This document shows, in pieces, positions 1 to 64,000 of a stretch of 64,000 nucleotides of DNA. The position numbers and the translations under genes were made by a program. Source of the DNA: an uncultured Clostridia bacterium (lineage in GTDB: Bacteria > Bacillota > Clostridia > TANB77 > CAG-508); the NCBI GenBank assembly GCA_948777935.1, contig CAQDYY010000001.1, positions 404,930 through 468,929 of the forward strand. The letters are read 5' to 3'. How positions within the stretch are numbered: the stretch's first letter is position 1; every line of letters starts with the position of its first letter. Under the pieces are notes generated by a model. The model worked only from the letters and a program-made list of their open reading frames with translations. It searched no databases and was not told where the DNA came from.

Positions 1-129
1 AATTACACAGGGCGGTCAAAACCAGCAGAAGTAATGATTTACGCAGACGGCGAAGCTGCTCCAGCTTACAAAGTAATACGTCAAAGAGAAAAAATTTCAG
101 ATATGATGCGCCAGATTGAGTGGAATTAA
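1..129 (+). CDS. 3' end of an unidentified protein-coding gene (partial, C-terminal 42 aa ...ADGEAAPAYKVIRQREKISDMMRQIEWN); followed by hairpin terminator
   Basis: Open frame running from window edge to TAA at 127-129; GC (~41%) higher than window average; stem-loop AGAAACCAGTTC/GAACTGGTTCTTTG at 177-207. Confidence 0.35.
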   Translation, partial: NYTGRSKPAEVMIYADGEAAPAYKVIRQREKISDMMRQIEWN

Positions 130-219
130 AATTTCTATTATCTAATAGGTCTATCTTTTAATATGTAGCCTTACGAAGAAACCAGTTCATTTCGAACTGG
201 TTCTTTGTATATTAAAATT

Positions 220-1368
220 CTACTTTCTTAATTTTTCTACTATTTCTACTAAACTTTGTACTAAATACTCTACATCTTCTTTTGTGTTTTCATCTCCAAA
301 TGTTACACGTAATGAACCTTGTGCTATTTCACTAGATAACCCAATTGCAACTAATACATGTGATGGATCTAATGAGCCTGATGTACATGCAGAACCAGAT
401 GAAGCACATATCCCTTTTAAGTCTAAATTTAGTAATAATGCTTCTCCATCAACCCCTATAAATGATATATTAGCATTTCCTGGTAAACGTCTTGTTTTAT
501 GCCCGTTTAATTTAATATTTGGTATTTTTTCTTCTACTTGTGATATATAATAATCTCGTAAACTTGTAAGCTTCTCGTTGTATTCATCAAAATTCTTATA
601 TGCAAGTTCTATTGCTTTTCCTAAACCTACAATTCCTGCTACATTTTCTGTACCTGCTCTCATATTTCTTTCTTGATGCCCTCCATCTTGTATCTTTTCA
701 AAATTTACTCCTGTTTTTACATATAATGCTCCCATTCCTTTTGGTCCATAGAACTTGTGAGCAGACATAGATAATAAATCAATATTAAGTTCTTCTACAT
801 TTATTCTAACATTTCCAACTGCTTGAACAGCATCTGTATGAAAATATATATTATGTTTTTTTGCAATACTACCTATTTCACCAATTGGCTGGATAGTACC
901 TATTTCATTATTTGCAAACATTACACTAATTAAAATAGTATCACTTGTAATTGCATTTTGTAATTCTTCTAAACTAATTAACCCATCTGCATCTACATTT
1001 AAGTATGTTACCCTAAACCCTTCTTTTTCTAGATGTTCACATGTATGAAGAACTGCTGGATGTTCTATTTTTGTTGTAATAATATGATTTCCTCTATTAC
1101 GATTTGCATATGCAACTCCTTTAATTGCTAAATTATCACTTTCACTTCCACATGATGTAAAATAAATTTCTTTTAGATCTACTCCAATTGCTAATGCAAC
1201 CCTTTTTCTTGACTCTTCTACTGCTTTTCTTGTTTTTCTTCCAATACTATACATTGATGAAGGATTACCATATTCTATATTAAAATATGGCAGCATTTCT
1301 TTTAAAACATCTTCCTTTGTAGCTGTTGTTGCAGCGTGGTCGAAATATCTTATTTTTTCCATTTCCAT
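220..1368 (-). CDS. iscS: cysteine desulfurase (class V aminotransferase, NifS/IscS family)
   Basis: 382 aa; PLP-lysine region SAHKFYGPKG, active-site Cys loop SSGSACTSG typical of IscS/NifS. Confidence 0.9.
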   Translation of the reverse strand: MEMEKIRYFDHAATTATKEDVLKEMLPYFNIEYGNPSSMYSIGRKTRKAVEESRKRVALAIGVDLKEIYFTSCGSESDNLAIKGVAYANRNRGNHIITTKIEHPAVLHTCEHLEKEGFRVTYLNVDADGLISLEELQNAITSDTILISVMFANNEIGTIQPIGEIGSIAKKHNIYFHTDAVQAVGNVRINVEELNIDLLSMSAHKFYGPKGMGALYVKTGVNFEKIQDGGHQERNMRAGTENVAGIVGLGKAIELAYKNFDEYNEKLTSLRDYYISQVEEKIPNIKLNGHKTRRLPGNANISFIGVDGEALLLNLDLKGICASSGSACTSGSLDPSHVLVAIGLSSEIAQGSLRVTFGDENTKEDVEYLVQSLVEIVEKLRK

Positions 1369-1475
1369 TTCTCTCCTTAAAACATATCTCTTATTATTAT
1401 ATGGAAAAAATGTAAAAAAATACTAACAATCAATATGTTAGTATTTTTTCTGTAGAAATCTATTTTTGTATAAAT

Positions 1476-1533
1476 GTAGGGGCATCGTTTAAAGGGAATA
1501 CCCATGAGACACGACACCACTGTGCCCTTTTTT
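1476..1533 (+). repeat. Family-1 conserved structured intergenic element (GTAGGGGCATCGTTT..GGGAATACCC..GACACCACTGTGCCC + T-run), copy A
   Basis: ~55 nt sequence ~90% identical to copies at 38412-38467(-) and 49389-49443(-), diverged copy at 28830-28879(-); GGGCA/TGCCC outer stem, GGGAATACCC inner hairpin, T-rich tail. Confidence 0.6.
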
Positions 1534-1537
1534 ACAT

Positions 1538-4303
1538 CTATTTTAAATTTTCACTACATCTATGGCATATATGAGGATGGTTACTATCTTGCCCTACTGT
1601 TTCAGAATACATCCAACATCTTTCGCATTTTTCTCCACTTGCCTTTTCTACTTTTACTCCTATTATAGTATCATCTTTTACTTTTCCTTCTTGTATTTCA
1701 ACTTGTGATACAATAAAGATTTCTTTTAATAATTCCTCTTTTCCTTTAATAAAGTTATATACTTCTCCATCTGCATATAAAATTACTTTTGCTTCTAATG
1801 ATAACCCTATTTCTTTATTTGCTCTTGCAAGTTCAAGTTTCTTTGCTACTTCTTCCTTTATTTTGATATATTTTTCCCATTTTTTCTCTAGTTCTTCATT
1901 ATCATATTTAGGGTTTGCCTTTGGATAGTAATCTAACATTACACTTTGAGTATTTTCATTTTGTTTATGTGGCATATATTTCCATATTTCTTCTGCTGTA
2001 TAACATGTCATTGGAGCTAAAATACGTACCAAGCTAGATAAAATCTCATACATAGCAGTTTGTGCAGCTCTTCTTTCTATAGAATCCTTTTTTAGTGTAT
2101 ATAATCTATCTTTTATTATATCTAGATAAAATGCACTCATATCTACTACACAGAATTGATTTATTGCATGATATGCATCATGGAAATCATATACGTCATA
2201 TGCTTTTATACAATCTTTTATTAGTTTATTTAACCTTGATAATGCCCATTTATCAATTTCTAGTAGATCTTCATAAGGAACTGGATTATTTACATCAAAA
2301 TCACTTATATTTCCTAATATATATCTTGCTGTATTACGTATTTTTCTATATACTTCTCCAACTTGTTTTAAAATGTTTTTTGAACCACTAACATCAGATT
2401 TATAATCTGCTGATAATACCCAAAGCCTTAATACATCTGCACCTGATTCGTTTATTACATCTTTTGGGTCAATTCCATTTCCAAGGCTCTTAGACATTTT
2501 TCTACCTTGTTCATCTATGGTATATCCATGTGTTACTACTTCCTTATATGGTGCTTTTCCTTTTGTTGCAACACTTGTTAATAATGATGATTGGAACCAT
2601 CCTCTATGTTGGTCGCTTCCTTCTAAGTATAAGTTTGCTTCTGGAAGACCACGCTCAGCAAGTACTGATTCATGTGTAGAACCAGAATCGAACCATACAT
2701 CCATAATGTCTGTTTCTTTCTTAAATTCTGTACTACCACAATGAGGACATTTTGCACCTTCTGGCATTAATTCTTTTTCAGGTAAATCAAACCAAGCATT
2801 TGAACCCTTTTCTTTAAATATTTTCTGTACTTTATCTAGGCTTTCTTCTGTTACATATTCTTTTTCACAATTAGCACAATAGAATATTGGTATTGGTACT
2901 CCCCATGTTCTTTGGCGAGATATACACCAATCATTTCTATCTTCTACCATTTTAGAAATTCTTTCTTGTCCCCAAGCTGGGTACCATTTAACTGTTTTAA
3001 TTGCACCTAAAGTTTCTTTTCTAAATCCATCAACAGATGCAAACCATTGGTTTGTTGCTCTAAATATTACTGGATGTTTACATCTCCAACAATGTGGATA
3101 AGAGTGGTTTACATCTTCACTTGCAAGTAAATATCCATTTTCATCTAACCATTTTATAATTTCTTTATCTGATTTTGCATAATACATGCCTGCAAAAGGT
3201 CCTGCTTCTTCTGTTTGATGTCCTTTAGCATTTACTGTTACAACAATGTCTAACCCATTTTTTATTCCACAGTAATAGTCTTCTTTACCATAACCAGGAG
3301 CTGTATGTACTGCACCTGTACCTGTATCTAGTTCTACTAAAATTGTATCATCTGAACCTAATACTACTCTTGAATCTCTATCAAAAAATGGATGCTTACA
3401 TATAATTCCTTCTAAATCGCTACCATCAAATTCTTTTACAGTTTTATATTCTGAAATTCCTGCTTTTTGCATTACTTTTTCTACTAATTCTGTAGCAATT
3501 ATAACCTTTTCTTTTCCTATATCTACAATGCTATATTTATAATCTGCTCCAATTGTAATTCCCATATTTCCTGGTAATGTCCATGGTGTTGTTGTCCATA
3601 TTACAAATGAAGTATTTTCTTCATCAAATTTTCCTTTTGCATCTCTTACTGGAAATTTTACATATGCTGTATGTGAATTTATATCTTTATATTCTATTTC
3701 TGCTTCTGCTAATGCTGTTTCGCAATCTGTACACCAATAAACGGGTTTTAACCCTTTATATATATACCCTTTTTTATACATATCTGCAAATACTCCAACT
3801 TGTCTTGCTTCCATTTGTGGTTGATATGTAATGTATGGATTATCCCAATCTGCTAATACTCCTAAACGTTTAAAACCTACTATTTGCTTGTCTTTATAAT
3901 CCATAGTAAATTGTTTACAAGTATCTCTAAACTTTGTAACTGGTATCTCATCTCTATTTAGTCCTAATTTTTCAATTGCCTTTTTTTCTGTTGGCATACC
4001 ATGTGTATCAAAACCTGGTACAAATGGTGTGTAATAACCTTGTAAGTTTTTATATCTTACAATAGTATCTTTTAATATTTTATTTAGTGCATGTCCTAAA
4101 TGTATTTCTCCATTTGCATATGGTGGTCCATCGTGTAAAACGAATGGTTCCTTTCCTTCATTTTTCTTAAGCATTTTTTCATATAAACCATTTTCAAAAA
4201 CACCTTCTAATATTTTAGGTTCATTCTCTGGTAAATTTCCTCTCATTGGGAAATCTGTTTTAGGCAAATTTAAAGTATCTCCATAATTTAACTCTTCTGC
4301 CAT
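1538..4303 (-). CDS. ileS: isoleucyl-tRNA synthetase
   Basis: 921 aa; HIGH motif (HLGHALNKILKD), KMSKS motif (KMSKSLGN), C-terminal Zn-finger CxxC...CxxC. Confidence 0.95.
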   Translation of the reverse strand: MAEELNYGDTLNLPKTDFPMRGNLPENEPKILEGVFENGLYEKMLKKNEGKEPFVLHDGPPYANGEIHLGHALNKILKDTIVRYKNLQGYYTPFVPGFDTHGMPTEKKAIEKLGLNRDEIPVTKFRDTCKQFTMDYKDKQIVGFKRLGVLADWDNPYITYQPQMEARQVGVFADMYKKGYIYKGLKPVYWCTDCETALAEAEIEYKDINSHTAYVKFPVRDAKGKFDEENTSFVIWTTTPWTLPGNMGITIGADYKYSIVDIGKEKVIIATELVEKVMQKAGISEYKTVKEFDGSDLEGIICKHPFFDRDSRVVLGSDDTILVELDTGTGAVHTAPGYGKEDYYCGIKNGLDIVVTVNAKGHQTEEAGPFAGMYYAKSDKEIIKWLDENGYLLASEDVNHSYPHCWRCKHPVIFRATNQWFASVDGFRKETLGAIKTVKWYPAWGQERISKMVEDRNDWCISRQRTWGVPIPIFYCANCEKEYVTEESLDKVQKIFKEKGSNAWFDLPEKELMPEGAKCPHCGSTEFKKETDIMDVWFDSGSTHESVLAERGLPEANLYLEGSDQHRGWFQSSLLTSVATKGKAPYKEVVTHGYTIDEQGRKMSKSLGNGIDPKDVINESGADVLRLWVLSADYKSDVSGSKNILKQVGEVYRKIRNTARYILGNISDFDVNNPVPYEDLLEIDKWALSRLNKLIKDCIKAYDVYDFHDAYHAINQFCVVDMSAFYLDIIKDRLYTLKKDSIERRAAQTAMYEILSSLVRILAPMTCYTAEEIWKYMPHKQNENTQSVMLDYYPKANPKYDNEELEKKWEKYIKIKEEVAKKLELARANKEIGLSLEAKVILYADGEVYNFIKGKEELLKEIFIVSQVEIQEGKVKDDTIIGVKVEKASGEKCERCWMYSETVGQDSNHPHICHRCSENLK

Positions 4304-4442
4304 TTTACTTCACTCCTATCTTTTACATACAAAAATATTAACACTTTATTGTGCTTTTGACAAGTGTTTTTCCATTAAAAAGTATAAAAAATTGCACACA
4401 GTGCCATACTTTTAGTAAAGATTTTTTAGGATGTGAGATATA

Positions 4443-7065
4443 TTGGGTACAAATATAAAATTAGAAGAGATTCATTTAGACGAAAAATATGGTGAACAAG
4501 CTCTTTTACCTCCAAATGAGTTTTTATCTAAGATGAATTTTTTAAGTGATGGTCTTAGTAGTGATGATGCTATTTCTCTTCTTCATAAAAATGGTTTAAA
4601 TGAATTAAAACAAGCTCGTGAAAAAAAATGGTACAATTACTTGTTTTCAAGCTTATTTAGTCCTTTTAATATTATATTATTATTAATATCTTTGGTACTT
4701 ATTTATACTGATGTTATATTAGCTGATACTCCAAGCTATGCAAATATTGTAGTTATTTTAGTTTTAGTAACAGCAAGTACTCTTCTTGAATTTGTACAAG
4801 AATATCGTTCAAATAAAGCTGCTTTAAAACTCGAGAGCCTTGTAGCAACTACCACTACTGTGTTAAGAGATGGTAAAAAAATACGGTATACCTATAAAAG
4901 AAGTGGTAATTGGAGATGTTGTTTCTTTATCCGCTGGAGACATGATACCTGCAGATATTCGCATTATAGAAGAAAAGGATTTGCATGTTGGTCAGTCTAC
5001 TCTTACTGGTGAATCTGAACCAGTAAAAAAGCTATCTACATCTACTCTTTCATCTATAAATAATATAAAAGATGTATCAGATTTAGATACTATATGTTTT
5101 ATGGGTACAAATGTAGTAAGTGGAAGTGCTAAAGGTGTTGTTATAAAAACTGCGAATGATACTTATTTTGGTAAAATTGCAGGAGTTTTAGAACATGGAA
5201 AGCCAAAAACTGCTTTTCAAAAAGGAATTGAAAATATTAGTAAACTCCTAATTCGTTTTATGTTAGTTATGATTCCTATTACTTTTTTAGTTAATGTTTG
5301 GAAACATAGTGTTCTAATTACATTTACATTTTCAGTTGCTATTGCAATTGGAATTACACCTCTTTTACTACCTGTTATTCTTTCTTCTTCACTTGCAAAA
5401 GGTGCAATTCGTATGTCTAAGAAGAAAACCATTGTAAAAAAGATGGATTCTATACAAAGTTTTGGTGCTATGAATATACTTTGTACTGATAAAACTGGAA
5501 CTCTAACAAAAGATGAAATTGTTCTTCAAAAATATTTAGATATAAACGGAAATGAAAATTATGGTGTTCTAAAACATGCCTTTTTAAATGCATATTTTCA
5601 AACTGGCTTAAAAGGTAATATTGATACAGCGATTATTGATAAAGCAAATGAAATGGATTTGACTAATATATCTACTAACTATAAAAAAATTGATGAAATA
5701 CCTTTTGATTTTTCAAGACGTAGATTATCTGTTATTGTATCTGACGGAACAAAAACACAGCTTATTACTAAAGGTGCTGTAGAAGAAATTTTATCAATTT
5801 GTACTCTTGTTTATGATAATGGAAATGTAACTGAAATTACACCTAAAATAAAAGAAAATATACGAAACTTTACTAAAAATCTAAATTCTGATGGTTTACG
5901 TGTTATTGCAGTATGCCAAAAAAATGATATTTCTGATATTAGTAATTTTTCTGTTAAAGATGAATCTAAAATGGTGTTAATGGGATTTATTGGCTTTTTA
6001 GACCCACCAAAAGAAAGTGCAAAACAAGCTATTGATAGGTTAAATGAAAAAGGAATTCGTGTTATTGTATTAACTGGAGATAATGAATATGTAACTAAAT
6101 GTATTTGTGATAAAGTTGGTATTAATTCAGCAAGAATCATATCTGGTAATAAAATAAGTAAGTTATCTGATATGGCTTTACTTCGTTTACTTTATGATAC
6201 TAATATTTTTGTAAAATTAAGCCCTATTGAAAAGGCTAGAATTGTAAGGTTATTAAAAGAAGCTGGAAATGTTGTAGGTTATATGGGTGATGGAATTAAT
6301 GATAGCCCTTCTCTTACTAATGCTGATGTTGGTATTTCTGTAGATACTGCTGTTGATATTGCAAAGGAAACTTCTGATATTATTTTATTAGAAAAGGATT
6401 TGAATGTTTTATTAGATGGTGCAATTGAAGGTAGAAAAACTTTTGCTAATTTACTAAAATATATCAAAATGGCTGTTAGTTTTAACTTTGGTGAGGTATT
6501 ATCTGTACTAATTGCAAGTATTGTACTTCCATTTTTGCCTATTACCCCAATCCAATTACTAGTACAAAGTTTGCTTTATGATTTTGGGCAATTATCTCTT
6601 CCTTTTGATAATGTAGATGCAGAATATGTAACCAAACCTAGAAAGTGGAATTTGAAAGATTTACGAAATTTTATGTTTTTTATGGGACCAACTAGTTCTA
6701 TCTTCGATTTAATGGTATTTGCTTCTTTATGGTTTGGCTTTGGTTTAAGGCTACCCCAAAGTGCTCTTTTCCAAACTATTTGGTTTAGTTATGGGGTTGT
6801 TTCAAACTTAATTGGTTTACACATTATTAGAACTGCAAAAATGCCATTTGTACAAAGTAATGCTTCTACACCTGTATATGCAACATCCATACTTTTAAGT
6901 ATTGTAGCATTAATTGTTCCTTTTACCTTTATAGGAAAATGGATTGGACTTGTTCCTTTTGCTCCAATTTATTTAGTAGTAATAATTGGCTTTCCAATTC
7001 TTTATTGCTTTATTGCAAGTTTTGTTAAGAAATTGTATATTAAAAAATATGGTGAATGGATATAG
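4443..7065 (+). CDS. mgtA: Mg2+-importing P-type ATPase (MgtA-like); reading frame broken by 1-nt indel in an A7 run near 4874-4880 (two overlapping ORFs 4443-5012 and 4870-7065)
   Basis: N-terminal ORF matches MgtA TM1-2/TVLR region; second ORF has DKTGTLT phosphorylation motif, TGDN, GDGINDSP hinge; frames join across aaaaaaa homopolymer. Confidence 0.8.
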
Positions 7066-7158
7066 TAAAGAGAAAGACCAAAGTTATACTAACTCTGGTC
7101 TTTTCTTTCGAAAATTAAATTTTTGCACAATTAAATCTAACAAAATCCAGTTTACATG

Positions 7159-7683
7159 TTATTCGCCATCAAATGTTATAATGGACTCTACGTCATATCC
7201 CTCCAATGTCTTTCTGCCATTTAATTCAGGTAATTCAATCAAACAGCAAATTCTTACTACTTCACCGCCCAGTCTTTCAACTAATTTACATATGGCTTTG
7301 ACTGTGCCGCCTGTTGCCAAGAGGTCATCGACAATGACAACCCTCTGTCCCTGTTTGATTGCATCTTTATGCATCTCTAACGTTGCTGTACCATACTCGA
7401 GTGCATATTCTTCCTCGATTGTCTCACAAGGAAGCTTGCCCTTCTTTCTAACTGGTACAAATGCCGTCTTGGTGTTGTATGCAATTGATGATCCAAAAAT
7501 AAAACCTCTAGACTCTGGTGCCACTACAACATCAAACTCTACCCCTGCTAAAGAGTCCTCCATTAGATTAATTGCTAATTGAAGTGCATCTGCATCGCCA
7601 AGTACAGTAGTTACGTCTCTAAAAATTATCCCTTCCTCTGGAAAGTTAGGAATACTTCTTACATAATCCTCTAATCTTTTCAT
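7159..7683 (-). CDS. apt: adenine phosphoribosyltransferase
   Basis: PRTase motif VVIVDDLLATGGT; start reassigned to Met17 of track ORF with AAAGGAGG RBS 5 nt upstream. Confidence 0.9.
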   Translation of the reverse strand: MKRLEDYVRSIPNFPEEGIIFRDVTTVLGDADALQLAINLMEDSLAGVEFDVVVAPESRGFIFGSSIAYNTKTAFVPVRKKGKLPCETIEEEYALEYGTATLEMHKDAIKQGQRVVIVDDLLATGGTVKAICKLVERLGGEVVRICCLIELPELNGRKTLEGYDVESIITFDGE

Positions 7684-7804
7684 ATGCAACCTCCTTTGTT
7701 GCTGCGAGATTTTGTAGATATAATTGTACAAAATTTATTTCTTATGCCATTACAACTAGTTTACCACATTATTATATCACATTTATGTAAGTTTGCAAAT
7801 AGGT

Positions 7805-8236
7805 TTACCAACCAAAATTATCAAACATAATATTATTTTGATAGTTTTCTATCGCTTTTTTTACACATGGAATTATATTACTTGGTAAATTATTAATATC
7901 AAACCAACTTAATTCACTGCATTTATCTGGTTCCATATTTGTAAATTCTCCACTCCATTTATCACATTTTAAGAAAATATCAAACCTTTCTGGATCAGTT
8001 TTTCTATGTAAAAAAGCTACTATTTCTATATCATTTTCATCTATAATAATTCCTGCTTCTTCGGTTGCTTCTCTAATCATAGCTTGCTTAATAGTTTCAT
8101 TTCCATCCATATGACCCGCAACTAAACTATAATTTCCATCTTCATATCCAGTATTTGCACGCTTTAATAATAGTACTTTATTTTCTTTTATTAGTATTAA
8201 ATAAACTGCACATATAAACTTATATCTTTCCTTCAT
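7805..8236 (-). CDS. NUDIX hydrolase
   Basis: 143 aa; Nudix box GHMDGNETIKQAMIREATEEAGI (GX5EX7REUXEEXGU). Confidence 0.8.
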   Translation of the reverse strand: MKERYKFICAVYLILIKENKVLLLKRANTGYEDGNYSLVAGHMDGNETIKQAMIREATEEAGIIIDENDIEIVAFLHRKTDPERFDIFLKCDKWSGEFTNMEPDKCSELSWFDINNLPSNIIPCVKKAIENYQNNIMFDNFGW

Positions 8237-8292
8237 AATTTTCTCCTATGCCTTTATAAATTTTAAAGGGCGAATTAATCCTGCCCTTTGTT

Positions 8293-8502
8293 TTACTCAT
8301 TTCTTAATGGATACTTTTCTATTAGTTCTTTTGCATAGGAATCTTCTGGGCCTTTACTATACCCGCCTATTAGTGCATTCATTTCTGGATCATTCCTATA
8401 AAATACTGAAGGTGCTTTGGGCCTATCATAAGGCTTACCAATCCTTGGTGCCTCTTTATTAATTATAACTGCTGGTGCTGGTTTTTTTTTGCAAAAAAGC
8501 AT
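8293..8502 (-). CDS. small hypothetical protein
   Basis: 69 aa ORF, no recognisable motif; start uncertain. Confidence 0.3.
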   Translation of the reverse strand: MLFCKKKPAPAVIINKEAPRIGKPYDRPKAPSVFYRNDPEMNALIGGYSKGPEDSYAKELIEKYPLRNE

Positions 8503-8625
8503 AGTATATATCCCTCCTGAGTTTGTATTTTTGCAGTAGTAACTGCAATGATTTTATTATACATACATTTTTTTCTTTTGTCAAATGCATTAAATATCAA
8601 GCTTTGTCATTTAATAGTATACAGA

Positions 8626-8685
8626 AAAAAGTGGCTTCGCCACGTGGGCGAGCAATGTTTGCCCATACATTTTTAACTTAAAATA
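8626..8685 (+). repeat. Family-3 structured intergenic element (GTGGCTTCGCCACGTGGGCGAGCAATGTTTGCCCATAC), copy 1
   Basis: Second copy at 25316-25375(+): conserved loop CGAGCAATG flanked by different but complementary stems (TGGGC/GCCCA vs ATAGGG/CCCTAT). Confidence 0.5.
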
Positions 8686-8750
8686 GAGTAATTTATTATA
8701 AAAGACCAAAGTATACTAACTCTAGTCTTTTTTGAAAATTAAATTTGCAA

Positions 8751-9305
8751 CTATATTTGTTTTACTTTATCTCTTTTTACGTCTTTTATATATCCAATTA
8801 TTGAACATGTTACTAAAATTGTTTCTAATATAATTCCCATAATTGACATTATGAATATATTATAAGCTAACCATAATACACCTGCTATTAGTCCTAACAG
8901 TTTATACATTTTCACGTCTTTCTGCCATAATGCAAATGTTGTAACTAATGTAGCTATTACAGATAGTAAACTAAGTGGCCCATTATATGTAAATATTGTT
9001 AATGCTACAATAAGTATAACTGTTACAACTAATATGATTAAATCTAGTTTCTTATTAATCTCTTTTCCTTTAGATTTCTGCCATTCTTGTATTAATAGTG
9101 TTAAGTCACGTAACATCATAATAACAGACATTGCAGCTCCTGTATAGCCATTAAGCATAGCCATTGCAGTAGTTTGTCCTATATGTGATACAAAATTTGC
9201 TGTTAATATTTTTGTTCTATCCTTTAGCAAGTAACTTAAGCTTAATATTCCATAGTATATTACTGTAATTATTTGGGAAATAATATAAATAAGAGTTATT
9301 TCCAT
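8751..9305 (-). CDS. polytopic inner-membrane protein (YgjV-like)
   Basis: Hydrophobic ~184 aa from Met31 of track ORF (GGAGG RBS upstream of that ATG); multiple TM segments. Confidence 0.5.
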   Translation of the reverse strand: MEITLIYIISQIITVIYYGILSLSYLLKDRTKILTANFVSHIGQTTAMAMLNGYTGAAMSVIMMLRDLTLLIQEWQKSKGKEINKKLDLIILVVTVILIVALTIFTYNGPLSLLSVIATLVTTFALWQKDVKMYKLLGLIAGVLWLAYNIFIMSIMGIILETILVTCSIIGYIKDVKRDKVKQI

Positions 9306-9428
9306 CTTTATTTTCCTCCATATAATTAAATTATCATTTGCTGTTACTATTATATTGTTTCGCACTTTATTTGTCAAATATTTAAAGAAAAACAAACCAC
9401 TTCAAATTAAAGCAGTTTGTTTTTCTTT

Positions 9429-9806
9429 TTAATTAAATTCAGAAGGTCTTTTCACTTCAAAGAGGGAAGTTTCCACATCTTCAAAATCCTTATCAAGGGT
9501 AATAAGAACATCTACCTTTCCAATAATTGCTCCTTCTAGAACTGGAACATCGGCAAGATCACGAATATACATATCTACCTTTGTAGCTGAATTATTTTTG
9601 ACTAATTCATACTGTAATTCTTTAAGTAGCCTTTTTAGTTGAAGATCCCGTGTTGGGTATTTATCCCAAATCTTCCTTTTGGCTTCTTCAATTACATAGG
9701 TACAAAGTACAATTGTATGTTTTTCGTTTACATTATGAATCCATGCATTTGTCTTCTCTCCTAATACTGCTGAAATTAATACACATGTGTCTAGCATTAC
9801 TCTCAT
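9429..9806 (-). CDS. PIN-domain protein (VapC-like nuclease fold), no adjacent antitoxin ORF
   Basis: 125 aa; N-terminal MRVMLDTCVLISAV with conserved acidic residues of PIN fold; followed by bidirectional hairpin terminator at 9396-9428. Confidence 0.6.
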   Translation of the reverse strand: MRVMLDTCVLISAVLGEKTNAWIHNVNEKHTIVLCTYVIEEAKRKIWDKYPTRDLQLKRLLKELQYELVKNNSATKVDMYIRDLADVPVLEGAIIGKVDVLITLDKDFEDVETSLFEVKRPSEFN

Positions 9807-9888
9807 AGTTTTCCTCCTTATAAACTAGATAGTTATCTTGTTCATTTTAAAATTTATATATTTTTTTTAATATATAACAAAATAATTT

Positions 9889-10908
9889 TTACAAGCAAAA
9901 CTTATTTATTGCTTGTTTGTATTGTTCTACTAATTTGTCTAAACTTTCTATTGTAATATATTCATTAGCCACATGTGGATTTATTGGTCCAGTACCCAAT
10001 ATACATCTATTTTGGGATTGTATACAGCTTGCTTCTGTTATAAAATTTGTTGTTTTACTCTTTCCACTTTCAGCAATAAATGGTTTTATATCATTTATTA
10101 TTTGATATGTGAATTTATACTTTTCTTGTAAACTATTTATTGTTTCAATAATTTTTATTCTATGTTCTTCTTTTATTACTCTAAAGTCTATATATGTTGT
10201 ACAACTATTTGGAACAATATTTATACTTTTTCCACCTTCTACTTTTCCTATGTTCATAGTAGTATAGGGAATATTAAATCTATTATCAGTTTCAAGTTTT
10301 AAGGTATTATAAAAATTTTTTAGTTCTTCTAAAAACTCCATACATTGCTCTATTGCATTTATTCCATTTTCTGGATTGCTCGAGTGAGCTGATTTTCCTT
10401 TAAAATCAATTTTAAATTCTAATAGACCTTTGCTGCCATTCATTATTTCATTATTGGTTGGTTCTCCAATAATCATATTTTCGGGCATTTTTATGTTTAA
10501 TCTATTTATTTCTCTTATTCCGCCAAAACCAGTTTCTTCATCATAAGTAAAAAATAACTTAATACCATAATTTAATTTATTCCAATCTGTGTCTAATACA
10601 GATTTTAAAATTGCTGCAATTCCACCTTTCATATCACAAACACCTAAGCCATATAATTTATTATCAATTTGGATTAGTTCTAGAGGATTATATATCCAAT
10701 CACTTCCACCTTGTACAGTATCGGTATGTCCTAAAAATCCTAAATTACATTTTTCATTTATACTCATAATTAAGCATTTAGTTCTATACTCTAACTTAAA
10801 TCCTTTTTCTTCTAATATTTCTTGTATATAGTTCATTATTCTTTCATTTTCCTTGTCCTTATATGTATCAAATCGAACTAAGTTTTTTAATATATCTTTT
10901 GCTTGCAT
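9889..10908 (-). CDS. M20-family metallopeptidase (ArgE/DapE-like deacylase)
   Basis: 339 aa; metal-binding motifs GHTDTV, GVCDMKGG, EETG typical of M20 ArgE/DapE. Confidence 0.75.
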   Translation of the reverse strand: MQAKDILKNLVRFDTYKDKENERIMNYIQEILEEKGFKLEYRTKCLIMSINEKCNLGFLGHTDTVQGGSDWIYNPLELIQIDNKLYGLGVCDMKGGIAAILKSVLDTDWNKLNYGIKLFFTYDEETGFGGIREINRLNIKMPENMIIGEPTNNEIMNGSKGLLEFKIDFKGKSAHSSNPENGINAIEQCMEFLEELKNFYNTLKLETDNRFNIPYTTMNIGKVEGGKSINIVPNSCTTYIDFRVIKEEHRIKIIETINSLQEKYKFTYQIINDIKPFIAESGKSKTTNFITEASCIQSQNRCILGTGPINPHVANEYITIESLDKLVEQYKQAINKFCL

Positions 10909-10909
10909 A

Positions 10910-11722
10910 TTATTCCTCCTCTACAATTCCACTAATAATAGCTTTTTCTATATAGTTTTTATTTTCTTTAAGTTGAACATTAATACTATATCCTGATGGT
11001 TGTATTATCTCTATTTTTTTGTCTTTGTTTTTCAAATAGTTATATATTGCTGTTCCTAAACTACCACTACCACATGCTGTTTCATAAAATACTGTATCTA
11101 TTTCTTTTACCCATACAATAGGATTTATTTTTGTCTTTCCTGCTTCCTTTTCCAATAGCATTATTCCTATTGCTTTTTCTTTTGAATCAATCTCTGTTAT
11201 CATTAATTGTTTTAATTCGTTTTTAGTTTTTTCTTCATCTTGTTTTAGTTTTTGAATATAAGTTTTTGATTTTTCTTCATTTAAAATTGCAATTAAAATC
11301 CCATCTATTTTTATACAAGTAAAATCGTTTTTAACTTCATATAAATTAGCTATATTTTTACCTATATCTAATTGAATTTCTACTTTTTTATCATTTAGTA
11401 CTTTGCCTAATATCATTTTATTTGTTCCAGATACACTAATTTCTATTTCTCCTTCTTTTCCTTTTAAATATTCCCAAATTGCACATCGTGTCCCATTCAT
11501 GCAAAATTCGCCACCTGCCATTTCTAAACGATTGATTTTATTACTTAAAAAACCTACTTGCTCCACTTGTGAATTTTTCTTCATTATAGCTTTATTTATT
11601 AATCTCTTTTGATTATCTGTATATTCATTTCCATTAACTAATGCTGTTTTATTACCTCCTGGATTTAATACTTTATACCTAATCTCGCCTATACTTCTTA
11701 TATACTTAATACTTTCACTCAT
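10910..11722 (-). CDS. dapF: diaminopimelate epimerase-like protein (DapF/PhzF fold)
   Basis: Two Cys-containing motifs FCMNGTRCA and ETACGSGS resembling DapF catalytic cysteines; start moved to Met13 with GAGGT RBS; immediately downstream of M20 (DapE-like) gene. Confidence 0.55.
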   Translation of the reverse strand: MSESIKYIRSIGEIRYKVLNPGGNKTALVNGNEYTDNQKRLINKAIMKKNSQVEQVGFLSNKINRLEMAGGEFCMNGTRCAIWEYLKGKEGEIEISVSGTNKMILGKVLNDKKVEIQLDIGKNIANLYEVKNDFTCIKIDGILIAILNEEKSKTYIQKLKQDEEKTKNELKQLMITEIDSKEKAIGIMLLEKEAGKTKINPIVWVKEIDTVFYETACGSGSLGTAIYNYLKNKDKKIEIIQPSGYSINVQLKENKNYIEKAIISGIVEEE

Positions 11723-12059
11723 ATTTTTTACCTCTTCATTTCTCATATAAATTACCACCTTTCATATAGTAAAAATAGATATATAAAAAAACACTATTTA
11801 TAGTTTTTATCCTACAAATAGTGTCTTTAAATATATCTATTTTATATATCTTTAAACTATCGTAGGTACAACACTTTTAGCTTGTACCTACTGAATAACT
11901 ACAATAGTTACAAGCTCCTACGATGATGTAATTGGTTTAAAAATATATTTGATTTCATACTATTTCCTTCTTTCTTAAATCTTATATTTTAAATACTAGC
12001 ATATTTTTTAGTATATGTCAATTGGTTTATGTAAAGTTTTATTAATTATGTCTTTCAAC

Positions 12060-12839
12060 TTAATTAAATTTTGTTATAAAAATTTCCTTTTTTCCATCAT
12101 CAAATTCAAATTCATCATTTGAAACTCTAATTAAAACATCTCCAACATCTTTATTCATTAAATATGAAATAAGAATAGAATCTTTTTCACATAATTCATT
12201 TAATGTTGTTATACAAAGATTTTTTGGATTATCAACATAATCTTGTGCTTCGTTTCCAATACTTAAAAACCAACCGCTATTCATTTCAGATGATGTTTCC
12301 AGTTTTTGCATAAGACCTACTTTCCAGTTTTCGTCTAAAAGTTTTTTAGTTACTATACATGTTTTTAATAATTCTTCCAAAATTGTAAAATCTTCTTCTT
12401 GGGAAATAAATTCATTTATTTCATTTTGGGTAACTTGAATATCACTATTCATGTCTTCTATTGAAAATCCCCATTTATTATCATTATCTGCAATTTTATT
12501 CATAATCACTGCTAGTTCAAGTATTTCGTCATTTCCAACACTAATTGATGAAGAAATTTCCTTATATGGTTTATTTTTATGATTTTTAAAAAGACATATA
12601 TCAATTTTTCCATCCATATATAATATAAGTTTTATTGCTCCCATATTTTCTTTATCATTATAAAAGCACATAAAAGGACTTAAATGACTGTTTACATAGT
12701 AGTCAAAAATAGTACCATTTTTGTCATTCATGTAATATATTTTTCCATTTTCCTCTAAATCTTGAGTTGAAACCTGTGGAAGATGTTTTTTCAAACTTTC
12801 CTTTACTATTTCTGAAATTTCTCCTAAAATTTTATTCAT
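12060..12839 (-). CDS. hypothetical acidic cytoplasmic protein
   Basis: 259 aa ORF, no recognisable motif. Confidence 0.4.
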   Translation of the reverse strand: MNKILGEISEIVKESLKKHLPQVSTQDLEENGKIYYMNDKNGTIFDYYVNSHLSPFMCFYNDKENMGAIKLILYMDGKIDICLFKNHKNKPYKEISSSISVGNDEILELAVIMNKIADNDNKWGFSIEDMNSDIQVTQNEINEFISQEEDFTILEELLKTCIVTKKLLDENWKVGLMQKLETSSEMNSGWFLSIGNEAQDYVDNPKNLCITTLNELCEKDSILISYLMNKDVGDVLIRVSNDEFEFDDGKKEIFITKFN

Positions 12840-12860
12840 GCAATTCTCCTTCCTATATCC

Positions 12861-13290
12861 TTATTTAAATAATGATAATCTTTTTGTTATCGAATTTATT
12901 TTTTCTATTTCACCAAATGCTAATAACCCAAAATAGTTATGCTCTTCTGTATTTACTTCTTTAGTTTTTTCTAGCTGTTCTTTATAAGTATCTCCTGTCA
13001 TTGTTTCTATAAAGTCTACAAACAATATCCCTTCTTCTTTAAATTGTCTTCTAGCTTTTTTAATTTCATTATTCTTTCCACCGTAAAACTATTAAAGATA
13101 AACCTGAAATGCTTTTATGTGGCTCTTCATCTTTATCTGGAAAATCTATAAAAGACATTTTTTCTTTTGTTTCTTCATCTGCAATATTAACTAGTCCTAA
13201 TCCCATATGTGCAATTGCATTTAATGCCTTTCCTATTTCTATTTTTTCATTAATAATTGCTACAAATTTATATTTATCATTATGTACCAT
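12861..13290 (-). pseudogene. DUF2000-like small protein, frame interrupted (1-nt indel at a T4/A4 run near 13082-13088)
   Basis: N-terminal 73 aa ORF (13069-13290) continues in +1 frame as ...FYGGKNNEIKKARRQFKEEGILFVDFIETMTGDTYKEQ... to 12861. Confidence 0.45.
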
Positions 13291-13371
13291 TTTAACAGCC
13301 TCCTACGATTATTTATACATTTATAATACCTTATTTTTTCTTTTTATGCAATAGATTTTAGTTATAAAAGT

Positions 13372-13869
13372 TTAAATATTCGTTTTTTCTACATATTCTA
13401 AACACTTTTCTTCTAATTTTTTAAAATCACATATATTAAATCTTTTTCTACTTACTTCATTTAATCCTAATTTATATACTTGATTTGCTAACTTTTTAAT
13501 TTTCTCTCTATTTATATTACAATAATGTAATTCTTTTCTTAATAAAATTTGATACTTTTCATCTTCTTTAGAAAAGTCCTTTTGATTTAAGTATTTTATT
13601 GGACATGGGAACATAAAGGAAAACCTTAACGAAGATATCGGTTTTAATTCTTTTGTCTTTTTATCTTTATCCATAATTAGGAATGCAGTATGAGCCTTTT
13701 TGTTATAAGAAGATACTGGAGCGAAATAATTAAAATTATTTATTGTAAGCACTATACCACAAAAGAATTTCTTGTGTTTTTCGTAATCTATATTAGGAAT
13801 TTTGTTATCACCATTTTCTTTTAAATATTTTATATATTCACTATCTACTTCATAAAATTTTAATTTCAT
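13372..13869 (-). CDS. toxN: type III toxin-antitoxin system toxin, ToxN/AbiQ-family endoribonuclease
   Basis: 165 aa; N-terminus MKLKFYEVDSEYIKYLKE..., GIVL...Y.AP..S.KK and C-terminal CDF..LEEK match ToxN/AbiQ; preceded by tandem RNA repeats + terminator; AAGGAGA RBS. Confidence 0.8.
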   Translation of the reverse strand: MKLKFYEVDSEYIKYLKENGDNKIPNIDYEKHKKFFCGIVLTINNFNYFAPVSSYNKKAHTAFLIMDKDKKTKELKPISSLRFSFMFPCPIKYLNQKDFSKEDEKYQILLRKELHYCNINREKIKKLANQVYKLGLNEVSRKRFNICDFKKLEEKCLEYVEKTNI

Positions 13870-13888
13870 TGCAACATCTCCTTATAAC

Positions 13889-13925
13889 ATAAAAATGAGG
13901 ATTAAAACCTAAATTTTAACCCCCA
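13889..13925 (-). terminator. intrinsic terminator between ToxI-like repeats and toxN
   Basis: On minus RNA GGGGGUUAAAAU-UUAG-GUUUUAAUCCUC stem followed by AUUUUUAU. Confidence 0.65.
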
Positions 13926-13939
13926 TCTATTAAATCATG

Positions 13940-14078
13940 CTATTTTGTTTTGAGTTAGCATTAACTCGAATATATCGTTCACTATATTTTATGAGGTGTG
14001 AAACCTCGAATATATCGCTCGCCATTTTGAATTGAGCTGCGAAACACTCGAATTATGAATAGCTATTCTCTTTTAGTA
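13940..14078 (-). ncRNA. toxI: ToxI-like antitoxin RNA: ~3 tandem repeats of 40-42 nt (..CGAUAUAUUCGAG[hairpin]..AAAAU..)
   Basis: Motif AUUCGAG recurs with periods 42 and 40 nt; each unit has a hairpin with covarying stems (GAGU/GCUC, GAGGU/ACCUC, GAGUUA/UAACUC); sits between promoter and toxN. Confidence 0.7.
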
Positions 14079-14083
14079 TATTT

Positions 14084-14113
14084 ATTATACTATTTTTTTA
14101 TTCATTATGTCAA
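14084..14113 (-). promoter_or_regulatory. sigma-A type promoter for toxI-toxN (TTGACA-18-TATAAT)
   Basis: Minus strand TTGACAtaatgaataaaaaaatagTATAAT. Confidence 0.6.
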
Positions 14114-14289
14114 TGATTTTGAAAAAGTTTATATATTCTACAGCTCCCACTTATTGGTAGGGTTCACCTAATTTTAACTTCAAATAACATAGTTTTGCTA
14201 TCAAAAATTTATTTTTCTAATATTGCTGTTACTTCTATTTCAATTTTTGAACCTTGTCTTACAAATCCTCCTATTTCCCACAGCAATTT

Positions 14290-16995
14290 TTATATTTTTT
14301 TCCTGAACCGGCAAGGGCATGGGTCGTTTCTTCCTATTGTTGGCCCTTCATTTCGTACTGTTACATGTGTTTGTTCTGATTCTCCATTTAGTTCATTTAT
14401 ATTTTCTAATGAAGCATTTGTAATTCTTGCTGTTTCTGCTCTTCTTATTTCAGTTTGTTTTTGTATGTTTAATAGTATTTTTACAACATCATAATGAATA
14501 TCATATACCATTTGTTCAAACATTTCTGTTCCTTCTATACGATATTGAACAACAGGGTCTTTTTGACCATATGCACGAAGCCCTATTCCATCTTTTAGTT
14601 CATCCATTGCATCTATATGATCCATCCATTTTTGGTCTACTACTTTTAACATAACAACTCGTTCTAATTCTCTTAGTTCTTCTTCTCCAATTTCTTGTTC
14701 TTTTTCATCATAACGAGCAAGTGCTTTTTCTTTTAATTCTTTTAGTAGTTTTTGTTCATCAAATTTTGCATCTTTTAAAGCTTCAATATCTTCTAAACCA
14801 AATATTGTTCGAATTTCTTCTTTTAATGATTCTTTATTAATAACTTCTTCCATAGAATATGAATTTACTAAAAATTCTGCTAATTCTATAATCATATTTT
14901 TGATGCTATCTTTTAGACTTTGTCCATCTAATACTTGTCTTCTTTGTGAATAGATAATCTCTCTTTGTGTATTCATAACATCATCATATTGAAGTACATG
15001 TTTACGAATACTAAAGTTTCTACCTTCTACTCTTTTTTGTGCTTTTTCTACTGCACCTGAAATAATTCTAGATTCTATTGGCATATCTTCATCTGCACCT
15101 AATGTATTATATACACCTGTAATCATATCTCCACCAAAGATCTTCATTAAATCATCATCAAGACCTATATAGAATTTAGATTCACCCATATCCCCTTGAC
15201 GTCCACTACGTCCACGAAGCTGATTATCAATTCTTCTAGACTCATGTCTTTCTGTACCAATGATTTTTAAACCACCAGCAGCAATTACTTTTTCTTTTTC
15301 TTCTTTAATTTCTTCATCATATTTCTTTACTAAATTTCTAAATTTTTCTCTTGATTCTAAAATACTTTGGTCATCTGTTTCATTAAATGCCATTGCTTCT
15401 TCTATTTGTTCATCTGTGTATTTTAGCCTTTTCATTTCTTCTCTTGCAAGATATTCACTGTTTCCACCAAGCATAATATCTGTACCACGTCCTGCCATGT
15501 TTGTTGCAATAGTAACTGCTCCAAATTTACCTGCTTGTGCAATAATTGCAGCTTCTTGCTCATGGTATTTTGCATTTAATACTGAATGTGGTATTCCTTC
15601 TCTTTTCAATATTTTACTTAGTTTTTCAGATTTTTCAATTGATACAGTACCTACTAACACTGGTTGTCCTTTAGCATTACTTTCTTTTACACTGTTTACA
15701 ATTGCTCTATATTTTGCAGCTTCATTTTTATAAATAACGTCATTTTCATCATTACGTGCTACTGGTTTATTAGTTGGTATAGCAATAACATCTAAATTAT
15801 AGATTTCTCTAAATTCTGATTCTTCTGTCATAGCAGTACCAGTCATACCTGCTAATTTATCATACATTCTAAAGTAGTTTTGGAATGTGATTGTTGCAAG
15901 TGTTTTAGATTCGTCTGCTATTTTTACCCCTTCTTTTGCTTCTATTGCTTGATGAAGACCATTATTATATCTTCTTCCATACATAATTCTTCCTGTAAAT
16001 TCATCAACAATTAGTACTTCTCCGTCTTTTACCATATAATCTATATCACGTTTCATAACACCATGTGCACGTAAGGCTTGGTTTACATGGTGTACAATTT
16101 CTGAATTGTCTAAATCGTTAAAATTTGTAATACCAAAGAATTCTTCTGCTTTTTTAATTCCTTTTGCAGTAAGAGATGCAGATTTTGCTTTTAAATCTAC
16201 AATATAGTCATAGTTTTCGTTATCTTCTGCTTGTTCTTCATCTTTTATATCTTCTTCTACTATTACTTTTGCATTTAATCTTCTTACAAAATCGTTTGCT
16301 CTTTTATATAAATCTGATGAAGTATTTGCACGTCCTGAAATAATTAATGGAGTACGTGCTTCATCTATTAAAATACTATCTATCTCATCTACAATTGCAA
16401 AGTTTAAATCTCTTTGAACTGCTTGGTTTTTATATATTACCATGTTATCTCTTAAGTAATCAAAACCAAATTCATTGTTAGTTCCATAAGTTACATCACA
16501 TGCATATGCCCTTCTTTTTTCATCTGGTTCCATTCCAGAAATAGCAAGTCCTACTGTTAAACCCAAGAATTTGTATACTTTTCCCATCCATTCACTATCA
16601 CGTTTTGCAAGGTAATCGTTAACTGTAATAACATGTACACCCTTTCCTGTTAGTGCATTTAAGTATACAGGAAGTGTTGCAACTAATGTTTTTCCTTCTC
16701 CTGTTTTCATTTCGGCAATTCTACCTTGATGTAATATAATTCCACCTATTAATTGAACATCAAAATGTCTCATGCCTAATACTCTTTTAGAAGCTTCTCT
16801 TACTACTGCAAAAGCTTCTGGCAATATATCATCTAATGATTTCCCATTTTCTAATTCTTTTTTAAAATAGTTTGTTTTTTCTTTTAATTCTTCATCTGAT
16901 AATGATGAAATTTCTCCTTCGAATGCATTAATCTTGTTTACGATTGGCATTACTCTTTTTACTTCTTTTTCGCTATATGACTTAAATAGTCCCAT
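14290..16995 (-). CDS. secA: preprotein translocase ATPase SecA
   Basis: 901 aa; DEAD-like motor motifs, C-terminal Zn-binding CPCRFRKKI... region. Confidence 0.95.
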
Positions 16996-17095
16996 TTATC
17001 TTTGCCTCCTAAATATTAAAATAATTCTTTTGTACTATATCACTAATTATAACTTTACGCAAGTAATTTAGTCATATTTTTTGCTTTTTTAATAT

Positions 17096-17449
17096 TTATA
17101 AATTGTCTAATCCTCCACTTATTTCGTAAAGGTTTTGATAACCCATTTTTCTTAAAGTTTTAACTGCTTTTTTGCTTCTTCCTCCACTACTGCAATATGT
17201 TATAATAGTTTGTTCTTTGTTTGTACTGATTTTTGAGATTTCATTAGTTAGTTCATATGTTGGTATACAAATTGCTCTATCTAAATGATATTCGTCATAT
17301 TCTTGTTTACTTCGTACATCTAGCAATATTGCTAATGGGTTTTCTTTCATAATTTCTCTGGCTTCTAAATATGTTATTTGTTCACTATATCTAAATAAAT
17401 GTCTTGCAAAAGTATCTTTAATTTTATTAGTCATTTGTCTTATTTTCAT
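17096..17449 (-). CDS. rhodanese-domain protein
   Basis: Active-site loop CSSGGRS; start at Met9 with AGAGGGAT RBS. Confidence 0.75.
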   Translation of the reverse strand: MKIRQMTNKIKDTFARHLFRYSEQITYLEAREIMKENPLAILLDVRSKQEYDEYHLDRAICIPTYELTNEISKISTNKEQTIITYCSSGGRSKKAVKTLRKMGYQNLYEISGGLDNL

Positions 17450-17720
17450 TTTTATCCCTCTTCTTATCCACATATAAAATCAGCATTAATTTTATATAAT
17501 TTATTTATCTTTTTCTTACATTATATTCTTAATGTCTTTGTTTTGTCATATTTCTGTCATTTATTTTCAAATGTCTTTTGTCGTTTTTTGTGTATTTATA
17601 GCTAATCTTTGTATGTTCTTTATTGAATGTTACAATTCTATTTCAATTATATTTCAAAAATATTTATATTATGTATCCTATTTCGTTTACAGTTTTATGT
17701 ATATTTTGATATATTTTTTA

Positions 17721-17751
17721 TGTGGATAATGTGGATAACTCTGTGAATAAC
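17721..17751 (+). promoter_or_regulatory. cluster of three DnaA-box matches (TGTGGATAA x2 tandem, TGTGAATAA)
   Basis: Two perfect reverse-complement TTATCCACA boxes abutting at 17721-17738 plus TTATTCACA at 17743-17751 in a 480-bp AT-rich non-coding region. Confidence 0.5.
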
Positions 17752-17951
17752 TATTTTCTAACACTTTTTAGACACAATCTGTTCACAATATCTTTTAAGA
17801 ATTATGTTTCCTTTTTCATTTTAATTTTATTTCAAACATTATGTGTACTGTACGTTTGTTTTGTGAATTCTGCTATGTTGTTTGATATGAGTAATAAAAC
17901 ATCAAAATCGTATTTTTTAATATATATTTTTATTACAAAAATGCGCAAGAA

Positions 17952-18833
17952 CTATATCTCTTGCGTATTTTCTATCTTTTCTATTTGTTTAATTTCTGCT
18001 TTTGTAATTTTGCATATCGTTTCTTTATCAATTCCTAGCACTAGCATTTTTTTTATAACTTCTATTTGCTTTCTTTGTATTCCCTGCTCTATTCCCTGCT
18101 CTATTCCTTGTTTTATTCCTTTCTGTATTCCTATCATTTCTGCACCTTCCATTCCGTTCTTATAGTCTCTTATCCATTTATCTCTTAGTTCGGCTTTTCT
18201 TTTTATTGCTTCATCTCCTGTTAAATATTCTAATTCTTCATTTGCTTTTTCTATTACTTTGTTTTTCTTTTTTACCATTTCTACCATTCCTCCTTTACTA
18301 TAATCTAAAAAATATAACCATTCTTCTTTTTTATTTTCTGGCTGTTTCTCTGCTTTTATGAATTTTTTTAACTCTATAAAGTGTATTTCTAGTACATCTG
18401 TTAATACTTTGTCTTTTTCTGTATCTTCTACTATATGCCATTTCGTATGATATTCTTTTGTATCAAAATAATTAAAGTCTAATAAATTTATTGTTATTGT
18501 TTTCTTTAACCCATAAAAGGGCTCTCCTTCATGTATACTTCCTGTGTATAGCTTTCCCCAATAGAATAGTGTCCTTTTTTCCATGTTTTGTTGGTTTACT
18601 ACTTGCATCTCTACGTTTATTTGTGTTTCATTATCTAGTTTTGCTTTTATATCTAGTATCCCTACTTTATCGTTTAGATCTTCCTTTTCTAACTTTGTAT
18701 CTTTTTCTACTTCAATTTCTTTTATTGGTTCCTCTATTATTGAAGATAAAAAGTCTTTTAAAATTGCTTCGTTTCCTTTACTTCCAAATATTCTTTTAAA
18801 TATAATATCATTTTTTGGTGTTAGTTGTACCAT
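17952..18833 (-). CDS. Rpn/YhgA-like PD-(D/E)XK nuclease family protein (transposase_31 family) with C-terminal QGIEQGI repeats
   Basis: 293 aa; DIKAKLDNETQINVEMQV nuclease core; repeated GIKQGIEQGIEQGIQ near C-terminus. Confidence 0.7.
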   Translation of the reverse strand: MVQLTPKNDIIFKRIFGSKGNEAILKDFLSSIIEEPIKEIEVEKDTKLEKEDLNDKVGILDIKAKLDNETQINVEMQVVNQQNMEKRTLFYWGKLYTGSIHEGEPFYGLKKTITINLLDFNYFDTKEYHTKWHIVEDTEKDKVLTDVLEIHFIELKKFIKAEKQPENKKEEWLYFLDYSKGGMVEMVKKKNKVIEKANEELEYLTGDEAIKRKAELRDKWIRDYKNGMEGAEMIGIQKGIKQGIEQGIEQGIQRKQIEVIKKMLVLGIDKETICKITKAEIKQIEKIENTQEI

Positions 18834-19169
18834 CTTTTTCCTCCTTATTATAACATTTTATTTTTTATTATGCAATACAAAATGACAATTTGTTTTAAGT
18901 TTTTTTACCACCTTCTTTACTTCATTTTTGTTTTTGGATTTTTGTTCTAGAATTTTTAGAACTTTCTTTTTGCTCTTACACTGATGTTTTTGAATTTTAA
19001 ATTTTTAGATTTAATTCTTTTTTATTATACATCTTTTTTGTTATTTTGCAAGAAAAACTTTTCGACATTTTTAGACAGTATTTTTATATATTCTATTAAT
19101 CATAATTTTTCATAATGTAACTTAAAATAGCATGTTCTGTTATAAAAAAGCAAAAGCAAAATATATGGA

Positions 19170-19335
19170 ATTTGAAAAGAAGCGTCTTGAAAGTAAATTT
19201 TGTATACGTATGTTTTAAAAATTTGTGGGAGAATCTCACACACTTGTGAGAGGGGCCTACAAATTTTTATTACATACTGTGCAAAATTTATCTTGAACGA
19301 GCGGTTTTGAAAATTCCATATATTTTACTTTTGCT
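19170..19335 (+). repeat. Family-5 ~165-bp repeat, copy 1 (second copy 37334-37498, ~97% identical)
   Basis: Near-identical sequence aatttgaaaagaagcgtcttgaaagtaaattttgtatacg...gtgggagaatctcacac..gtgagaggggcc...; imperfect terminal inverted repeat GGAATTTGAAAA / TTTTGAAAATTCC. Confidence 0.7.
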
Positions 19336-19357
19336 TTTATGCTACTATTATTAATCT

Positions 19358-19648
19358 TTATATTTTAAATATTATCATTAACGCAATTACTACTTGAATT
19401 ACAATAATTGCCGGAAAACCAAATACAAACTTTGCCTTCTGTGTTTTATGCCTAAATGTATACATTCCTGCAATAGTTCCAATTCCTCCACCGAATGCTG
19501 CAACTAAAAATAATGTATTTTCTTTAATTCTCCACTTGCCTCCTTTTGCCTTTTTCTTATCTAGCCACATAATAAAAAAGCCAAATAAATTTACAATTAC
19601 TAAATATATAATAATATTTTGTATAGAAAATATATCCTCCAATTTCAT
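19358..19648 (-). CDS. small membrane protein (DUF1294-like)
   Basis: 96 aa, two TM segments, basic loop KKKAKGGKWRIKE. Confidence 0.5.
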   Translation of the reverse strand: MKLEDIFSIQNIIIYLVIVNLFGFFIMWLDKKKAKGGKWRIKENTLFLVAAFGGGIGTIAGMYTFRHKTQKAKFVFGFPAIIVIQVVIALMIIFKI

Positions 19649-19771
19649 CTATATCACTCCTAACTTTACCCAAACAAGCTCATTTGGTTACTTCTACTCA
19701 TTCCTTCTAAACATCCTGCATTAGCTAACATTTCAATTACTGCCTTTCCTGCTTTTGAACGAATTTGCAAA

Positions 19772-22700
19772 TCATCTATTGACATGAATTTTCCGTTCTT
19801 TTCTAGCTTCAATAATGCTATCTGCTGCAACATTTCCAAGCCCTGGTATACTATTTAATGGTGGTCTTATTTTTCCATCTTCTATTAAGAAATTCTTTGA
19901 ATGAGAATGGTATAAATCTATTGGTAAAAAACTAAAACCTCTTTCATACATTTCCCAAACAATTTCTAAATCATCATACATATCTTTATCTTTTTGTGTT
20001 GCAGAATTTGCCATTAACTCTATTTCTTTCATTTTATTCCTTACTTTTTCTTTTCCATGGCACATTACATCACTATCAAATGCTTTAGCACGAATAGAAA
20101 AATATGCTGCATAATATGCAAGTGGCTTATGTACTTTAAACCATGCAATTCTAAATGCATTTGTTACATATGCTGCTGCGTGTGCTTTTGGGAACATGTA
20201 CTTTATTTTTTCACATGACTTTATATACCAATCTGGCACATCATGTTCTTTCATCATTCCAACATACTCTGCCCATTTTGCAGGATCCTTTAATGCTTTT
20301 CCTTTACGAACTAACTCCATAATCTTAAATGCAGGGTTTGGCTCTAAGCCTTTTTTTATTAAATAAATCATAATATCATCACGGCAGCATATAGCTTCAT
20401 TTAATGTTACTGTCCCTTCTTGTATTAAACTTTGTGCATTATTAAGCCATACATCTGTACCGTGTGATAAACCAGATATACGAATTAACTCATCAAATGT
20501 TGTTGGTTTTGTATCTATTAACATTCCACGAACAAATTTTGTTCCAAATTCTGGTACGCCATAACTACCAACTTCAGAATGAATTTGCTCTGGTGTTACG
20601 CCTAATGCATCTGTTGAAGAAAAAATTGACATAGTTTCTTTATCATCTAATGGTATCTTTGTTGGGTCAATTCCTGTAATATCTTGTAACATTCTAATAA
20701 CTGTCGGATCATCATGTCCTAGTATATCTAATTTTAATAGGTTTTGGTCAATTGAGTGATAATCAAAGTGTGTTGTAATAATATCTGATTTTGGGTCATC
20801 TGCTGGATGTTGTACTGGGCAAAACTCGTAAATTTCTCTTCCTTTTGGTACTACTATAATACCTCCTGGATGTTGTCCTGTTGTTCTTTTTATTCCTGTA
20901 CATCCTTTAGAAATTCTAAGCACTTCTGCTGAACTTACTGGTATTCCGCCTTTCTTCATAATATTTTTTTACATATCCATATGCAGTTTTTTCTGCAACT
21001 GTACCAACTGTTCCCGCTTTAAATGTAGTTCCTTTTCCAAAAATAACCTCTGTATATTTATGTGCTTTTGCTTGATAATCTCCTGAAAAGTTTAAGTCTA
21101 TATCTGGCTCTTTATCTCCATTAAACCCAAGGAATGTTTCAAATGGTATATCCATTCCATCTTTATCTAACTTGTGCCCACATTCTGGGCATTCTTTATC
21201 TGGAAGGTCAAACCCATTTTTATAGCCATAATCTGTAAAATCTGAATATTTACAGTTTGGACATCTATAATGTGGTGGAAGTGAATTTACCTCTGTAATT
21301 CCTGTCATATTTGCTACAAATGAAGAACCTACAGAACCTCTAGAGCCTACTATATATCCATCTTCATTAGATTTCCATACTAATTTTTGTGCAATTATAT
21401 ACATAACTGAAAATCCATTTTTTATAATTGATTGTAGTTCTTTATTTAATCTTTCTTCTACAATAGTAGGTAGATTTTCTCCATATAATTCTTTTGCTTT
21501 AGTCATGGCTATATCTTCAATTTGTTTTTCACAGCCTTCAATATATGGTGGACATTTTTCTGGCGAAATTGGGCTTATGTTTTCACATAAATCTGCTATT
21601 TTATTTGTGTTTGTTACTACTACTTCATAGGCTTTATCTAATCCTAAATACTTAAATTCTTCTATCATTTCATTTGTAGTGCGAAGATATAGTGGTGCTT
21701 GTTCATCTGCATCATCATACCCTTGCCCTGCCATTAAAATTCTTCTATAAATTTCATCTTGTGGATCCATAAAGTGAACATCACATGTTGCTACAACTAA
21801 TTTTCCTAATTTTTCACCCAAATTTACAATTTTTTTATTTATATCTTCTAACGCTTTTTCGTCTGGCACTGTTCCATTTCTTACCATAAACATATTGTTT
21901 CCATTTGGTTGAATTTCTAAGTAGTCGTAATCTTTTGCAATCTGCTCTATTTCTTCATCAGATTTTCCTGCAATAATTGCACGATATAGTTCTCCTGCTT
22001 CACATGCACTTCCTAAAATTAGCCCTTCAGAATATTGTTTATATAAAGATTTTAATATTTTAGGCTTTTTATAAAAGTATTGAAGATGTGAAAATGATAT
22101 TAGTTTATATAAATTTTTAAGCCCAACATAATTCTTTGCTAAAATTATTGCATGGTAACTTGGTAGTTTTTTTAGGTCTGTTTGACCTTCTTCTATTTTA
22201 TCTATATCATCAACTGTTATAGCCCCTTTTTCTTTTAGCATTTCTAGCATTACTTTAAATACTTTTACTAATGTAATAACATCGTCTAATGCACGGTGTG
22301 CCACATCAACTTTTATTCCTAATTTTTCTGCTATAATTCCTAGTTTGTATTTTTTATAATCTGGAAATAAATCTTTTGCTAGGCGTAATGTATCTATATA
22401 TGTGTTTTCTAGCTTGTAACCTAATTGTTCTGCATAGTATTTAATAAAACCAACATCAAAATCTGCATTATGTGCAACTATTACCCTATCTCCAATAAAT
22501 TCTAAAAATTTAGGTAAGATTTCTTCTATTGTTGGTGCATCTTTTACCATTTCATCTGTAATATGTGTAACTTCAACTACTTCTTCTGGTATTGGCATTT
22601 CCGGATTTACAAAATGTTCAAATTCTTCTATAACTTCTCCATTTTTGTAAATAACTGCTCCTAATTCTGTAATTTTGTTTGTACGGAAAGAAAGCCCTGT

Positions 22701-24101
22701 TGTTTCAATATCTAAGACACAATATTCTGTATCTATACTTTGCCCTTTAGGGAAAGATACTGATGGTGTTTTATCTGGTACGAGATATGCTTCTACACCA
22801 TAAATTACTTTCATATCTGGGTTATCTCTACCTAATAATTTGTGTGCTTCTGGAAATGCTTGTACAACTCCATGGTCTGTAATTGCAATAGATTTCCAAC
22901 CCCATTTCATTGCTCTTTTTATTAAATCTGTAGCAGATGTCATTCCATCCATTTGGCTCATTTGTGTATGCATATGTAGTTCTACTCTTTTAACTTCTGC
23001 ATTATCTACTCTTTCTTGTTTTTTCTTTCCTGGTGTTTCTACAATTACATTAGAAATAATTCCTATTTCTTTTGCAAATGGGTCAAATTGTGCAGTTCCA
23101 GAAACTTTAACTGCTTTTGCTTCTTTTAATCTATCCATTACTACCTGCGTCTTTTCTTCTTCTATAAATGCTTTACATGTAATTGTACTTGTTCCATCAT
23201 ATAAATCAAACATAACTAAAAATTTTCCACTTTTTAGCTGTCTTGAATCTATGTTTATAATTTCTCCTTCTATTGCTATTTTTCCACTGTCTATTGAAAT
23301 ATCACTTACTTTTACTAATGTATCTTTTATATTTGCATTTCTTCCTAATATTAGTGGTGTTTTTTCCTCTGGCTCTTGTGGTTCTGCTTCTTGTGAATTT
23401 TCAGCATGCTCTTCGGAGATTTGACGTGCAATGCATGTCCCTACATTGTCTTCTTTATCGTTTTGCTCTTCTTCTACTGCTTCTAATTCACTAATTGCTT
23501 TTTCTATTTCGTATTTTTCTGTTAGCTTGCATTTTTGTTCTATTTTTTCCATTTCTTCTTGTTGTATTTCTTCTACATATTTTACTTTGTACCTCTTATT
23601 ATATAGGCTTGTTAAAGTTTCTTCTAAAGCTTTATCAAACCCTCTTAATGTTAAAAATTCTGCTCCTTTTACAGCTAAACTAACTATTGCTATATTATCT
23701 TTTATTTCTACTTTACTATTGTGTAATAAAAATGCTGTAAATGGGTATTTGTGAGCTACATATTTTATGATATTTTTCCATTCTTTCCAAATATCTACTA
23801 CTTCTACATTTTCGTCATAGTTCATATTTATTTCTATGTTTTCTATATTAAAGCGTTCCTTTAAATATTTATCAAATTCTAGTAATTCGTTTGGTTTAAT
23901 ATATGTATACGAAAATAAATCAATTTCAAGTTTATTACTCTTTTTAAACAAATTGATTTTTTCAATATTTGCTTTAATTATATTAGATTCTATATTATAA
24001 TCACTAAAAATTTCTCCTACTGTTTTTACGTTTTGTGCCATTATTATTCCCCCTAATACATAGGTTATTGTATCATATGAATTTAAAATTTGGAACAACA
24101 A
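19772..24101 (-). CDS. polC: DNA polymerase III PolC-type (Gram-positive replicative polymerase); frame broken at an A7 run near 20965-20972 (ORFs 20916-24101 and 19772-20959)
   Basis: OB/exonuclease [21 protein letters not shown], polymerase core; second ORF carries [20 protein letters not shown]; frames join across gtaaaaaaatat. Confidence 0.9.
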
Positions 24102-24148
24102 ATATTTAATTTTTTTAATTTATTTTGGATTTTATTTAGATTTATGTA

Positions 24149-24445
24149 TTAATATAAATGATTATACTGTTTTGATTTTACCCAAATGATGTTAACAAAA
24201 TGAATATTGTTATCTTCTATACGATAGATAATAACATATTTTAGAATTGGAATTTTTCTGTGCTCTTGTTTTTTATCAAATATAGGATACATTTTAGGAA
24301 AAGTTTTTAAAAGTTTGATTTTTTGAACTAGTAATTTTTGAAATTCATCACTTGAATAGATATAGTTACTTGAATAATAATAAGTATAGATCTTTCTTAA
24401 TGCCATTTTAAATTCGTCTGTTGAGGTAAAATAATAATCATTCAT
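24149..24445 (-). CDS. type II TA toxin, RelE/ParE family (pair 1)
   Basis: 98 aa; FPKMYP...YVIIYRIEDNNIHFVNII matches ParE/RelE C-terminal pattern; overlaps upstream antitoxin by 8 nt. Confidence 0.6.
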   Translation of the reverse strand: MNDYYFTSTDEFKMALRKIYTYYYSSNYIYSSDEFQKLLVQKIKLLKTFPKMYPIFDKKQEHRKIPILKYVIIYRIEDNNIHFVNIIWVKSKQYNHLY

Positions 24446-24647
24446 AATGCTTCAACCCGAATTCTTTTTCCATTTCTCTTAATACTTTATCAAGTGGTTC
24501 TATTCTTCCTGCTTTAATATCTTCTTCTCCTCTTCTTATTGCTTCTTTTACATATTCGTTGTATTCTCGGTCTTGTCTTGCTTTTTCTTGTAGATATTCT
24601 TTTAGATTAAATATCTTCTTTAGTTTTAGTTCTTTTACATTTATCAT
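24438..24647 (-). CDS. type II TA antitoxin (small DNA-binding, ParD/RHH-like) pair 1
   Basis: 69 aa from MINVKELKLKK; track N-extension lies over predicted promoter TTGCAT-17-TAAATT. Confidence 0.55.
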   Translation of the reverse strand: MINVKELKLKKIFNLKEYLQEKARQDREYNEYVKEAIRRGEEDIKAGRIEPLDKVLREMEKEFGLKHYE

Positions 24648-24766
24648 GTTTTTACATCCTTTCCTAATATAATTTACCACACAAGAACATATTATGCAAT
24701 ACTTTTTTGGCAATGTTTTAATATTTAGTTGTTACTTTTATTTTGGATTTGGTTTAGATTTATGTA

Positions 24767-25042
24767 TTAATAAAATAGACTTTTATAATTTGATTTTATT
24801 GGAAATATATCATAGATATTAATTAAATCGTCTTTAACTATATATAGAATAATATAATTCTTAACCCAGAACTTTCGATATTTTGTATTTTCAAATACTG
24901 GATACATTTTAGGAAATATTCTAATGTTTTCTATTTTTAATAAGATTATTTTATACATATCTTCAGAAAATTGTTCTGTATTTTGTAATAATGATGCTAC
25001 ATTGTATGTAAATTTATCAGAGAAATGAACATTCTTAATCAT
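24767..25042 (-). CDS. type II TA toxin, RelE/ParE family (pair 2, diverged paralogue)
   Basis: 91 aa; FPKMYPVF...YIILYIVKDDLINIYDI; same architecture as pair 1. Confidence 0.55.
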   Translation of the reverse strand: MIKNVHFSDKFTYNVASLLQNTEQFSEDMYKIILLKIENIRIFPKMYPVFENTKYRKFWVKNYIILYIVKDDLINIYDIFPIKSNYKSLFY

Positions 25043-25244
25043 AGTGCTTCATCCCCAGTTCTTCTTCCATGTATTTTTTGAATTCTTCTAATGTACAATA
25101 TCTTCCTGCTACAAAGTCTTCTTCTGCTTCTTTAAGTCCTTTTTCTATATATTGTCTGTATTCTCGGTCTTGTCTTGCTTTTTCTTGTAGATATTCTTTT
25201 AGATTAAATATCTTCTTTAGTTTTAGTTCTTTTACATTTATCAT
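25035..25244 (-). CDS. type II TA antitoxin pair 2
   Basis: N-terminal 30 aa identical to antitoxin 1, C-terminal toxin-binding half diverged. Confidence 0.55.
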   Translation of the reverse strand: MINVKELKLKKIFNLKEYLQEKARQDREYRQYIEKGLKEAEEDFVAGRYCTLEEFKKYMEEELGMKHYD

Positions 25245-25315
25245 GTTTTCACATCCTTTCCTATTATAATTTACCACACAAGAACATATTATGCAATACT
25301 TTTTTGGCAAAATTT

Positions 25316-25375
25316 AAAAAGTAGCTTCACCATAGGGACGAGCAATGCTCTCCCCTATAGCTTTAACATGAAGCA
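25316..25375 (+). repeat. Family-3 structured element, copy 2
   Basis: See copy 1 at 8626-8685. Confidence 0.5.
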
Positions 25376-25390
25376 TCGTACTTTTCTATT

Positions 25391-26656
25391 TTAAAACAAT
25401 CTTAATATATCATTATATGTTACAAATATTGTTAATCCTATTAATAACGCAAAACCTAATGTTTGAATTTTCATTTCTGTTTCTTCCTTTATAGGCTTTC
25501 TTCTTACTGCTTCTATTAAGTAAATTACTACTTTTCCTCCATCTAATGGTGGGAATGGAAGTAAGTTTGTAACTCCAAGTGACAAAGATATAAGCGCTAA
25601 TAAATAGATGAAATCTTCAATTCCTTGTGTTTTTGCAACCATTGTTGAAATTCCTATTGGCCCTGTTAATTGGTTTGTCGATACTTTTCCTGTAAATAAC
25701 ATCTTTAAGTTTTCAATAATTGAAGTAGAAAAATCTACTGTATTCCAAAAACCATAGTATACATTGTTTGCAAAGCTATCTTCTGCCTCTTTAAAACTAA
25801 CTCCTAGTACATATGTGTTTGATGTTTGGGCATCTACTCTAATTTCTTTTATTTCTTCTTTTCTCCTAATTGTAAAATTAATTTCATTTGTTTCAGCTTC
25901 ACTTATATAAGATACTACTTTATATGGATCATATTCTACATCATTACCATTTACTTTTAATATAATATCTCCTACTTCAATACCTTGTTTTTCAGCAGGG
26001 CTACTTGGGTATAGTGCCACTACCTCTGTTGTTAAGTTTTCTCCTTCTGTTCCTAAATAAATACCTGTATCTTTTCCTACTATCGTTTTTGGTTTTACTG
26101 TATATTCTAAAACTTCACCATTTCTTTTAACTTGTACTTTAACTTCTTCTCCTTTTGATTCCTCCATTATATCTGTAATATCTTGTTTCATATGAACTTT
26201 TTTTCCATTGATACGTACAATTTCATCTCCTGATAGTATCCCTGCTTGCATTGCTCCATAGTCTTTCTCCATAGTTTCAATAACTTGTGATACATTTCCA
26301 CCAACTGCTGAAACTAAACAAAAGTATACTAATAATCCAAATACAATATTAACAGCTCCTCCAGCCATCACTATTGCTATCCTTTTAGGAATACTTGTTT
26401 TACTAAAAGAACCTTCCTTTTCGGAACGTTCTTCTTCTCCTTCCATACTTACAAAACCACCTAATGGTATCAATCTTAAGGCATATTTAGTTTTGGTATT
26501 TTTACTTTTCCATATAGTAGGACCAAATCCAATTGCAAATTCATTTACAGTTACTTTACAAAGTTTTGCTACAAGAAAATGCCCACCTTCATGTATTAAA
26601 ATAAGAAATCCTAATAAAAAAATTACTTTTATTACTGTTATTAAAAAACTTAACAA
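25391..26656 (-). CDS. rseP: RIP zinc metalloprotease RseP/RasP (site-2 protease) with PDZ domain
   Basis: 421 aa; HEGGHFLVAK (HExxH) in TM1, PDZ region, C-terminal LDGG motif. Confidence 0.9.
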   Translation of the reverse strand: MLSFLITVIKVIFLLGFLILIHEGGHFLVAKLCKVTVNEFAIGFGPTIWKSKNTKTKYALRLIPLGGFVSMEGEEERSEKEGSFSKTSIPKRIAIVMAGGAVNIVFGLLVYFCLVSAVGGNVSQVIETMEKDYGAMQAGILSGDEIVRINGKKVHMKQDITDIMEESKGEEVKVQVKRNGEVLEYTVKPKTIVGKDTGIYLGTEGENLTTEVVALYPSSPAEKQGIEVGDIILKVNGNDVEYDPYKVVSYISEAETNEINFTIRRKEEIKEIRVDAQTSNTYVLGVSFKEAEDSFANNVYYGFWNTVDFSTSIIENLKMLFTGKVSTNQLTGPIGISTMVAKTQGIEDFIYLLALISLSLGVTNLLPFPPLDGGKVVIYLIEAVRRKPIKEETEMKIQTLGFALLIGLTIFVTYNDILRLF

Positions 26657-26667
26657 ATAATCTCCTC

Positions 26668-27472
26668 CTATAACAATTTAAGAAGTATATATGCAAATGG
26701 TGCAATAAAAATAACACTATCTATTCTATCTAACATTCCACCATGTCCTGGAATTAGATTACTAAAATCTTTTATTTCTACATATCTTTTTATACTTGAT
26801 GCTGCAAAATCTCCTATTTGCCCAACAATACTTAAAATAATTTGTATTAACAATACTTTTATGTATGAAAAATCAGTGTTAAATACATTATTAAATAAAC
26901 AAGCTATTCCCAATCCAAATATAACTGCTCCTATTATTCCACCTATACAACCTTCTATTGTTTTATTTGGACTAATTTTACTAAATTTATGTTTTCCTAT
27001 TGCTTTTCCTATTAAATACGCTAATGTATCTGTTCCCCAAGCAGCAGCCAATAGAAACCATACTAATAATTTTCCATTTTCCATTGAATGTATTAATGGT
27101 ACAAACATTAGAAATAGCGAAATATAGCAAATTCCAAAAAAGGTAATAGCTATATCATTTATATTTCTTTTCATATTACTTAGTATTACATGTAAAAATA
27201 ATATTGTAATTCCTGCTGGAATTAGTATACTAACAATAGTCATTGCATGTTGTACTGGAATTATATGAATAAATGCTATTAATGCAGAGGCTACATATCC
27301 GAATCCAAATTACAGGATTTGCTTTTCCTTTGAATGCATTAAAATATTCATGTAAGCTTAATCCAGCAACAATCGCAAATGTAACATCTACTACATAATT
27401 ATTCCCTAAAACTAATAATATAACCACAAGTGGCATACCAACAAGTGCAGAAACCCATCTTTTTATATCCAT
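26668..27472 (-). CDS. cdsA: phosphatidate cytidylyltransferase CdsA; frame broken near 27300-27310
   Basis: N-terminal 80-aa ORF matches CdsA N-terminus; downstream frame open from 27309 and has C-terminal signature IPGHGGMLDRIDS. Confidence 0.8.
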
Positions 27473-27487
27473 ATATCTTTACCTTTC

Positions 27488-28207
27488 TTATTTTCCCTTT
27501 TTTATAGTTCGGTTTTGATATTCTTTTATTGCTTCTAATAAATCTTCTTTTGTAAAATCTGGCCAATTCTTTTCCATAAATACAAATTCTGAATAAATGG
27601 TTTGCCATGGCAAGAACCCACTAGTTCTTATTTGTCCACTAGTTCTTATTATTAAATCTGGATCTGGTTGCCCACTAGTGTAAAGGTGATTACTTATCAT
27701 TTCTTCTGAAATATCTTCTATTTTTAAATCACCTTTTTGTACACCCTCAGCAATTTCTTTTACTGCTTTTACAATTTCTTGTCTTCCTCCATAGTTTAAA
27801 GCTATATTAAATACAACTCCTGTATTATTTTTAGTTCTTTCTATTGTTTTTTCAATGCCTTTTTGCAGACCTTTTGATAAAGCCTCTTTATCTCCTAACA
27901 TTTTTACTTTGATATTTTCTGTATCTGCACGTTTTGCAAAATCATCTAAGTAAGTTTGTAACAGCATCATTAATGCTCCTACTTCTTCTTTTGTACGATT
28001 CCAATTTTCGGTAGAAAAAGCATATACTGTAAGATACTTTATTCCAATTTCATTTGCATATCTTACAATATCTTCTAGTACTTTAGCTCCTTCTTTATGC
28101 CCTAGCTTAGGATCCATTCCTCTTTTTTTTGCCCATGTACGATTTCCATCCATAATAATTCCAATATGTTTTGGAAGTCTTGACATATCAATTTGTTCTA
28201 TTGTCAT
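27488..28207 (-). CDS. uppS: undecaprenyl-diphosphate synthase
   Basis: IIMDGNRTWAKKRG motif; start moved to Met20 with AAGGAGA RBS. Confidence 0.9.
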   Translation of the reverse strand: MTIEQIDMSRLPKHIGIIMDGNRTWAKKRGMDPKLGHKEGAKVLEDIVRYANEIGIKYLTVYAFSTENWNRTKEEVGALMMLLQTYLDDFAKRADTENIKVKMLGDKEALSKGLQKGIEKTIERTKNNTGVVFNIALNYGGRQEIVKAVKEIAEGVQKGDLKIEDISEEMISNHLYTSGQPDPDLIIRTSGQIRTSGFLPWQTIYSEFVFMEKNWPDFTKEDLLEAIKEYQNRTIKKGK

Positions 28208-28256
28208 TGTTTTCTCCTTATTTGTTGGGTAAATATATATTTGCCCATATAGTTTG

Positions 28257-28805
28257 CTATACACTCATAATTTCTTTTTCTTTGTTATCTGTTATAGAAT
28301 CAATTTCAGCTATTTTCTTATCTGTTATTTTTTGTATGTCTTCTTCTGCTGTTCTTAAATCATCTTCTGTAATAACAGAATCTTTTTGCTGTTTTTTAAA
28401 TTCATCTATTCCATCTCTACGAACCACACGTATAGCAACTTTTGCTTCTTCTGCCATTTTTTTAATGTCTTTTACTAATTCTTTTCTTCTTTCCTCGTTT
28501 AATTCTGGAAATGCTAGTCTAATTACTTTTCCGTCATTATTTGGATTTATTCCAATATCTGATGCCAATATTGCTCTTTCAATTTCTTTTAATATTCCCA
28601 TATCCCATGGTTGAATAACTATTAACCTTGCTTCTGGAACTGAAATTCCTGCTACTTGACTAATTGGTGTTTCTACACCATAGTAATCCACTTTTACTTT
28701 ATTTAATATAGCAGGGTTTGCTCTTCCTGCTCTTACTGCTGCTAAATTTTCTACAAATACGCTAATTGTTTTTTCCATTTTTTCTTCTATAAATTTATAA
28801 TCCAT
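28257..28805 (-). CDS. frr: ribosome recycling factor
   Basis: 182 aa; conserved RRF fold sequence. Confidence 0.9.
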
Positions 28806-28829
28806 AACTATCTCCTTTATCTTTTTTTC

Positions 28830-28879
28830 TTAGGCACAGTGTGTAGGCTCACGAGTATTCTTAAACAATGGTGCCCCTA
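28830..28879 (-). repeat. Family-1 element, diverged copy D (between pyrH and frr)
   Basis: GTAGGGGCACCATTGTTTAAGAATAC...ACACTGTGCC shares ends and GAATAC core with copies A-C. Confidence 0.4.
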
Positions 28880-28882
28880 CAT

Positions 28883-29590
28883 TTATTTTACAATAGTACC
28901 TATTTTTTCTCCTTTTACAATTTTAACCATATTTTCTGGTTTTGCAATTTCAAATACCATTAATGGAATTTGATTATCTCTACAAAGTGCTGTTGCTGTC
29001 GAATCCATTACTTTTAAGTCTTTTGTTAAAATATCTGTATATGATATTTCGTCATATTTAACTGCATTTGGATCTATTTTAGGATCTGCTGAATAGACTC
29101 CATCAATAGTTTTTGCAAGTAAAATAATTTCTGCATTGATTTCTGCTGCACGAAGTGCTGCTCCTGTATCTGTAGAAAAATATGGGTTTCCTGTTCCACA
29201 TGCAAATATAACGATTCTTCCTCTTTCTAAATGTTTTACTGCTTTTCTTCTAATATATGGTTCTGCAATTTGTCTCATTTCAATTGCTGTTTGAACTCTA
29301 GTTTTTAATCCTCTTGCTTCTAATGCATCTTGAAGTGCTAATGCATTCATTGTTGTTGCAAGCATTCCCATGTAATCTGATGTTGTTCTTTCCATTTCAT
29401 GCCCATATTTTCCTCTCCAGAAGTTTCCTCCTCCAACAACAATTCCAACTTCTACTCCTAAATCCACAACATTTTTAATTTGGTCACATATGCTTCCTAT
29501 AACATCAGCATATACACCTGTTTTTTTGTCTCCTGCTAATGCTTCTCCACTTAGCTTTAGTAAAACTCTTTTATATTTTACTTCCTCCAC
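28883..29590 (-). CDS. pyrH: UMP kinase
   Basis: 235 aa; KLSGEAL, GGGN motifs of amino-acid kinase family. Confidence 0.9.
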
Positions 29591-29764
29591 AAAAATACAC
29601 TCTCCCTATATTTATATTTTATCGTTTCCTATTCTATCATATATTCTTTAAATTTTGCACTACTTTTTAAGAAATTCTTAAATTTTATTAATTAGTTATT
29701 TTTAAATAAGAAAAATAGAGTCCTTAAGTAAATTTTATCAATTTTTTAAAGACTCTATTTTTCT

Positions 29765-31024
29765 CTATTTTCTATTCCAACCTTCTTTATTTGTTTGTCT
29801 TTGTCTTGCAATGGCAAGTGAATCATCTGGTACATCATCTGTTATTGTAGACCCTGCTGCAACAAATGTATTTCTTCCTAAATTTACTGGTGCTACTAAA
29901 TTTGTATTTGAACCAATAAAAGAATTTTCTCCTATTATAGTTTTACTTTTATTAAATCCATCGTAGTTGCATGTAATTGTTCCACATCCAATGTTGGTTT
30001 TTCCACCAATTTCACAATCTCCCATATATGAAAGATGTGGTACTTTAGTGCCTTCTCCAATTATTGCTTTTTTTACTTCTACAAAACTTCCTATTTTTAC
30101 TTTATCACTTAACCTACATCCTTCACGAATGTACGCATTTGGTCCAATTTCACAATCCTCTCCTATTATTACCCCTGATTTAATAGTGGTATTTGGATGA
30201 ATAACTGTATCTATTCCTATTTCTACATCATCATATATATATGTATTGTTAATATCTTCTATTGTTACACCATTTTTCATATGTTCTGTATTAATTCTAA
30301 GTTGTAATGCCTTAGTTAAAATTTGTAAATCCATTCTATCATTTATTCCTAGCACTTCTGCATTATCTGATACTACAATAGAACCTGTTTTTAAGCCTTT
30401 ATCATACATAATTTTAATAACATCTGTTAAATAATACTCTTTTTGTACATTATCATTATTTAATTCCTTTAGCGCACTTTGTAGTTCTTCTATATCAAAG
30501 CAATACATACCAAGGTTTACTTCTCTTATTTGTTGTTGTTCTAGTGTACAATCTTTGTGTTCAATAATTTGTTTAATATTACCTTTTTCGTCATGTATAA
30601 TCTTTCCATAAGGTAATATATTATCATGAACCATTGTTAAAATTGTAGCACTTTCTCCCCTTTCATTTGATACTTCTACAAGTTTTTTTAAAGTTTCTGG
30701 TCTCATAATTGGATGATCTCCATTTAATACTAAAACCTTTCCTTTTCTTCCTTCTAATAATTTAGCTGCCTGTATAACAGCATGCCCTGTCCCTAATTGT
30801 TCCTCTTGCACTGCATATTTTACTGTATCTTTTAATACATCTTCTATTTGCTCTTTTTGGTATCCTACAACAGTAATAACTTCTTCTATTCCTGCTCTTT
30901 TTACATTTTCTACCGCTCTTCTAATTATTTCTTTTCCATATATTTTATGTACTAATTTTGATTTTTTAGATTTCATTCTTGTACCTTTTCCTGCTGCCAT
31001 TACAATAGCTACTGCTTGTTCCAT
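29765..31024 (-). CDS. glmU: bifunctional GlcNAc-1-P uridyltransferase / GlcN-1-P acetyltransferase (GlmU-like)
   Basis: N-terminal AIVMAAGKGTRMKS nucleotidyltransferase motif, C-terminal left-handed beta-helix hexapeptide repeats; terminator hairpin at 29703-29760. Confidence 0.75.
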   Translation of the reverse strand: MEQAVAIVMAAGKGTRMKSKKSKLVHKIYGKEIIRRAVENVKRAGIEEVITVVGYQKEQIEDVLKDTVKYAVQEEQLGTGHAVIQAAKLLEGRKGKVLVLNGDHPIMRPETLKKLVEVSNERGESATILTMVHDNILPYGKIIHDEKGNIKQIIEHKDCTLEQQQIREVNLGMYCFDIEELQSALKELNNDNVQKEYYLTDVIKIMYDKGLKTGSIVVSDNAEVLGINDRMDLQILTKALQLRINTEHMKNGVTIEDINNTYIYDDVEIGIDTVIHPNTTIKSGVIIGEDCEIGPNAYIREGCRLSDKVKIGSFVEVKKAIIGEGTKVPHLSYMGDCEIGGKTNIGCGTITCNYDGFNKSKTIIGENSFIGSNTNLVAPVNLGRNTFVAAGSTITDDVPDDSLAIARQRQTNKEGWNRK

Positions 31025-31235
31025 ATAACATCTATCCTTTCTAAAGTCTATCTACTTTTAGATTTACGTCCTATATTCTATCATAAAAAAATATAGAATG
31101 CAATCCCACTACATTTTATTCATATAGTGAGGTTTTTGTTAAATTTTTATAAAAATAGGAATAATCCTTTTTTTATTAAATATAAATTAATAAAGTTAAT
31201 TTTGTACAAACATTTTTTGAGGGGGTAAATAATAA

Positions 31236-32714
31236 ATGGAAAATTTAAGCTTATATCAAGATATAGCAAACCGTACAGATGGAGACATCTACATAGGAGT
31301 GGTAGGACCTGTTAGAACTGGAAAATCTACTTTCATTAAAAAATTTATGGATCTATTAGTCATTCCAAACATTGATAATGAGTACAAAAAAGAACGTGCA
31401 AAAGATGAATTGCCACAAAGTGCTGCTGGTAGAACAATTATGACTACAGAACCAAAATTTGTTCCAAATGAAGCTATAGAAATTACTATTGGCGATAATT
31501 TAAAACTAAAAACTAGACTTGTAGACTGTGTTGGGTATCTAGTAAATAATGCTATTGGTTATTTAGAAGACGAAGCACCAAGAATGGTAAAAACACCTTG
31601 GTCAGAAGAAGAAATTCCTTTTGAACAAGCTGCTGAAATTGGAACCAAAAAAGTAATACAGGAACATTCTACTATTGGTATTTTGGTTACAACTGATGGT
31701 AGTATTACAGATATTCCAAGAGAAGACTACATTTCTGCTGAAGAGCGTGTAGTAACAGAATTAAAGGAATTAAATAAGCCTTTTATTATCGTTTTAAATT
31801 CTAGCGAACCATATTCTGAATATACTAAAGAACTTGCTAGAAAGTTAGAAGATAAATATCAAACTAGCGTAATTCCAACAGATTGTTCTAATTTAAACAG
31901 TGATGATTTAAATGATATTTTTGCAAGAATTTTATATGAATTTCCTGTTGAGCAAATCAATATTAGCTTTCCAAAATGGGTAGATGGCTTAAATGATGAC
32001 CACTGGTTAAAGCAAAGCTTATATACTCAAATAAAAGAGGCATTTTCAGATGTCAAAATACTAAAACAAGTAGATAAATCTATTAGTAAAATGTATAAAA
32101 CTGATATTATCGATAAAACTTCTTTAGATGAAATATTATTAGGTAATGGTAATGTTAACATTTCTATTTGTTTAAAAGAAGAACTTTTCTATAAAATTTT
32201 AACTGAAATTTCTGGAGTAGAAATATGTAATGAAGGAGATTTATTCTCTACTATTACTACACTTGCTTCTACCAAAAAGGAATATGATAAAATTGCATAT
32301 GCTTTAGAAGAAGTAAAGCAAAAAGGATATGGAATTGTAACACCTTCTATGGATGAACTTATTTTAGATGAACCAGAAATGGTAAAACAAGGTTCAAGGT
32401 TTGGTGTAAAACTAAAAGCTACTGCACCAAGTATACACCTTATTCGTGCAAATATAGAGACAGAGGTTTCTCCTATTGTTGGTAGTGAAAAGCAATCTGA
32501 AGAATTAGTTAATTACCTACTTTCTGAATTTGAATCTGATCCACAAAAAATTTGGGAATCTAATATATTTGGAAAAAGTTTACATGAACTTGTAAATGAA
32601 GGATTACAAAATAAACTTTGCCGTATGCCAGAAGATGCACAAGGAAAACTACAAGAAACACTAGAACGTATAGTAAATGAAGGTAGCGGTGGACTAATTT
32701 GTATTATATTGTAA
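31236..32714 (+). CDS. spoIVA: stage IV sporulation protein A (spore coat morphogenetic ATPase)
   Basis: 492 aa; N-terminus MENLSLYQDIANRTDGDIYIGVVGPVRTGKSTFIKKFMD near-identical to SpoIVA Walker A region. Confidence 0.9.
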   Translation: MENLSLYQDIANRTDGDIYIGVVGPVRTGKSTFIKKFMDLLVIPNIDNEYKKERAKDELPQSAAGRTIMTTEPKFVPNEAIEITIGDNLKLKTRLVDCVGYLVNNAIGYLEDEAPRMVKTPWSEEEIPFEQAAEIGTKKVIQEHSTIGILVTTDGSITDIPREDYISAEERVVTELKELNKPFIIVLNSSEPYSEYTKELARKLEDKYQTSVIPTDCSNLNSDDLNDIFARILYEFPVEQINISFPKWVDGLNDDHWLKQSLYTQIKEAFSDVKILKQVDKSISKMYKTDIIDKTSLDEILLGNGNVNISICLKEELFYKILTEISGVEICNEGDLFSTITTLASTKKEYDKIAYALEEVKQKGYGIVTPSMDELILDEPEMVKQGSRFGVKLKATAPSIHLIRANIETEVSPIVGSEKQSEELVNYLLSEFESDPQKIWESNIFGKSLHELVNEGLQNKLCRMPEDAQGKLQETLERIVNEGSGGLICIIL

Positions 32715-32816
32715 CCTAAAAAGTCGATTTTAAAATCGACTTTTTAAAGTTTCTCGTGTATAATTTTTCCCTTTTTGCTAAAAATATGACAAATACATTT
32801 AGATTGGAGTAAAAAA

Positions 32817-34532
32817 GTGAAACAAAATAAAAATGGTTCTGTAATGACATATTTTAAAGATTTATTTTGGTATACGCCACATAAAGAATATAGTTTTACT
32901 ATACCTGAAGCAAATAACAATGAAAATGCTACTTACACTGAAAATAATAACAATTATGAATCTCCTAAAAATATATTTCCCAAAATTGGTACTAACTTAG
33001 AAACAATTACTACACTATATAATGCTATGATTAATAGTGATATTATTATAAGAGAATTTAGTTTAATTGCAAAAAACAAAGAATATAAGGCTTTTATTTT
33101 ATACATTGATGGTATGGTCGATACAAAAATTGTAAATAACTTTGTATTAGACCCTCTTATGTTACGAAATCAAGCAAATACTTATACAAATCCTGAAGCT
33201 GATGTTTCAAAGGAAGTTGTAACAAATCATATTACTGTAAGAAAAGTAAAAAAATTCGACCTAGCTTCATATATTTTAAACCACTTAATTCCACAAAATA
33301 GTGTAAAGCAAGTAGCTACTTTTGATGATGTAGCTTCCTCTGTCAATTCTGGAAATTGCCTTCTTTTTGTTGATACTTTAAATATCGCTTTTGATATTGA
33401 TGCAAAAGGGTTTAAGCAAAGAAGTGTTGGAAAACCAGAAAATGAAATCGTTATTCGTGGTTCACAAGAAGGTTTTACTGAAAATATTCGTACAAATACT
33501 TCTCTTTTAAGGCGTTTTTGTAATAATGAAAAATTAATTATAGAAAATTTAGAAGTTGGAAATTTAACAAAAACAAAATGTGCAATTTGCTATATGAAAA
33601 ATGTTGCAAATAATGATTTAATAGCAGAGGTAAAATATCGTATTAACAATGTCTCAGTTGATAGTATTATTTCTTCTGGTCAGCTAGAACAGCTTATATC
33701 TGATAATGGAAAGTTTAGTGTTCCTCAAATGATTTCAACAGAACGTCCAGATAATGCTACTAATTTCCTATTATCTGGTAGAGTAGTTATACTAGTAAAT
33801 GGTAGCCCATATGCTCTTATTGCACCGGGTACTTTTATTGATTTTATATCATCACCTGAAGACTTAAACTTAAAATATAAGTTCTCTAATTTACTAAAAT
33901 TAGTTAGAATTTTTGCAATTATTTTAACATTACTATTACCTGGATTTTATGTAGCAATTACGAATTTTCATCAAGAACTTTTACCTACTGAATTATTATT
34001 TGCTATTGTAGCATCTAGAGAAAACATCCCTCTTCCTATCATTTTTGAAATTTTAGTTATGGAGTTTTCTTTTGAGCTCATTCGTGAAGCAGGTATTCGT
34101 GTTCCCTCTCCTCTTGGTCCAACTATTGGAATTGTAGGAGCATTAATATTAGGACAAGCAGCTGTTGATGCAAATATTGTAAGCCCTATCTTAATTATTG
34201 TGGTTGCTATTACTGCTATTGCATCTTTTGCTATTCCTGATTATTCTTTTAGCTTTCATTTTAGGCTTGCAAGGTTTATCTATATTATATTTGGATATCT
34301 ATTAGGATTTTTAGGAATTGCTACTTGCTTATTCTTCCATTTACTATTACTTGCAAGTTTAAATTCATTTGGTTATCCTTATTTACAACCTTATGTACCT
34401 GTAACAAAAGATTACAATGGACTATTATTGTCTCCTGCTTGGAAAAGAGAACATCGTGCTGATTTCTTAAATACAAAAAGACCTAAAAAACAACCTGATA
34501 TTAGCATGAAATGGAAATTTCCTAACAAATAG
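32817..34532 (+). CDS. spore germination receptor A subunit (GerAA/GerKA family)
   Basis: 571 aa; GerA-family core and C-terminal TM domain; GTG start with GGAG RBS. Confidence 0.85.
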   Translation: MKQNKNGSVMTYFKDLFWYTPHKEYSFTIPEANNNENATYTENNNNYESPKNIFPKIGTNLETITTLYNAMINSDIIIREFSLIAKNKEYKAFILYIDGMVDTKIVNNFVLDPLMLRNQANTYTNPEADVSKEVVTNHITVRKVKKFDLASYILNHLIPQNSVKQVATFDDVASSVNSGNCLLFVDTLNIAFDIDAKGFKQRSVGKPENEIVIRGSQEGFTENIRTNTSLLRRFCNNEKLIIENLEVGNLTKTKCAICYMKNVANNDLIAEVKYRINNVSVDSIISSGQLEQLISDNGKFSVPQMISTERPDNATNFLLSGRVVILVNGSPYALIAPGTFIDFISSPEDLNLKYKFSNLLKLVRIFAIILTLLLPGFYVAITNFHQELLPTELLFAIVASRENIPLPIIFEILVMEFSFELIREAGIRVPSPLGPTIGIVGALILGQAAVDANIVSPILIIVVAITAIASFAIPDYSFSFHFRLARFIYIIFGYLLGFLGIATCLFFHLLLLASLNSFGYPYLQPYVPVTKDYNGLLLSPAWKREHRADFLNTKRPKKQPDISMKWKFPNK

Positions 34533-34577
34533 CTTACTAATATAATATATAAATACACACAAAGAAAATTTAGCCTT

Positions 34578-34725
34578 CATAGGTAATAATTATATAAATA
34601 ACTACGAAGAATCTCGGAGCCATAAGTGGGGACCAATAGAAACCGTCAAAATGTGTTTACACATTTTGTACAGTTCCACCCAGGAATGGCGACGGTTCGT
34701 AGGTATTTATATATTATTACCTATG
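34578..34725 (+). repeat. Family-4 structured element with long flanking inverted repeats, copy 1 (between gerA-A and gerA-B genes)
   Basis: Core ACGAAGAATCTCGGAGCCATAAGTGGGGACCAATAGAAACCGTC[hairpin]...GGAATGGCGACGGTTCGT; second copy 52531-52675; stems show compensatory changes. Confidence 0.6.
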
Positions 34726-34750
34726 AATAGCACCTAAAATTAGAAAGGAT

Positions 34751-35881
34751 TTGAATTTTATGAATTCTACAAAAATAGGAACTTTTGAAGCAATTGCATT
34801 TATCGTTGTTATAATCTTAAATCAAATTGTATTAAACTTACCACAAAACTTACTAGATGAATGTGGTCCATCTACCCCTCTTAATCTAATACTTGTTATT
34901 GCCTTTGTTTTCTTATTTTTGTTTATTATGCTAAAACTATGGAAACCATTTGGTAATAGCGACATTTTAGACATTAGTGAATTTTTAGGTGGAAAAGTTT
35001 TTAAAACAATAATAGGTTCTATTTTTATTATATATTTTTTAATGATTTCTGGTACTCTACTTCGTAACTTTACTGAAATGTTAAAACTAGTATACTTAGA
35101 AAAAGCCTCTATTTGCTTAATTGTTCTATTTTTTATTATAGCTTGTGCCGCTGCAAACAGATTTGGATTTAGAAGTGTTATAAGGTGTAACCTTATTTTT
35201 GTACCTATTGTTTTATTAAATTTACTTATTGCATTTTTTTGCTTATTTCCTCGTTTCGAATTAAATAGAATTTTTCCTATTTTTGGATATGGTATAAACC
35301 AAACTTTTTTTACTGGAATGACTAATATATTTGCATTTACAGGAATTAGTTATTTATATTTCTTAAAGCCATTTCTAAAAAAGCCCGAAAGCTTTAACAA
35401 GATTAGCTATATTTCAATAGGTATTTCTGCTTTTTACTTATTTTTAAGTATAGTCACACTTCTATTTTCCTTTGCAGATGTTTTAACTGTTAATGACCTT
35501 TCTTCTGTATATGTACTAATTCGTGGTACAGATTTTGGAAGATTTTTGCAAAGGCCTGATGCATTATTTATTTTAGGTTGGATTTTAGTTCTTATGAGTT
35601 ATATAAGTACTACTGTTTTACTAGTTAACCATATATTTAGCAAACTAGCAAAAATACAAGATACAAAGCCTATGGTTTATTGTTTTTCTACATTATGTTT
35701 TATTTTTGCATTAATTCCAAAAAACATGGTTGCAATTAGATGGCTAGAAGATACTCTATTTCGTTATGTAACAATTATTTTAGTATTTATAATTAGTTTT
35801 TGCATTCTTCTATTTGCGTATTTTAAACACAAAAAGCAGATGTCTTATGTACAAAAGGGGGGTTTAACAAGTGAAACTTAA
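34751..35881 (+). CDS. spore germination receptor B subunit (GerAB/GerKB family, APC-type permease)
   Basis: 376 aa, ~10 TM segments, Spore_permease-like. Confidence 0.8.
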   Translation: MNFMNSTKIGTFEAIAFIVVIILNQIVLNLPQNLLDECGPSTPLNLILVIAFVFLFLFIMLKLWKPFGNSDILDISEFLGGKVFKTIIGSIFIIYFLMISGTLLRNFTEMLKLVYLEKASICLIVLFFIIACAAANRFGFRSVIRCNLIFVPIVLLNLLIAFFCLFPRFELNRIFPIFGYGINQTFFTGMTNIFAFTGISYLYFLKPFLKKPESFNKISYISIGISAFYLFLSIVTLLFSFADVLTVNDLSSVYVLIRGTDFGRFLQRPDALFILGWILVLMSYISTTVLLVNHIFSKLAKIQDTKPMVYCFSTLCFIFALIPKNMVAIRWLEDTLFRYVTIILVFIISFCILLFAYFKHKKQMSYVQKGGLTSET

Positions 35882-37109
35882 AAAACTTAGAACATTAATA
35901 TGTCTTTTTCTTATTATAACTACTCTATTCTTTTCTCTTTCTGGTTGTTATAACTCTCAAAACATTGACCGTTTAGCTTATGTAGTTGCTATAGGATTTG
36001 ATGTTGGCGAAAACAATAAGTTAAAACTAAGTTTTCAAGTTTCTGTACCCAGTAATAGTTCAGATGGAGGAAGTTCTTCACAATCCGATTCTTCTATTGT
36101 AACTTCAATAGAATGTTCTTCTTTTGATTCTGGTGTAAATATATTAAATAGCTATTTAAGTAAAGAATCAAACCTTGCACATTGCAAAATTATTGTATTT
36201 TCTGAGGATTTTGCAAACAGAGGCATTTCAGAAACGCTATTTACATTAATGAATACAATAGATGTACGACCAGACTGTAATGTATTAGTTAGTAGATGTA
36301 GTGCAGAATACTTTTTGAATAACTCTAAGCCAATGTTAGAGAAACTTTCAGCCAGATATTATGAAATTGCTCCTACTACTAGTCAATATACTGGTTTAAC
36401 AGAAAATGTAACCCTCAGCCAATTTTTTTCTGATTATACAGATACATTTAGGAGTAGTTTTGCTATTTTAGGAGGAATTAACTCTGATAATACTCATAGT
36501 GCAAATGTTGGTGAATCTCCAACTGAAATAGATGCTTCTAACAAAGCTAACGAAACATTAATTCATGGTAAGCCAAATATTGAAAATATTGGACTTGCGG
36601 TTTTTTATAAAGATAAATTAGTAGGAGAACTAACAGGGCTAGAAACCATTTGTCACCAAATAATCTGTAATAGCTTAGATACTTGTGTTATTAATATACC
36701 AAGTCCTTTTGAAGAAGGTCAAACAATCTCCCTTAAACTTCGTTTAGTTAATAATACGAAAAATAAAGTAGAACTTGTAAATGGCACACCATATATTACA
36801 TCAGATGTTACATTAGATGCACGTATTTTAAGTATGGATGAAAATTCCAAATATTTAACAATGGAAAACGTCTCTTTATTAGAAAAATCTGCTAATTTTT
36901 ATTTAACTACCAAATTGCATGATTATTTATACAAAGTTTCAAAAGATTTGAAAAGTGATATTGATGGATTTGGAAAGTATATTGTAAAAGATTTTTTAAC
37001 TATGGAAGAATGGGAAAATTTCAATTGGCTAGAAAATTTTAAAAATTCTTTCTTTGATGTTAAAGTAGAAACAAAGGTAAAATCTGGATATATTTTTATG
37101 GAAAGCTAG
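35871..37109 (+). CDS. spore germination receptor C subunit lipoprotein (GerAC/GerKC family)
   Basis: 412 aa; signal peptide with lipobox FSLSGC; GTG start with AAAGGGGGG RBS. Confidence 0.8.
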   Translation: MKLKKLRTLICLFLIITTLFFSLSGCYNSQNIDRLAYVVAIGFDVGENNKLKLSFQVSVPSNSSDGGSSSQSDSSIVTSIECSSFDSGVNILNSYLSKESNLAHCKIIVFSEDFANRGISETLFTLMNTIDVRPDCNVLVSRCSAEYFLNNSKPMLEKLSARYYEIAPTTSQYTGLTENVTLSQFFSDYTDTFRSSFAILGGINSDNTHSANVGESPTEIDASNKANETLIHGKPNIENIGLAVFYKDKLVGELTGLETICHQIICNSLDTCVINIPSPFEEGQTISLKLRLVNNTKNKVELVNGTPYITSDVTLDARILSMDENSKYLTMENVSLLEKSANFYLTTKLHDYLYKVSKDLKSDIDGFGKYIVKDFLTMEEWENFNWLENFKNSFFDVKVETKVKSGYIFMES

Positions 37110-37333
37110 GTGATATATTTTGAAAATTGTTATTGCTATTTTATCATTTTTTGTATTTTTAAAAACATTTTTTTATGGAATTTATGAATGGAAAGAACAA
37201 AAAAATAAACGGAGGTAGTATTGCAATTTTTGTATTAAGCATTATTACTCTAATTGTTCCAACATTTTTAGTAAATTTACGAATTAACTTGTAGGATATT
37301 CTATTTGTACAATATGTAGCTGTAACCTAAAAT

Positions 37334-37498
37334 ATTAAAATTTGAAAAGAAGCGTCTTGAAAGTAAATTTTGTATACGTATGTTTTAAAAATTTGTGGGA
37401 GAATCTCACACCCCTGTGAGAGGGGCCTACAAATTTTTATTACATACTGTGCAAAATTTATCTTGAACGAGCGGATTTGAAAATTTTATATATTTTAG
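37334..37498 (+). repeat. Family-5 ~165-bp repeat, copy 2
   Basis: See copy 1 at 19170-19335; 4-5 mismatches. Confidence 0.7.
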
Positions 37499-37536
37499 GT
37501 TCACAGCTACAGTTTACAACTTTAAATATTTTATCA

Positions 37537-38394
37537 TCACAACACAACATCTCTTTTTAGTGTTCCACTTTTTACCACACCAATTCCAATAAACTGCTTA
37601 TTTATATCATATATCCTATAAATATCATCTTCTAGCACATATTCTAGCTTTACTCCATTTAGAAACAACTCTAACCTTTTATTATCTAATATAATTTCTT
37701 GTTTTTTACTAAAAAATTCTTCTATTGTAATGATTTTAGAAGATATGTCTCCTTCTTGTTTTAACTCATCTATAGTTACACCATCTTCTATTTTAAAATT
37801 CCCTACTCTAAGCCTCGCTAACTCTTTCATGCACCCAACAGTTCCTAATTTTTCAGCAATTTGTTCACAAAGAGTTCGTATATATGTACCTTTCCCACAA
37901 TGTACTCTAAATGTTATCTCTTTTTTTTCTTCATCAACATCTTCTAATTCAATTTCATAAATTGTAATTAACCTAGTTGGTACTTCTACTGTCTTTCCTT
38001 GCCTTGCATATTCATATAACTTTTTTCCATTTACTTTAATTGCAGAAAACATTGGTGGAGTTTGTTTATTTTCACCTAACATAGAAAAAAGTACATCTTT
38101 AATTTTCTCAACTCTTGGCATTTTAATATCTTGCTTTTCTATAATATTACCTGTAAAATCTGCTGTATCAGTTTTTATACCTAAAGTTAAAATAGCACGA
38201 TATGTTTTATCGTGCTCTATTAAATATTTTGAAATTTTTGTTGCTTTCCCTATTAATAGAGGTAACACCCCTGTTGCTTCAGGATCTAATGTACCAGTAT
38301 GCCCTACTTTTTCTTTTAGTACTTTTTTTACTATTGCTACTACATCATGTGATGTGTAGTCTTTTTCTTTATTTATTATTATAATTCCATCCAT
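37537..38394 (-). CDS. truB: tRNA pseudouridine(55) synthase
   Basis: 285 aa; catalytic motif GHTGTLDPEATGVLPLLIG. Confidence 0.9.
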   Translation of the reverse strand: MDGIIIINKEKDYTSHDVVAIVKKVLKEKVGHTGTLDPEATGVLPLLIGKATKISKYLIEHDKTYRAILTLGIKTDTADFTGNIIEKQDIKMPRVEKIKDVLFSMLGENKQTPPMFSAIKVNGKKLYEYARQGKTVEVPTRLITIYEIELEDVDEEKKEITFRVHCGKGTYIRTLCEQIAEKLGTVGCMKELARLRVGNFKIEDGVTIDELKQEGDISSKIITIEEFFSKKQEIILDNKRLELFLNGVKLEYVLEDDIYRIYDINKQFIGIGVVKSGTLKRDVVL

Positions 38395-38411
38395 GTCTTC
38401 TCCTAATAATT

Positions 38412-38467
38412 AAGAAGGGCACAGTGGTGTCATGTCTTTTGGGTATTCCCACAAACGATGCCCCTAC
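38412..38467 (-). repeat. Family-1 element copy B (between nrnA and truB)
   Basis: GTAGGGGCATCGTTTGTGGGAATACCCAAAAGACATGACACCACTGTGCCCTTC on minus strand. Confidence 0.6.
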
Positions 38468-38470
38468 AAT

Positions 38471-39424
38471 CTATTTCAAATGTTTTTTTACTTCATTTAT
38501 TATTCTTTCTTTTACTTCTTCTAAAGTTCCATGAACTTGGCAACCTGCTGCATGAAGATGCCCTCCTCCATTAAACATCATTCCTACATCTGATACATTT
38601 ACATATTCATTTGAACGTAGTGAGCCTTTATATAATCCTTCTTCTTTTTCACTAAGAAGAATTGATACTTCTACTCCTTCTATACTTCTTCCTATATCTA
38701 CTAAACCAGATTGGTCTCCGTTTTTAGCACCTGCTAATTCTTCATCTTTTTTTGTAATATATGTAAATGCAATTTTTCCATCTTCTATAAGTTCTAAACG
38801 ATCCATTGCAATTTTACTAAGTTCAAAATGTCCTTTTGTCTGCTTTTCCAAAACTTTTCTATATATGTCTGCAACATTTACTCCTATGCTTAATAACCAA
38901 GCTGTAAACTCAAATGTTTCTTTTGATGTTCCTTGGTATTTAAAACCTCCTGTATCTGTAATAATTCCAGTAACTAGTGAGCTTCCTATTTCTTTATCAA
39001 TTTTAACTCCTAAGTATTCTAATACTAAAATTAGAATTTGGCAACAAGCTGGCGCATCTGGATTTACAAAATTATAATCTGCAAACATTGCATTTACACT
39101 ATGATGATCAATATTTATTGTTGTACGAGCATTCTCAAAGTATTTTGCAAAGCCATTTAAGCGCTTAATATCACTACAATCTAATGCAATTGCTAAATCA
39201 TATATCTCTTTTGTTCCTTCTTTTTGCATTTTGCTAGCTTCTGGCAAAAAGCTAAAGATTTCTGGATATTCTGGCACTATCATTTCTGGTTTTTTTCCTA
39301 ATTGCACTAATGCATTATACATACTAAGAGTACTTCCAATTGCATCTCCATCTGGGTTCTCATGAGTTAAAATAACTATGCTCTCTGCTTTTTCTATCTC
39401 TTCTTTTATATTATCTAATGTCAT
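38471..39424 (-). CDS. nrnA: DHH-family bifunctional oligoribonuclease / pAp phosphatase NrnA
   Basis: 317 aa; DHH motifs THENPDGDAIGS, DHH, C-terminal DHHA1 GGGH. Confidence 0.85.
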   Translation of the reverse strand: MTLDNIKEEIEKAESIVILTHENPDGDAIGSTLSMYNALVQLGKKPEMIVPEYPEIFSFLPEASKMQKEGTKEIYDLAIALDCSDIKRLNGFAKYFENARTTINIDHHSVNAMFADYNFVNPDAPACCQILILVLEYLGVKIDKEIGSSLVTGIITDTGGFKYQGTSKETFEFTAWLLSIGVNVADIYRKVLEKQTKGHFELSKIAMDRLELIEDGKIAFTYITKKDEELAGAKNGDQSGLVDIGRSIEGVEVSILLSEKEEGLYKGSLRSNEYVNVSDVGMMFNGGGHLHAAGCQVHGTLEEVKERIINEVKKHLK

Positions 39425-39586
39425 TTATTTTTCTCCTATTCTTTGTTTATACTGTAAGAATTTTTATCCGGGTGGATGAAAAGCTCCATACAGTATAAAT
39501 ATGCAAATTTCTAGAATTACTAACGTATAACTTATCCGTACGCATTAAAAATGCTACGGATAAGAAATCTTTGCGGTTCCCACCGC
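39425..39586 (-). other. highly structured intergenic region (nested long hairpins) between rbfA and nrnA
   Basis: 11-bp inverted repeat TTTATACTGTA...TACAGTATAAA enclosing 35 nt just upstream of nrnA RBS; 10+5 bp hairpin CTTATCCGTAGCATTTTTAATGCGTACGGATAAG; GCGGTGGGAACCGC hairpin. Confidence 0.4.
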
Positions 39587-39964
39587 TTAGAAATTCTTGT
39601 ATTTGTTATCATCTTTTTTAGGCATAATTTCTTTTAGTATGGAATCTATTTTAGATCCATATTCAATTGAATCATCTAACACAAAAACAAGTTCTGGTGT
39701 AATTCTTAAGTTTATTGTTTTTGCAATTCCACTTCTAATAAAACCAGAAGATTTTTTCAATGCTTCTAATGTTTCATTTGTATTTTTAGAATTTAATATA
39801 CTAACATATACTTTAGCATATTTTAAATCTGGTGTAACATGTACTTTTGTTACACTAATTAATCCTGTTACATTTGGATTTTGTAGTTCATAACTAATTA
39901 TATGACTAATTTCCTTTTTTAATTCCTCACCAATTCTTTCAAATCGCGCATTATTCTTTGGCAT
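39587..39964 (-). CDS. rbfA: ribosome-binding factor A
   Basis: 125 aa; RbfA KH-like fold sequence, position after infB. Confidence 0.85.
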   Translation of the reverse strand: MPKNNARFERIGEELKKEISHIISYELQNPNVTGLISVTKVHVTPDLKYAKVYVSILNSKNTNETLEALKKSSGFIRSGIAKTINLRITPELVFVLDDSIEYGSKIDSILKEIMPKKDDNKYKNF

Positions 39965-39975
39965 GATGCCCTCCT

Positions 39976-40416
39976 TTATCTTTCTTCTCCTGAGTGTATT
40001 CCATCATATAAAGATGAGTATTTTTTTTCTTCTAGCTTTGGAGAAATATTAACATTTTTCCATAGTTCTTCTTTCTTTTGTTGTTCTTTTTCTTCTCTAT
40101 TTAGCCTTATATCTCGTTGTTCTTCTACACTATATTGTAATCGACTTTTTATAAATTCTTCTCTTTCTTGTTCTTTTGTTTTCACTCCTTTTGCTATTTG
40201 TTCATTTTTTGCTATTTTCTGTTTTTTTCTTTGTTCTCTTCTTTTTTGTCTTCTTTCTTCATTTTCTTTCATTCTTTGTTGTTTTTCTTCTTCATTTCTT
40301 ATATGTTTTTGTTCTTTTTCTCTTTTAGCTTTCTTCTTTTGTGATTGTAGCATTCCAATATGCCTTAAATTTTGCTTATTTCTTTGTTCTTTTTCTTTTT
40401 TAGCATTCTTTCCCAT
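39976..40416 (-). CDS. highly charged K/E/R/Q-rich low-complexity protein in the infB-rbfA slot
   Basis: ~146 aa; GGAGTGA RBS 6 nt upstream of ATG at 40416; composition >60% K/E/R/Q; occupies position of ylxP (DUF503) in Bacillus operon. Confidence 0.45.
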   Translation of the reverse strand: MGKNAKKEKEQRNKQNLRHIGMLQSQKKKAKREKEQKHIRNEEEKQQRMKENEERRQKRREQRKKQKIAKNEQIAKGVKTKEQEREEFIKSRLQYSVEEQRDIRLNREEKEQQKKEELWKNVNISPKLEEKKYSSLYDGIHSGEER

Positions 40417-40432
40417 CACAATCACTCCATTT

Positions 40433-43414
40433 TTATTTTTTTACTTCTTCCATAACATAAACTTCTAATGTATCTAATTCTACTATATCATTATAATTTT
40501 CAATTTGAAGTCCACATTCATATCCAGACGCTACTTCTTTTACATCATCTTTAAATCTCTTTAAAGATACTAGTTTTCCATCATGTATAACAACATTATC
40601 ACGAATTACACGAATTCCTGCATTTCTTGCAATTTTTCCATCTGTTACATAGCATCCTGCAATTGTTCCTACTCCACTTACTTTGAATGTTTGACGTACT
40701 TCTGCTGTTCCTATTACTTTTTCCTCAAATACTGGGTCTAGCATTCCTTTCATGGCAGCTTCGACATCTTCAATTGCTTGATAAATTACAGAATATTGTT
40801 TTATTTCAACTTCTTCTTTTTTAGCTACTTCTTTTGCAATTGGGTCTGGTCTAACATTAAATGCAATAATTATAGCATTTGAAACTTTAGCAAGTGTTAC
40901 ATCAGATTCTGTTACTCCACCAACATTGGCATGAATTACTTTTACTTGCACTTCTTCGTTTGTTAATTTTTCTAAGCTTTGTGTTACAGCTTCAACAGAA
41001 CCTTGTACATCTGCTTTTACAATAATATTTAATTGTTTTAAGTTACCTTTTTCAATTTCACTAAATAAGTCATTTAAAGTTACTCTTGATGTTTGGTTTA
41101 TGCTCTTTTCTCTTGCTTGACGTTTTCTTCTTTCAATTAAGTGTTTTGCAGTTTTTTCATCTTTTACTTCATAGAATGTATCTCCTGCTTCTGGCACTTC
41201 TGTTAGACCTGTTACTTCTACTGGCGTAGATGGTCCTGCTTTTTTTACTTTTTTTCCTTTATCATCTGTCATTGTACGAATTCTACCAATAGCAGAACCT
41301 ACAACAATTGTATCTCCAACATCTAAAGTTCCACGTTGTACAAGCATTGACACAACTGGTCCTCTTGTTTTATCAAGACGAGCCTCAATAACTGTTCCTT
41401 TTGATTGTTTTGTTGGGTTTGCTTTTAGTTCTTTCATATCTGCTACTAATAATACCATTTCTAGTAATGTATCTATGTTAATTCTCTTTTTAGCAGATAT
41501 TTCAACAAATATTGTGTCTCCACCCCATTCTTCTGGAACTAACTCATATTTCATTAATTCTTGTTTTACTTTTTCAGGATTTGCACCTTCTACATCAATT
41601 TTATTAAGAGCAACAACAATTGGAATTTCTGCTGCTTTTGCATGGTTAATTGCTTCAATAGTTTGAGGCATAACCCCATCATTTGCAGCTACTACTAAAA
41701 TTGCAATATCTGTAATTTGTGCTCCTCTAGCACGCATAGATGTAAAAGCTTCATGCCCTGGTGTATCTAAGAAAGTAATTTCTCTATCATTTATGCTAAC
41801 TTTATATGCACCTATATGTTGTGTAATTCCTCCTGCTTCTCCTTCTATTACATTAGTACTTCTAATTGCATCTAATAATGATGTTTTTCCATGGTCTACG
41901 TGTCCCATAACTACTACTACTGGTGGTCTTGGCTTTAATTCATTTTGTGTATCTTCTGTTTCATCAAATAAGATATCTTCTTCTGTTACAGTTTCTTTCT
42001 TAATTGCTGTAATTCCAAATTCTTCTGCAATTAAGAATGCTGTATCAAAATCCACCTCATTATTAATTGTTGCCATAACTCCATAGCCTAATAATTTTTT
42101 AATAACATCTGCTGTAGTTTTTTTCATTTCAGCAGCTAATTCCTTTACTGTTACAGGATCTGGTATAGTTATTTCTGTTAGTTCAAATATTTTTTGTTTT
42201 GTTCTTTCTTCTTGTTTATTTACTCTTTTCTTATTTTTCTTTCCACGTTGTGTTGTTAGGTCATAAAAGTCTAGCATTCCACCATCTTGCTCATCAAACA
42301 TAGAAGATAAACGGTCATGTTGTTTTAAGCTTTTTAATTTATCTTCATTTATTTCATAGTCTCCACCACGTCTTGATTTTGGAGCTTTTTTCATCTTGTT
42401 TTCTTCATAACGGTTTTGTTTTTGTTTATCTATTGATTTATTATATTCTCTTACTACTTCTTTTTCAGCTACATCTGTCATAATGTTTTTAATGTTCTTC
42501 TCAATACCTTTTTCGTCAAGTGGTCTTCTTCCTCCATAGTTATTTTGGTTATTATTACGATATCCACCATTGTTAGGTCTATTTTGATGATATCCTCCAC
42601 CATTTTGATTATTTCTATAATTGTTATTACCATCTCTATTTTGATTAAACCCATTATTACGTGAGCCTTGAAAATTATTGTTATTATTGTCTCTTGACCT
42701 ATAATTATTATTATAGCTATTGCTATTATAACCATTATTTTGATTATGATTACGATATCCATTATTATTTGGGTATCCGTTAGATTTAGGTCTTCTTTGT
42801 TCTTGCATTATGTTACTTTCTTTTTTAATAGTATCCTTCTTTTCTTCAACCTTAGGTTCTTGTTTTACTTCTTCTTTTATTTGTTTTGGCTGTTCTTCCA
42901 GTTTTTCTTCAACTTTTATAACTTCTTCTTTTACAATTTCCTCTTTTATCTCTTCCTTTACTTCTTCCTTTTTAGGTGTTTTTAAGCCAAACAGTTCACT
43001 AACTGTCATTGGCTTTGATGGTTTATTGCGGTATACAATGTTGAAATCTTTGCTAGTATTTCTTTCTACAAAGCCTACTTCTTTTTTCTTTTGCTCCATT
43101 TTTCTCTTTTTTTCTTCTTCTTCCCTTTTTGCAATTTCTTCTTCTGATACAATAACTTCTCTACGAATAATAACTGGTGTGTCTTGTTTTGCCTTCTTTT
43201 CTTTTTTCTCTTGTACCGTCGTTTTGTTTTCTTCTTTCTTTTTCGTTTTAAAACTCTCCTTTATTTTTTTTGCTAATTCTTCTTCTACTGAACTCATATG
43301 ACTTTTAACATCAATTTTCAACTCTTCTGCTCTTTTTATAATTTCTTTACTGGTTAAGTCAAGTTCTTTTGCAATTTCGTGTATTTTTATCTTACCCAAT
43401 AATTTCACCCCCAC
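40433..43414 (-). CDS. infB: translation initiation factor IF-2 with N/G/Y/R-rich low-complexity N-terminal region
   Basis: 993 aa; G-domain [17 protein letters not shown]; N-terminal region contains ~90 aa of NNGYRN/NNNYR-type repeats. Confidence 0.95.
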
Positions 43415-43712
43415 TAATTATTTTCTTAATTTCATCCGCAAAATTTTGATTTTTTAATACATATACCGCCTTATTTGGTTTTCCAATTGCATTACTTAGT
43501 GCTTCAATCTCACCATAAATGCATATTGGTATTCCGTTTCTTTTACAAGCTATTTCAAAGTTTTTCTTAGTTCTATCTGATGCATCACTTGCTACTATAA
43601 CTAAACTCACTTTTTTCTTTTCTATTAAATCCATACAAGCGTCAGTTCCAAATACAAGCCCACCTGACTTCATGCATAATCCTAATAGTCCCTCTATTTT
43701 ATGATTTATCAA
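43392..43712 (-). CDS. ylxQ: L7Ae-family ribosomal-protein-like YlxQ
   Basis: 106 aa; L7Ae fold, conserved operon position between ylxR and infB. Confidence 0.8.
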
Positions 43713-43971
43713 TAATCACACCTCTTAATTTTTCATAAATTGTATTCTCAATTTTCGTTTCAAGAGCTCTTTCAATTCTCTTTGTTTTTACTGCTTTTTC
43801 CAGACATTGTATATTATCACATATGTATGCACCACGTCCTAGCATTTTTCCTGATTTATCAATATTTATCTCACCATTTGGTGATTTAACAATTCGAATT
43901 AAATCCTTTTTATCTTTTTTTCCATTACATCCCATGCAAGTTCTTTGTGGCATTTTTTTCATTTCAAACAC
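43699..43971 (-). CDS. ylxR: YlxR-family RNA-binding protein (DUF448)
   Basis: 90 aa; MPQRTCMGCNGKKDKKDLIRIV signature. Confidence 0.8.
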   Translation of the reverse strand: MFEMKKMPQRTCMGCNGKKDKKDLIRIVKSPNGEINIDKSGKMLGRGAYICDNIQCLEKAVKTKRIERALETKIENTIYEKLRGVIIDKS

Positions 43972-43981
43972 CTCCTAAAAC

Positions 43982-45067
43982 TTACTCTTCTTTTTCCTCT
44001 TGCATACTTGCAAGAGCCTCTCTAAATTGTGATTCTGATTTTATATCTATCTTCCAATTTGTTAATCTTGCTGCTAACCTAGCATTTTGCCCAGATTTTC
44101 CAATTGCTAATGATAATTGATCATCTGGTACAATTACTTGAGCAAATTTTTCTTCTTCTTTTATATCTACTGCTAATACTTGTGCTGGAAGTAATGCTGC
44201 TGCTATATAAATGCTTGGGTCTTCATTCCATTCTATTACATCAATTTTCTCACCATTTAGTTCATTAATAATATTTTGTATACGTACTCCCTTTTGACCT
44301 ACGCATGAACCTACTGGGTCTATATTAGGGTTTGTTGAATATACTGCTACTTTGCTTCTATAACCTGGATCTCTTGAAACACTTTTTATTTCTATTAATC
44401 CTTCATATATTTCTGGTATTTCAAATTCGAACAACCTTCTAACAAATTCTGGGCAAGCACGTGAAACTATAACTTGAGGATTTCCTTTAAGCCCTTTTAC
44501 TACATCTTGTACATATCCTCTTATTTTATCATTTACACGATATTTCTCTGTTGGTATTTGCTCTTTTGCTGGCATAACTCCTTCTAGTTTTCCAAGATCC
44601 ATAACAACAATGTTTGAATCTGCTTTTTGAATAATTCCAGAAACTATTTCACCTTTTCTTTCGTTAAATTCTGTATATACAATATCTCTTTGCGCTTCTC
44701 TTAGTTTTTGAATAATAACTTGTTTTGCTGTTTGTGCTGCAATTCTACCAAAATCTTTTGGCACCATTTCTATATCTACAGTATCTCCAATTTCTAGTTT
44801 TTTGCTTATTTTCTTTGCATTTTCAAGGTTTATTTGTAGTTTATCATCTTCTGCTATTTCTACTACTTCTTTTATTGCATATAAATGTGCTTCACCTGTT
44901 TCTTTATCCATAACAACTTTTACGTTTTCTGCTGAATCAAAGTTTCTTTTATATGCTGTTAATAATGCTTGCTCAATCGCTTCAATTAAGTACGCTTTTT
45001 TAATTCCTTTCTCTGTTTCAAGTTCTTCTAGTGCTAATATTAGTTCTTTGTTATCAATTGCTTTCAT
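43982..45067 (-). CDS. nusA: transcription termination/antitermination factor NusA
   Basis: 361 aa; S1 and KH domains (GxxG motifs), operon position. Confidence 0.9.
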   Translation of the reverse strand: MKAIDNKELILALEELETEKGIKKAYLIEAIEQALLTAYKRNFDSAENVKVVMDKETGEAHLYAIKEVVEIAEDDKLQINLENAKKISKKLEIGDTVDIEMVPKDFGRIAAQTAKQVIIQKLREAQRDIVYTEFNERKGEIVSGIIQKADSNIVVMDLGKLEGVMPAKEQIPTEKYRVNDKIRGYVQDVVKGLKGNPQVIVSRACPEFVRRLFEFEIPEIYEGLIEIKSVSRDPGYRSKVAVYSTNPNIDPVGSCVGQKGVRIQNIINELNGEKIDVIEWNEDPSIYIAAALLPAQVLAVDIKEEEKFAQVIVPDDQLSLAIGKSGQNARLAARLTNWKIDIKSESQFREALASMQEEKEE

Positions 45068-45109
45068 TTTCCTTTTTCCTCCCTTTATATTTATTTGTAA
45101 TTGTATTTT

Positions 45110-45166
45110 AAGAACCCCCAGTCAGCTTCGCTGACAGCCCCCTTAGGTAAAGGGGCCTTTACTCTA
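45110..45166 (+). repeat. Family-2 GC-rich hairpin element (AACCCCCAGTCAGCTTCGCTGACAGCCCCCTTAGGTAAAGGGGCC..), copy a
   Basis: Copies: 58899-58955(+), 49719-49773(-); variant form 49786-49897(+), 58990-59048(-); first hairpin stem differs between copies but stays paired. Confidence 0.65.
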
Positions 45167-45179
45167 CTATTTTTAAATA

Positions 45180-45638
45180 TCAATCCCAATTATATTTTAG
45201 TTTCATTAATGATATATTTTTTCTTTCTATTGTAATTTCATCATTTTCATACATCATTGTAATAGAAGATTCATCATATCCTGTTAATATGCCATCTAAA
45301 GTTTTTTTCTTATTTATTGGTTTAAATAAGTTTACTTCTATTTCTTCTCCCAAGCTCAAATCAAAATGCCTATCTTTTTTAAGTATTCTCTCAATTCCTG
45401 GAGATGATACCTCTAAAAAGTATTGTTCTTTAATGTAATCTGCTTCATCTAGTAAATCCATAATGCCATCATTTACTTTTTCACAGTCGTTTAAATCGAT
45501 ACCTTTTTCATTATCAATAAAAATACGTAAAAAATAATTTTTTCCCTCTTTTGCATATTCTACATCATACAGTTCGTAGCCCAATTCTTCAATTCTACCT
45601 TTCAAAAGAGTTTCCACTTTTTCTTCAATACTTGCCAA
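45180..45638 (-). CDS. rimP: ribosome maturation factor RimP
   Basis: 152 aa; RimP/YlxS family, first gene of nusA-infB operon; AAGGAGG RBS. Confidence 0.85.
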   Translation of the reverse strand: MASIEEKVETLLKGRIEELGYELYDVEYAKEGKNYFLRIFIDNEKGIDLNDCEKVNDGIMDLLDEADYIKEQYFLEVSSPGIERILKKDRHFDLSLGEEIEVNLFKPINKKKTLDGILTGYDESSITMMYENDEITIERKNISLMKLKYNWD

Positions 45639-45881
45639 ATGATAAATCCTCCTTAAAATTAACTTAAAGAGTGGGATTTACTCCCACTCTTTAAGTTTTT
45701 CATATTTGCATACCTATTATATCCTCATTTACTCAAAAAATCAAGCTTTTTTGAAATATTTTTGAGATTTTCATGACAGTGCAAAAAATAACCTTAGTTT
45801 AATTTCTCAATCTAAGATTATTTTCAACTTATCAAATTTATAATATCTATATTTATCCCCTACATAAATAGAGTATAATTT

Positions 45882-47159
45882 TTAATTTTTTAGTGCTGTA
45901 ATGGGTACTACAAATACTCCATCTGGTCTTTTATATACTGCATTTGATAGTCCACATATTACACATAAAACTGACGGTGCTTTGCCATTTTCTTTTTCAA
46001 TCGATTCCTTTATACTAGTTAAATTATTTGCTGCTTTTTCAATTTGATTTGCTCCTAATTTTATTTCAAAAGCGCACCAATCTCCATTTTCTAACTCTAT
46101 AATAGAATCAATTTCTCTATTTTGATAATCTTGATAATGATAGCATTTCGCATTAAAAGCACTTGCATATATTTTTAAATCTCTTTCAACCATTGCTTCA
46201 AATAATAATCCAAAAGTCTCTAAATCATTAATTAACTTTTCTTCTGTTAAATTTAGTAAAGCACATGAAATAGATGGGTCTGCAAAATGCCTTTTTTCTG
46301 ATTGTTTTACTCTTATAGAAGAACGTATATTTAGTGAAAATGGTTCATCATTATCTAATAAATATAATTTGTCTAATGCGTTTAAATATGATGCAACTGT
46401 ATCTATATCTATATCTTCATTATCAATTTCTTTAATGTCTCTTTTTACTGTCATATTTGACACTGTTGTACTTTCATTTCTTGCAAGTGATTTTAGTAAT
46501 AATTTCATCTTATGCTTATCTCTATTTATTTTATCTAATCTATATAAATCATCAGTTATAATTAAATCAATATATTCTTTTATAATTTCGCTAGAATCTT
46601 TAGGTGAATAGTCTAAATTACCTGGCCATCCTCCTCTAATTATTAATCTAGCAATATTCCTTAAGTCAACTTCACCTGTTAACTTTTGTTCAATTTTTCC
46701 TTTACATAAGTTTTCTAATGAAATATCTCCTGTCGAATCACCAGATTCAAACAAACTCATAGTTCTTAAATAAATCTTTCCATATCTTCCTGCTCCGCTA
46801 TGTGCTATTCCGCTTCTATTGGGTGTAGAAGATCCAGTTAAAATATATTGGCCTTTTAATCCCGTTTTATCTACATCTGCTCTAATTTCATCCCATAAAT
46901 TTGTAGCTTCCTGCCATTCATCAATTAATTTAGGTTTTTCTCCTTCCAAAATTAACGATGGAGACATTTTTGCTAGTTCTACATTATTAGATTGTTCTCC
47001 AGTAGTATTGTGTAATAATACTTCACTTTTAGAATGATAACGACCAGCCCATGTTTTGCCACAATATTTTGGACCTTCTATACAAACTGCACCAAATAGT
47101 TTTAAATAGTGTTCTATTTTGTCATCTAGAATTCTTCTTTTATAATTAGTTATATCCAT
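45882..47159 (-). CDS. AAA+ ATPase with DUF4143 (AAA_14 family)
   Basis: 425 aa; Walker A GPKYCGKT; C-terminal DUF4143-like region. Confidence 0.7.
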   Translation of the reverse strand: MDITNYKRRILDDKIEHYLKLFGAVCIEGPKYCGKTWAGRYHSKSEVLLHNTTGEQSNNVELAKMSPSLILEGEKPKLIDEWQEATNLWDEIRADVDKTGLKGQYILTGSSTPNRSGIAHSGAGRYGKIYLRTMSLFESGDSTGDISLENLCKGKIEQKLTGEVDLRNIARLIIRGGWPGNLDYSPKDSSEIIKEYIDLIITDDLYRLDKINRDKHKMKLLLKSLARNESTTVSNMTVKRDIKEIDNEDIDIDTVASYLNALDKLYLLDNDEPFSLNIRSSIRVKQSEKRHFADPSISCALLNLTEEKLINDLETFGLLFEAMVERDLKIYASAFNAKCYHYQDYQNREIDSIIELENGDWCAFEIKLGANQIEKAANNLTSIKESIEKENGKAPSVLCVICGLSNAVYKRPDGVFVVPITALKN

Positions 47160-47220
47160 AGCTCGAATCTCCTTATAAATAATATACCCTCATTTGTTAT
47201 TTATAATTTAATTTTATACT

Positions 47221-47305
47221 ATTCCGTTATTTTTGTCAATTTTATTCCGTGATTTTTATCAATTTCATTCCGTGGCTTTTGTCGATTATTTTATTCCAAA
47301 TATTC
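47221..47305 (+). promoter_or_regulatory. 3.5 tandem imperfect 23-26 bp repeats (ATTCCGTNNTTTTTRTCRATTTT) overlapping predicted promoter of the AAA-ATPase gene
   Basis: attccgttatttttgtcaatttt / attccgtgatttttatcaatttc / attccgtggcttttgtcgattatttt / attccaaat; minus-strand TTGACA-N17-TAAAAT overlaps first unit. Confidence 0.5.
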
Positions 47306-47912
47306 TATCTCCTGCATCTCCAAGCCCTGGTACAATATATCCAATATCGTTTAAGTAATCATCTATACTTGCACAATATATTTGTACATCTGGATATGCT
47401 TCTTCTACTTTTTTTATTCCCTCTGGTGCTGCGATTAAACATAAAAATTTAATCTTTTTAACTCCATCTTCTTTCATCATTTTTATAGCATCCATTGCAG
47501 AACCACCTGTTGCAAGCATTGGGTCTACTAAAATTACTTCCCTATCTTTAATATCTTTAGGTACTTTATAATAATATCTTACTGGTTCTAATGTTTCTTC
47601 GTTTCTGTATAAACCTATAACTCCAATTTTTGCATTTGGTATAATTTTAGTAATTCCATTTGACATACCAAGTCCTGCTCTTAAAATTGGTACAAATGTG
47701 TATCTATCTTCATCTACTTTTTTTGCCATTGTTTTTCCAATTGGTGTTTCAACTTCTACATCGTCTGTTACGGCATCTCTCATTGCTTCATAACATAATA
47801 GCATTGCTATTTCTTCTGCTAATTCTCTAAATTCTTTTGTTCCCGTTTTTTTATCTCTTAAAATTGCTACTTTATGCTTTATTAATGGATGATTTACTTC
47901 AATAGCTTTCAT
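47286..47912 (-). CDS. upp: uracil phosphoribosyltransferase
   Basis: 208 aa; PRTase motif [12 protein letters not shown], uracil-binding GIGLYRN region. Confidence 0.9.
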
Positions 47913-47940
47913 TTTCTTCCTCCTTGTACATATATATTTT

Positions 47941-49347
47941 CTATGCTTTTACTTCTTCTTTTTTTGTTTCTTTTTCTTCTTTTGGCATATTGTTATTTTC
48001 ATCTTTTTCATCTGGTATGATAAAGTTTAATATAATTCCTGCTATAGCTGCAAGACTCATTCCAGAAATTGATACAGCTATTCCATTTCCTGTAGAAATT
48101 GAGAATGCAGCTCCGCCAAGTCCAAGAACTAACATTGCAGAAGCAACTATTATGTTTTTATTTTTGCTAAAGTCTACTTTATTTTGAATTAGAACTTTTA
48201 ATCCATTAACTGCAATAAATCCATATAATAGAAGTGAAACTCCTCCAAGTACTGGGTTTGGTATTGTTTGAACAAGTGCTGTGAATTTTCCAAAAAAGCC
48301 TAAACATATAGCTATAATTGCTGCTAACCCTATTACCCAAACTGAAGCTATTTTTGTCATTCCAACTACTGAAGTGTTTTCTCCATAAGTTGTGTTTGAA
48401 GGTCCTCCTAAAAAACCTGCGACAAATGTTGCTATTCCATCTCCCATAAGTGTATTTTCAAGCCCTGGATCTTTTAATAAGTCTTTTCCTATAATTGTTG
48501 AAAGTGCTTTGTGATCTCCTATATGTTCAGCCATTGTAACTAACGCAATTGGTGCCATTGTTAAAGCAATTCCTAAATTTGGTGTATAATTTACAAATGG
48601 AACATAGAAATTTGGAAGTTGAACCCAAGCTGCATCAGCTATTACTGTGAAATCTACTAGTCCTAAAACACAAGCTGAAATATATCCTGCAATAATTCCA
48701 ACTAAAAATGGAATTATTTTTATAAATCCTTTTGCCCTTGTCATAATTAGTGATGTAACTAAAAATGTAATAAGTGCAACAACTGGTCCTTTCCATTCTA
48801 TACCAGATACTATTTCTCCTCCTACTGAAACAGTAGTATCAAAAATATTTCCAACTGCAGATGTTGCAAGTCCTAAACCTATTATCATAATCATTGGTCC
48901 TATTACTATTGGTGGTAATAGTTTATCTATCCATTTTTTACCAACAAATCTTACTATAAGTGAAACTATGAAATATACTATACCTACTACCATTACCCCT
49001 GTCATAGCTCCAGCAATTCCGTTACTAACTCCTCCACCATTACTAGCTCCAGCAATATATGCTGCTATAATTGGTGAAATAAATGCAAATGAGCTTCCTA
49101 AGAAAACTGGTGATTTTGCTTTTGTACAAGCTATGTAAATAAGTGTTCCTATACCAGCTGTTACAAGAGCTACTGCAATTGAAAGTGCTTGTCCTTCCAC
49201 ACCAGCTGCAGCAATTCCACTATTTACTAAAATTGGTACTAAGATTGTTGCACCAAACATTGCAAATACATGTTGAAATGCAAGTATTATCCATTTTAGT
49301 ATACTTGGCTTTTCATTTACGTCTAAAACTAATTTTGTTTCATTCAT
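47941..49347 (-). CDS. pyrP: uracil/xanthine permease (NCS2 family)
   Basis: ~468 aa from MNETKLVLD with AGGAGG RBS; 12-14 TM, NCS2 signature; upstream of upp. Confidence 0.8.
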
Positions 49348-49388
49348 TTTTATTCCTCCTAATATTTTCTTTTTGGGTTGTGTAAAGT

Positions 49389-49443
49389 AAAAGGGCACAG
49401 TGGTGTCATGTCTAACTGGTATTCCCACAAACGATGCCCCTAC
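49389..49443 (-). repeat. Family-1 element copy C (5' UTR region of uracil permease)
   Basis: GTAGGGGCATCGTTTGTGGGAATACCAGTTAGACATGACACCACTGTGCCCTTTT on minus strand. Confidence 0.6.
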
Positions 49444-49718
49444 ATATAATCTTTCTACACCATAAAAAATCACTAAAACCATATGTTTTAGTGATTAATT
49501 TATATATTGTAAAAGAATTGTAGCAAATGCAAAAACTAGCAAAGTAACTTTGCTTATTACTGTTTTAGTAGAGTTTACATTTTCTACAAAATTTCTCATT
49601 TTTTACACCCTAAAAGATAGTACTACAATTTCCATAAAAGTTCAAGTACTTTTTTGTAATTTTTTAAGATTTTTATAATACTATTCATACTTCTTTTATA
49701 AGAACTTACGAAGCTTTG

Positions 49719-49897
49719 CAAGAGAGCCCCTTTAATAAGGGGGCTGGCGCCGATAGGCGACTGGGGGTTCTTAAAAAACATTTAGAAGAACCCTCCGTCA
49801 GTGCTTCGCACTGCCAGCCACTGCATAAGATATCTGTAATGCTCACTAGCGTTCGCTAACAGCTATCTTAACCTCCCTTGTTAAAGGAGGTTTCTTG
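49719..49897 (+). repeat. ~180-bp imperfect palindrome formed by two Family-2 units head-to-head (MITE-like, ~26-bp terminal inverted repeats CAAGARASCYCCTTTAAYAAGGGRG)
   Basis: Unit 49719-49773 (minus orientation) and unit 49786-49897 (plus orientation, with ~50-bp insert); outer ends are reverse complements of each other. Confidence 0.6.
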
Positions 49898-49947
49898 TAT
49901 GCCTTCGCAGATATTCTTATTTGCTATAGTCTGAACAGTAACATATT

Positions 49948-50847
49948 TTATATCCCTCTAAAATCAAACTCTGGCACATACTCTTCTTCATGTTCTCCTA
50001 ATTCTTGTATATACCCATTTTTTAGGTTTAAAGAATATAAATATTGTTCTATTTGTTTATATTCTTTTTTATTTAGTTTCCTATTTATCAGCTCATCTTC
50101 TTTTGCTTTATATGTAGGAAAATATTGTGCCATAACACTTACATATATATCCTCAGGCATATTTTCTTTTATCCATTTTAAAATATGTTTTGTATTTAAT
50201 ATATGATTTGGCAATACTAAATGACGTATAATAACTCCTTTTTGAATAATCCCATCTTTATTAAAAACAGCTCCTCCTACTTGTTTATACATCTCCTTTA
50301 TAGCACTTGTTGCAATTTCAAAATAGTTATCTATTCCAGAATATTTTTTTGCAGTGTAATTACTATAATACTTTAAATCCGGTAAATATATATCTATATA
50401 TCCATTTAAGAGCTCAATAGTTTCTTTCTTTTCATATCCATTTGTATTATATACAATTGGAATATTTAATCCATTTTTCTTTGCAATATCAAGCGCTTCT
50501 ATAATTTGATATACATATGAAGTAGGTGTAACAAGATTAATGTTATTAGCACCTCTTTGTTGCTGTTTTAAAAATATTTCTGCTAAATGCTCTACTGTAA
50601 TCTCTTTTCCTTTTTGATATTGGCTTATTTCGTAGTTTTGGCAATACTTACATTCTAAATTGCAATTTGTAAAAAATACAGTACCAGAGCCATTTTTTCC
50701 ACTAATACATGGCTCTTCAAAATAATGTAAAGATGCTAATGCAATTAATAGCCTATTCTCTGAATTACATCTTCCCTTGTTTCCTTTTAATCTATTTACT
50801 CCACAATTATGTGGGCATAATGTACATTTACTTAAATTTTCTACCAT
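49948..50847 (-). CDS. radical SAM protein (glycyl-radical-enzyme activase-like)
   Basis: 299 aa; CNLECKYC (Cx3Cx2C) cluster plus N-terminal CTLCPHNCG cysteine motif. Confidence 0.65.
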   Translation of the reverse strand: MVENLSKCTLCPHNCGVNRLKGNKGRCNSENRLLIALASLHYFEEPCISGKNGSGTVFFTNCNLECKYCQNYEISQYQKGKEITVEHLAEIFLKQQQRGANNINLVTPTSYVYQIIEALDIAKKNGLNIPIVYNTNGYEKKETIELLNGYIDIYLPDLKYYSNYTAKKYSGIDNYFEIATSAIKEMYKQVGGAVFNKDGIIQKGVIIRHLVLPNHILNTKHILKWIKENMPEDIYVSVMAQYFPTYKAKEDELINRKLNKKEYKQIEQYLYSLNLKNGYIQELGEHEEEYVPEFDFRGI

Positions 50848-50867
50848 AATTTTTCCTCTATTTTTTA

Positions 50868-52448
50868 CTAATCACTTAATCTTACAACTACTGTACCATC
50901 TATTATTTTTATGCTATCTTTTTCTGGATAATATGTCATACTCTTAAATTCATCTGTTTGTAGTAAATCTGCTTTTTCCCATTCACTCACTAAATTTAAG
51001 TTTACCCCTTCATATTCATATAATATTTTTCTCCAACTATCTAAATTCCCCCACCATATAGTTGATTTGTTTGCTATAAACCCCCATGTTCTATCAAATA
51101 TTTTTTTTGCTTCTATTGAAGTATTTTTTCTACTTAAATATGTATTATTTTCTAGCCCTCCTAAAAATAATACTGGCATATCCCCTGTATATTCATCTAA
51201 CCCCTCTATTTGTGTTACTATTCTAGAAACTGCCCCCTCTGTTTGGTTCTGCATAGATTTCATGGCAATATATGAGGCATTATCTTGCCATATGTAGTTC
51301 CAAATAATAATCAAACTACAAATTGTTACAGTATATTTAAAAATTTTAGATATTGTTGTTTTAGGTAGTATTTCTATTATTTTTAAAAATATTGGAAATA
51401 TGTATACCATAGAACATGCCATAAGTATATGAATATCTACATCTGGTACCATTATTTCTATTATTCCAAAACATACTGGTGCTATAATGATAAAAATTAA
51501 TGTAAGTATTGTGTTTGTTCTTTTTTCATATACTTTGTTTTTTATTATAATATATATTGTAGAAACTAGCATTACTCCAAATATCACTATATAAAATATA
51601 TTTGTATTCCATATTGTGTTTGGTATCATGTTATCTGTAAAATAATAATCAAAGAAACTTCTATATGCTTCTGGCAATAGTTGTGGTAAATTTAGTAATG
51701 TTTCTAGACCTATAGAATTTGCGCCACTGTAACTACTTACTGGTAAGTTCCTAATTAATAATACTATGTGTGATAATGCATAAAATAGAATTATACCTAA
51801 TGTTCCCATCACTAGATATTTAATTATACTAATAAATATCTGTTTCTTTTCTTTTTTATTTAGTGCATCTATTATTAAAGTAGCTATGCATAAAACCATT
51901 GTTACAGATAAATATGTTTGATACATCCCCATCGAAAGTGCTACTAATAAAGCACTTATTGGTATTACCCAATTTCTATTTTCGTTTTTTCTAACTATAT
52001 AAACAGCAAGTGTTGCTAAAAGCATTCCTAATATATATGCATCTGAACAGTAAAAAAATGTTAAAGTTGCTGATATGTTTGGTGCTACCGCAAATATTAC
52101 AGATATAATATACTTAAAGTATTTATTGTTTATTTTAAATATGTCTATTACTAGAAGCACTGTTATACCTAAAAGAATACTACTTATTAGTGTTACTATT
52201 ACTGGTGATACAATATATCCCTTTATTCCTTGCACAAAATCTAGCCCAAATCTTAGTAACATAGATTCCCATACATCTGGTTGATGATATATGCTGTTTA
52301 TTAGGGTATCTGCTCCAGTTATCATTAATGCATAAAGTGAAAAATGTACTATCATTGCTGTTATTATAGTTATCCAAAATGGTTTCATTTTTTCTTTATT
52401 ATATTTAATTTCTAAATTTATTTTAAATAATTTTTTTATTGCTTCCAT
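50868..52448 (-). CDS. large polytopic membrane protein, putative glycosyl/arabinosyl-transferase-like
   Basis: ~527 aa, >10 TM segments, C-terminal extracytoplasmic domain; no catalytic motif recognised. Confidence 0.4.
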   Translation of the reverse strand: MEAIKKLFKINLEIKYNKEKMKPFWITIITAMIVHFSLYALMITGADTLINSIYHQPDVWESMLLRFGLDFVQGIKGYIVSPVIVTLISSILLGITVLLVIDIFKINNKYFKYIISVIFAVAPNISATLTFFYCSDAYILGMLLATLAVYIVRKNENRNWVIPISALLVALSMGMYQTYLSVTMVLCIATLIIDALNKKEKKQIFISIIKYLVMGTLGIILFYALSHIVLLIRNLPVSSYSGANSIGLETLLNLPQLLPEAYRSFFDYYFTDNMIPNTIWNTNIFYIVIFGVMLVSTIYIIIKNKVYEKRTNTILTLIFIIIAPVCFGIIEIMVPDVDIHILMACSMVYIFPIFLKIIEILPKTTISKIFKYTVTICSLIIIWNYIWQDNASYIAMKSMQNQTEGAVSRIVTQIEGLDEYTGDMPVLFLGGLENNTYLSRKNTSIEAKKIFDRTWGFIANKSTIWWGNLDSWRKILYEYEGVNLNLVSEWEKADLLQTDEFKSMTYYPEKDSIKIIDGTVVVRLSD

Positions 52449-52530
52449 TTTATATCCTCCAATCAATCATTACAAATTATACCAAAATTTGTAAATTAAA
52501 ACAATAATTTTACATAATTTTGTATTTTCA

Positions 52531-52675
52531 TCTATAATAGTATATAAATCTCCACGAAGAATCTTGGAGCCATAAGTGGGGACCAATAGAAACCGTCAAA
52601 ATGCGCAAGCATTTTGTACAGTTTCATTGGGGAATGGCGACGGTTCGTGGGGATTTATATACTATTATAGATGTG
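52531..52675 (+). repeat. Family-4 structured element, copy 2, with perfect 20-bp flanking inverted repeat TCTATAATAGTATATAAATC
   Basis: See 34578-34725; P1 stem CCACGAA/TTCGTGG vs CTACGAA/TTCGTAG in copy 1 (compensatory). Confidence 0.6.
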
Positions 52676-52773
52676 CTCAATAAATATGTATGTTTTAACT
52701 TAAAATAGCGTATTGGTACCTAAAAAAATTAGTACATAAGCTATTATCTACTAATTTTAATTAATAAGACATA

Positions 52774-53319
52774 TCAAAACATATTAAGATATCTAGCACT
52801 TGATAAAAGTGTATCTACCACTACAATTCCAATTGCAATATTAACAAAAGTTATTTGTGATTTAGTAGGAATTTTCTTTAATAATTTTGCTACTACCTTT
52901 TCCATAAGTGGATGAACCCAGTGAATAAAAGCAAGAGCAATAAATCCCCATGCAAAAGAAAATGATAAGGTAATTCTTCCATTTAGATTCATAAAATGAG
53001 TTGCATAATCCCACCAACGTGCTGAAAATAGTGCTTCTAATGCAAATCCTACAAAATATTCAAAAATTGAAAATACAATTGCAGAATATAAAAATAGTTT
53101 TAATGGGTTAGATTTATATTTTTGTAAACAACTAATTAAAATAACTGCTCCCCACCCATAAATTGGACAAAGTGGTCCATATAAAAAGCCTCTTTTTACA
53201 AAATGACCTAAAGTTCCTATAGCATAAAAGGTCTCTAATAACCAACCAACAAATGCATATATTAAAAAATAAAATGCTAAATACTTAATACTTATTTTCT
53301 TATCCTCTAATTTTTCCAT
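52774..53319 (-). CDS. hydrophobic membrane protein (5-6 TM), function unknown
   Basis: 181 aa ORF, multiple TM segments. Confidence 0.45.
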   Translation of the reverse strand: MEKLEDKKISIKYLAFYFLIYAFVGWLLETFYAIGTLGHFVKRGFLYGPLCPIYGWGAVILISCLQKYKSNPLKLFLYSAIVFSIFEYFVGFALEALFSARWWDYATHFMNLNGRITLSFSFAWGFIALAFIHWVHPLMEKVVAKLLKKIPTKSQITFVNIAIGIVVVDTLLSSARYLNMF

Positions 53320-53419
53320 AATTCCCCCTAATAATACATGTATAATATCAAATTTTCTTTAAAAAGTAAATGCTATTAAAAAAAAATTAATAAACTGCAA
53401 AAATTTTATAAAAAAAGTA

Positions 53420-53448
53420 TTGACAAACTATTCAATTACACTTATAAT
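53420..53448 (+). promoter_or_regulatory. consensus sigma-A promoter for tRNA operon (TTGACA-17-TATAAT)
   Basis: ttgacaaactattcaattacacttataat, perfect hexamers, 17-nt spacer, ~24 nt upstream of tRNA-Gly. Confidence 0.7.
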
Positions 53449-53471
53449 TTATTAATGTTGGTAGCAAATAT

Positions 53472-53545
<74 letters not shown>

Positions 53546-53622
53546 GCGCCCTTAGCTCAGTTGGTCAGAGCAACCGGCTCATAACCGGTGGGTCCAAGGT
53601 TCGAATCCTTGAGGGCGCACCA
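53546..53622 (+). tRNA. tRNA with CAU anticodon, most similar to tRNA-Ile2 (lysidine) / elongator Met
   Basis: GCGCCCTTAGCTCAGTTGGTCAGAGC...CGGCTCATAACCG...GGTTCGAATCC..GGGCGCACCA; not initiator-type. Confidence 0.8.
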
Positions 53623-53640
53623 CTTTTTTTAACTAAATAT

Positions 53641-53726
53641 GGACAGGTGGCCGAGTGGCTAAAGGCGGCAGACTGTAAATCTGTTCTCATACGAGTACGA
53701 AGGTTCGAATCCTTCCCTGTCCACCA
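53641..53726 (+). tRNA. tRNA-Tyr (anticodon GUA)
   Basis: Long variable arm, anticodon loop CUGUAAA, GGTTCGAATCC TPsiC, CCA; followed by hairpin terminator 53729-53761. Confidence 0.85.
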
Positions 53727-53839
53727 AAGAAGTAGAAAATATGAGATTCTACTTCTTTTTTATTTATAAGAAACGAAAAATAGAAATGGATTCGAAAAGG
53801 AGGATCAGAAAACAGTCCAGTGGACTGTTTTCCCGACGC

Positions 53840-53867
53840 GGTTCGCCGAATCCTTCCCTGTCCATCA
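53840..53867 (+). repeat. 28-nt duplicate of tRNA-Tyr 3' end (ggttcgccgaatccttccctgtccatca), att-like remnant
   Basis: 26/28 identity to 53699-53726 after a 3-nt insertion; lies 115 bp past the tRNA, before a terminator and the RelA/SpoT-domain gene. Confidence 0.55.
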
Positions 53868-53977
53868 AAAAGCATTGTAGTAACTACCATGCTTTTTTTG
53901 TATTAATGTCCGCTTTTGTTCTACATCTAGACTTTTTATGTTTATATATGGTATAATATCTACAGGAAGTGATATTT

Positions 53978-55081
53978 ATGATTATTAATGAAAGAGTAAA
54001 GCATAATCTATTAACTTGGAATGATGCTGAACCTATATATAAACAATTTGAAAAAAAATGTGAAAAGCTAAGTAAACTTACTGGTTTAATTATAAATCCC
54101 ATAGATTATCAACTTCAGCATCAGCTTCATGTAGCAAACAAAAACTATTTCATGAATTTACAAACTAAATTGTATGAAAGATTATATAAAAAATATCCAA
54201 ATGTGGATTTTGGAATGGCTGGTAGATTAAAATCTCCATTTTCACATTATGAAAAAGTTATTAGAAAATTTGTTGAACAATTTGAAAAAGATGAAACAAG
54301 ACCTGTTTCAATATTAGATGATTATGCTATCAAAATATTTTTAATGCATATAAATTATCCTATTGATAAAATAAGTGTTGATAGTGAAGGAATTTATATT
54401 GATTCTGGAACAAACGAGTTTCGTTTTAGTAATGGTGATTCCTTTGTTTTTGAACACGAAGAAAAATCGCTTAATATTGTCGTAGAAAAAGATGCTAGTA
54501 ACATTTGGATTGACCATACTACACCATATATTTGTACTACTAGAAATGGTAAAGAAATTTCTATACCTTTAATTTTAGCAAAAACTTATAAAAGATCAAC
54601 CAAAGACCATTTAGTTAAATATTGTTATGAATTTCAAAAAGATATAGAAAAATTTTTTAATGCTCTAAAAGATAAAGACAAAACAAATGATAATTTTATT
54701 ACCAAAAAGAAAAAAGATTATATTGATGCACCAAAAGAATCTGGATATTCTTCTTTACAAATGTCTTTCTATTCTGAAAGACGAAATCTAGGAATTGAAT
54801 GCCAAACGAGAACCTATGATATGGAAATATTTAATAACGAAGAACGAGAATATGGATATAAACCTAATGAACATGAACTGTCTCATAATTCCTTTGATAA
54901 TATTTCTCGTTTTGCATTAACAACAAGATTTAAAAATGGAGGTTTTCAAACTTATGATATGTCAGATCCAGAATGTTTTAAACTAATTTTTGGTACTACT
55001 ATGGAAGAATACAGTAAGAAAATGAAACCAACTCTTACACCAAAAGAAGGTACGACAATACAAGACGATAGAGCTAGATAA
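53978..55081 (+). CDS. RelA/SpoT-domain (small alarmone synthetase-like nucleotidyltransferase) protein with ~120-aa internal insertion and C-terminal extension
   Basis: G-loop motif GRLKSPFSHYEKVIRK, DDYAIKIF (cf. DxxGxRxI), then after long insert YIDAPKESGYSSLQM and ECQTRT (cf. EVQIRT); extended -10 TGGTATAAT and AGGAAGTGA RBS. Confidence 0.65.
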   Translation: MIINERVKHNLLTWNDAEPIYKQFEKKCEKLSKLTGLIINPIDYQLQHQLHVANKNYFMNLQTKLYERLYKKYPNVDFGMAGRLKSPFSHYEKVIRKFVEQFEKDETRPVSILDDYAIKIFLMHINYPIDKISVDSEGIYIDSGTNEFRFSNGDSFVFEHEEKSLNIVVEKDASNIWIDHTTPYICTTRNGKEISIPLILAKTYKRSTKDHLVKYCYEFQKDIEKFFNALKDKDKTNDNFITKKKKDYIDAPKESGYSSLQMSFYSERRNLGIECQTRTYDMEIFNNEEREYGYKPNEHELSHNSFDNISRFALTTRFKNGGFQTYDMSDPECFKLIFGTTMEEYSKKMKPTLTPKEGTTIQDDRAR

Positions 55082-55676
55082 CTCTATCGTCTTTTTTCTT
55101 GCTTACTGCAAGTCCATCTCCTACTTCTAAAATTTCAGTTTCTAAATTTGGGTTTTCATTTACTTCTTTTAAATATTCTCTTAAATTTCTTACTGCTGTA
55201 CGTTGTTTATGTTTGTTATAATCACTCATAACATATCCCTTATATAAAACATTATCTGCTAAAATAATTCCACTATTTGCAAGTAGTCGTAATGCATGGC
55301 TTAAAAAGAATGGGTATTTACCTTTTGCTGCATCTATAAAAATCATATCATATTTATCATTTAAAGTTGGTAAAATTTCCACAGCATCTCCAAAATGAAT
55401 ATGTATTTTTTCTTCTACCCCTGCCCTTTTTATATTTTGCCTTGCTTTTTCTACCCTATCTTCTTCTCTTTCTATTGTATCTATATATCCATTTTCTTCT
55501 AAAAACTCTGAAAAGCAAATAGCAGAATAGCCTACTGCTGTTCCTATTTCTAAGATTTTTGTTATTTTTTTGTCTTTTAATAACTCATCAATTCCTTCTA
55601 GTGTATCGTCCATAATAATTGGAATATGTTCATTTAATGCTTCTTCTTTTATTTTTTCTAATTCTTGTTTATTCAT
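55074..55676 (-). CDS. class I SAM-dependent O-methyltransferase (caffeoyl-CoA OMT-like)
   Basis: 200 aa; SAM motif ILEIGTAVGYSA, DMIFIDAAK. Confidence 0.75.
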   Translation of the reverse strand: MNKQELEKIKEEALNEHIPIIMDDTLEGIDELLKDKKITKILEIGTAVGYSAICFSEFLEENGYIDTIEREEDRVEKARQNIKRAGVEEKIHIHFGDAVEILPTLNDKYDMIFIDAAKGKYPFFLSHALRLLANSGIILADNVLYKGYVMSDYNKHKQRTAVRNLREYLKEVNENPNLETEILEVGDGLAVSKKKDDRVI

Positions 55677-55744
55677 GAATCTTTCTCCTATTTTTATTAC
55701 TATACTTTAATGAGCCGTGATGCTTTACATTCGGCTCATTGACA

Positions 55745-57565
55745 CTATTTTCTATTTGCACGTGCTGCAATTTCTCTATCCTTACTGCTTAATATTTTCT
55801 TTCTTAAACGAATACTTTTTGGTGTTACTTCTACTAATTCATCTTCTTCTATAAATTCTATTGCTTTTTCTAAAGAAAATTGAATTGGTGGAACTAAACG
55901 AAGTGCATCATCTGAACCAGATGCTCTTGTATTTGTTAAGTGTTTTTCTTTACATACATTAATTGCTAAATCTTCATTTCTTGAATTTAATCCAACAATC
56001 ATTCCCTCATATACTTCTGTTCCTGGTCCTATAAATAAATCACCTTTATCTTGTGCATTATATAAACCATATGTTACTGCTTTTCCTGGTTCAAATGCAA
56101 TTATTGTTCCTCTTACTCTTGATAATACATCTCCTTTGTATGGTTCATATGAATCAAATACATGGCTCATTACTCCTACACCTTTTGTATCTGTTAAGAA
56201 TTCTGTTCTATAGCCAATTAATCCTCTTGCTGGAATTTTGAATTCTATTTTAGTATGTCCATCTTCTGCAGGTTCCATATTAATCATTTCTGCTTTTCTT
56301 TGTCCTAATTTTTCAATAACTGTACCAATTGAATCATCTGGCACATTAACTGTTAGCATTTCAATTGGCTCACATTTTTGCCCATTTATTTCTTTTATAA
56401 TAACTTTTGGGCGAGATACTAATAATTCAAACCCTTCTCTTCTCATGTTTTCAATTAGAACTGATAAATGTAATTCCCCACGTCCTGATACTTCAAAACT
56501 ATCTGGTGAATCTGTTTCTTTTACTCGTAAACTTACATTTCTTTCTAATTCTTTAAATAAACGGTCACGAATATGGCGAGATGTAATAAATTGTCCTTCT
56601 TTTCCTGCAAATGGTCCATTATTAACACTAAATGTCATAGATACTGTTGGTTCATCAATATCTACAAAATCTATTTTTTCTGGATGTTCGTAATCACATA
56701 TTGTTTCTCCAATATTTATATCTGGAATTCCTGCAATAGCTATAATATCTCCTGCTTTTACTTCTTCTACTTCTACTCTTTTTAAACCTACATGTGTATA
56801 TAGTTTTGCAATTCTTCCATTTGTTACTTTTTCATCTTTTTTGCAAATAGAAACTGGCATTCCTAGTTTTACGCTTCCTCTTTCTACTCTTCCTACTGCA
56901 ATTCTACCAACATAGTCATCATAATCTATGTTAGATACTAGCATTTGCATTGTTCCATCTATATCACATGTTGGTGGATTTATTTTATCTACAATTGTTT
57001 CAAATAAGCAGTTTAAATCAGATGTTTCATCTGTTAAATTCATTTTACCAATTCCTTGTTTTGCAGATGCATATACTACTGGAAAGTCTAGTTGATCATC
57101 ATTTGCATCTAATTCTATAAATAACTCTATAACTTGATCTACTACTTTTTCTGGGTTTGCTCCTGGACGGTCTATTTTGTTAATTACTACAATTGGTTTT
57201 AGGTTTAATGCTAGAGATTTTTTTAATACTTCTCTTGTTTGTGGCATTGGTCCTTCAAATGCATCTACTAATAATAAAACACCATCTACTGTTTTTAAAA
57301 CTCTTTCTACTTCTCCTCCAAAGTCAGCATGTCCTGGTGTATCTACTATATTAATTTTAATATCTTTATACATTACAGATGTATTTTTAGAAAGTATTGT
57401 TATTCCTCTTTCTTTTTCAATATCGTTTGAGTCCATAACTCTTTCTGCTACTTGTTCATTTTCACGAAATACATGACTTTGTTTTAATAGTGCATCTACT
57501 AATGTTGTTTTTCCATGGTCAACGTGTGCAATAATTGCTATATTTCTTATCTTTTCGTTATTCAT
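55745..57565 (-). CDS. typA: translational GTPase TypA/BipA
   Basis: 606 aa; AHVDHGKT, DTPGHADF, NKID; EF-G-like domains. Confidence 0.9.
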   Translation of the reverse strand: MNNEKIRNIAIIAHVDHGKTTLVDALLKQSHVFRENEQVAERVMDSNDIEKERGITILSKNTSVMYKDIKINIVDTPGHADFGGEVERVLKTVDGVLLLVDAFEGPMPQTREVLKKSLALNLKPIVVINKIDRPGANPEKVVDQVIELFIELDANDDQLDFPVVYASAKQGIGKMNLTDETSDLNCLFETIVDKINPPTCDIDGTMQMLVSNIDYDDYVGRIAVGRVERGSVKLGMPVSICKKDEKVTNGRIAKLYTHVGLKRVEVEEVKAGDIIAIAGIPDINIGETICDYEHPEKIDFVDIDEPTVSMTFSVNNGPFAGKEGQFITSRHIRDRLFKELERNVSLRVKETDSPDSFEVSGRGELHLSVLIENMRREGFELLVSRPKVIIKEINGQKCEPIEMLTVNVPDDSIGTVIEKLGQRKAEMINMEPAEDGHTKIEFKIPARGLIGYRTEFLTDTKGVGVMSHVFDSYEPYKGDVLSRVRGTIIAFEPGKAVTYGLYNAQDKGDLFIGPGTEVYEGMIVGLNSRNEDLAINVCKEKHLTNTRASGSDDALRLVPPIQFSLEKAIEFIEEDELVEVTPKSIRLRKKILSSKDREIAARANRK

Positions 57566-57719
57566 TTTGATGTTCCTTTCCTAATTTCTAAATTTAACCT
57601 TATAATTATACATCTTAACAAAAAATTTGTCAAATAAATTATGTATACTTTGTACAAAATGCAATAAATACAAACAAACCCTCCAGACACTAAAACGCTG
57701 TATCTGGAGAGTTTGATGT

Positions 57720-58052
57720 TTAAACTGTGAACCCAATTGGAAAGCCAGTAGCATTATATGCTATTTTTGCAAATACTGCTATAAATAGAATATGCGTCAT
57801 AATGTATTTTACCGACTGCTGCATCACAAGAATATCTCTCAGCAGTATTATTATTGCTGCACATAATACAAATTCACCAATCCATTTTATTTTTGGAAGT
57901 TGTTTTATTTCCACATATTCATTTTCAACTATAATTGGTCTAATTGCATTTTCTAAAAATGCATCAATTACTACCCATTGAAATACAACTAATGGTGGCC
58001 ATATAAAACTGCTACTACAGCTACTATCTGACTCTGCGAATATCAAAAACAC
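57720..58052 (-). CDS. small membrane protein, unknown function
   Basis: 110 aa, 3 TM segments; hairpin terminator downstream at 57670-57705. Confidence 0.35.
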   Translation of the reverse strand: MFLIFAESDSSCSSSFIWPPLVVFQWVVIDAFLENAIRPIIVENEYVEIKQLPKIKWIGEFVLCAAIIILLRDILVMQQSVKYIMTHILFIAVFAKIAYNATGFPIGFTV

Positions 58053-58264
58053 TATCCATGAAACTATTGTACATACTATAGCAATTCTCTAATAGTTTTT
58101 AATTAACCGCATTATACGTTCTTTATCTTCTTGCATTCTTTTGGGTGTAAGACGTACATTGTTCATAGTTTCTTTCCCCAGATTACACTTTGGGTACTTC
58201 CTCCTTTTATTTAATGCCTAAATTATAGCACATCTTATGCGTATTTTCAATGTTTTGAGTAATT

Positions 58265-58876
58265 CTATTTTGCTAACTCCACAATAGAATTCATTATAAG
58301 TTCGCTTGCTTCTTCTAATGCTTGTTTTTCAGTTTCTTTATTTTTGTACATTTCATTATATTTTGATAAATCTATTGGTTTTCCATATACAATTTTTACC
58401 TTTTGAAATGCTTTTAAGCCACCCGATATACCAACTGGTATTACTCTTGTACCAGTTCTTAATGCAAAAAATGCTGCTCCATCTTTTACTTTTTCATTTT
58501 TTTCTAATCCATTTCTTGTTCCTTCTGGAAATAATGCAATACTTTCTCCATCTTTTAATGCTTTTAATGTAGTTTTTAGTGCTGTTACATCTTTAGAATC
58601 TCTTTTTACATATATTCCATCAAATATTACCCCTAAAAAAGCAAAAAATGGATTTTTTCTTAAGTCTTCTTTTGCCATAAAACGTACATGTCTTCCCACT
58701 GTACATACAATTAATGGTGGGTCTAAATAGTTTCTATGGTTTCCACAAAAAATAAACTTTTCATCTTTTATGATATTTTCTTTTCCTATAACTTCTGCTC
58801 TATGTACTACTTTGCAGTAAATATAAATTGCACCTTTTACAATTCCTCTTCCTATCTTTTTAAAAAACAATTTCAT
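58265..58876 (-). CDS. plsC: 1-acyl-sn-glycerol-3-phosphate acyltransferase
   Basis: 203 aa; acyltransferase motifs NHRNYLD and FPEGTR. Confidence 0.85.
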   Translation of the reverse strand: MKLFFKKIGRGIVKGAIYIYCKVVHRAEVIGKENIIKDEKFIFCGNHRNYLDPPLIVCTVGRHVRFMAKEDLRKNPFFAFLGVIFDGIYVKRDSKDVTALKTTLKALKDGESIALFPEGTRNGLEKNEKVKDGAAFFALRTGTRVIPVGISGGLKAFQKVKIVYGKPIDLSKYNEMYKNKETEKQALEEASELIMNSIVELAK

Positions 58877-58898
58877 GTTAATATTCTCCTTATTTTCT

Positions 58899-59048
58899 AA
58901 AACCCCCAGTCACCTTCGGTGACAGCCCCCTTAGGTAAAGGGGCCTTTACTCTATAATTTTTAGACTAGCACAGTAATTTTGAAATGTAGAGAAAAGCCT
59001 CCTTTATTTAAGGGAGGTGGCTCGCGTAGCGAGACGGAGGGTTCTACT
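58899..59048 (+). repeat. tail-to-tail pair of Family-2 units between cmk and plsC
   Basis: 58899-58955 (plus form) and 58990-59048 (variant form on minus), separated by CTCTATAA...TAGAG spacer. Confidence 0.6.
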
Positions 59049-59050
59049 CC

Positions 59051-59716
59051 TTACATCTTTTCTTCTATAATTTTATATACAACATCTGCACATTCATCTA
59101 TACTCATATTAGTTCCATCTACTAATATTGCATCATCTGCTTTTCTTAATGGTGCAATTTCACGTTCAGAATCAATTTTGTCTCTTTTTATTACGCTTTC
59201 TAATACTTCTTCATAAGACATTTTAATTCCCTTTTCTTCATTTTGTCTTATTCTTCTTCTTGTTCTTTCTTCTGCTGATGCATCTAAATAAATTTTTACA
59301 TCTGCATTTGGAAATACTACAGTTCCTATGTCTCTTCCTTCCATTACAATACTTTGTCCTTTTGCTAAATCGCGTTGTAACTCAAGTAGTCTCCCACGAA
59401 CTTGTGGTATTTTAGATACTTCTGAAATGATATCTGTTATTTGTTTTGTACGTATCTCGGTTGAAACATCCTCTCCATTTAAGAATACACGTTGACCATT
59501 ACTTTCTTCTTTAAAGCTAATTTCTATTTTGTTTAATAATTCTTCTATTTTTTCTATTTCGTGTAACTCTATTTTCCTTCTTATTATTTCTAGTGTTACA
59601 CACCTAAACATAGCTCCTGTATCTACATTTAAAAATCCAAATTTTTTAGATACAAGACTTGCAATAGTTCCTTTTCCAGTTCCTGCTGGTCCATCAATAG
59701 CAACAATAAATGACAT
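59051..59716 (-). CDS. cmk: cytidylate kinase
   Basis: 221 aa; P-loop AIDGPAGTGKGT, NMP-binding region. Confidence 0.9.
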   Translation of the reverse strand: MSFIVAIDGPAGTGKGTIASLVSKKFGFLNVDTGAMFRCVTLEIIRRKIELHEIEKIEELLNKIEISFKEESNGQRVFLNGEDVSTEIRTKQITDIISEVSKIPQVRGRLLELQRDLAKGQSIVMEGRDIGTVVFPNADVKIYLDASAEERTRRRIRQNEEKGIKMSYEEVLESVIKRDKIDSEREIAPLRKADDAILVDGTNMSIDECADVVYKIIEEKM

Positions 59717-59719
59717 TTT

Positions 59720-60583
59720 TTATTCCTCCTTATTTGGTACTTCTATTCCTTTTACCACTATTTCAATATTTTGAACATTCATAGCAGTTAGCTGTTCAAT
59801 TTCTTTTGTAATCTTTTGTTTAAATTCTTGTACACTATCTATTATATTATATCCATAACATATAATTAATTCTAGATATATATATTGCCCATCACCTGTA
59901 GTATCTACCCTTGTTTTGGCTATTTTATGAATAGCTTGTGACTTACTTGCCATATGTTCTATAATTTGCCTAAACACACTATCTGAAATTGTGAAATTTC
60001 CTAAATAACTAAATGTTGGTCTAATAATAGATTTTTCTGAAATATATGGTTTTGCTCCATTTCCTTTTGATTTGAAAATTTGAAGAGGGTCTAAAAGATA
60101 CCCTGAAAAGTCTTTTTTTAGTGCAAATGTTGGTACTGGTATAACGTGTTTTCCCTCTGTAATACGCATTCTTCTAGCTGTTTCCATTTCTTCTTTTGTA
60201 GCAATATCTGTAATATATATAAATTTTGAAATTTCTGGTAAGCCTAAATTTTCTGCAATCTTTTTTACCATATTATCTGATGTTCCTAATATAAGTATTT
60301 TATCTGGTTTATGCTTTTTTATTGCTCTTATTACTTCTTCTTTTTCTTCATTTTCTAAAAATAATGCTTCTTTTACAGTTTCTATTTTTGTTGGTGCTTT
60401 TTTTGCTGAATTTCCTGCTAATATTTCATTTTCTTTAATAAAAAGCCCATCATCTATTATATAATTTATTCCATGTTCATTTGCAACTAAACCTGCTCTA
60501 TAGCTTTTTCCTGTTCCAGATGGCCCAACAAAAGCATATACTTTTATTTTTTCTCTTGTGTCTAATAAATTTAGAATACTCAT
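59720..60583 (-). CDS. fusion protein: HprK-C-like P-loop domain + C-terminal Asp23/Gls24-like domain
   Basis: 287 aa; FVGPSGTGKSYRAGLVANEHGINYIIDDGLFI resembles HPr-kinase P-loop; C-terminus IYLELIICYGYNIIDSVQEFKQKITKEIEQLTAMNVQNIEIVVKGIEV resembles Asp23. Confidence 0.5.
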   Translation of the reverse strand: MSILNLLDTREKIKVYAFVGPSGTGKSYRAGLVANEHGINYIIDDGLFIKENEILAGNSAKKAPTKIETVKEALFLENEEKEEVIRAIKKHKPDKILILGTSDNMVKKIAENLGLPEISKFIYITDIATKEEMETARRMRITEGKHVIPVPTFALKKDFSGYLLDPLQIFKSKGNGAKPYISEKSIIRPTFSYLGNFTISDSVFRQIIEHMASKSQAIHKIAKTRVDTTGDGQYIYLELIICYGYNIIDSVQEFKQKITKEIEQLTAMNVQNIEIVVKGIEVPNKEE

Positions 60584-60677
60584 ACATCTGCTCCTTTAAA
60601 ACCTTGTAATTTTTAATTTATTATGCTTTAATAATTATAACACTTTAGTAAAGAATTGGAAAGGAATTTTAATAAAA

Positions 60678-61331
60678 ATGAATACACTTATTGTTTCTGG
60701 TGGAGAAATTAACTTGGATTTTTTAAATAAATATTATAATACTAACAAAAATAGTACTATTATTGCTGTGGATAAAGGATTAAATGCTTTACATAAGTTA
60801 AATATTTTGCCAAATCATATAGTTGGTGATTTTGATTCTGTTAATAAAGATCTACTTGCTTTGTACTCTAATAACCCTAATATAACTATTCACAAATATA
60901 ATCCCGAAAAGGATTATACTGATACAGAAATTGCTATTAAACTTGCTATAGATTTAAACAGTTGTTGTATAAATATAATTGGTGGTTTTGGAAATCGTAT
61001 TGACCATTTGCTTGCAAATATTCATATATTGATGCATGGCTTGAATGCTAATATTCCATGTTATCTAATAGATGAATATAATAAATTGTATTTGATTAAT
61101 AGTACTACAGAAATTCTTAAAAGTAAAACATATGGAAAGTACATATCACTTATTCCTTTAACAAGCTCTGTAAGTGGCTTAACTTTAAAGGGTTTTAAAT
61201 ATCCTCTTACAGGCTATACCTTGCCTATTGGGGTAAGTTTAGGCATTAGTAATGAAATAGTAGATGATATTGCAACAATTTATTTATCTAATGGTGTTCT
61301 AATAGTAGTTGAAAGTTGCGATTTTGCTTAA
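60678..61331 (+). CDS. thiamine pyrophosphokinase
   Basis: 217 aa; TPK catalytic motif GDFDS, C-terminal thiamin-binding domain. Confidence 0.75.
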   Translation: MNTLIVSGGEINLDFLNKYYNTNKNSTIIAVDKGLNALHKLNILPNHIVGDFDSVNKDLLALYSNNPNITIHKYNPEKDYTDTEIAIKLAIDLNSCCINIIGGFGNRIDHLLANIHILMHGLNANIPCYLIDEYNKLYLINSTTEILKSKTYGKYISLIPLTSSVSGLTLKGFKYPLTGYTLPIGVSLGISNEIVDDIATIYLSNGVLIVVESCDFA

Positions 61332-61377
61332 TTCGTAGTATAATAGTAGCATACGAGGTGCATAAGGAGGTAAAATG

Positions 61378-61660
61378 TATGAATGATAATCATATTTTTT
61401 CTCGGTATGAGCTTTCTAAGCTGATGAAGAAGGCAGAAGATGAATCATATTCTTCAGTTCAAAAGGAATTTATTGAATACATAAATTCAGAATTTGGTAA
61501 GCCAAATTCTATGGGCTTTTGTAAGATACCTGCTGAACTTGAATACAATTCTATCCCAATTTACTCTATAAATAGGGTTCTTCGTCCTTTAGAGCTTAAA
61601 ATTGTAAAACTTAAGAGAAAACGAAAAGGCAAAACCATCTTCTACTTGGATCGGCTATAA
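61378..61660 (+). CDS. small hypothetical protein
   Basis: 94 aa from MNDNHIF with AAGGAGG RBS and TAGTATAAT -10 upstream. Confidence 0.4.
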
Positions 61661-61707
61661 TCTCAAACAATCTCTAAACAAGGCGAGCATTATGCTCGCC
61701 TTTTGCC

Positions 61708-63306
61708 CTACTTTATTCTATATATATTACATGCATTCATTCCTTGTACATGTTCATATGAAGAAAGCCCTAATGTATCAGTTATTTCTTGTAAGTGTGG
61801 ATTATGTTCTATTCCTCCATTTATAATTACTATTAACCCTTTAGATGTATCTATTTCTTTAAAGATTTCTTCTAGCTTTCCTTTACTAAATTCCTTAACA
61901 TCCATAACATATGAGTTATCTAATATTGTAAATAAATATAAATCATCTAAAAACCTATTTTGACTTGTGTTAAATACATATAAACATGGAACATCGTGTT
62001 CTTTTTCTATAATGTTTACAATTTCTTTTTTGTCTTTATATAAGTAATAGTAATCTATACCACCACCTAAATGCAGATTTGGAAGTATTAGCATAATTAT
62101 AAATATAGCTGATAATATGTTATATGTAGTTCTTTTTGAAAATACTTTTTCAAACATTACTTTTGATAAATAAAATACTCCTATTACCATAAGTGGACAT
62201 ACTGGCATAATATATCTAAGTTCCTGATATGGTGAAATAAGCCCAACAATTGCAAAATATATAATTGTTGGTATAAACATTAGCCAAAATTCTTTATTTT
62301 CAAATTTTAATGTAATCTTCTTGTTTTTTGATAGTTTATATATTGCAACTACTATTCCTGCTAAAGCTAATAATATTAGTACTCCATTAAATGTATTATG
62401 GTTTAAAATAGCTATATATGAACCTAAAGAATTCCACATTTTCTTAATGTCTAATAAGCTAGACATTGCTCCTGTTCCTCTATACCCCATAAACATATGA
62501 ACAAATGAATATGGGAAAATAGCAAGCGATATAACTGCTGAAACTACCATTGTTAAAATATATTTTACCAAGTTTTTCATATTTTTTTCTTTTATAAATT
62601 TTATTACATATATAACAAATAGTACAAATAAGAATACTAAATAGTAGTAATGTGTTAATGAACCTATTATTATAAATATAGACATTATTGCTAAATCTTT
62701 TATTTTTAAGTTTTCTTTTTTCAAATTGATAATATGTAAGTATGATATGATTAATAGGTTTAGCGCATTTAATGCATACATTCTAATATATACTGTTGTA
62801 TCAATAGATGCTAGTGTACAGCCATTTACAAGTACCATAAAAACAGCATATAACTTATTTTTAAATATCTTATTTGAAATAAGGTATATCATAATACTTG
62901 TTAATATAAATATAATAATGTTTAATGTAATTCCTGTCCACTTTGAAAATGAGTCTACTGTAAAGCTTGCAGCTATTCTTAATAGTAAATAATAAAATGG
63001 TGGATGTACGTCATTTTTCTGGTTTTCATATACTGGTGTAAAATTTAGTGCTTCTTCGCTCGATATAGATAAATAATCGTAGTAATATTCTTTTTCGTGC
63101 CAATTGTTATAAAAGTCTTCATTATTCATAATATCAACTTTGTCATAATTCATTAGTCCATATGAATACCCTTCATCCATATGTAAATATGCTTTATCTA
63201 TTCCGTATTTAATACGTATTCCTACTTGTAAAAGTATAATAACTACCAATAGAATGATTAATACTTTGTTTTGGTTGTTTTTTATAAATTCCTTTATTTT
63301 CTCCAT
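61708..63306 (-). CDS. GT-C family membrane glycosyltransferase (GT39/GT83, ArnT/PMT-like)
   Basis: 532 aa, N-terminal DE motif (HMDEGYSY), ~11 TM segments, C-terminal soluble domain. Confidence 0.6.
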   Translation of the reverse strand: MEKIKEFIKNNQNKVLIILLVVIILLQVGIRIKYGIDKAYLHMDEGYSYGLMNYDKVDIMNNEDFYNNWHEKEYYYDYLSISSEEALNFTPVYENQKNDVHPPFYYLLLRIAASFTVDSFSKWTGITLNIIIFILTSIMIYLISNKIFKNKLYAVFMVLVNGCTLASIDTTVYIRMYALNALNLLIISYLHIINLKKENLKIKDLAIMSIFIIIGSLTHYYYLVFLFVLFVIYVIKFIKEKNMKNLVKYILTMVVSAVISLAIFPYSFVHMFMGYRGTGAMSSLLDIKKMWNSLGSYIAILNHNTFNGVLILLALAGIVVAIYKLSKNKKITLKFENKEFWLMFIPTIIYFAIVGLISPYQELRYIMPVCPLMVIGVFYLSKVMFEKVFSKRTTYNILSAIFIIMLILPNLHLGGGIDYYYLYKDKKEIVNIIEKEHDVPCLYVFNTSQNRFLDDLYLFTILDNSYVMDVKEFSKGKLEEIFKEIDTSKGLIVIINGGIEHNPHLQEITDTLGLSSYEHVQGMNACNIYRIK

Positions 63307-63361
63307 TTTATTTTCCTTTCATAACAAATTAGGGATATAGTTTTCATATATCCCTAAAAAT

Positions 63362-64000
63362 TTATGCAACTTCATTAATTTTAATATTACGAACATGTTC
63401 AATTTTATCCCAGTTTGTTTCTCTTTTAAATAAACATTTAAAGTTTATTAGTAACCATGAGCCTAAGAATAATGGATAGCATAATAACCCTTTCCACATT
63501 GGTTTTATTGGTTTTTTATCTAATATCATAATTAAAATAGCTGTTCCAATTGGTAGTAAAAATGTTGGTATTAAATATCTTAGTATATTAATTAGTAATT
63601 CCCCTGTGGTAATTCCATTTCCTAAATACATAATAAAGTTAATGGCAAGTAGTACTAATGTTAAAATAAACATGGGAATACTTCCAATAATATATAAAAA
63701 TCCATCAAAATTCATTAATGTTTTCTTTTCTTTTGTTGCAACGGCTAAGTCTTTTGTATAATTTTGAATACATTGCATATGTCCTACTGTCCATCTTGAA
63801 CGTTGTGACCAACTTTGTTTAAACCCTACTGGTTGCTCATCATATACAATTGCTTCTGTTGACCAGCCTAGCCTTTTACCCGCAATAATTCTTTTTAAAG
63901 AAAATTCTATATCTTCTGTTAAAGTTTTTGTATCCCATCCATTTGGTTTTACAACATCAAATTTTACCATAAATCCAGTTCCATTAATTAATGGAGATAA
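63362..64000 (-). CDS. C-terminal part of a membrane-anchored family-2 glycosyltransferase (partial, runs off window)
   Basis: Q(R)xRW motif (QRSRWTVGH) typical of processive GT2 enzymes, followed by TM segments. Confidence 0.55.
   Translation of the reverse strand, partial: LSPLINGTGFMVKFDVVKPNGWDTKTLTEDIEFSLKRIIAGKRLGWSTEAIVYDEQPVGFKQSWSQRSRWTVGHMQCIQNYTKDLAVATKEKKTLMNFDGFLYIIGSIPMFILTLVLLAINFIMYLGNGITTGELLINILRYLIPTFLLPIGTAILIMILDKKPIKPMWKGLLCYPLFLGSWLLINFKCLFKRETNWDKIEHVRNIKINEVA

Follow-up and report, generated by a model that had tools for sequence, protein, structure and literature searches.

Four copies of a GTAG-footed element in the window

The window, by which we mean the whole 64-kb stretch of DNA that was analysed, carries four copies of a short element in four gene neighbourhoods: those of NifS-type cysteine desulfurase and IleS, PyrH and Frr, NrnA and TruB, and uracil permease and Upp. 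Both the sites and the flanking genes had been named in the original prediction; the genes are as claimed, and the sites were confirmed by the sequence, an nhmmer profile and a covariance model, with limits refined to run from the GTAG through the last C of the closing stem.

220-1368, minus strand: nifS, neighbour of copy 1
1476-1527, plus strand: copy 1, antisense to its neighbours (covariance model 74.4 bits; nhmmer E = 3.4e-17)
1476-1479: GTAG foot of copy 1
1480-1485: GGGCAT of copy 1, pairing with GTGCCC at 1522-1527
1494-1503: inner hairpin of copy 1, GGG-AATA-CCC
1528-1533: T-run following copy 1
1538-4303, minus strand: ileS, neighbour of copy 1
28833-28880, minus strand: copy 4, diverged, sense, pyrH-frr spacer (covariance model 41.4 bits, E = 1.9e-9; nhmmer E = 1.2e-7)
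38417-38467, minus strand: copy 2, sense, nrnA-truB spacer (covariance model 78.4 bits)
49393-49443, minus strand: copy 3, sense (covariance model 78.8 bits)

An nhmmer profile built from family members and run on the window matched exactly these four copies. The covariance model, used with filters off on both strands, gave them 41.4 to 78.8 bits, the next match reaching 10.8 bits (E ~0.8), and the four-copy match is far above chance. Pairwise identity among copies 1 to 3 is 89-93% and copy 4 is clearly diverged; all four are singletons. Copy 2 occupies the 76-nt nrnA-truB spacer, from 3 nt past the nrnA stop to about 20 nt short of the truB start, and copy 4 starts 2 nt past the pyrH stop codon. 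Copy 3 is placed between a canonical terminator hairpin (49496-49468, minus strand) and the start codon of the uracil permease (49347). The longest open reading frame for this permease (47941-49482, minus strand) begins 45 codons before the likely ATG at 49347 and takes in copy 3.

Two descriptions of the copies stood only in part. The setting had been called co-directional, which is true of the genes flanking copy 1, both on the minus strand, but copy 1 itself lies on the plus strand, antisense to local transcription. The T-run had been counted as part of the element; T-rich sequence does follow copies 1 to 3, but there is none at copy 4, and TTTT within 6 nt was found at only 28 of 93 family copies.

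The element folds on the GTAG strand into a branched structure

The element, of about 50 nt, has GTAG as its 5' foot and, immediately after it, a basal stem rich in G-C, GGGCAY...GTGCCC, inside which lie the GGG-AATA-CCC hairpin, a variable third hairpin and the conserved unpaired blocks CGTTTG and GACACCAC. Across 90 aligned copies the GTAG, the GGG next to it, CGTTTG, GGAATAC, ACACCACT and GTGCC were invariant or at least 90% conserved; within the foot the first G and the T were invariant, and the A and the second G reached at least 90%. About three quarters of these copies had been fetched with a pattern fixing GTAGGGGCA, so that the invariance of the outer blocks is partly a matter of sample selection; the copies that nhmmer added and those that flank RAYT genes (see below) have GTAG as well. 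Some 20 unpaired nucleotides of the interior show conservation of at least 90% in 20 or more species, which is beyond what a hairpin needs.

The closing stem and the GGG-AATA-CCC hairpin, both drawn in the original prediction, proved real. Three helices are supported in the alignment, namely the basal stem (columns 12-20 with 55-64), the GGG-AATA-CCC hairpin and the variable third hairpin. With this model 84% of the cells were paired, compared with 33-54% when the partners were slid, and the covariation score was 0.157 against 0.124 in shuffles, a value reached by none of 500 shuffles. Pair 41-45, for instance, alternates between GC (22 sequences), UA (18) and AU (10). Wobbles amounted to 120 G.T and 43 A.C, meaning that the strand carrying GTAG is the one selected to fold. 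As read from the alignment, folding on this strand is what would be expected of a strand-specific single-stranded DNA (or RNA) substrate. When single sequences were folded as RNA, the copies did no better than their shuffled counterparts (z = -0.06 to -1.39 for the sense strand, with similar values for the antisense strand).

One further candidate feature, a TGTAGA box upstream of copies 1 and 3 and of some RAYT-flanking copies, was set aside, as it was present at 13 of 90 copies against a background of 11.5% and is thus not enriched.

The family is dispersed in low-GC gut Clostridia and polymorphic in its insertion

We scanned species-representative genomes with the pattern GTAGGGGCA-N25-40-CACTGTGCC and took 100 loci among the matches listed. 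About three quarters of the listed matches were true family members, all of them in low-GC (24-34%) MAGs of uncultured Clostridia, Clostridiaceae or "Eubacteriales" from gut metagenomes; the others were chance matches in GC-rich sequence or belonged to simple GTAG palindromes of other phyla. A profile search of the fetched low-GC loci gave at least 93 distinct copies in at least 20 species-level assemblies, with up to at least 22 copies in one MAG among the matches listed. Most copies are intergenic. No orthologues of the window's flanking genes were found among the 100 listed genome loci, and a scan of viral contigs yielded one GC-rich chance match and no phage link. Apart from the pairs that flank RAYT genes, which are about 500 nt apart, the fetched loci held a single, partial inverted doublet (L007), so a REPIN/BIME organisation was not seen in them.

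Where the flanking reading frames could be resolved, 39 copies were sense and 10 antisense between co-directional genes, 6 lay between convergent genes and 8 were in divergent contexts. In about 82% of copies the strand with GTAG coincides with the G-rich, majority-gene strand. The 4:1 sense bias could reflect selection at the RNA level, and in loci of 8 kb it is fully confounded with replication-strand bias, as judged by GC skew; the same strand bias would be expected if Y1 transposition is tied to the lagging-strand template (PMC6006769).

The infB-rbfA-nrnA-truB locus provided a direct view of presence and absence. Orthologous sites were reached through TruB homologues. All four samples of the window species have the element at this locus. 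It is missing from the nrnA-truB spacer of a species at 85% TruB identity, where other small hairpins lie, from those of two species at 70% and 68%, which hold inverted doublets of another repeat, and from that of a species at 65%, which is an empty 16 nt. Its presence in the window species only, as against these four relatives, indicates that the element is an insertion and not a conserved part of the operon.

In two loci (L011, 2281-2338; L083, 357-414) a copy lies in frame and antisense within a long dnaE-like reading frame with a PHP-domain N-terminus. This insertion adds about 20 residues (EKGTVV.CLTGIP.NGAPTN) and has been kept in two different species-level MAGs. Repeats of the REP type within genes have been reported previously (PMC6006769; also among the families treated in PMC3733652).

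An inverted pair of elements flanks a RAYT gene in related genomes

At one of the fetched loci (L022) a 152-aa reading frame (5038-5493) is bracketed by inverted copies of the element (4967-5023, plus strand; 5503-5560, minus strand), the outer flanks of which are identical. Its product has the HuH motif (NHIH) and YIINNP, and passes the Pfam Y1_Tnp model (24.3, gathering score 23). The best NCBIfam match was NF047646, REP-associated tyrosine transposase (E = 1e-18), with a score of 67.7 bits that lies below the curated equivalog cutoff of 80 bits, and the match to the IS200 model NF033573 was weak (E = 3.6e-4). Database homologues are named "REP element-mobilizing transposase RayT" by JGI. 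When a profile of the clade was run against the PDB, the sole match was 4ER8 (E = 1.2e-9), which is E. coli TnpA-REP bound to REP.

The same inverted flanking was observed in six more lineages (L085, at 65% identity; L102; L103-105; L106, at 52%; L199-208; L209-214). In all seven, a gene of about 150 aa lies inside an inverted pair of elements whose GTAG ends point outward. In L106, which has the most divergent RAYT, the flanking elements carry compensatory changes (GGGCAGAT/ATCTGCCC) that keep the basal stem. NHIH, WQ and YIxNNP are invariant in 16 of 16 aligned RAYT sequences. Each RAYT variant was found in one fixed genomic context (dus-rpoB; leuS-like-HD), as is expected of a single-copy resident gene. 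The calls of four RAYT reading frames (P0008, P0009, P0010, P0018) run through the repeat, and several database RAYTs begin with REP-encoded GIPVRHDTTVP.

We found no RAYT gene within the 64-kb window. The RAYT P0259, together with five surrounding copies of the element (contigs L210 and L212), is present in assembly ERZ13641590 and in JGI metagenome 3300006133, and both of these also contain contigs that encode exactly the TruB of the window. In ERZ13641590 the RAYT and TruB contigs are both in NCBI, with coverage of 5.0 and 4.6. The window species thus very probably carries the RAYT and its flanking repeats (a "REPtron"), on the basis of co-occurrence in the same assembly and metagenome and not of a closed genome. 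RAYTs P0008, P0009, P0010 and P0001 all come from samples other than that of the window genome.

A metagenome scan with the RAYT alignment listed matches that were all distant RAYTs (33-47% identity, GC 29-63%). In 67 of 80 such loci we counted at least two occurrences of GTAGGGGC, when about 8.6 occurrences would be expected over all 80 loci. The foot and the base of the stem are thus common to RAYT loci over a very wide compositional range, and it is the interior that differs here. In many of the distant loci (L115-L194), GTAGGGGC palindromes stand about 27-80 nt apart inside the RAYT coding region, about 260-300 nt in; in-frame REP insertions in subclass 2.4 RAYT genes are a published oddity (PMC6006769), with which these loci agree.

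The element as a probable, atypical REP sequence of subclass 2.4 type

We conclude, with a probability that we put at about 0.85, that the element is the REP sequence of a REP/RAYT system in low-GC uncultured gut Clostridia. Among the functions first suggested, that of a small mobile repeat holds: the element is dispersed and insertion-polymorphic, and an inverted pair of it flanks a RAYT gene in related genomes. That of a protein-binding site is likewise supported, the RAYT being the presumed binder.

The family is of the subclass 2.4 type. Quentin et al. (2018) gave NH[IFV]H, WQ and YIxNNP as the TnpA-REP signature of this subclass, the REPs of which have a 5' GT[AG]G and three G-C pairs at the bottom of the stem, some being "double-foot" and some lying in genes (PMC6006769). 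The Clostridia family has the GTAG foot and the three-G-C stem bottom, a RAYT with all three motifs, a RAYT gene flanked by inverted REPs and some REPs inside genes; the GTAGGGGC found around 67 of the 80 distant RAYT genes, which were fetched by the clade motifs and are each unassigned to subclass, is a further likeness. It differs in having a branched module of about 38 nt with conserved unpaired blocks in place of a long or "double-foot" hairpin, in lacking a 3' CTAC foot, and in a RAYT of about 150 aa as against a median of 194; moreover, none of this clade's RAYT genes was seen with an internal REP. The hosts are different as well. Subclass 2.4, which corresponds to Group 4 of Bertels, has been described for the most part from Cyanobacteria, Bacteroidetes and scattered phyla (PMC6006769; PMC5581495), whereas the hosts here are low-GC uncultured Clostridia, and Bertels et al. 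(2017) mention Clostridia RAYTs for Group 1 (PMC5581495).

The REP structure is atypical, with an unusual branched interior and mostly singleton copies. Its basal stem has six contiguous pairs, with two more after a C.T mismatch; the branched interior that it encloses measures about 38 nt and contains two small hairpins. The automatic REP definition of PMC6006769 calls for a basal stem that is paired throughout its 7-20 nt and closed by a loop of 2-5 nt, or for a stem-bulge-stem; the basal stem here is too short for it and the interior is branched. The same work accepts manually found atypical structures for other subclasses. Some of the matches to our pattern in Chloroflexota and Deltaproteobacteria MAGs (L023, L037, L071, L081, L087) are themselves GTAG palindromes of the simple or double-foot form, GTAGGGGCACAGCG...CGCTGTGCCCCTAC being one of them, and the basal stem of the Clostridia element is thus common to classical REPs of other phyla.

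Compared with the REP/BIME sequences and TnpA-REP of E. coli, as described in PMC3333891 and PMC3479197, the element is likewise a GTAG-tagged hairpin repeat that is intergenic and lies mostly in co-directional or convergent spacers, and, as in the E. coli REPtron, a single HuH/Y1 gene stands between REPs, the clade profile matching 4ER8. Unlike the RAYT found here, that of E. coli belongs to subclass 2.2 (DHLH, WE, YIHYNP), and its REPs are simple hairpins of about 35 nt, usually in BIME pairs, as against 50 nt and mostly singletons. The 24 GTAG families of Di Nocera et al. (2013), as the survey presents them (PMC3733652), share the GTAG tag, the intergenic position mainly between unidirectional or convergent ORFs, the presence of some copies in genes and many plausibly transcribed copies; unlike the present element they are simple palindromes of 20-40 bp, often dimers. 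The main text of that survey makes no mention of Clostridia or Firmicutes.

Proposed mechanism and alternative explanations

By homology with E. coli TnpA-REP and the IS200/IS605 transposases, the RAYT would bind the GTAG strand in its folded, single-stranded state, as may arise on the lagging-strand template. It would recognise the GTAG foot and the stem, then cut and rejoin nearby, and such cutting and rejoining would have seeded the copies and would maintain them. Binding of a folded REP with its GTAG, cleavage and rejoining are in vitro results for E. coli TnpA-REP only (among those described in PMC3333891 and PMC3479197), and their extension to this RAYT and its REP is by homology. The four copies of the window would be passive singleton products that landed in short spacers between genes. 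Those in the sense orientation, three in all, would be co-transcribed with their operons and may incidentally alter 3' processing or stability of the mRNA, which would not be the defining function of the element. It is conceivable, if rather unlikely, that the branched interior adds a second functional layer absent from ordinary REPs, be it a new three-way-junction recognition by the compact 150-aa RAYT or an exapted RNA module. In the latter version a protein-binding or RNase-blocking structure would be carried into operon mRNAs, and this, if true, would account as well for the excess of sense copies (4:1) and for the preferred G.U-compatible pairs.

We weighed the REP/RAYT reading against three others. 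A cis-acting RNA, that is, an intrinsic terminator or attenuator transcribed with the housekeeping operons and ending or modulating transcription at the U-tract, was among the functions first suggested. It would accord with the sense orientation of three of the four window copies and the T-rich sequence after them, with the 39:10 sense bias in tandem gene contexts and with wobbles that, being G.U-compatible, favour the sense strand; TTTT within 6 nt of 30% of the family copies is also well over the few per cent expected from a rough base-composition estimate for AT-rich DNA, and in E. coli partial termination and the stabilising of mRNA are known roles of REPs, according to accounts in PMC3733652 and PMC3479197. 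Nevertheless, copy 1 is antisense, the family has 10 tandem-antisense, 6 convergent and 8 divergent copies, and the distance from the upstream stop codon to the sense copies, from -4 to 504 nt (median 77), has no fixed geometry. A T-run is missing from 65 of the 93 copies (~70%), the copies gain no folding energy over shuffled sequence, and a terminator scan called no hairpin with a T-tail at the three near-consensus window copies scanned. Real terminators adjoin copies 1 and 3, that of ileS being a separate A+T-rich hairpin at about 1421-1455. The element is missing from the orthologous nrnA-truB spacer of relatives, even occurs in frame within a dnaE-like gene, and its flanking of RAYT genes would be left unexplained. 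Searched against Rfam 15 at gathering thresholds, the whole window gave three tRNAs and nothing else, and with permissive settings the neighbourhood of copy 1 reached at best 16 bits, far below any cutoff; the element thus has no Rfam match. We therefore hold a terminator or attenuator to be most improbable, and the broader suggestion of a dispersed regulatory RNA gives way to a REP-type repeat. The original prediction had offered to be judged on whether the motif recurs and whether it matches a known Rfam family: it recurs in relatives, and no such match was found.

The conserved interior could also be read as the mark of independent small RNA genes, or of a site for a host protein unrelated to transposition, such as a nucleoid or RNA-binding protein, the RAYT link being secondary and the unpaired CGTTTG and GACACCAC forming the recognition surface. 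The roughly 20 interior nucleotides conserved across species would suit this explanation, as would the recruitment of IHF by E. coli REPs and their part in mRNA turnover, on which PMC3479197 reports. Against it, a promoter scan of the three near-consensus copies gave no consistent promoter-like site upstream, the GTAGA box is at background frequency, and copies 2 and 4 lie inside operon spacers a few nucleotides from stop codons. Interior conservation is equally explicable by RAYT recognition and recent amplification, and the sequence of the element is tied to the RAYT by the stem changes seen with the most divergent of these proteins (L106). We regard this explanation as improbable. A non-autonomous element of the IS200/IS605 type (a PATE or MITE), moved in trans by an ordinary multi-copy TnpA-IS200 and not by a domesticated RAYT, was also considered, and some evidence would suit it: the associated protein is a Y1 HuH enzyme with the Pfam Y1_Tnp match and the weak one to the IS200 model, and the ends of IS200/IS605 also bear subterminal hairpins read as single-stranded DNA (PMC6006769). 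As with those hairpins and PATEs, the element would offer a folded single strand to a Y1 HuH enzyme, its folding is strand-specific and tolerates G.T, and an orientation bias would be expected from coupling to the lagging-strand template. However, the best matches of the protein are the RAYT model and 4ER8, not IS200, and its Y motif is of the class-2 (RAYT) type, Y---NP (PMC6006769). The flanks are two inverted copies of one element instead of a left and a right end that differ, no tnpB gene was found at the RAYT loci examined, the gene is of the single-copy RAYT class with each variant in a single fixed context, and the repeat unit is one 50-nt hairpin module and not a bounded element. There is accordingly very little likelihood in our view of an IS200/IS605 derivative.

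With the element taken as a REP, a concrete and reusable annotation replaces a speculative "new regulatory RNA". The 50-nt covariance model together with the cognate RAYT clade would allow hundreds of conserved intergenic blocks to be masked or explained in little-studied Clostridia MAGs from mouse and human gut, blocks that could otherwise be mistaken for terminators, sRNAs, riboswitch candidates or N-terminal extensions of reading frames; over-extension through the repeat is already present in several RAYT and permease ORFs in databases. The family extends the known GTAG-REP/RAYT systems into low-GC Clostridia, and the combination of a branched-fold REP with a very compact RAYT offers a tractable pair for the study of how HuH/Y1 enzymes read folded single-stranded DNA.

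Other repeats in the window

Several other repeats were noted in the window. A second dispersed family that starts with GTAG, of about 70 nt, is found at 45106-45175 (minus strand), 58894-58963 (minus strand) and 58987-59055 (plus strand), with a partial copy at 49759-49787. Its sequence reads GTAGAG(T/A)AAAGGCCCC-TTTACCTAA-GGGGGC, then TGTCAGC-GAAG-CTGAC, then TGGGGGTTC, and compensatory changes between copies occur in both hairpins. The copies at 58894-59055 form an inverted doublet, and inverted doublets of this family are those that fill the nrnA-truB spacer in two related species (L196, 2330-2490; L197, 2320-2490). It may be a second REP/REPIN family.

A repeat of 159 nt (19169-19327 and 37339-37497, the latter just downstream of truB) is 97% identical between its copies and internally palindromic, with inverted arms of 57 nt and 33 nt; it looks like a MITE. 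Another, of about 130 nt (34591-34719 and 52529-52673), is 86-94% identical and has terminal inverted repeats of 30 nt (TATATAAAT...) around a G+C-rich core, with no match in Rfam. Finally, a direct repeat of 218 nt (24504-24721 and 25101-25318) is 90% identical and accompanied by repeated upstream segments; the repeats at 24106-25318 span four small ORFs of about 91-98 aa, which suggests tandemly duplicated small genes.

Follow-up and report, generated by a model that had tools for sequence, protein, structure and literature searches.

The interval 14113-13372, on the minus strand of the 64-kb window (the whole stretch of DNA that was analysed), can be read with high confidence as a complete, probably functional type III toxin-antitoxin (TA) cassette of the ToxIN/AbiQ family. 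A single promoter is followed by three RNA pseudoknot repeats, a leaky terminator and the gene of a ToxN ribonuclease, and the cassette is a genuine but ordinary member of an already described family of phage-defence modules. The elements listed in the first-pass annotation of this DNA (ORF, promoter, repeats, terminator and RBS) were all found, on the minus strand and essentially where it had placed them. Its assignment to type III toxIN/AbiQ systems, with the order promoter, repeat RNA, terminator and toxin, is borne out by profiles, solved structures and the fold of the repeats. The present analysis provides the toxin family, the promoter, the terminator, the RBS, the three units, both of their helices with covariation, evidence of purifying selection and a cassette-like distribution. 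The features of the locus are the following:

14108..14113, minus strand: -35 box TTGACA of the toxIN promoter; consensus match, invariant in 36 related loci
14084..14089, minus strand: -10 box TATAAT, 18-nt spacer; consensus match, invariant in 36 related loci
14059..14077, minus strand: 5' leader, a degenerate partial repeat (..AAAAGAGAAUAGCUAUU.. then CAUAAUUC), as read from the sequence
14017..14058, minus strand: ToxI-like unit 1, 42 nt (covariance model, 47.3 bits); stem 1 GAGU 14049-14046 / GCUC 14037-14034; stem 2 UUCGC 14043-14039 / GCGAG 14022-14018; A-rich loop 14033-14023
13977..14016, minus strand: ToxI-like unit 2, 40 nt (covariance model, 48.2 bits); stem 1 GAGG 14007-14004 / CCUC 13996-13993; stem 2 UUCAC 14002-13998 / GUGAA 13982-13978
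13935..13976, minus strand: ToxI-like unit 3, 42 nt (covariance model, 44.0 bits); stem 1 GAGU 13967-13964 / ACUC 13955-13952; stem 2 AUGCUA 13961-13956 / UAGCAU 13942-13937
13886..13928, minus strand: intrinsic terminator between the RNA array and toxN; hairpin 13928-13893 and U-tract
13878..13883, minus strand: toxN RBS AAGGAG, 8 nt before the ATG, from the sequence
13372..13869, minus strand: toxN/abiQ-family endoribonuclease gene, 165 aa; Pfam, PADLOC and PDB matches, dN/dS

The comparison of the ORF with ToxN-family profiles, proposed as a check in the first-pass annotation, returned the Pfam family ToxN_toxin PF13958 (E 4.8e-33, 115 bits against a gathering cut-off of 25), covered over its full length (profile positions 1-159 of 159), together with the PADLOC AbiQ profile (E 2.1e-32). 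No other Pfam family was found beyond noise at E <= 1, no NCBIfam model matched the toxin, and PF13958 is present in all of 240 close relatives. The toxin also aligns to four solved ToxN/AbiQ structures, EcToxN 7D8O, PaToxN 2XD0, BtToxN 4ATO, which scores best (E 4e-15), and AbiQ 4GLK, whose match (E 1.4e-9) is weaker than those to the ToxN structures; on this similarity, the predicted fold can be taken as settled. Residues equivalent to ToxN F3, Y10, I11, L14, K33, G37, V39, A49, P50, T52 and S53 are present, the T52 position being occupied by a Ser as in AbiQ (Ser51), and at the catalytic positions K34, S53 and S54 of the window toxin align directly with K33, T52 and S53 of ToxN. Opposite the catalytic Lys55 the HMMER alignment places Asn56, not a Lys, with K57 and K58 adjoining; aligning K57 to Lys55 takes a one-residue shift (indel), and the catalytic Lys of BtToxN stands at the position of K58. 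The catalytic Lys/Ser/Ser/Lys set is retained in the window toxin. Among related loci, toxN evolves with a dN/dS of 0.03-0.11 (dS 0.3-2.8) and is under strong purifying selection.

The promoter, TTGACA-18-TATAAT, agrees with the consensus at 12/12 positions; no second site of this kind occurs in the 1.5-kb region scanned. Its -10 box is embedded in a conserved palindrome, TAGTATA-N5-TATACTA (14092-14074), and its position predicts a transcription start at about 14077. Downstream of the array, one terminator was found in the region, compared with 0.3 expected from shuffles; across 19 loci, twelve pairs of its hairpin are conserved and four of these show compensatory changes, and a conserved UUUAAU stands 5' of it.

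A covariance model built from homologous arrays locates exactly three units in this cassette and nowhere else in the window, with E-values of 4e-10 to 5e-9 that are not independent since the window's own units sat in the training set. Apart from this model, a repeat search recovered two 24-nt copies, 40 nt apart and 83% identical, and Tandem Repeats Finder, run on 13800-14300, reported only a trivial 9-mer inside toxN and did not call the array because its units are too diverged. The units of the window are less alike than the repeats of textbook ToxIN systems. Searches of Rfam gave no relevant family at E <= 10 over 13300-14400, only noise (sau-13, RT-17, snoR137), and no match to the array at the gathering threshold over the whole window. 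The description of the system as unannotated is likely to hold only for the RNA array, since no Rfam family matches it; homologues of the toxin on plasmids are routinely named “type III toxin-antitoxin system ToxN/AbiQ family toxin”.

The hairpin stems previously given for the three units (GAGU/GCUC, GAGGU/ACCUC and GAGUUA/UAACUC) are correct, and the test for a ToxI-like pseudoknot, also proposed in the first-pass annotation, added a second helix absent from it. Comparison of about 100 distinct units revealed that the hairpin loop pairs with the segment 3' of the A-rich loop, forming an H-type pseudoknot already visible in the window's own units (UUCGC/GCGAG, UUCAC/GUGAA and AUGCUA/UAGCAU), and both helices are supported by covariation. 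Each unit reads AUUC, arm 1a (GAGN), 1-3 nt, arm 2a (5-6 nt), 0-2 nt, arm 1b (NCUC), an A-rich loop of 5-12 nt, arm 2b and about 6 nt. Stem 1 is 99.7% paired over 100 distinct units (99 after one spurious match was dropped), and its fourth pair varies among UA, UG, CG and GC. Stem 2 falls into at least nine sequence classes, every one of them complementary: UUCGC/GCGAA, UUCAC/GUGAA, AUGCUA/UAGCAU, AGGUUA/UAACCU, AGGCUA/UAGCCU, ACGCU/AGCGU, AGAUUA/UAGUCU, GCGCUU/AAGCGU and GUGCUU/AAGCAU.

MAFFT alignments (of all units, of the unit-3 class alone and of N-padded structural input) left the 3' arm of stem 2 out of register between two unit classes, and training a covariance model with stem 2 did not restore the register; stem 2 was therefore counted in two ways. 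The first count was in register only for the UUCGC/UUCAC class, a -1 slide catching the other class. The second, on a structure-based alignment with shuffles and slides, found 92.2% of stem-2 cells paired against 74.1 +/- 0.8 in shuffles, a percentage that leans high since this alignment was fitted to the structure, and 153 double-change cells against 35, a value reached in 0/500 shuffles. Two further results are independent of the fitting: individual stem-2 pairs show GC, CG, AU and UA, and the hairpin loop finds a partner of at least 5 bp in the downstream segment in 62/68 cases, against 31/68 for the upstream one. The second stem of the pseudoknot is maintained through many compensatory changes. 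Other parts of the unit are conserved as sequence: the last three As of the A-rich loop, which a U follows, rank among its most conserved columns (1.4-1.9 bits), the linker, which ends in the AUUC tail, is of fixed length whereas the A-rich loop varies, and unit 1 and the linker show almost no variation even with synonymous sites close to saturation. AUUCGAG, CUCA and the terminal AAA are read as sequence, and stem 2 only as structure.

These arrays fit within the known diversity of the family. The published toxIN family (67 loci; Blower et al. 2012, NAR) has repeats of 31-62 nt (mean 38.1) in 1.9-5.6 copies (mean 2.8) (PMC3401426), with 2.8-2.9 repeats in AbiQ and BtToxIN (PMC5086642). The window array, with 40-42 nt and three copies plus a partial one, falls inside both ranges, so that the distinct subfamily suggested earlier from repeat length and number is unsupported. 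Its layout matches the published ToxI Group II template, defined by stems of 3-4 nt or more, a 2a-1b loop of 1-2 nt and a long 1b-2b loop (PMC3401426), given the helices established by covariation and loops of 1-3, 0-2 and 5-12 nt. As in other ToxIN systems, a PF13958 toxin of about 165 aa shares one strand with promoter, tandem repeats and terminator, the arms follow the order 1a-2a-1b-2b, the loop between 2a and 1b being short and that between 1b and 2b long (>7 nt), and a G often stands just before arm 2b. The clade differs from them in its slightly longer stems (4 bp and 5-6 bp against “typically 3-4”) and in the non-identity of units within an array, stem 2 differing between units in 28/36 arrays.

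With the systems of Pectobacterium atrosepticum and E. coli (2XDB/2XDD, 7D8O; 36 nt x 5.5), the cassette shares the toxin fold, the K33/T52/S53/K55 motif region (APxxS), the pairing of the hairpin loop with a downstream segment and a terminator setting the RNA:toxin ratio, and the 5' tail AUUC abuts stem 1a directly, as in P. atrosepticum ToxI; its units are fewer and longer, and its 1b-2b loop is A-rich and 5-12 nt long rather than 7 nt. ToxIN of B. thuringiensis pAW63 (4ATO, 34 nt x 2.9) likewise comes from a Firmicute and has about three repeats, but its toxin is only about 30% identical. AbiQ/antiQ of Lactococcus lactis (4GLK, 35 nt x 2.8) resembles the cassette in the Ser at the ToxN Thr52 position, in having about three repeats, in its Gram-positive host and through the PADLOC match, and differs in the sequence and length of the repeat. 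Membership in CptIN or TenpIN was rejected on the toxin's only significant Pfam family, ToxN_toxin, and on their different pseudoknot organisations. Only the overall logic (repeat RNA antitoxin, terminator, endoribonuclease toxin) is common to them, CptIN forming a heterotetramer (PMC3401426, PMC5086642). Repeat length does not discriminate here, since the ranges of cptIN (40-48 nt) and tenpIN (39-57 nt) overlap or adjoin 40-42 nt (PMC3401426).

For precursor processing, complex formation, toxicity and trigger, the cassette can be modelled on characterised relatives (PMC5086642, PMC8860590, PMC10853763, PMC7781912). The constitutive consensus sigma-A promoter would transcribe the leader and the three ToxI-like units of about 40 nt; the terminator would stop most transcripts, so that the RNA is proposed to be made in excess, and the minority reading through would be translated into the 165-aa ToxN. 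Each unit would fold into its H-type pseudoknot, and ToxN would cut the precursor into single units; these and the toxin monomers would remain joined head-to-tail as a closed and inactive ribonucleoprotein. Once the cassette is no longer transcribed, because a phage has induced host shut-off or because the cassette has been lost, the RNA, which is unstable, would decay and free ToxN would cleave cellular and phage RNAs at A/U-rich sites, leading to growth arrest or abortive infection, the latter having been shown for some, not all, family members.

The cassette, of about 725 bp, recurs in 38 genomes of gut Clostridia, where most of its contexts are unrelated. Homology across genomes runs from the -35 box (about 14114) to about 20 nt before the toxN stop, and these boundaries, together with the varied contexts, fit a mobile cassette. 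Exactly three units lie directly upstream of toxN homologues in 36/39 arrays examined. Close relatives occur on very small plasmids (3.8-kb E. faecium plasmids), and more distant homologues, on E. faecium plasmids, a C. perfringens plasmid and a Clostridioides phage, carry the same AAUUC-hairpin-A-rich-2b units. The proposed insertion downstream of secA is supported only in part, by the cassette-bounded homology and the varied contexts; the search for an “empty” secA-downstream site lacking the cassette, which would prove insertion, found none. Accessory or conflict-type genes surround the cassette, namely a split DUF2000 gene, an Imm33-domain ORF and a nearby Rpn-family nuclease. At several related loci toxN is truncated or interrupted (L003, L027 and L030-L038), indicating that the cassette is dispensable and often lost.

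This distribution bears on the main role of the cassette. Such neighbours, the many different contexts and the relatives on small plasmids would suit an addiction or stabilisation module, maintaining the variable region downstream of secA by post-segregational killing rather than defending against phages, a reading which we consider possible but rather doubtful. The frequent decay of toxN in related genomes argues against strong addiction, and one role does not preclude the other: ToxIN(Pa), ToxIN(Ec) and AbiQ all abort phage infection (PMC5086642, PMC10853763, PMC7781912).

Within the type III mechanism outlined above, ToxN is predicted to process the precursor not in the A-run but immediately 5' of the conserved AUUC, in the AU-rich linker of fixed length. 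Known ToxN/AbiQ specificities are AA^AU, GAAA^U, A^AAAA and A^AAA (PMC5086642, PMC8860590, PMC7781912). The characterised enzymes all cut in A-runs, and the sole A-run of the repeat units is that of the pseudoknot loop, an awkward fit with cleavage in the linker. In pAW63 the 34-nt repeats are cut at A^AAAA in a single-stranded tail, whereas the A-run of the 40-42 nt window units is in the loop; the linker is AUAUAUUC rather than the GAAAUUC of P. atrosepticum and E. coli, and the AA^AU site is therefore missing from the linker of the internal units. ToxN might instead cut within the A-run of the long loop (..AAAA^U..) when it processes the precursor, a site that these specificities and the strong conservation of the three As before the U would allow. 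Cleavage there would release a circularly permuted unit made up of 2b of unit n-1, the linker and the hairpin of unit n, leaving stem 2 either confined to the precursor or holding adjacent fragments together in trans. We regard this as unlikely: the segment with which the hairpin loop covaries lies downstream of the A-run, not upstream, so that such a cut would split every pseudoknot, whereas every solved complex has an intramolecular pseudoknot and single-stranded tails (PMC5086642, PMC3401426, PMC8860590). Moreover, it is the loop that varies in length and the linker that is fixed and ends in AUUC as in P. atrosepticum ToxI, and A-rich third loops commonly make minor-groove triples with stem 1 (PMC5086642).

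The differences between units, which Tandem Repeats Finder does not recognise as repeats, the broken DUF2000 neighbour and the truncated toxN at many related loci could also evoke a remnant without activity, in which an orphan toxin gene is left with a leader in decay and repeats no longer functional. This is very improbable, as the ORF, terminator and RBS of the window are intact and its promoter perfect, toxN is constrained (dN/dS 0.03-0.11), unit 1 and the linker hardly vary despite near-saturated synonymous sites, and the inter-unit differences are compensatory, so that the fold is under selection. It is barely credible that the repeats act in cis, as an attenuator or riboswitch-like leader controlling toxN translation, rather than in trans as an antitoxin: they do lie in the 5' UTR upstream of a terminator like riboswitch leaders, but Rfam has no match at E <= 10, a PF13958 toxin preceded by three tandem, independently folding pseudoknots has the anatomy by which type III TA systems are defined (PMC3401426, PMC5086642), and no alternative antiterminator or RBS-sequestering pairing of unit 3 with the toxN leader is conserved, the consensus fold containing the terminator hairpin only.

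The three units of the type III antitoxin vary unequally. Unit 1 keeps the stem-2 core UUCGC in 35/36 arrays, unit 2 toggles between UUCGC and UUCAC, and unit 3 has at least ten stem-2 sequences, with a compensating partner every time. That this non-identity is itself selected, rather than a product of drift, is a speculative proposal to which we give a low probability. If true, a stem-2 “barcode” for each unit would stop mispairing with a neighbour in the unprocessed precursor (folding fidelity) and would suppress repeat loss by recombination, and it could yield antitoxin isoforms of graded affinity or stability or hinder neutralisation of the toxin by phage-borne pseudo-ToxI decoys.

The accepted view of how type III systems work is unchanged by this cassette. 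For annotation, the gain concerns a widespread clade of gut Clostridia, the RNA half of whose TA cassette is missing from ORF tracks and from Rfam and is found cleanly by a covariance model built from homologous arrays. As the repeats of one array differ from each other by compensatory changes, the clade constitutes a natural mutagenesis series and lends the ToxI pseudoknot template independent support from a Group II member, a modest but real gain.

The type III toxin-antitoxin locus proposed by the first-pass annotation comprises the following elements, all on the minus strand, in transcription order:

14113-14084, minus strand: promoter TTGACA-18-TATAAT, 12/12 consensus
14058-14017, minus strand: repeat unit 1, placed by covariance model
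14016-13977, minus strand: repeat unit 2, placed by covariance model
13976-13935, minus strand: repeat unit 3, placed by covariance model
13928-13893, minus strand: terminator-like hairpin and T-tract, GC-poor but long
13883-13878, minus strand: AAGGAG, 8 nt 5' of the ORF, from sequence
13869-13372, minus strand: ORF of 165 aa

Three related units of 40-42 nt occupy the promoter-terminator interval. Tandem Repeats Finder did not call them and a direct repeat search returned two 24-nt copies, 40 nt apart; the covariance model, built from homologous arrays, matches these three units and no other site in the 64-kb window. Between 13000 and 14500, one terminator-like site was found vs 0.3 expected. 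Since the ORF, its RBS, the promoter and the terminator were also recovered, the coordinates and description proposed for the cassette are correct.

The reading of the ORF as a ToxN/AbiQ protein agrees with an end-to-end match to Pfam ToxN_toxin (E 4.8e-33, 115 bits for a cut-off of 25), with PADLOC AbiQ (2.1e-32) and, by sequence-only matching, with four solved chains: ToxN of B. thuringiensis (4ATO, E 4e-15), E. coli (7D8O, E 5e-13) and P. atrosepticum (2XD0, E 1.3e-11), and AbiQ (4GLK, E 1.4e-9). A CptIN/TenpIN identity was rejected by the Pfam search of the toxin. Using the residue roles of E. coli ToxN (PMC8860590), the fold residues F3, Y10, I11, L14, G37 and V39 are found in the window ToxN, K33 corresponds to K34, and the active-site strand A49-P50-L51-T52-S53 to A50-P51-V52-S53-S54, AbiQ likewise having a serine (Ser51) at the T52 position. 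At the K55 position the alignment is off by one residue, K57 and K58 adjoining in the window ToxN. About 240 close relatives occur in gut metagenomes, all with PF13958. Among 21 relatives compared, toxN shows a dN/dS of 0.03-0.11 with synonymous divergence reaching saturation; the ORF is intact in 20 of them, L003 (one of the related loci in other genomes, given L numbers here) having an in-frame stop after codon 95.

The consensus RNA unit is NAUAUAUUC-GAGU-GU-UUCGC-A-ACUC-AUAAAAAAUG-GCGAA-C. Its hairpin helix (stem 1, 1a/1b, GAGN/NCUC), the only one seen by the first-pass annotation, shows 99.7% pairing in a set of 100 distinct units (99 after removal of one spurious match), with UA, UG, CG and GC variants at the fourth pair. 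The present analysis adds a second helix, in which the hairpin loop (2a) pairs with the segment 3' of the A-rich stretch (2b) to form an H-type pseudoknot, the fold for which the repeats were to be checked. In the window, stem 2 reads UUCGC/GCGAG in unit 1, UUCAC/GUGAA in unit 2 and AUGCUA/UAGCAU in unit 3, and across loci it falls into at least nine sequence classes, the two arms being exactly complementary in every class. In a structure-based alignment, which was fitted to the helix and whose robust parts are pair-type diversity and the cognate-versus-neighbour contrast, 92.2% of stem-2 cells are paired vs 74.1 +/- 0.8 in 500 shuffles, and 153 cells are double changes vs 35, the observed value being reached by 0/500 shuffles. 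GC, CG, AU and UA all occur at single positions, and sliding the partner by 1-3 columns lowers pairing to 24-46%. The hairpin loop pairs over at least 5 bp with its downstream segment in 62/68 cases vs 31/68 for the upstream neighbour. The covariance-model alignment agrees with the structural count for in-register units (pair 19-41 is GC in 61 and AU in 14), and a -1 slide recovers the other stem-2 class.

Known ToxN/AbiQ enzymes cut in A-runs (AA^AU, GAAA^U, A^AAAA, A^AAA), whereas the A-run here is part of loop 1b-2b and so internal to the pseudoknot. We consider cleavage in the linker (C-N-AUAUAUUC), immediately 5' of AUUC, to be the probable mode of processing, because covariation places the A-run within a cis pseudoknot, each ToxI RNA of solved structure forms its pseudoknot within one molecule and has single-stranded tails, and the linker has a fixed length while the A-rich loop varies from 5 to 12 nt. 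In addition, the linker ends in AUUC, as does the tail abutting stem 1a in P. atrosepticum ToxI, and more distant arrays keep an A/U-rich stretch 5' of each hairpin, which reads AAUUC in the plasmids of E. faecium and C. perfringens but AAUGUU in a Clostridioides phage. The true site may instead be the last three As of loop 1b-2b, which with the following U are highly conserved; this conservation could also reflect tertiary A-minor contacts.

A mildly unusual aspect of the cassette is the heterogeneity of units within one array. Divergence increases with position: the stem-2 5' arm (core) is near-invariant in unit 1 (UUCGC in 35/36 arrays), mainly UUCGC or UUCAC in unit 2, and most varied in unit 3, with ten different cores, always compensated. 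Three different cores are present in 16/36 arrays and a single one in 8/36. This may be drift under purely structural constraint; selection for faithful folding, for arrays that do not lose repeats, for graded antitoxin isoforms or for resistance to phage decoys seems unlikely. The C. perfringens plasmid NZ_CP120752.1 (L039) carries even more extreme non-identical repeats: about 300 nt 5' of its toxN stand three units with stems wholly unlike one another (AAAGG../..CCUUU with UUCUG/CAGAA; AGAG../..CUCU with CCUUC/GAAGG), AAUUC preceding each unit and also the terminator.

All 38 loci retrieved in a scan of species-representative genomes come from uncultured gut Clostridia, among them Clostridium sp. 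CAG:492. In almost every locus nucleotide homology to the window begins at ~14114, the -35 box, and ends at ~13390, ~20 nt short of the toxN stop, and secA lies upstream in only four loci. These limits indicate that the inherited unit is the ~725-bp cassette, from promoter through toxin, placed in many contexts. The toxI-toxN terminator is kept across related loci, with compensatory pairs. Inserts of ~100 nt separate it from the toxN RBS in L011 (~2880-2990), L033 (~1440-1550), L012, L014 and L029; L011 and L033 share one (GGTTAAGTTAC..GCAAAGCAAA..GTGGCGAAGCC..), and L012 and L014 another. These inserts match no Rfam family and may be small mobile repeats. In L010, a second toxN-like reading frame (1882-2139, 33% identity over residues 3-92) lies ~900 nt 5' of the main cassette, and the locus may hold two type III systems in tandem.

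The promoter hexamers do not vary across 36 loci. A palindrome, TAGTATA-N5-TATACTA (14092-14074, minus strand), overlaps the -10 box and likely transcription start and is nearly invariant over the same number of related loci. It could be the operator of some regulator, which would be unexpected for type III promoters, supposedly constitutive, or its conservation could simply mean that the promoter and the first transcribed nucleotides are constrained. The leader, whose overall appearance is that of a degenerate half repeat, contains a perfectly palindromic 10-mer, AAUAGCUAUU (~14066-14057, minus strand), replaced in L007 and L027 by AAUUGCAAUU, likewise a perfect palindrome; that both bases changed with the symmetry kept is a hint of a binding site for a dimer or of contact between RNAs.

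Other genes of the window are:

53472-53723: three tRNA genes
18833-17952, minus strand: Rpn-family recombination-promoting nuclease/putative transposase (TIGR01784, 1.2e-49)
13290-13069, minus strand: DUF2000 N-terminal fragment (Pfam, profile 2-59)
13025-12861, minus strand: DUF2000 C-terminal fragment (Pfam, profile 80-133)
12839-12060, minus strand: ORF with an immunity-protein domain, Imm33, at its C-terminus (PF09951, E 2.4e-13)
11758-10910: histidine-racemase/DapF-like ORF, below curated cut-offs
10908-9889: ArgE/DapE-family deacylase, below curated cut-offs

The DUF2000 gene is indeed disrupted, as a pseudogene or by assembly error. The gene previously considered an orphan hypothetical is the one with the Imm33 domain, and no toxin partner is evident beside it.

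Several loci (L003, L027, L030-L038) keep the RNA array while toxN is truncated or interrupted: the first 37 codons are gone in L030-L032, internal deletions occur in L036 and L037, and L003 stops in frame at codon 96. In these decayed cassettes the array is sometimes down to two units or one. An array outlasting toxN is the pattern expected if toxin-first loss is the sole safe decay route.

Loci of the ToxIN family are defined by tandem repeats followed by a terminator and then by a ToxN homologue; they have 31-62 nt per repeat, 1.9-5.6 copies and a mean toxin of 168 aa. Stems are nested in the ToxI template, whose 2a-1b loop measures 1-2 nt and whose 1b-2b loop is variable; in Group II, which the window-type units fit, the latter exceeds 7 nt and a G often precedes 2b. 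By every feature testable in silico, the cassette has the anatomy of ToxIN and is a member of this family. The type III interpretation is thus supported by the ToxN-family toxin, the terminator and the tandem pseudoknot repeats, while the distinct subfamily suggested from repeat length and number is not retained, both lying inside the published ranges. ToxN/AbiQ family annotation is already routine for toxins of plasmid homologues, and the RNA array has no Rfam match, so that only the RNA half goes unreported. By analogy with the characterised members of the family, the terminator would keep the RNA in excess of the toxin, ToxN would cut the precursor into units, and units and toxin monomers would bind head-to-tail in a closed inactive complex; once transcription is lost, for example through phage-induced host shut-off, the labile RNA would decay and the RNase be freed.

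Follow-up and report, generated by a model that had tools for sequence, protein, structure and literature searches.

The spacer between gerAA and gerAB in a germinant-receptor operon of an uncultured Clostridia bacterium holds a long hairpin, and the question raised by this locus is whether the hairpin is a regulatory RNA serving the operon, as a first-pass annotation had proposed, or a sequence that settled there for other reasons. The window, that is, the whole stretch of 64,000 nt that was analysed (GC content 29%), is identical to sequence in contig CAPSQN010000001.1 of GCA_948701455.1. The reading that we favour, with a probability of about 0.7, is that the element is a non-autonomous, non-coding MITE-like foldback repeat of a few related uncultured Clostridia and a passenger in the gerA operon. 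The observations behind this reading are the repeat family and its copy number, the intergenic dispersion of the copies, their terminal repeats and target duplications, the empty and alternative alleles, and the covariation.

Two copies of about 150 nt with a common core were confirmed at essentially the positions first proposed, 34576..34728 (copy 1) and 52529..52673 (copy 2), both on the plus strand, and nhmmer found only these two within the window. The blocks GGAGCCATAAGTGGGGACCAATAGAAACCGTC and GGAATGGCGACGGTTCGT occur exactly twice each in the window and in none of 100 shuffles. The entire hairpin unit of copy 1, arms and core together, lies between gerAA and gerAB, and its core is in the sense direction of the gerA genes. 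Its arms, seen in a repeat search and in the arm covariation among 34 copies, are 33 nt each and lie at 34576..34608 (left, including the P1 half CTACGAA) and 34696..34728 (right, including TTCGTAG), with one 1-nt offset and one mismatch. The plus-strand core consists of a conserved 5' half, GGAGCCATAAGTGGGGACCAATAGAAACCGTC, at 34616..34647, which holds the almost invariant AAGTGGGGACCAATAGAAAC; an apical hairpin, CAAAATGTGT/ACACATTTTG, at 34647..34668, which differs in sequence and length among copies with its pairing kept; and a conserved 3' half, GGAATGGCGACGGTTCGT, at 34683..34700, with the block GTTCCACCCAGG (variant B, below) immediately upstream. The arms of copy 2, at 52529-52558 and 52644-52673, are 30 nt each and 97% complementary.

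The compensatory changes reported between the two copies were all verified: the closing helix is CTACGAA/TTCGTAG in one and CCACGAA/TTCGTGG in the other, the apical hairpin reads GTGTTTACAC vs GCGCAAGC, and the outer arms are copy-specific. Perfect repeats of 20-30 bp had also been described as enclosing each copy separately. The copy-specific arms are real, but they are near-perfect over 30-33 bp, and the copy-specific inverted repeat is a homologous pair of arms drifting in concert and no second enclosing feature. Folding gave z = -9.2 and -11.1 for the two copies as RNA and z = -8.3 and -11.8 as DNA, each unit forming one long rod.

The upstream neighbour of copy 1 is gerAA (GerA family, 32817..34532, plus strand), and the downstream neighbour is gerAB (spore permease, 34760..35881, plus strand), whose ribosome-binding site AAAGGA at about 34743-34748 is outside the hairpin. 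The gerAB start was taken as the ATG at 34760, since this agrees with the 373-aa homologue P0121. Copy 1 ends 31 nt before that ATG and 22 nt before a TTG at 34751, so the element is upstream of the start as first described, at a distance other than the 25 nt or so first given. Between ..TTACTA and AAAATTAGAAAGG.., the flanks that are conserved, the insertion as a whole occupies 34540..34736. Besides copy 1, it contains a solo arm that is a relic (34542-34563) and GAAAATTTAGCC, probably a degenerate outer terminus. Copy 2 is flanked by the 3' end of a CmpB-like gene on one side and a GtrII promoter on the other, and is antisense to both of these minus-strand genes. Comparison with two relatives in which the flanks are conserved (L060 and L061) places its inserted stretch at 52522..52692; within this stretch, the minus strand reads ATTTATTGAGCAC, a degenerate form of the outer terminus.

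The distribution of the family was obtained by scanning for the exact 18-mer AAGTGGGGACCAATAGAA in one genome per species (185,579 genomes), a procedure that undercounts diverged relatives. The scan returned 35 loci, of which 31 hold the element and 4 are chance matches, and the real matches were confined to CANOGC01 (an uncultured Clostridium sp. MAG, sister of the window's and about 96% identical to it in DNA over the gerA region; at least 15 copies), CALXRX01 (a Clostridia bacterium MAG; at least 17 copies) and JAAWDR01 (a single diverged copy). Two further copies, one diverged (L016b) and one truncated (L020), came from BLAST and nhmmer. No homologue of the element was found in phage, plasmid and viral collections, and a later match in a Terrisporobacter plasmid was rejected as AT-rich chance similarity. 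Two metagenome scans gave zero matches; as JGI contigs carry the element, these zeros mirror the content of the collections and not the rarity of the element. In the first-pass annotation, a family of only two copies, both absent from the orthologous loci of close relatives, was to mark a recently inserted passive repeat. There are far more than two copies, and the element behaves as an inserted repeat all the same.

The host genomes were read as 8-kb pieces. Every copy is intergenic and non-coding, and all four classes of neighbour orientation are represented (12 co-directional antisense, 6 co-directional sense, 8 divergent and 3 convergent). The neighbouring genes are unrelated, being GerA/GerB at copy 1, CmpB/GtrII at copy 2, and elsewhere purN/purF or a histidine kinase and an HD-GYP response regulator. 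A dispersed repeat with unrelated neighbours that is antisense to co-directional genes in 12 cases and sense in 6 speaks against the cis-regulatory RNA dedicated to the germinant-receptor operon that had been suggested. There is no conserved ORF, and a 2-nt length polymorphism in the apical hairpin shifts the reading frame; short ORFs of 14 aa and 31 aa, read by eye on either strand, were rejected because the frame varies between copies. Searches of Rfam with the whole window at the Rfam 15 gathering thresholds, and with both copies at E up to 10 on both strands, gave sub-threshold noise only. Known ribozyme and riboswitch classes are rejected on that basis, in line with the earlier failure to match the element to any riboswitch class.

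At the gerA locus, the gap between gerAA and gerAB is 227 nt in the window's lineage, the element included, and 15 nt, with no element, in the nearest other lineage (L047-L049; GerAB 71% identical). The element is present at this locus in many strains of the window's species. The only difference among strains with this arrangement is a run of five substitutions, GTTTCATTGGGG in variant A vs GTTCCACCCAGG in variant B. Strains thus have either block at a single orthologous locus, and each block is also seen at further loci, a pattern suggestive of gene conversion among copies. A second gerA allele (L079, L080 and L083; right half in L040 and L041) has the same flanks as the window allele, ..TTACTA and ATTAGAAAGG.., and holds a different copy in the opposite orientation, with the left arm partly deleted, a gap of 189 nt and gerAB intact. 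The two inner modules at gerA, although opposite in orientation, share the same right junction. The '+' allele has one orientation in all of its more than 20 contigs. Many short Logan contigs begin or end inside the element at this locus. At the copy 2 site, both flanks are conserved in relatives whose CmpB is 84% identical; just two shell termini, 54 nt in total, are left in L060, and only an arm remnant in L061. Both window loci are occupied, remodelled insertion sites and not conserved regulatory regions.

These alleles bear directly on the idea of a gerA-specific cis-regulatory RNA, riboswitch-like or an attenuator, that controls gerAB and gerAC. Such an RNA would fit the sense orientation of copy 1, its place 31 nt upstream of the gerAB start and its retention at the locus in many strains of the species, but the idea is contradicted by the distribution of the element. 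The same junction in the next lineage is a 15-nt empty one, other strains carry an inverted and partly deleted copy with gerAB intact, copy 2 and some 30 further copies have no connection with germination genes, and no Rfam family was matched. The gerA-dedicated role put forward at first sight is not supported by this comparison, and we consider it close to untenable.

The opposite orientations at the gerA junction in different strains recall the cwpV and flgB switches of Clostridioides difficile, which are invertible DNA switches bounded by inverted repeats. The element is like them in that a segment of about 100-150 bp lies in either orientation between inverted repeats of about 20-30 bp; here, a segment of about 100 bp within repeats of about 30 bp can be found facing either way with respect to the adjoining sequence. 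That the element toggles adjacent genes as a phase-variable switch (inverton) is nevertheless very improbable. The gerA alleles differ in their arms and flanking filler and not by a simple flip, the '+' allele contigs show no switching at the same locus, no promoter or terminator consensus inside the element was above chance, and none of the copies examined had a recombinase gene beside it. Unlike the C. difficile switches, the repeat is a mobile, multicopy, transposable unit with target-site duplications.

The marks of transposition are clearest in CALXRX01, where each copy sits in an outer shell and the unit has a near-constant length of 206 bp (204-209), against 145-153 bp in the window. 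The outer terminal inverted repeats are 14-17 bp long and read GTTA[A/C][A/T]GTTCAGACTAT ... ATAGTCTGAAC[A/T][G/T]TAAC (terminus sequence GTTAMWGTTCAGAC); termini of the form GTTA[A/C][A/T]GTTCAGAC.. / ..GTCTGAAC[A/T][G/T]TAAC were found in 16/16 scorable copies with 0-4 mismatches. They are flanked by an AT-rich 8-bp target-site duplication, which matches at 8/8 positions in six of the 16 copies, at 7/8 in three and at 6/8 in two (mean match of the flanking 8-mers 6.0, vs 3.1 for a null of mismatched pairs). Within the unit, a second inverted repeat of about 27-30 bp surrounds the asymmetric core of about 85 nt. A few CANOGC01 copies have the shell (L028a, L028b and L032), and most, like both window copies, show degenerate traces only. 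For the shell-less copies, including the two of the window, the best 8-mer match averages 6.4/8 vs 6.1 for the null, in an AT-rich background. Decay is seen in L034, where a deletion derivative remains, and in L026, where a single end stands alone; another repeat is nested in the apical loop of the L018 copy. The 206-bp unit with its terminal inverted repeats and 8-bp duplications identifies the element as a MITE in the published sense (PMC3184786): it is small and without a conserved ORF, it has terminal inverted repeats and a target duplication, and its copies are dispersed and polymorphic.

A different, GC-rich repeat of the window, at 49690..49940 on the minus strand, starts with the terminus of the CALXRX01 outer shell, GTTACTGTTCAGACTAT, which suggests one type of terminus with different cargoes. 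Another repeat family of the window likewise has copy-specific complementary outer arms.

Bacterial MITEs are represented by Correia/CREE in Neisseria, RUP in S. pneumoniae, ERIC in enterobacteria and Nezha in cyanobacteria (PMC3184786). Like these, the element is shorter than 400 bp, has no transposase gene, ends in terminal inverted repeats with a flanking target-site duplication, and occurs in many intergenic copies that fold into a long stem-loop and vary in presence between strains (PMC3184786). A further likeness is that bacterial MITEs are often co-transcribed with neighbouring genes (PMC3184786). It differs from them in that its duplication is 8 bp and not TA, that no parent insertion sequence was identified, and that a longer internal inverted repeat encloses an asymmetric core of about 85 nt, which covaries, outlasts the termini in conservation and lies in both orientations.

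REPINs, which are doublets of REP sequences that form hairpins, are mobilised by RAYT transposases and show compensatory changes in the hairpin (PMC3116915), were considered as well. The element resembles them as a long non-coding intergenic hairpin repeat with frequent compensatory changes on two sides, and REPINs are thought to act as single-stranded DNA or RNA hairpins (PMC3116915). REPINs, however, have conserved 16-mer ends, a variable middle and no target duplication, whereas the element has a conserved middle, variable arms and an 8-bp duplication; REPINs also depend on a RAYT gene in single copy and are typically GC-rich sequences of Proteobacteria (PMC3116915), whereas the hosts of the element are AT-rich Clostridia. 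Identity with REPIN or REP sequences was rejected because the arms of the element are its variable part and the 8-bp duplication is present. A palindromic element derived from IS200/IS605 (PATE) was rejected as well, since it would be expected to have strand-specific subterminal hairpins and neither terminal inverted repeats nor a duplication, and the CALXRX01 copies have both repeats and duplications.

The 8-bp target-site duplication is also a feature of the IS6/IS26 family, which has long Clostridial clades VII and VIII (ISCbo1, ISCpe7 and ISTps1) (PMC6807381). The terminus of the element matches CTGTT (positions 5-9) and G7 of the consensus GGTTCTGTTGCAAA and, as in those clades, has no G10 and outermost bases that are not fully complementary (PMC6807381). 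It departs from the family in matching only 8/14 positions, in having no GG start and in having no transposase gene that could be found. Comparison with the published consensus therefore offers an IS6/IS26-like origin of the termini as a lead only. In the loci examined, no pair of terminal repeats with these termini flanked an ORF that could represent an autonomous element or transposase, and a plasmid search gave AT-rich chance matches only. A scan of viral contigs with the shell terminus returned cores resembling group I introns and chance matches, with no insertion sequence among them. A composite transposon around the response-regulator gene of L028 was rejected because it has no flanking duplication and its cargo is not a transposase.

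Consensus structure and covariation were counted on an alignment of 34 copies (alignment A2). The outer stem has about 26 pairs, and P1 is ACGAA/TTCGT or TTGAA/TTCAA. P1 is followed by CG/CG, a tandem G.A and then GCCAT/ATGGC, by an asymmetric internal loop in which AAGTGGGGA faces GGA, and by CCAAT/ATTGG, a bulged A, GAAAC/GTTTC and the variable apical hairpin. Pairing reaches 96.9% in the core helices, where both partners have changed at 12 pairs, and 96.6% in the outer stem, where this holds for 22/26 pairs; 0/500 shuffles were as good in either case. With the strong folding z-scores, this bears out the claim of a structured hairpin with covariation. In the core of L007, GCCAT/ATGGC has become ATGTT/AACAT, and pair 47-129 next to the tandem G.A covaries, being A-U in 15 copies and C-G in 14. 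A helix ACCGTC/GACGGT was rejected, one of its pairs being open in 19/34 copies and its observed value being reached by 500/500 shuffles, and was dropped in favour of the covarying pairs 47-129 and 48-128. Judged by sequence, the internal loop has the tandem G.A of a K-turn; its 7-nt bulge and an additional G depart from that motif, and a K-turn is not claimed.

In the outer stem, the outermost arm pairs are the most variable and complementarity is still kept; with 9 G.T pairs against 7 A.C mismatches, there is no excess of wobble pairs. Selection on an RNA would tolerate G.U but not A.C, so the parity of the two points to arm-to-arm copying at the DNA level, by which one arm would be copied from the other and the two kept complementary.

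The conserved core could still be a functional RNA structure carried along by the mobile element. In cis, it might serve as a hairpin for processing, stability or insulation, by which insertions into operons would become harmless; in trans, it might be a small RNA. Its unpaired nucleotides are near invariant, its helices covary over three host lineages, and the covarying pair 47-129 flanks the tandem G.A motif. Either strand folds far better than shuffles. The minus strand, where CANOGC-type copies have a G.U wobble in place of their C.A mismatch, is usually co-oriented with the neighbouring genes, and its 9-nt internal loop reads UCCCCACUU and is C-rich; C-rich loops in small RNAs of Firmicutes pair with Shine-Dalgarno regions. 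Such a role is nonetheless unlikely, given that neither strand has an Rfam family, that promoter and terminator consensus in the element is not above chance, that one locus tolerates both orientations, that wobble pairs are not enriched relative to A.C mismatches, and that the covariation comes from few independent events in three lineages.

Three features of the core, namely its conservation, its flipping and its strand bias, are not predicted for a passive repeat. The core is almost invariant across CANOGC01 and CALXRX01, although the purD/purN products of the two hosts are only 62-74% identical (these genes were compared in L025 and L030, since the window and the CALXRX01 loci have no common orthologues). 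The CALXRX01 shell is asymmetric, with AAGTACTTAAT on one side and TTTTAAAAAAGTAAA on the other, and inside it the core lies in one orientation in 9 copies and in the other in 8; identical arm variants occur in both classes, which indicates that the inversion is recurrent. The G-rich strand of the core is on the strand of negative GC skew in 26/35 copies (22 vs 6 among strong skews), where GC skew was taken over 8 kb and leaves the directions of replication and transcription inseparable. Within CALXRX01, the core is biased in strand (13:4) and the shell is not (7:10).

One account of these features is that the inner module, arms and core, is an independently mobile or invertible foldback cassette, read as folded single-stranded DNA by a hairpin-specific enzyme such as an HUH nuclease or a site-specific recombinase. 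It would insert at the centre of palindromic targets, for example the outer shell, and hairpin-transfer copying would yield complementary arms and a 'flip/flop', as in parvoviral terminal repeats. We consider this account improbable. The core in both orientations within an asymmetric shell with arm variants common to both, its strand bias as distinct from that of the shell, the 'empty shell' of L060, the two opposite inner modules at gerA with one right junction, the lack of an intact shell in most CANOGC01 copies and in those of the window, the variable yet complementary outermost arm pairs, and the copy-specific complementary outer arms of a second window repeat family all speak for it. However, a conventional MITE subject to inverted-repeat recombination, to gene conversion among its copies and to decay at its ends could give all of these, no candidate enzyme was found, no clean target-site signature could be defined for the inner module, and the numbers are small. 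A related speculation, to which we likewise give little weight, is that the inner module is a new kind of foldback element, in which the apical domain AAGTGGGGACCAATAGAAAC ... GTTTCATTGGGGAATGGCGAC would be a putative recognition or catalytic module of folded single-stranded DNA or RNA. It would be moved, inverted ('flip/flop') and homogenised apart from the DDE-type shell, with a strand-specific function that would explain the orientation bias.

The MITE-like repeat is therefore kept as the main reading, with the following course of events as its likely mechanism. The 8-bp duplication would be the signature of a DDE-type transposase, cutting or copying, that is supplied in trans. The window copies would represent the inner module, with the outer termini reduced to degenerate remains. 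Complementarity of the arms may be kept by gene conversion or hairpin repair between the inverted repeats, and the same arm-to-arm process, through crossover or template switching, could invert the core within the asymmetric shell; we infer arm-to-arm recombination as the economical account of both arm homogenisation and core inversion. At gerA, the element would have been inserted into what was formerly a 15-nt gerAA-gerAB junction, where either orientation appears to be tolerated, and it is probably co-transcribed with the operon as a neutral passenger. A side effect of the hairpin on processing or stability of the gerA mRNA is possible, and if the operon is affected at all, whether through an RNase III-type processing site, lost translational coupling or partial pausing, this would be a by-product and not designed regulation. 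Several observations weigh against this reading. No autonomous element or transposase with matching termini was found among the DNA examined, terminal repeats are not clear in the window copies, and duplications around these copies do not exceed what the AT-rich background gives. In addition, the core is far better conserved than MITE filler should be, its helices covary, as in L007, and its orientation is biased.

The finding keeps a mobile hairpin repeat from being annotated as a riboswitch of a germination operon and accounts for the breaks in short-read assemblies at this place in mouse-gut Clostridia. It documents a new MITE-like family in uncultured AT-rich gut Clostridia, and it offers a natural case in which a three-gene receptor operon tolerates a perfect hairpin of 150 nt, whichever way it faces, where relatives have a junction of 15 nt. 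The conserved asymmetric core, with its two orientations and its strand bias, could lead to a hairpin-specific DNA or RNA mechanism.

Beside the copy of the hairpin-forming, MITE-like Family-4 repeat between gerAA and gerAB, a solo arm-like sequence, ATAATATATAAATACACACAAA, was found at 34542-34563; its complementarity to that copy's right arm (34696-34728) is 86%. The solo arm was probably left behind by a previous copy that occupied this site, and the sister MAG CANOGC01 (L006) carries a 13-nt deletion at its position.

Immediately downstream of the second Family-4 copy in the window, a good sigma-70-type promoter for the GtrII gene (TTTACA, 17 nt, TATAAT) was identified on the minus strand at 52466-52500. 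This promoter is kept in relatives without the element, so the promoter just downstream of the copy 2 insertion is intact. Across the whole window, Rfam matched nothing but a cluster of three tRNA genes (53472-53723).

In other genomes, two loci whose hosts have purD/purN only 62-74% identical, L025 (6104-6248) and L030 (4889-5033), each hold a Family-4 copy directly upstream of purN, and the two copies are oriented alike. The copy in L030 is flanked by a perfect 8-bp target duplication, which makes independent insertion likelier than ancient inheritance. At L028 (4311-5879), an HD-GYP response-regulator gene that follows a histidine kinase gene has a Family-4 copy on either side, the two being inverted relative to each other; this arrangement is probably not a composite transposon, since no flanking duplication was found around the pair.

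A second repeat family with a structured core (window 37311-37511 and 19153-19332; L006:1460-1659) shows the same arm pattern as Family-4: its conserved core, ..GTGGGAGAATCTCACAC..GTGAGAGGGGCC.., is enclosed by outer arms that vary from copy to copy yet are complementary inside each copy. A GC-rich, strongly structured repeat of ~250 nt without an Rfam match (49690-49940, minus strand; related piece at L016:6145-6243) starts with GTTACTGTTCAGACTATAG and ends with ..AGTATGAATAGTAT. The GTTACTGTTCAGACTATAG start is also the terminus of the outer shell, the terminal inverted repeats of the Family-4 units in the MAG CALXRX01, and the repeat may represent a different cargo on these terminal repeats. 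The 17-mer GTTACAGTTCAGACTAT is present in the IMG/VR contigs L067, L068, L072, and L073 within apparent group I intron cores of the form GACTAT ... hairpin ... TAGTC. The example in L072 holds a LAGLIDADG ORF, and that in L073 adjoins IS605 tnpA/tnpB; these occurrences of the 17-mer are probably unrelated to the shell terminus.

Members of a third family of small repeats (TATACTGTA.GAATTTT..AAAAGCTCCATACAGTAT; AGAAATTCT..GCGG..CCGC..AGAATTTCT) were located at window 39439-39618, L018:5965-6085, and L033:395-575. The L018 member interrupts a Family-4 copy at its apical loop, which shows that these mobile repeats nest.

Follow-up and report, generated by a model that had tools for sequence, protein, structure and literature searches.

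Repeat units and heterodimers in the window

The window, by which we mean the whole 64-kb stretch of DNA analyzed here, contains five GC-rich units of ~55 nt at three intergenic sites. An nhmmer search recovered exactly these five, and their positions agree with those of the five modules reported in an initial annotation of this DNA. The sequence GAACCCYCNGTC, with no more than one mismatch, occurs seven times against 0.22 expected, and five of these occurrences lie inside the modules. The first site holds a single type A unit, A1 (45106–45175, forward strand), which includes part of a tail-to-tail linker and is located between rimP and nusA. The second site is a head-to-head (HH) heterodimer at 49705–49911, in which unit A2 in reverse orientation, a 13–16-nt spacer, and unit B1 in forward orientation follow one another. 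The third is a tail-to-tail (TT) heterodimer at 58894–59050, composed of A3, a conserved linker (..GTAGAG..), and B2, and flanked by cmk (59051–59716, reverse strand) and an acyltransferase gene (58265–58876, reverse strand). Two unit types make up both pairs: type A (CCCCC/GGGGG, AGTC) and type B (CCTCC/GGAGG, CGTC).

Within the HH dimer, unit A2 (49719–49773, reverse strand), when read on the forward strand, comprises the P2 hairpin GCCCC..GGGGGC at 49726–49744, the P1 hairpin GGCGCC-GATA-GGCGAC at 49746–49761, and the putative third-strand segment GGGGGTT at 49763–49769. Unit B1 (49786–49897, forward strand) comprises the 5' segment AACCCTCC at 49789–49796, the P1 hairpin GTCAGTGC-TTC-GCACTGCC at 49797–49815, and the P2 hairpin AACCTCCCTT..AAAGGAGGTT at 49870–49892. 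B1 is long only because ~54 nt with a hairpin of their own (TAAGATATCTGT..ACAGCTATCTTA) are inserted at ~49817–49870 on the forward strand; the insertion is missing from 13 of 13 orthologous HH dimers aligned from other genomes, and no second copy of it was found in the window or in related loci. In the TT dimer, A3 with part of the linker spans 58894–58963 (forward strand), and B2 (58988–59047, reverse strand) reads GAACCCTCCGTC-TCGC-TAC-GCGA-GCCA-CCTCCCTTAAATAAAGGAGG. A3 is 90% identical to A1; a compensated exchange of C-G for G-C sets their P1 stems apart.

The palindrome at 49719–49897 had been described as an imperfect palindrome of two head-to-head repeated modules, and this is borne out; the element is non-coding. 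The conserved HH element, CTTACGAAG ... CCTTCGCAG, extends over ~49705–49911, and its outer inverted repeat (CTTACGAAG..CAAGAGAGCCCC / GGAGGTTTCTTG..CCTTCGCAG) reaches beyond 49719–49897, to 49709–49741 and 49875–49907. The outer arms had been called reverse complements of each other; the inverted repeat is present, but complementarity is 76% between its 33-nt arms and 21 of 27 positions over the outermost 27 nt. Two further details require correction. The GC content is 48.6% for 49719–49897 and 52–58% per unit, not ~60%, against 29% for the whole window, and what had been taken for a UUCG-like loop has 3 nt, TTC or TAC, with C-G as the closing pair (GC-TTC-GC), and is no c(UUCG)g tetraloop. 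Folded as single-stranded DNA, both pairs give stable branched structures: the HH pair reaches −48 kcal/mol (z = −7.2) and the TT pair at 58894–59050 reaches −29.6 kcal/mol (z = −4.1).

Covariation of P1 and the mirror relation between the 5' segment and P2

Across 63 family members, the first hairpin varies in sequence between copies yet pairs in 88.7% of cells, compared with 60% in shuffles, as had been noticed for the copies in the window. Two-sided changes in P1 occur in 105 cells against 29 expected, a value reached by 0 of 500 shuffles. Four P1 positions show all four Watson–Crick pair types, and only three G·U pairs are present among ~250 of their cells. This covariation supports the earlier proposal of selection on structure, while the near absence of G·U, together with the mirror-repeat design described below, points to a constraint acting on DNA rather than RNA.

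Each unit consists of a short 5' segment, P1 with a freely varying stem, and P2, whose two arms are polypyrimidine and polypurine. The polypyrimidine arm reads as the mirror of the 5' segment, so that canonical purine-motif triplets are possible; types A, B, C, C', D, E, and B' all obey this rule, over 7–8 positions. Counted explicitly, type by type, the type of the 5' segment agrees with that of P2 in 123 cases, with seven exceptions that are mostly artefacts. Type B' (GGTGGGTT) is compatible with the purine motif only. Only B/D, C/C', E, and B' are informative in this respect, a small set in which each type is a single evolutionary lineage; we estimate the chance of the mirror placement at ~1/250, which is not overwhelming.

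The units present the order of an intrastrand triplex, namely a Y block, an R block that is Watson–Crick complementary to Y, and a third block antiparallel to R. The connector between the second and third blocks is a 17–25-nt hairpin, longer in C', whereas BoxC/PIT/TMECO repeats have short loops (3–6 nt and 3 nt) between their blocks. On the strand CCYCCCTT-loop-AAGGGRGG-[P1]-GGRGGGTT, the last block would lie antiparallel on the purine arm, and G·G-C, A·A-T, and T·A-T triplets would then build a purine-motif intrastrand triplex with P1 as the bridge, a design shared by the BoxC/TMECO repeats of E. coli. Judged by this symmetry of the sequence, one DNA strand of each unit looks able to form two hairpins plus the intrastrand triplex. 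Two other structures were considered and rejected: the runs of type C do not fit a G-quadruplex, and a Holliday-junction-like homology is at odds with arms that are mirror images rather than identical.

Dispersal of the units among genomes

At least 105 genomic stretches match a pattern specifying 22 nt, of which an estimated ~12 are expected by chance. Nearly all of the listed matches also carry a paired P1 and the complementary P2 arm, which the pattern did not specify. The HH and TT dimers were each found at 14 loci with unrelated flanks in gut Clostridia metagenome-assembled genomes (MAGs; at least 14 each); each architecture of the window recurs at 13 other loci. Multiple matches per MAG were seen. 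The HH architecture is also present in an Oscillospiraceae MAG of 62–67% GC, and the A+B heterodimer is kept across Clostridia from 28% to 65% GC. One TT dimer (locus L077) lies within a pyr operon; an apparent synteny of this locus with rimP-nusA was dismissed, as the repeat alone matches. The core recurs in Flavobacteriaceae and in CPR bacteria. The initial annotation had regarded the element as mobile rather than as a fixed regulatory site, and the data agree with it: the same dimers sit at non-orthologous loci in many genomes, and copies are not confined to these loci at conserved positions.

The units are almost always intergenic, and every copy in the lineage of the window is. They occur as single units, as half-units, as HH or TT pairs, as fusions, as tandem arrays, and, in one case, in frame within a gene: in two Shapirobacteria, a unit is part of the ligA sequence for the adenylation domain. 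Short-read contigs break inside units. Among the matches listed, the orientation is opposite to both flanking genes in 31, the same as both in 20, convergent in 13, and divergent in 6.

We weighed whether the forward unit could serve as an intrinsic terminator or a 3' stabilizing stem–loop, with the dimers acting as bidirectional terminators and the 5' segment and P2 possibly forming a switch. T-rich tails follow P2 in many lineages, including CPR bacteria and Oscillospiraceae (GGGAGGTTTTTT), units often begin 2–30 nt past stop codons, and one forward unit is met in each direction through a dimer. A1 is antisense to the essential rimP-nusA-infB operon, and its P2-plus-T-rich tail is therefore absent from the mRNA strand. 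Furthermore, one subfamily carries 32 C·A mismatches in P2, which would correspond to U·G on the other strand. However, the units occur in both orientations relative to co-directional genes, many subfamilies have no T run (GGGAGGCAAG..), and a terminator scan gave weak matches only. G·U makes up ~1% of the variable P1 cells, the unit in ligA is in frame, and the analogous PIT/TMECO repeats have no terminator activity. Nor is an Rfam family assigned: tRNAs and noise were all that came from gathering-threshold searches of the window plus 18 loci and from E-value searches of two regions. Termination would also leave the conserved AACCCYC-GTC block and the mirror rule unexplained. An RNA element is a fairly unlikely account of the units, while the T runs after P2 and the position past stop codons make an RNA side effect, such as termination or a protective 3' hairpin, possible. 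A self-cleaving ribozyme was discarded in view of the lack of an Rfam match and of conserved catalytic cores, and mimicry of the 16S 3' end (anti-Shine–Dalgarno) was discarded as type A units are not SD-like. A literature search with the motif strings returned unrelated primer sequences only.

Presence/absence polymorphism between rimP and nusA

The copy between rimP and nusA is polymorphic among closely related strains. An 85-nt segment that includes A1 (45097–45181) is present in the window and in L003–L005, whereas L001, L002, and L006–L008 have an empty allele of 7 nt (AGTAAAA). Strains with the filled and the empty allele are 99.5–99.95% identical over the aligned flanks of about 3–7 kb, and the rimP stop codon itself contains the junction (TAG to TGA). 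The filled allele belongs to strains that are 2 nt apart in 7 kb, while the empty allele is found in more diverse strains. A1 at rimP-nusA looks like a recent gain, by which the family would have reached at least one new intergenic site. The change is no clean insertion: 7 nt give way to 85 nt, nothing is duplicated, and recombination or gene conversion could therefore also explain it. Empty-site scans of JGI metagenomes for empty alleles of the HH and TT dimers gave 0 matches.

The description of the pair as MITE-like holds in part. The element is repeated, is bounded by inverted repeats, lies at non-orthologous loci, and is polymorphic between strains; no target-site duplication, parent insertion sequence, or transposase was found with it at the loci covered here. 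In the classical model, an insertion sequence would have given rise to the pair by deletion, and its DDE or HUH transposase would move the pair by acting on the terminal inverted repeats. Terminal inverted repeats of ~27–33 nt, a typical size, dispersal with polymorphism, and ends that often abut TA are all compatible with such an origin. However, target-site duplications, which the initial annotation proposed to look for, are absent at the 28 dimers (14 HH and 14 TT) and at the polymorphic site. The cognate transposase was likewise sought: neither a transposase nor a longer element with these ends was found among the window ORFs tested, in ORF clusters from the 105 listed loci, in related loci totaling ~1 Mb, or in viral contigs and plasmids. 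An IS200 TnpA query, which is a weak test, detected no Y1-like ORF in ~1 Mb of loci. That units also occur halved, fused, arrayed in tandem, and in frame within a gene argues against a MITE as well, and internal stems that differ wholly between fixed flanking blocks would not result from transposon copy and decay. This modularity is that of REP/BIME, RPE, and BoxC repeats and is unlike that of transposon derivatives. Overall, a classical MITE is an unlikely explanation. Searches of 2.9 M viral contigs and of plasmids returned zero matches to the units, indicating that the element is not phage- or plasmid-borne.

A DUF559 gene beside the units in other phyla

Clustering of the ORFs at the 105 listed loci revealed no recurrent protein family beside the units in Clostridia; one apparent ORF cluster in the Oscillospiraceae MAG was the translated repeat itself and was set aside. 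In Flavobacteriaceae and CPR bacteria, the core often lies beside a small gene for a DUF559 (Vsr-like) nuclease. In Flavobacteriaceae, a 120-aa DUF559 gene is found between direct repeats of the unit, and the units form arrays with periods of 135–200 nt. When DUF559 homologues were picked by genus name alone, units were present on both sides in 5 of 5.

Such direct repeats, arrays, and two-sided flanking could be expected if the units were attC-like sites of a site-specific recombinase or a homing nuclease that flank gene cassettes. However, only one enclosed gene family was ever seen, and the Clostridia genes enclosed by two units are housekeeping genes, namely those for FabZ, an ECF S component, and SAICAR synthase. 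No integrase was seen, nor do the units contain attC core sites (GTTRRRY), for which reason integron attC sites were rejected. Overall, we consider a cassette site highly improbable.

The DUF559 gene in other phyla occupies a position equivalent to that of RAYT in the REPIN/RAYT system: RAYT genes are flanked by REPs as the DUF559 gene is flanked by units, and it is by this analogy that DUF559 could be the cognate protein. Extended further, the analogy would make the units a cross-phylum REP-like class in Bacillota, Bacteroidota, and Patescibacteria, with a hairpin-bridged purine-motif triplex core and a Vsr-like DUF559 cognate protein, a proposal that we regard as doubtful. If it were true, it would supply the missing partner of the "transposase-less" CGTC-type REPs, and a mobile or selfish element would in nature be recognized through a DNA triplex. 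The co-location with DUF559 itself provides a concrete candidate partner for a repeat class thought to have none.

Interpretation and significance

On balance, we lean toward the view that the palindrome is an HH pair of ~55-nt A and B units belonging to a dispersed, triplex-capable, REP/BIME-like family with no gene of its own. The inverted dimers of two types, the conserved spacers, and the intergenic position at gene 3' ends are those by which REP/BIME repeats are recognized. Such an element would most likely act as DNA once one strand is exposed during replication, repair, or transcription. The units sit just past stop codons with no strand preference, and the long palindrome probably stays imperfect through the pairing of A with B instead of with a second A. 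Mobilization would occur in trans, with the small DUF559 (Vsr-like) nuclease gene beside the units in other phyla as the candidate partner.

In many bacteria, small palindromic repeats occupy the DNA between genes. The repeats described here are common among the uncultured Clostridia of the gut; they interrupt assemblies and give rise to strain indels beside essential operons, and present triplex and REP searches would miss them. In annotation, sites of this kind should not be labeled as terminators, sRNAs, or MITEs without experimental data.

Comparison with known repeat systems

Bacterial MITEs such as Correia/NEMIS, RUP, and ERIC resemble the HH and TT pairs in that they are non-coding, 100–200 bp long, intergenic, and bounded by terminal inverted repeats, fold into long hairpins, and are present or absent by strain. 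Unlike MITEs, the pairs have no target-site duplication or related insertion sequence, are built from modular units, and share a core conserved across phyla. The Rickettsia palindromic elements are palindromic repeats in frame within genes, like the unit in ligA, whereas here there is only one in-frame case and the copies in the lineage of the window are all intergenic.

CGTC-tagged REPs have CCA tails, form HH heterodimers, and are without a transposase (Di Nocera et al. 2013, PMC3733652). The type B units read C-CGTC-stem-G-CCA, with CGTC on one side and CCA on the other, which resembles this tag and tail. As in CGTC-REPs, the HH dimers are mostly heterodimers that lie past gene 3' ends between unidirectional or convergent ORFs, subfamilies have alternative complementary stems, in-frame copies occasionally occur in replication or repair genes, and no dedicated transposase is known. 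However, the stem and loop are 5–9 bp and 3 nt here, compared with 8–9 bp, with A-T at the first two positions, and 4–5 nt in CGTC-REPs. The tag of REPs (GTAG or CGTC) is unpaired, whereas GTC can pair here with G(A/C)C, A units reading AGTC-stem-GACA and B units CGTC-stem-G-CCA. In addition, REPs have no described counterpart of the second hairpin and the mirror-repeat block of the units, TT dimers are common here, and the reported hosts of CGTC-REPs did not include Firmicutes or CPR bacteria.

The E. coli BoxC/PIT/TMECO repeats (Hoyne, Maher et al. 2000; Holder et al. 2015) share with the units Y, R, and a mirroring second R block on one strand, which is the class II purine motif (the complement being the pyrimidine-motif class). 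Both are G/C-rich and ~40–55 nt long, and both are intergenic with unbiased strand, occur as inverted A and B subtypes, stay off mobile DNA, and are associated with small indels. For TMECO/BoxC, it was reported that the repeats are intergenic without strand bias, that type A is always paired with type B in inverted orientation, and that they are absent from transposons, phages, and plasmids and linked to small strain indels (PMC4666352). They have neither promoter nor terminator activity, and the TMECO triplex was shown in vitro, on isolated single strands only, not in vivo (PMC4666352). Loop 2 is a variable hairpin of 17–25 nt with a CGTC/AGTC tag here but 3 nt in TMECO; the published ITxF search takes loops of 1–6 nt and would therefore miss the present units. 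The triplex blocks span 7–8 positions here (CCYCCCTT) compared with 9 in TMECO (CCCTCNCCC). The present units have been met in Clostridia, Flavobacteriaceae, and CPR bacteria, as against Proteobacteria and Cyanobacteria for TMECO, and the triplex of the present units is a prediction from sequence. The recurrence of the BoxC design of mirror plus inverted repeat in unrelated phyla, with another connector, argues that the triplex-capable fold itself may be what is selected.

Structure of the five GC-rich units

All five GC-rich modules claimed in the initial annotation were found in the window: the type A units A1 (45106-45175, plus strand), A2 (49719-49773, minus strand) and A3 (58894-58963, plus strand), and the type B units B1 (49786-49897, plus strand) and B2 (58988-59047, minus strand). 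A profile built from the family detected exactly these five units across the 64 kb, and the signature GAACCCYCNGTC had seven matches in the window (0.22 expected), five of which fell inside the modules. The GC content of the window is 29%, and that of the units is 52-58% each, with 49% measured for 49719-49897 instead of the ~60% previously given. Nearly all genes near the units lie on the minus strand, in the local order infB, an L7Ae-like gene, ylxR, nusA (43982-45067), rimP (45180-45638), an AAA_14 gene, upp, a xanthine/uracil permease gene (47941-49347), a radical-SAM gene (49948-50847) and, farther along, an acyltransferase gene (58265-58876) and cmk (59051-59716). Judging by its GerA-family genes, the organism of the window, an uncultured Clostridia bacterium from mouse gut, is spore-forming.

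The forward unit consists of AACCCYC-N-GTC, a first hairpin (P1) with a TTC/TAC loop, and G(A/C)C-A followed by a second hairpin (P2), CCYCCCTT-loop-AAGGGRGG. In the window, type A carries the blocks CCCCC/GGGGG and the tag AGTC, while type B carries CCTCC/GGAGG and CGTC. The P1 loop comprises 3 nt closed by a C-G pair and is not the UUCG-like tetraloop that had been proposed. A head-to-head (HH) A+B pair occupies 49705-49911, with an outer inverted repeat whose left arm extends to CTTACGAAG and whose right arm extends to CCTTCGCAG, and a tail-to-tail (TT) A+B pair with a conserved linker occupies 58894-59050; A1 is a lone A unit with a partial TT-type linker. Folded as ssDNA, both pairs gave long branched hairpins, with z = -7.2 for HH and -4.1 for TT. 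The length of B1 is due solely to a private insertion of ~54 nt (about 49817-49870), which is absent from 13/13 equivalent dimers elsewhere. This insertion forms its own hairpin, TAAGATATCTGT..ACAGCTATCTTA, and has no further copy in the window or the fetched loci. A1 and A3 share 90% identity, and their P1 hairpins are distinguished by a compensated swap, GTCAGC..GCTGAC (45121-45135) versus GTCACC..GGTGAC (58909-58923), which could have arisen from selection or from palindrome-templated correction.

Relatives and hosts

No Rfam family matched the units. The pattern AACCCYCNGTC-N8-14-GMCA-N0-2-CCYCCCTT, scanned with one genome per species, returned at least 105 matching stretches, against a chance expectation estimated at about a dozen. 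Among the matches listed, nearly all had a P1 free of mismatches along with the complementary arm of P2, though the pattern demanded neither. Among the hosts are many MAGs of low-GC Clostridia from mouse, human, and ruminant guts, Oscillospiraceae/Bacillota MAGs of 60-67% GC, Flavobacteriaceae (Sinomicrobium, Maribacter, Kriegella, Rasiella, and Croceivirga), CPR bacteria (Saccharibacteria, Shapirobacteria, Peribacteria, and Gracilibacteria), and one Marinamargulisbacteria MAG. A few high-GC matches (Deinococcus and Rhodospirillaceae) had no P2 and look like chance. Viral contigs (2.9 M) and plasmids gave zero matches.

Covariation and orientation of the units

The earlier observation that the first hairpin varies and yet pairs was borne out by strong covariation in P1, with 88.7% of cells paired (60% in shuffles), double changes in 105 cells against 29 expected, and all four Watson-Crick pair types at each of four positions. 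In those four variable pairs, G·U occurred in only 3 of roughly 250 cells. Such scarcity is expected if the palindrome is under constraint on each of its strands or folds as DNA, whereas a functional RNA helix would contain more G·U. The units are nearly always intergenic and face either way with respect to co-directional neighbors; relative to the flanking genes they are opposite to both in 31 cases, in the same direction as both in 20, between convergent genes in 13, and between divergent genes in 6, with an about even split for the two dimer types. An RNA-level side effect is possible because a T run follows P2 in some lineages and units often start 2-30 nt past a stop codon; it is not general, however, since many subfamilies have GGGAGGCAAG after P2 in place of the T run, and a terminator scan gave weak matches only. 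Relative to the rimP-nusA-infB operon, A1 is antisense; should the forward unit impede transcription, this placement would spare the operon polar effects.

A mirror rule suggests a DNA triplex

Direct repeats arise from duplication and inverted repeats from inversion, whereas mirror repeats arise from neither and are the signature of triplex-forming DNA. Whatever the unit type, the P2 pyrimidine arm read backwards, without complementing, gives the 5' segment. Type B (AACCCTCC, with P2 arms CCTCCCTT/AAGGGAGG) and type A (AACCCCC, with CCCCCTT/AAGGGGG) occur in the window and at many loci; type C (AACTCCCC, with CCCCTCTT/AAGAGGGG) occurs in Flavobacteriaceae in 16 copies, the long C' form among them; and type D (AACCCTC(A), with (G)CTCCCTT/AAGGGAG(C)) occurs in Clostridia MAGs. 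Type E (GACCCCTCC, with CCTCCCCTC/GAGGGGAGG) is found at the fetched locus L040, and type B' (AACCCACC, with CCTCCCTTT/AAAGGGAGG) in Saccharibacteria. The 5' segment and P2 were of one type in 123 cases and disagreed in 7, most of the latter being artefacts of neighboring units. On the strand reading CCYCCCTT-loop-AAGGGRGG-P1-GGRGGGTT, the final block is antiparallel to the purine arm, and each position then yields one of the canonical triplets of the purine motif (G·G-C, A·A-T, or T·A-T). Type B' (GGTGGGTT) is compatible with this motif and not with the pyrimidine motif of the opposite strand. Purine-motif triplexes form with DNA at neutral pH with Mg2+ but not with RNA (Holder et al. 2015, PMC4666352). 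The mirror rule, with its few informative types and a chance placement of a single T/A estimated at about 1/250, is suggestive rather than conclusive of a triplex. We propose that the unit would act as DNA once one strand is exposed, and that the exposed strand would fold into two hairpins and a short triplex. This fold might be recognized by a trans-acting activity, or it might promote template switching or recombination, while the pairing of A with B would hold the long palindrome imperfect and therefore tolerable.

Dispersal and recent gain of a unit

The HH dimer was found at 13 further loci and the TT dimer likewise at 13, all with unrelated flanks. One TT dimer (L077) lies within a pyrimidine-biosynthesis operon, and the A+B HH design is also present in an Oscillospiraceae MAG of 62-67% GC. 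In the window's species, the rimP-nusA spacer occurs as a 112-nt allele with A1 and a 34-nt allele without it, on contigs encoding identical NusA; across about 3-7 kb of aligned flanks, the filled and empty groups share 99.5-99.95% identity. The strains seen with the filled allele are near-identical and those with the empty allele more diverse, and A1 is thus a recent gain. The change puts 85 nt (window 45097-45181) in place of 7 nt, with the junction inside the rimP stop codon (TAG to TGA) and no target duplication at the site. Short-read contigs terminated within units at 3/3 sites. No empty alleles of the HH and TT dimers were found in scans of JGI metagenomes. The repeat is non-coding, modular, and structured; it has spread into many intergenic sites in many genomes and, within the window's species, has recently arrived at one or more new sites.

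The initial annotation regarded the palindrome as MITE-like. That reading is upheld in part, the element being repeated, mobile, and palindromic, but two hallmarks of a classical MITE were not found: target-site duplications were absent at 28/28 dimers examined, and there was no transposase or longer element with unit-like ends in the window, the listed 105 loci, viral contigs, or plasmids. A PD-(D/E)XK 'transposase' ORF in the window (PF12784, Rpn-like; 17952-18833, minus strand) adjoins repeats of another family. The units behave as modules, found singly, as HH or TT pairs, fused via a shared P2 (L061 and L094), and in direct tandem arrays (L109 and L133).

The Flavobacteriaceae arrays (L109 2725-4160, L133 about 720-2100, and L066 7020-7280) have periods of 50, 135, or 200 nt, and in them type B units and longer type C' units (AAACTCCCCTTTCTTCC...CCCCTCTTT/AAAGAGGGG) follow one another in turn. 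In Sinomicrobium sp. N-1-3-6 (L049, L086, L090, L093, L103, and L128), B and C units lie inside a 270-400-bp non-coding repeat, with 87-96% identity among at least six copies in one genome. The NAD-dependent DNA ligase gene of two Shapirobacteria (CPR) carries an in-frame unit in the part for the adenylation domain (L045 1438-1481, within ORF 892-2865; L034 7755-7795). The unit reads ..KNRPVKGGGPATVGTEGFYSNSRNATSG.. immediately ahead of the conserved RNA(A/T)xG motif and is an RPE-like intragenic insertion.

DUF559 genes beside the units

In Flavobacteriaceae, five loci fetched via the unit pattern carry a gene for a ~120-aa DUF559 protein (Vsr-like PD-(D/E)XK endonuclease) between two units, and at a Saccharibacteria locus a unit lies 18 nt upstream of a DUF559 gene. 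Genes between or beside units are located at L046 2242-2604, L066 7511-7873, L068 3670-4050, L095 4740-5111, L109 3413-3784, L098 1192-1557, and L048 2449-2784, and in L129-L134; that of L048, an Oscillospiraceae MAG, adjoins an HH dimer. In a reverse test, DUF559 homologues were chosen by genus name only (Xanthomarina, Seonamhaeicola, Bizionia, Winogradskyella, and Aureibaculum), and B or C units were present less than 300 nt away on both sides in 5/5. This arrangement is like that of RAYT genes flanked by REPs. We hypothesize that DUF559 may be the cognate nuclease of the units.

Other repeats in the window

The members of a second repeat family measure about 130-145 bp (34591-34719 and 52529-52673); their halves are 86-94% identical, terminal inverted repeats of 30 nt (52529-52558/52644-52673) show 97% complementarity, and Rfam gave no match. 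A third (AAGGGCACAGTGGTGTCATGTCT..GGTATTCCCACAAACGATGCCCCTACA) occurs at 1494-1532, 38412-38468, and 49389-49444; two copies are 93% identical, one is inverted, and one immediately precedes the permease start, at a distance of about 300 nt from the palindrome. A palindromic repeat of ~160-190 bp (19146-19338 and 37339-37497; copies 97% identical) also has a counterpart in another MAG (L077 5311-5485; 94-96% identity), and one window copy adjoins the 'transposase' ORF. In addition, a 218-nt direct duplication (24504-24721 and 25101-25318; 90% identical, 597 nt spacing) spans two small ORFs (24149-24445 and 24767-25042).

Comparison with known repeat systems

Two published systems come closest to the family. 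The BoxC/PIT/TMECO elements of E. coli follow the pattern 5'-CCCTCNCCC-N3-6-GGGNGAGGG-N3-GGGNGAGGG, have no promoter or terminator activity, and form triplexes in vitro as single strands (PMC4666352). In common with the present family, they are described as always intergenic without strand bias, as having two subtypes with A always accompanied by B in inverted configuration, as absent from mobile elements, and as linked to small between-strain indels (PMC4666352). The design is alike, except that a variable hairpin replaces the 3-nt second loop, and the published triplex search, limited to 1-6-nt loops (PMC4666352), could thus not see the present family. CGTC-tagged REPs, on the other hand, possess a CGTC tag, a stem-loop, and a CCA tail, occur mostly as HH heterodimers at gene 3' ends and now and then in frame in replication/repair genes, and have no dedicated transposase (PMC3733652). 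The B units read C-CGTC-stem-G-CCA, whereas the stem and loop lengths differ, and P2 and the mirror block are extra to the REP description (PMC3733652). Because of the differing connector, stem/loop, P2, and mirror block, the family was placed in neither group, and the palindrome is best described as a REP/BIME-like pair of triplex-capable units.
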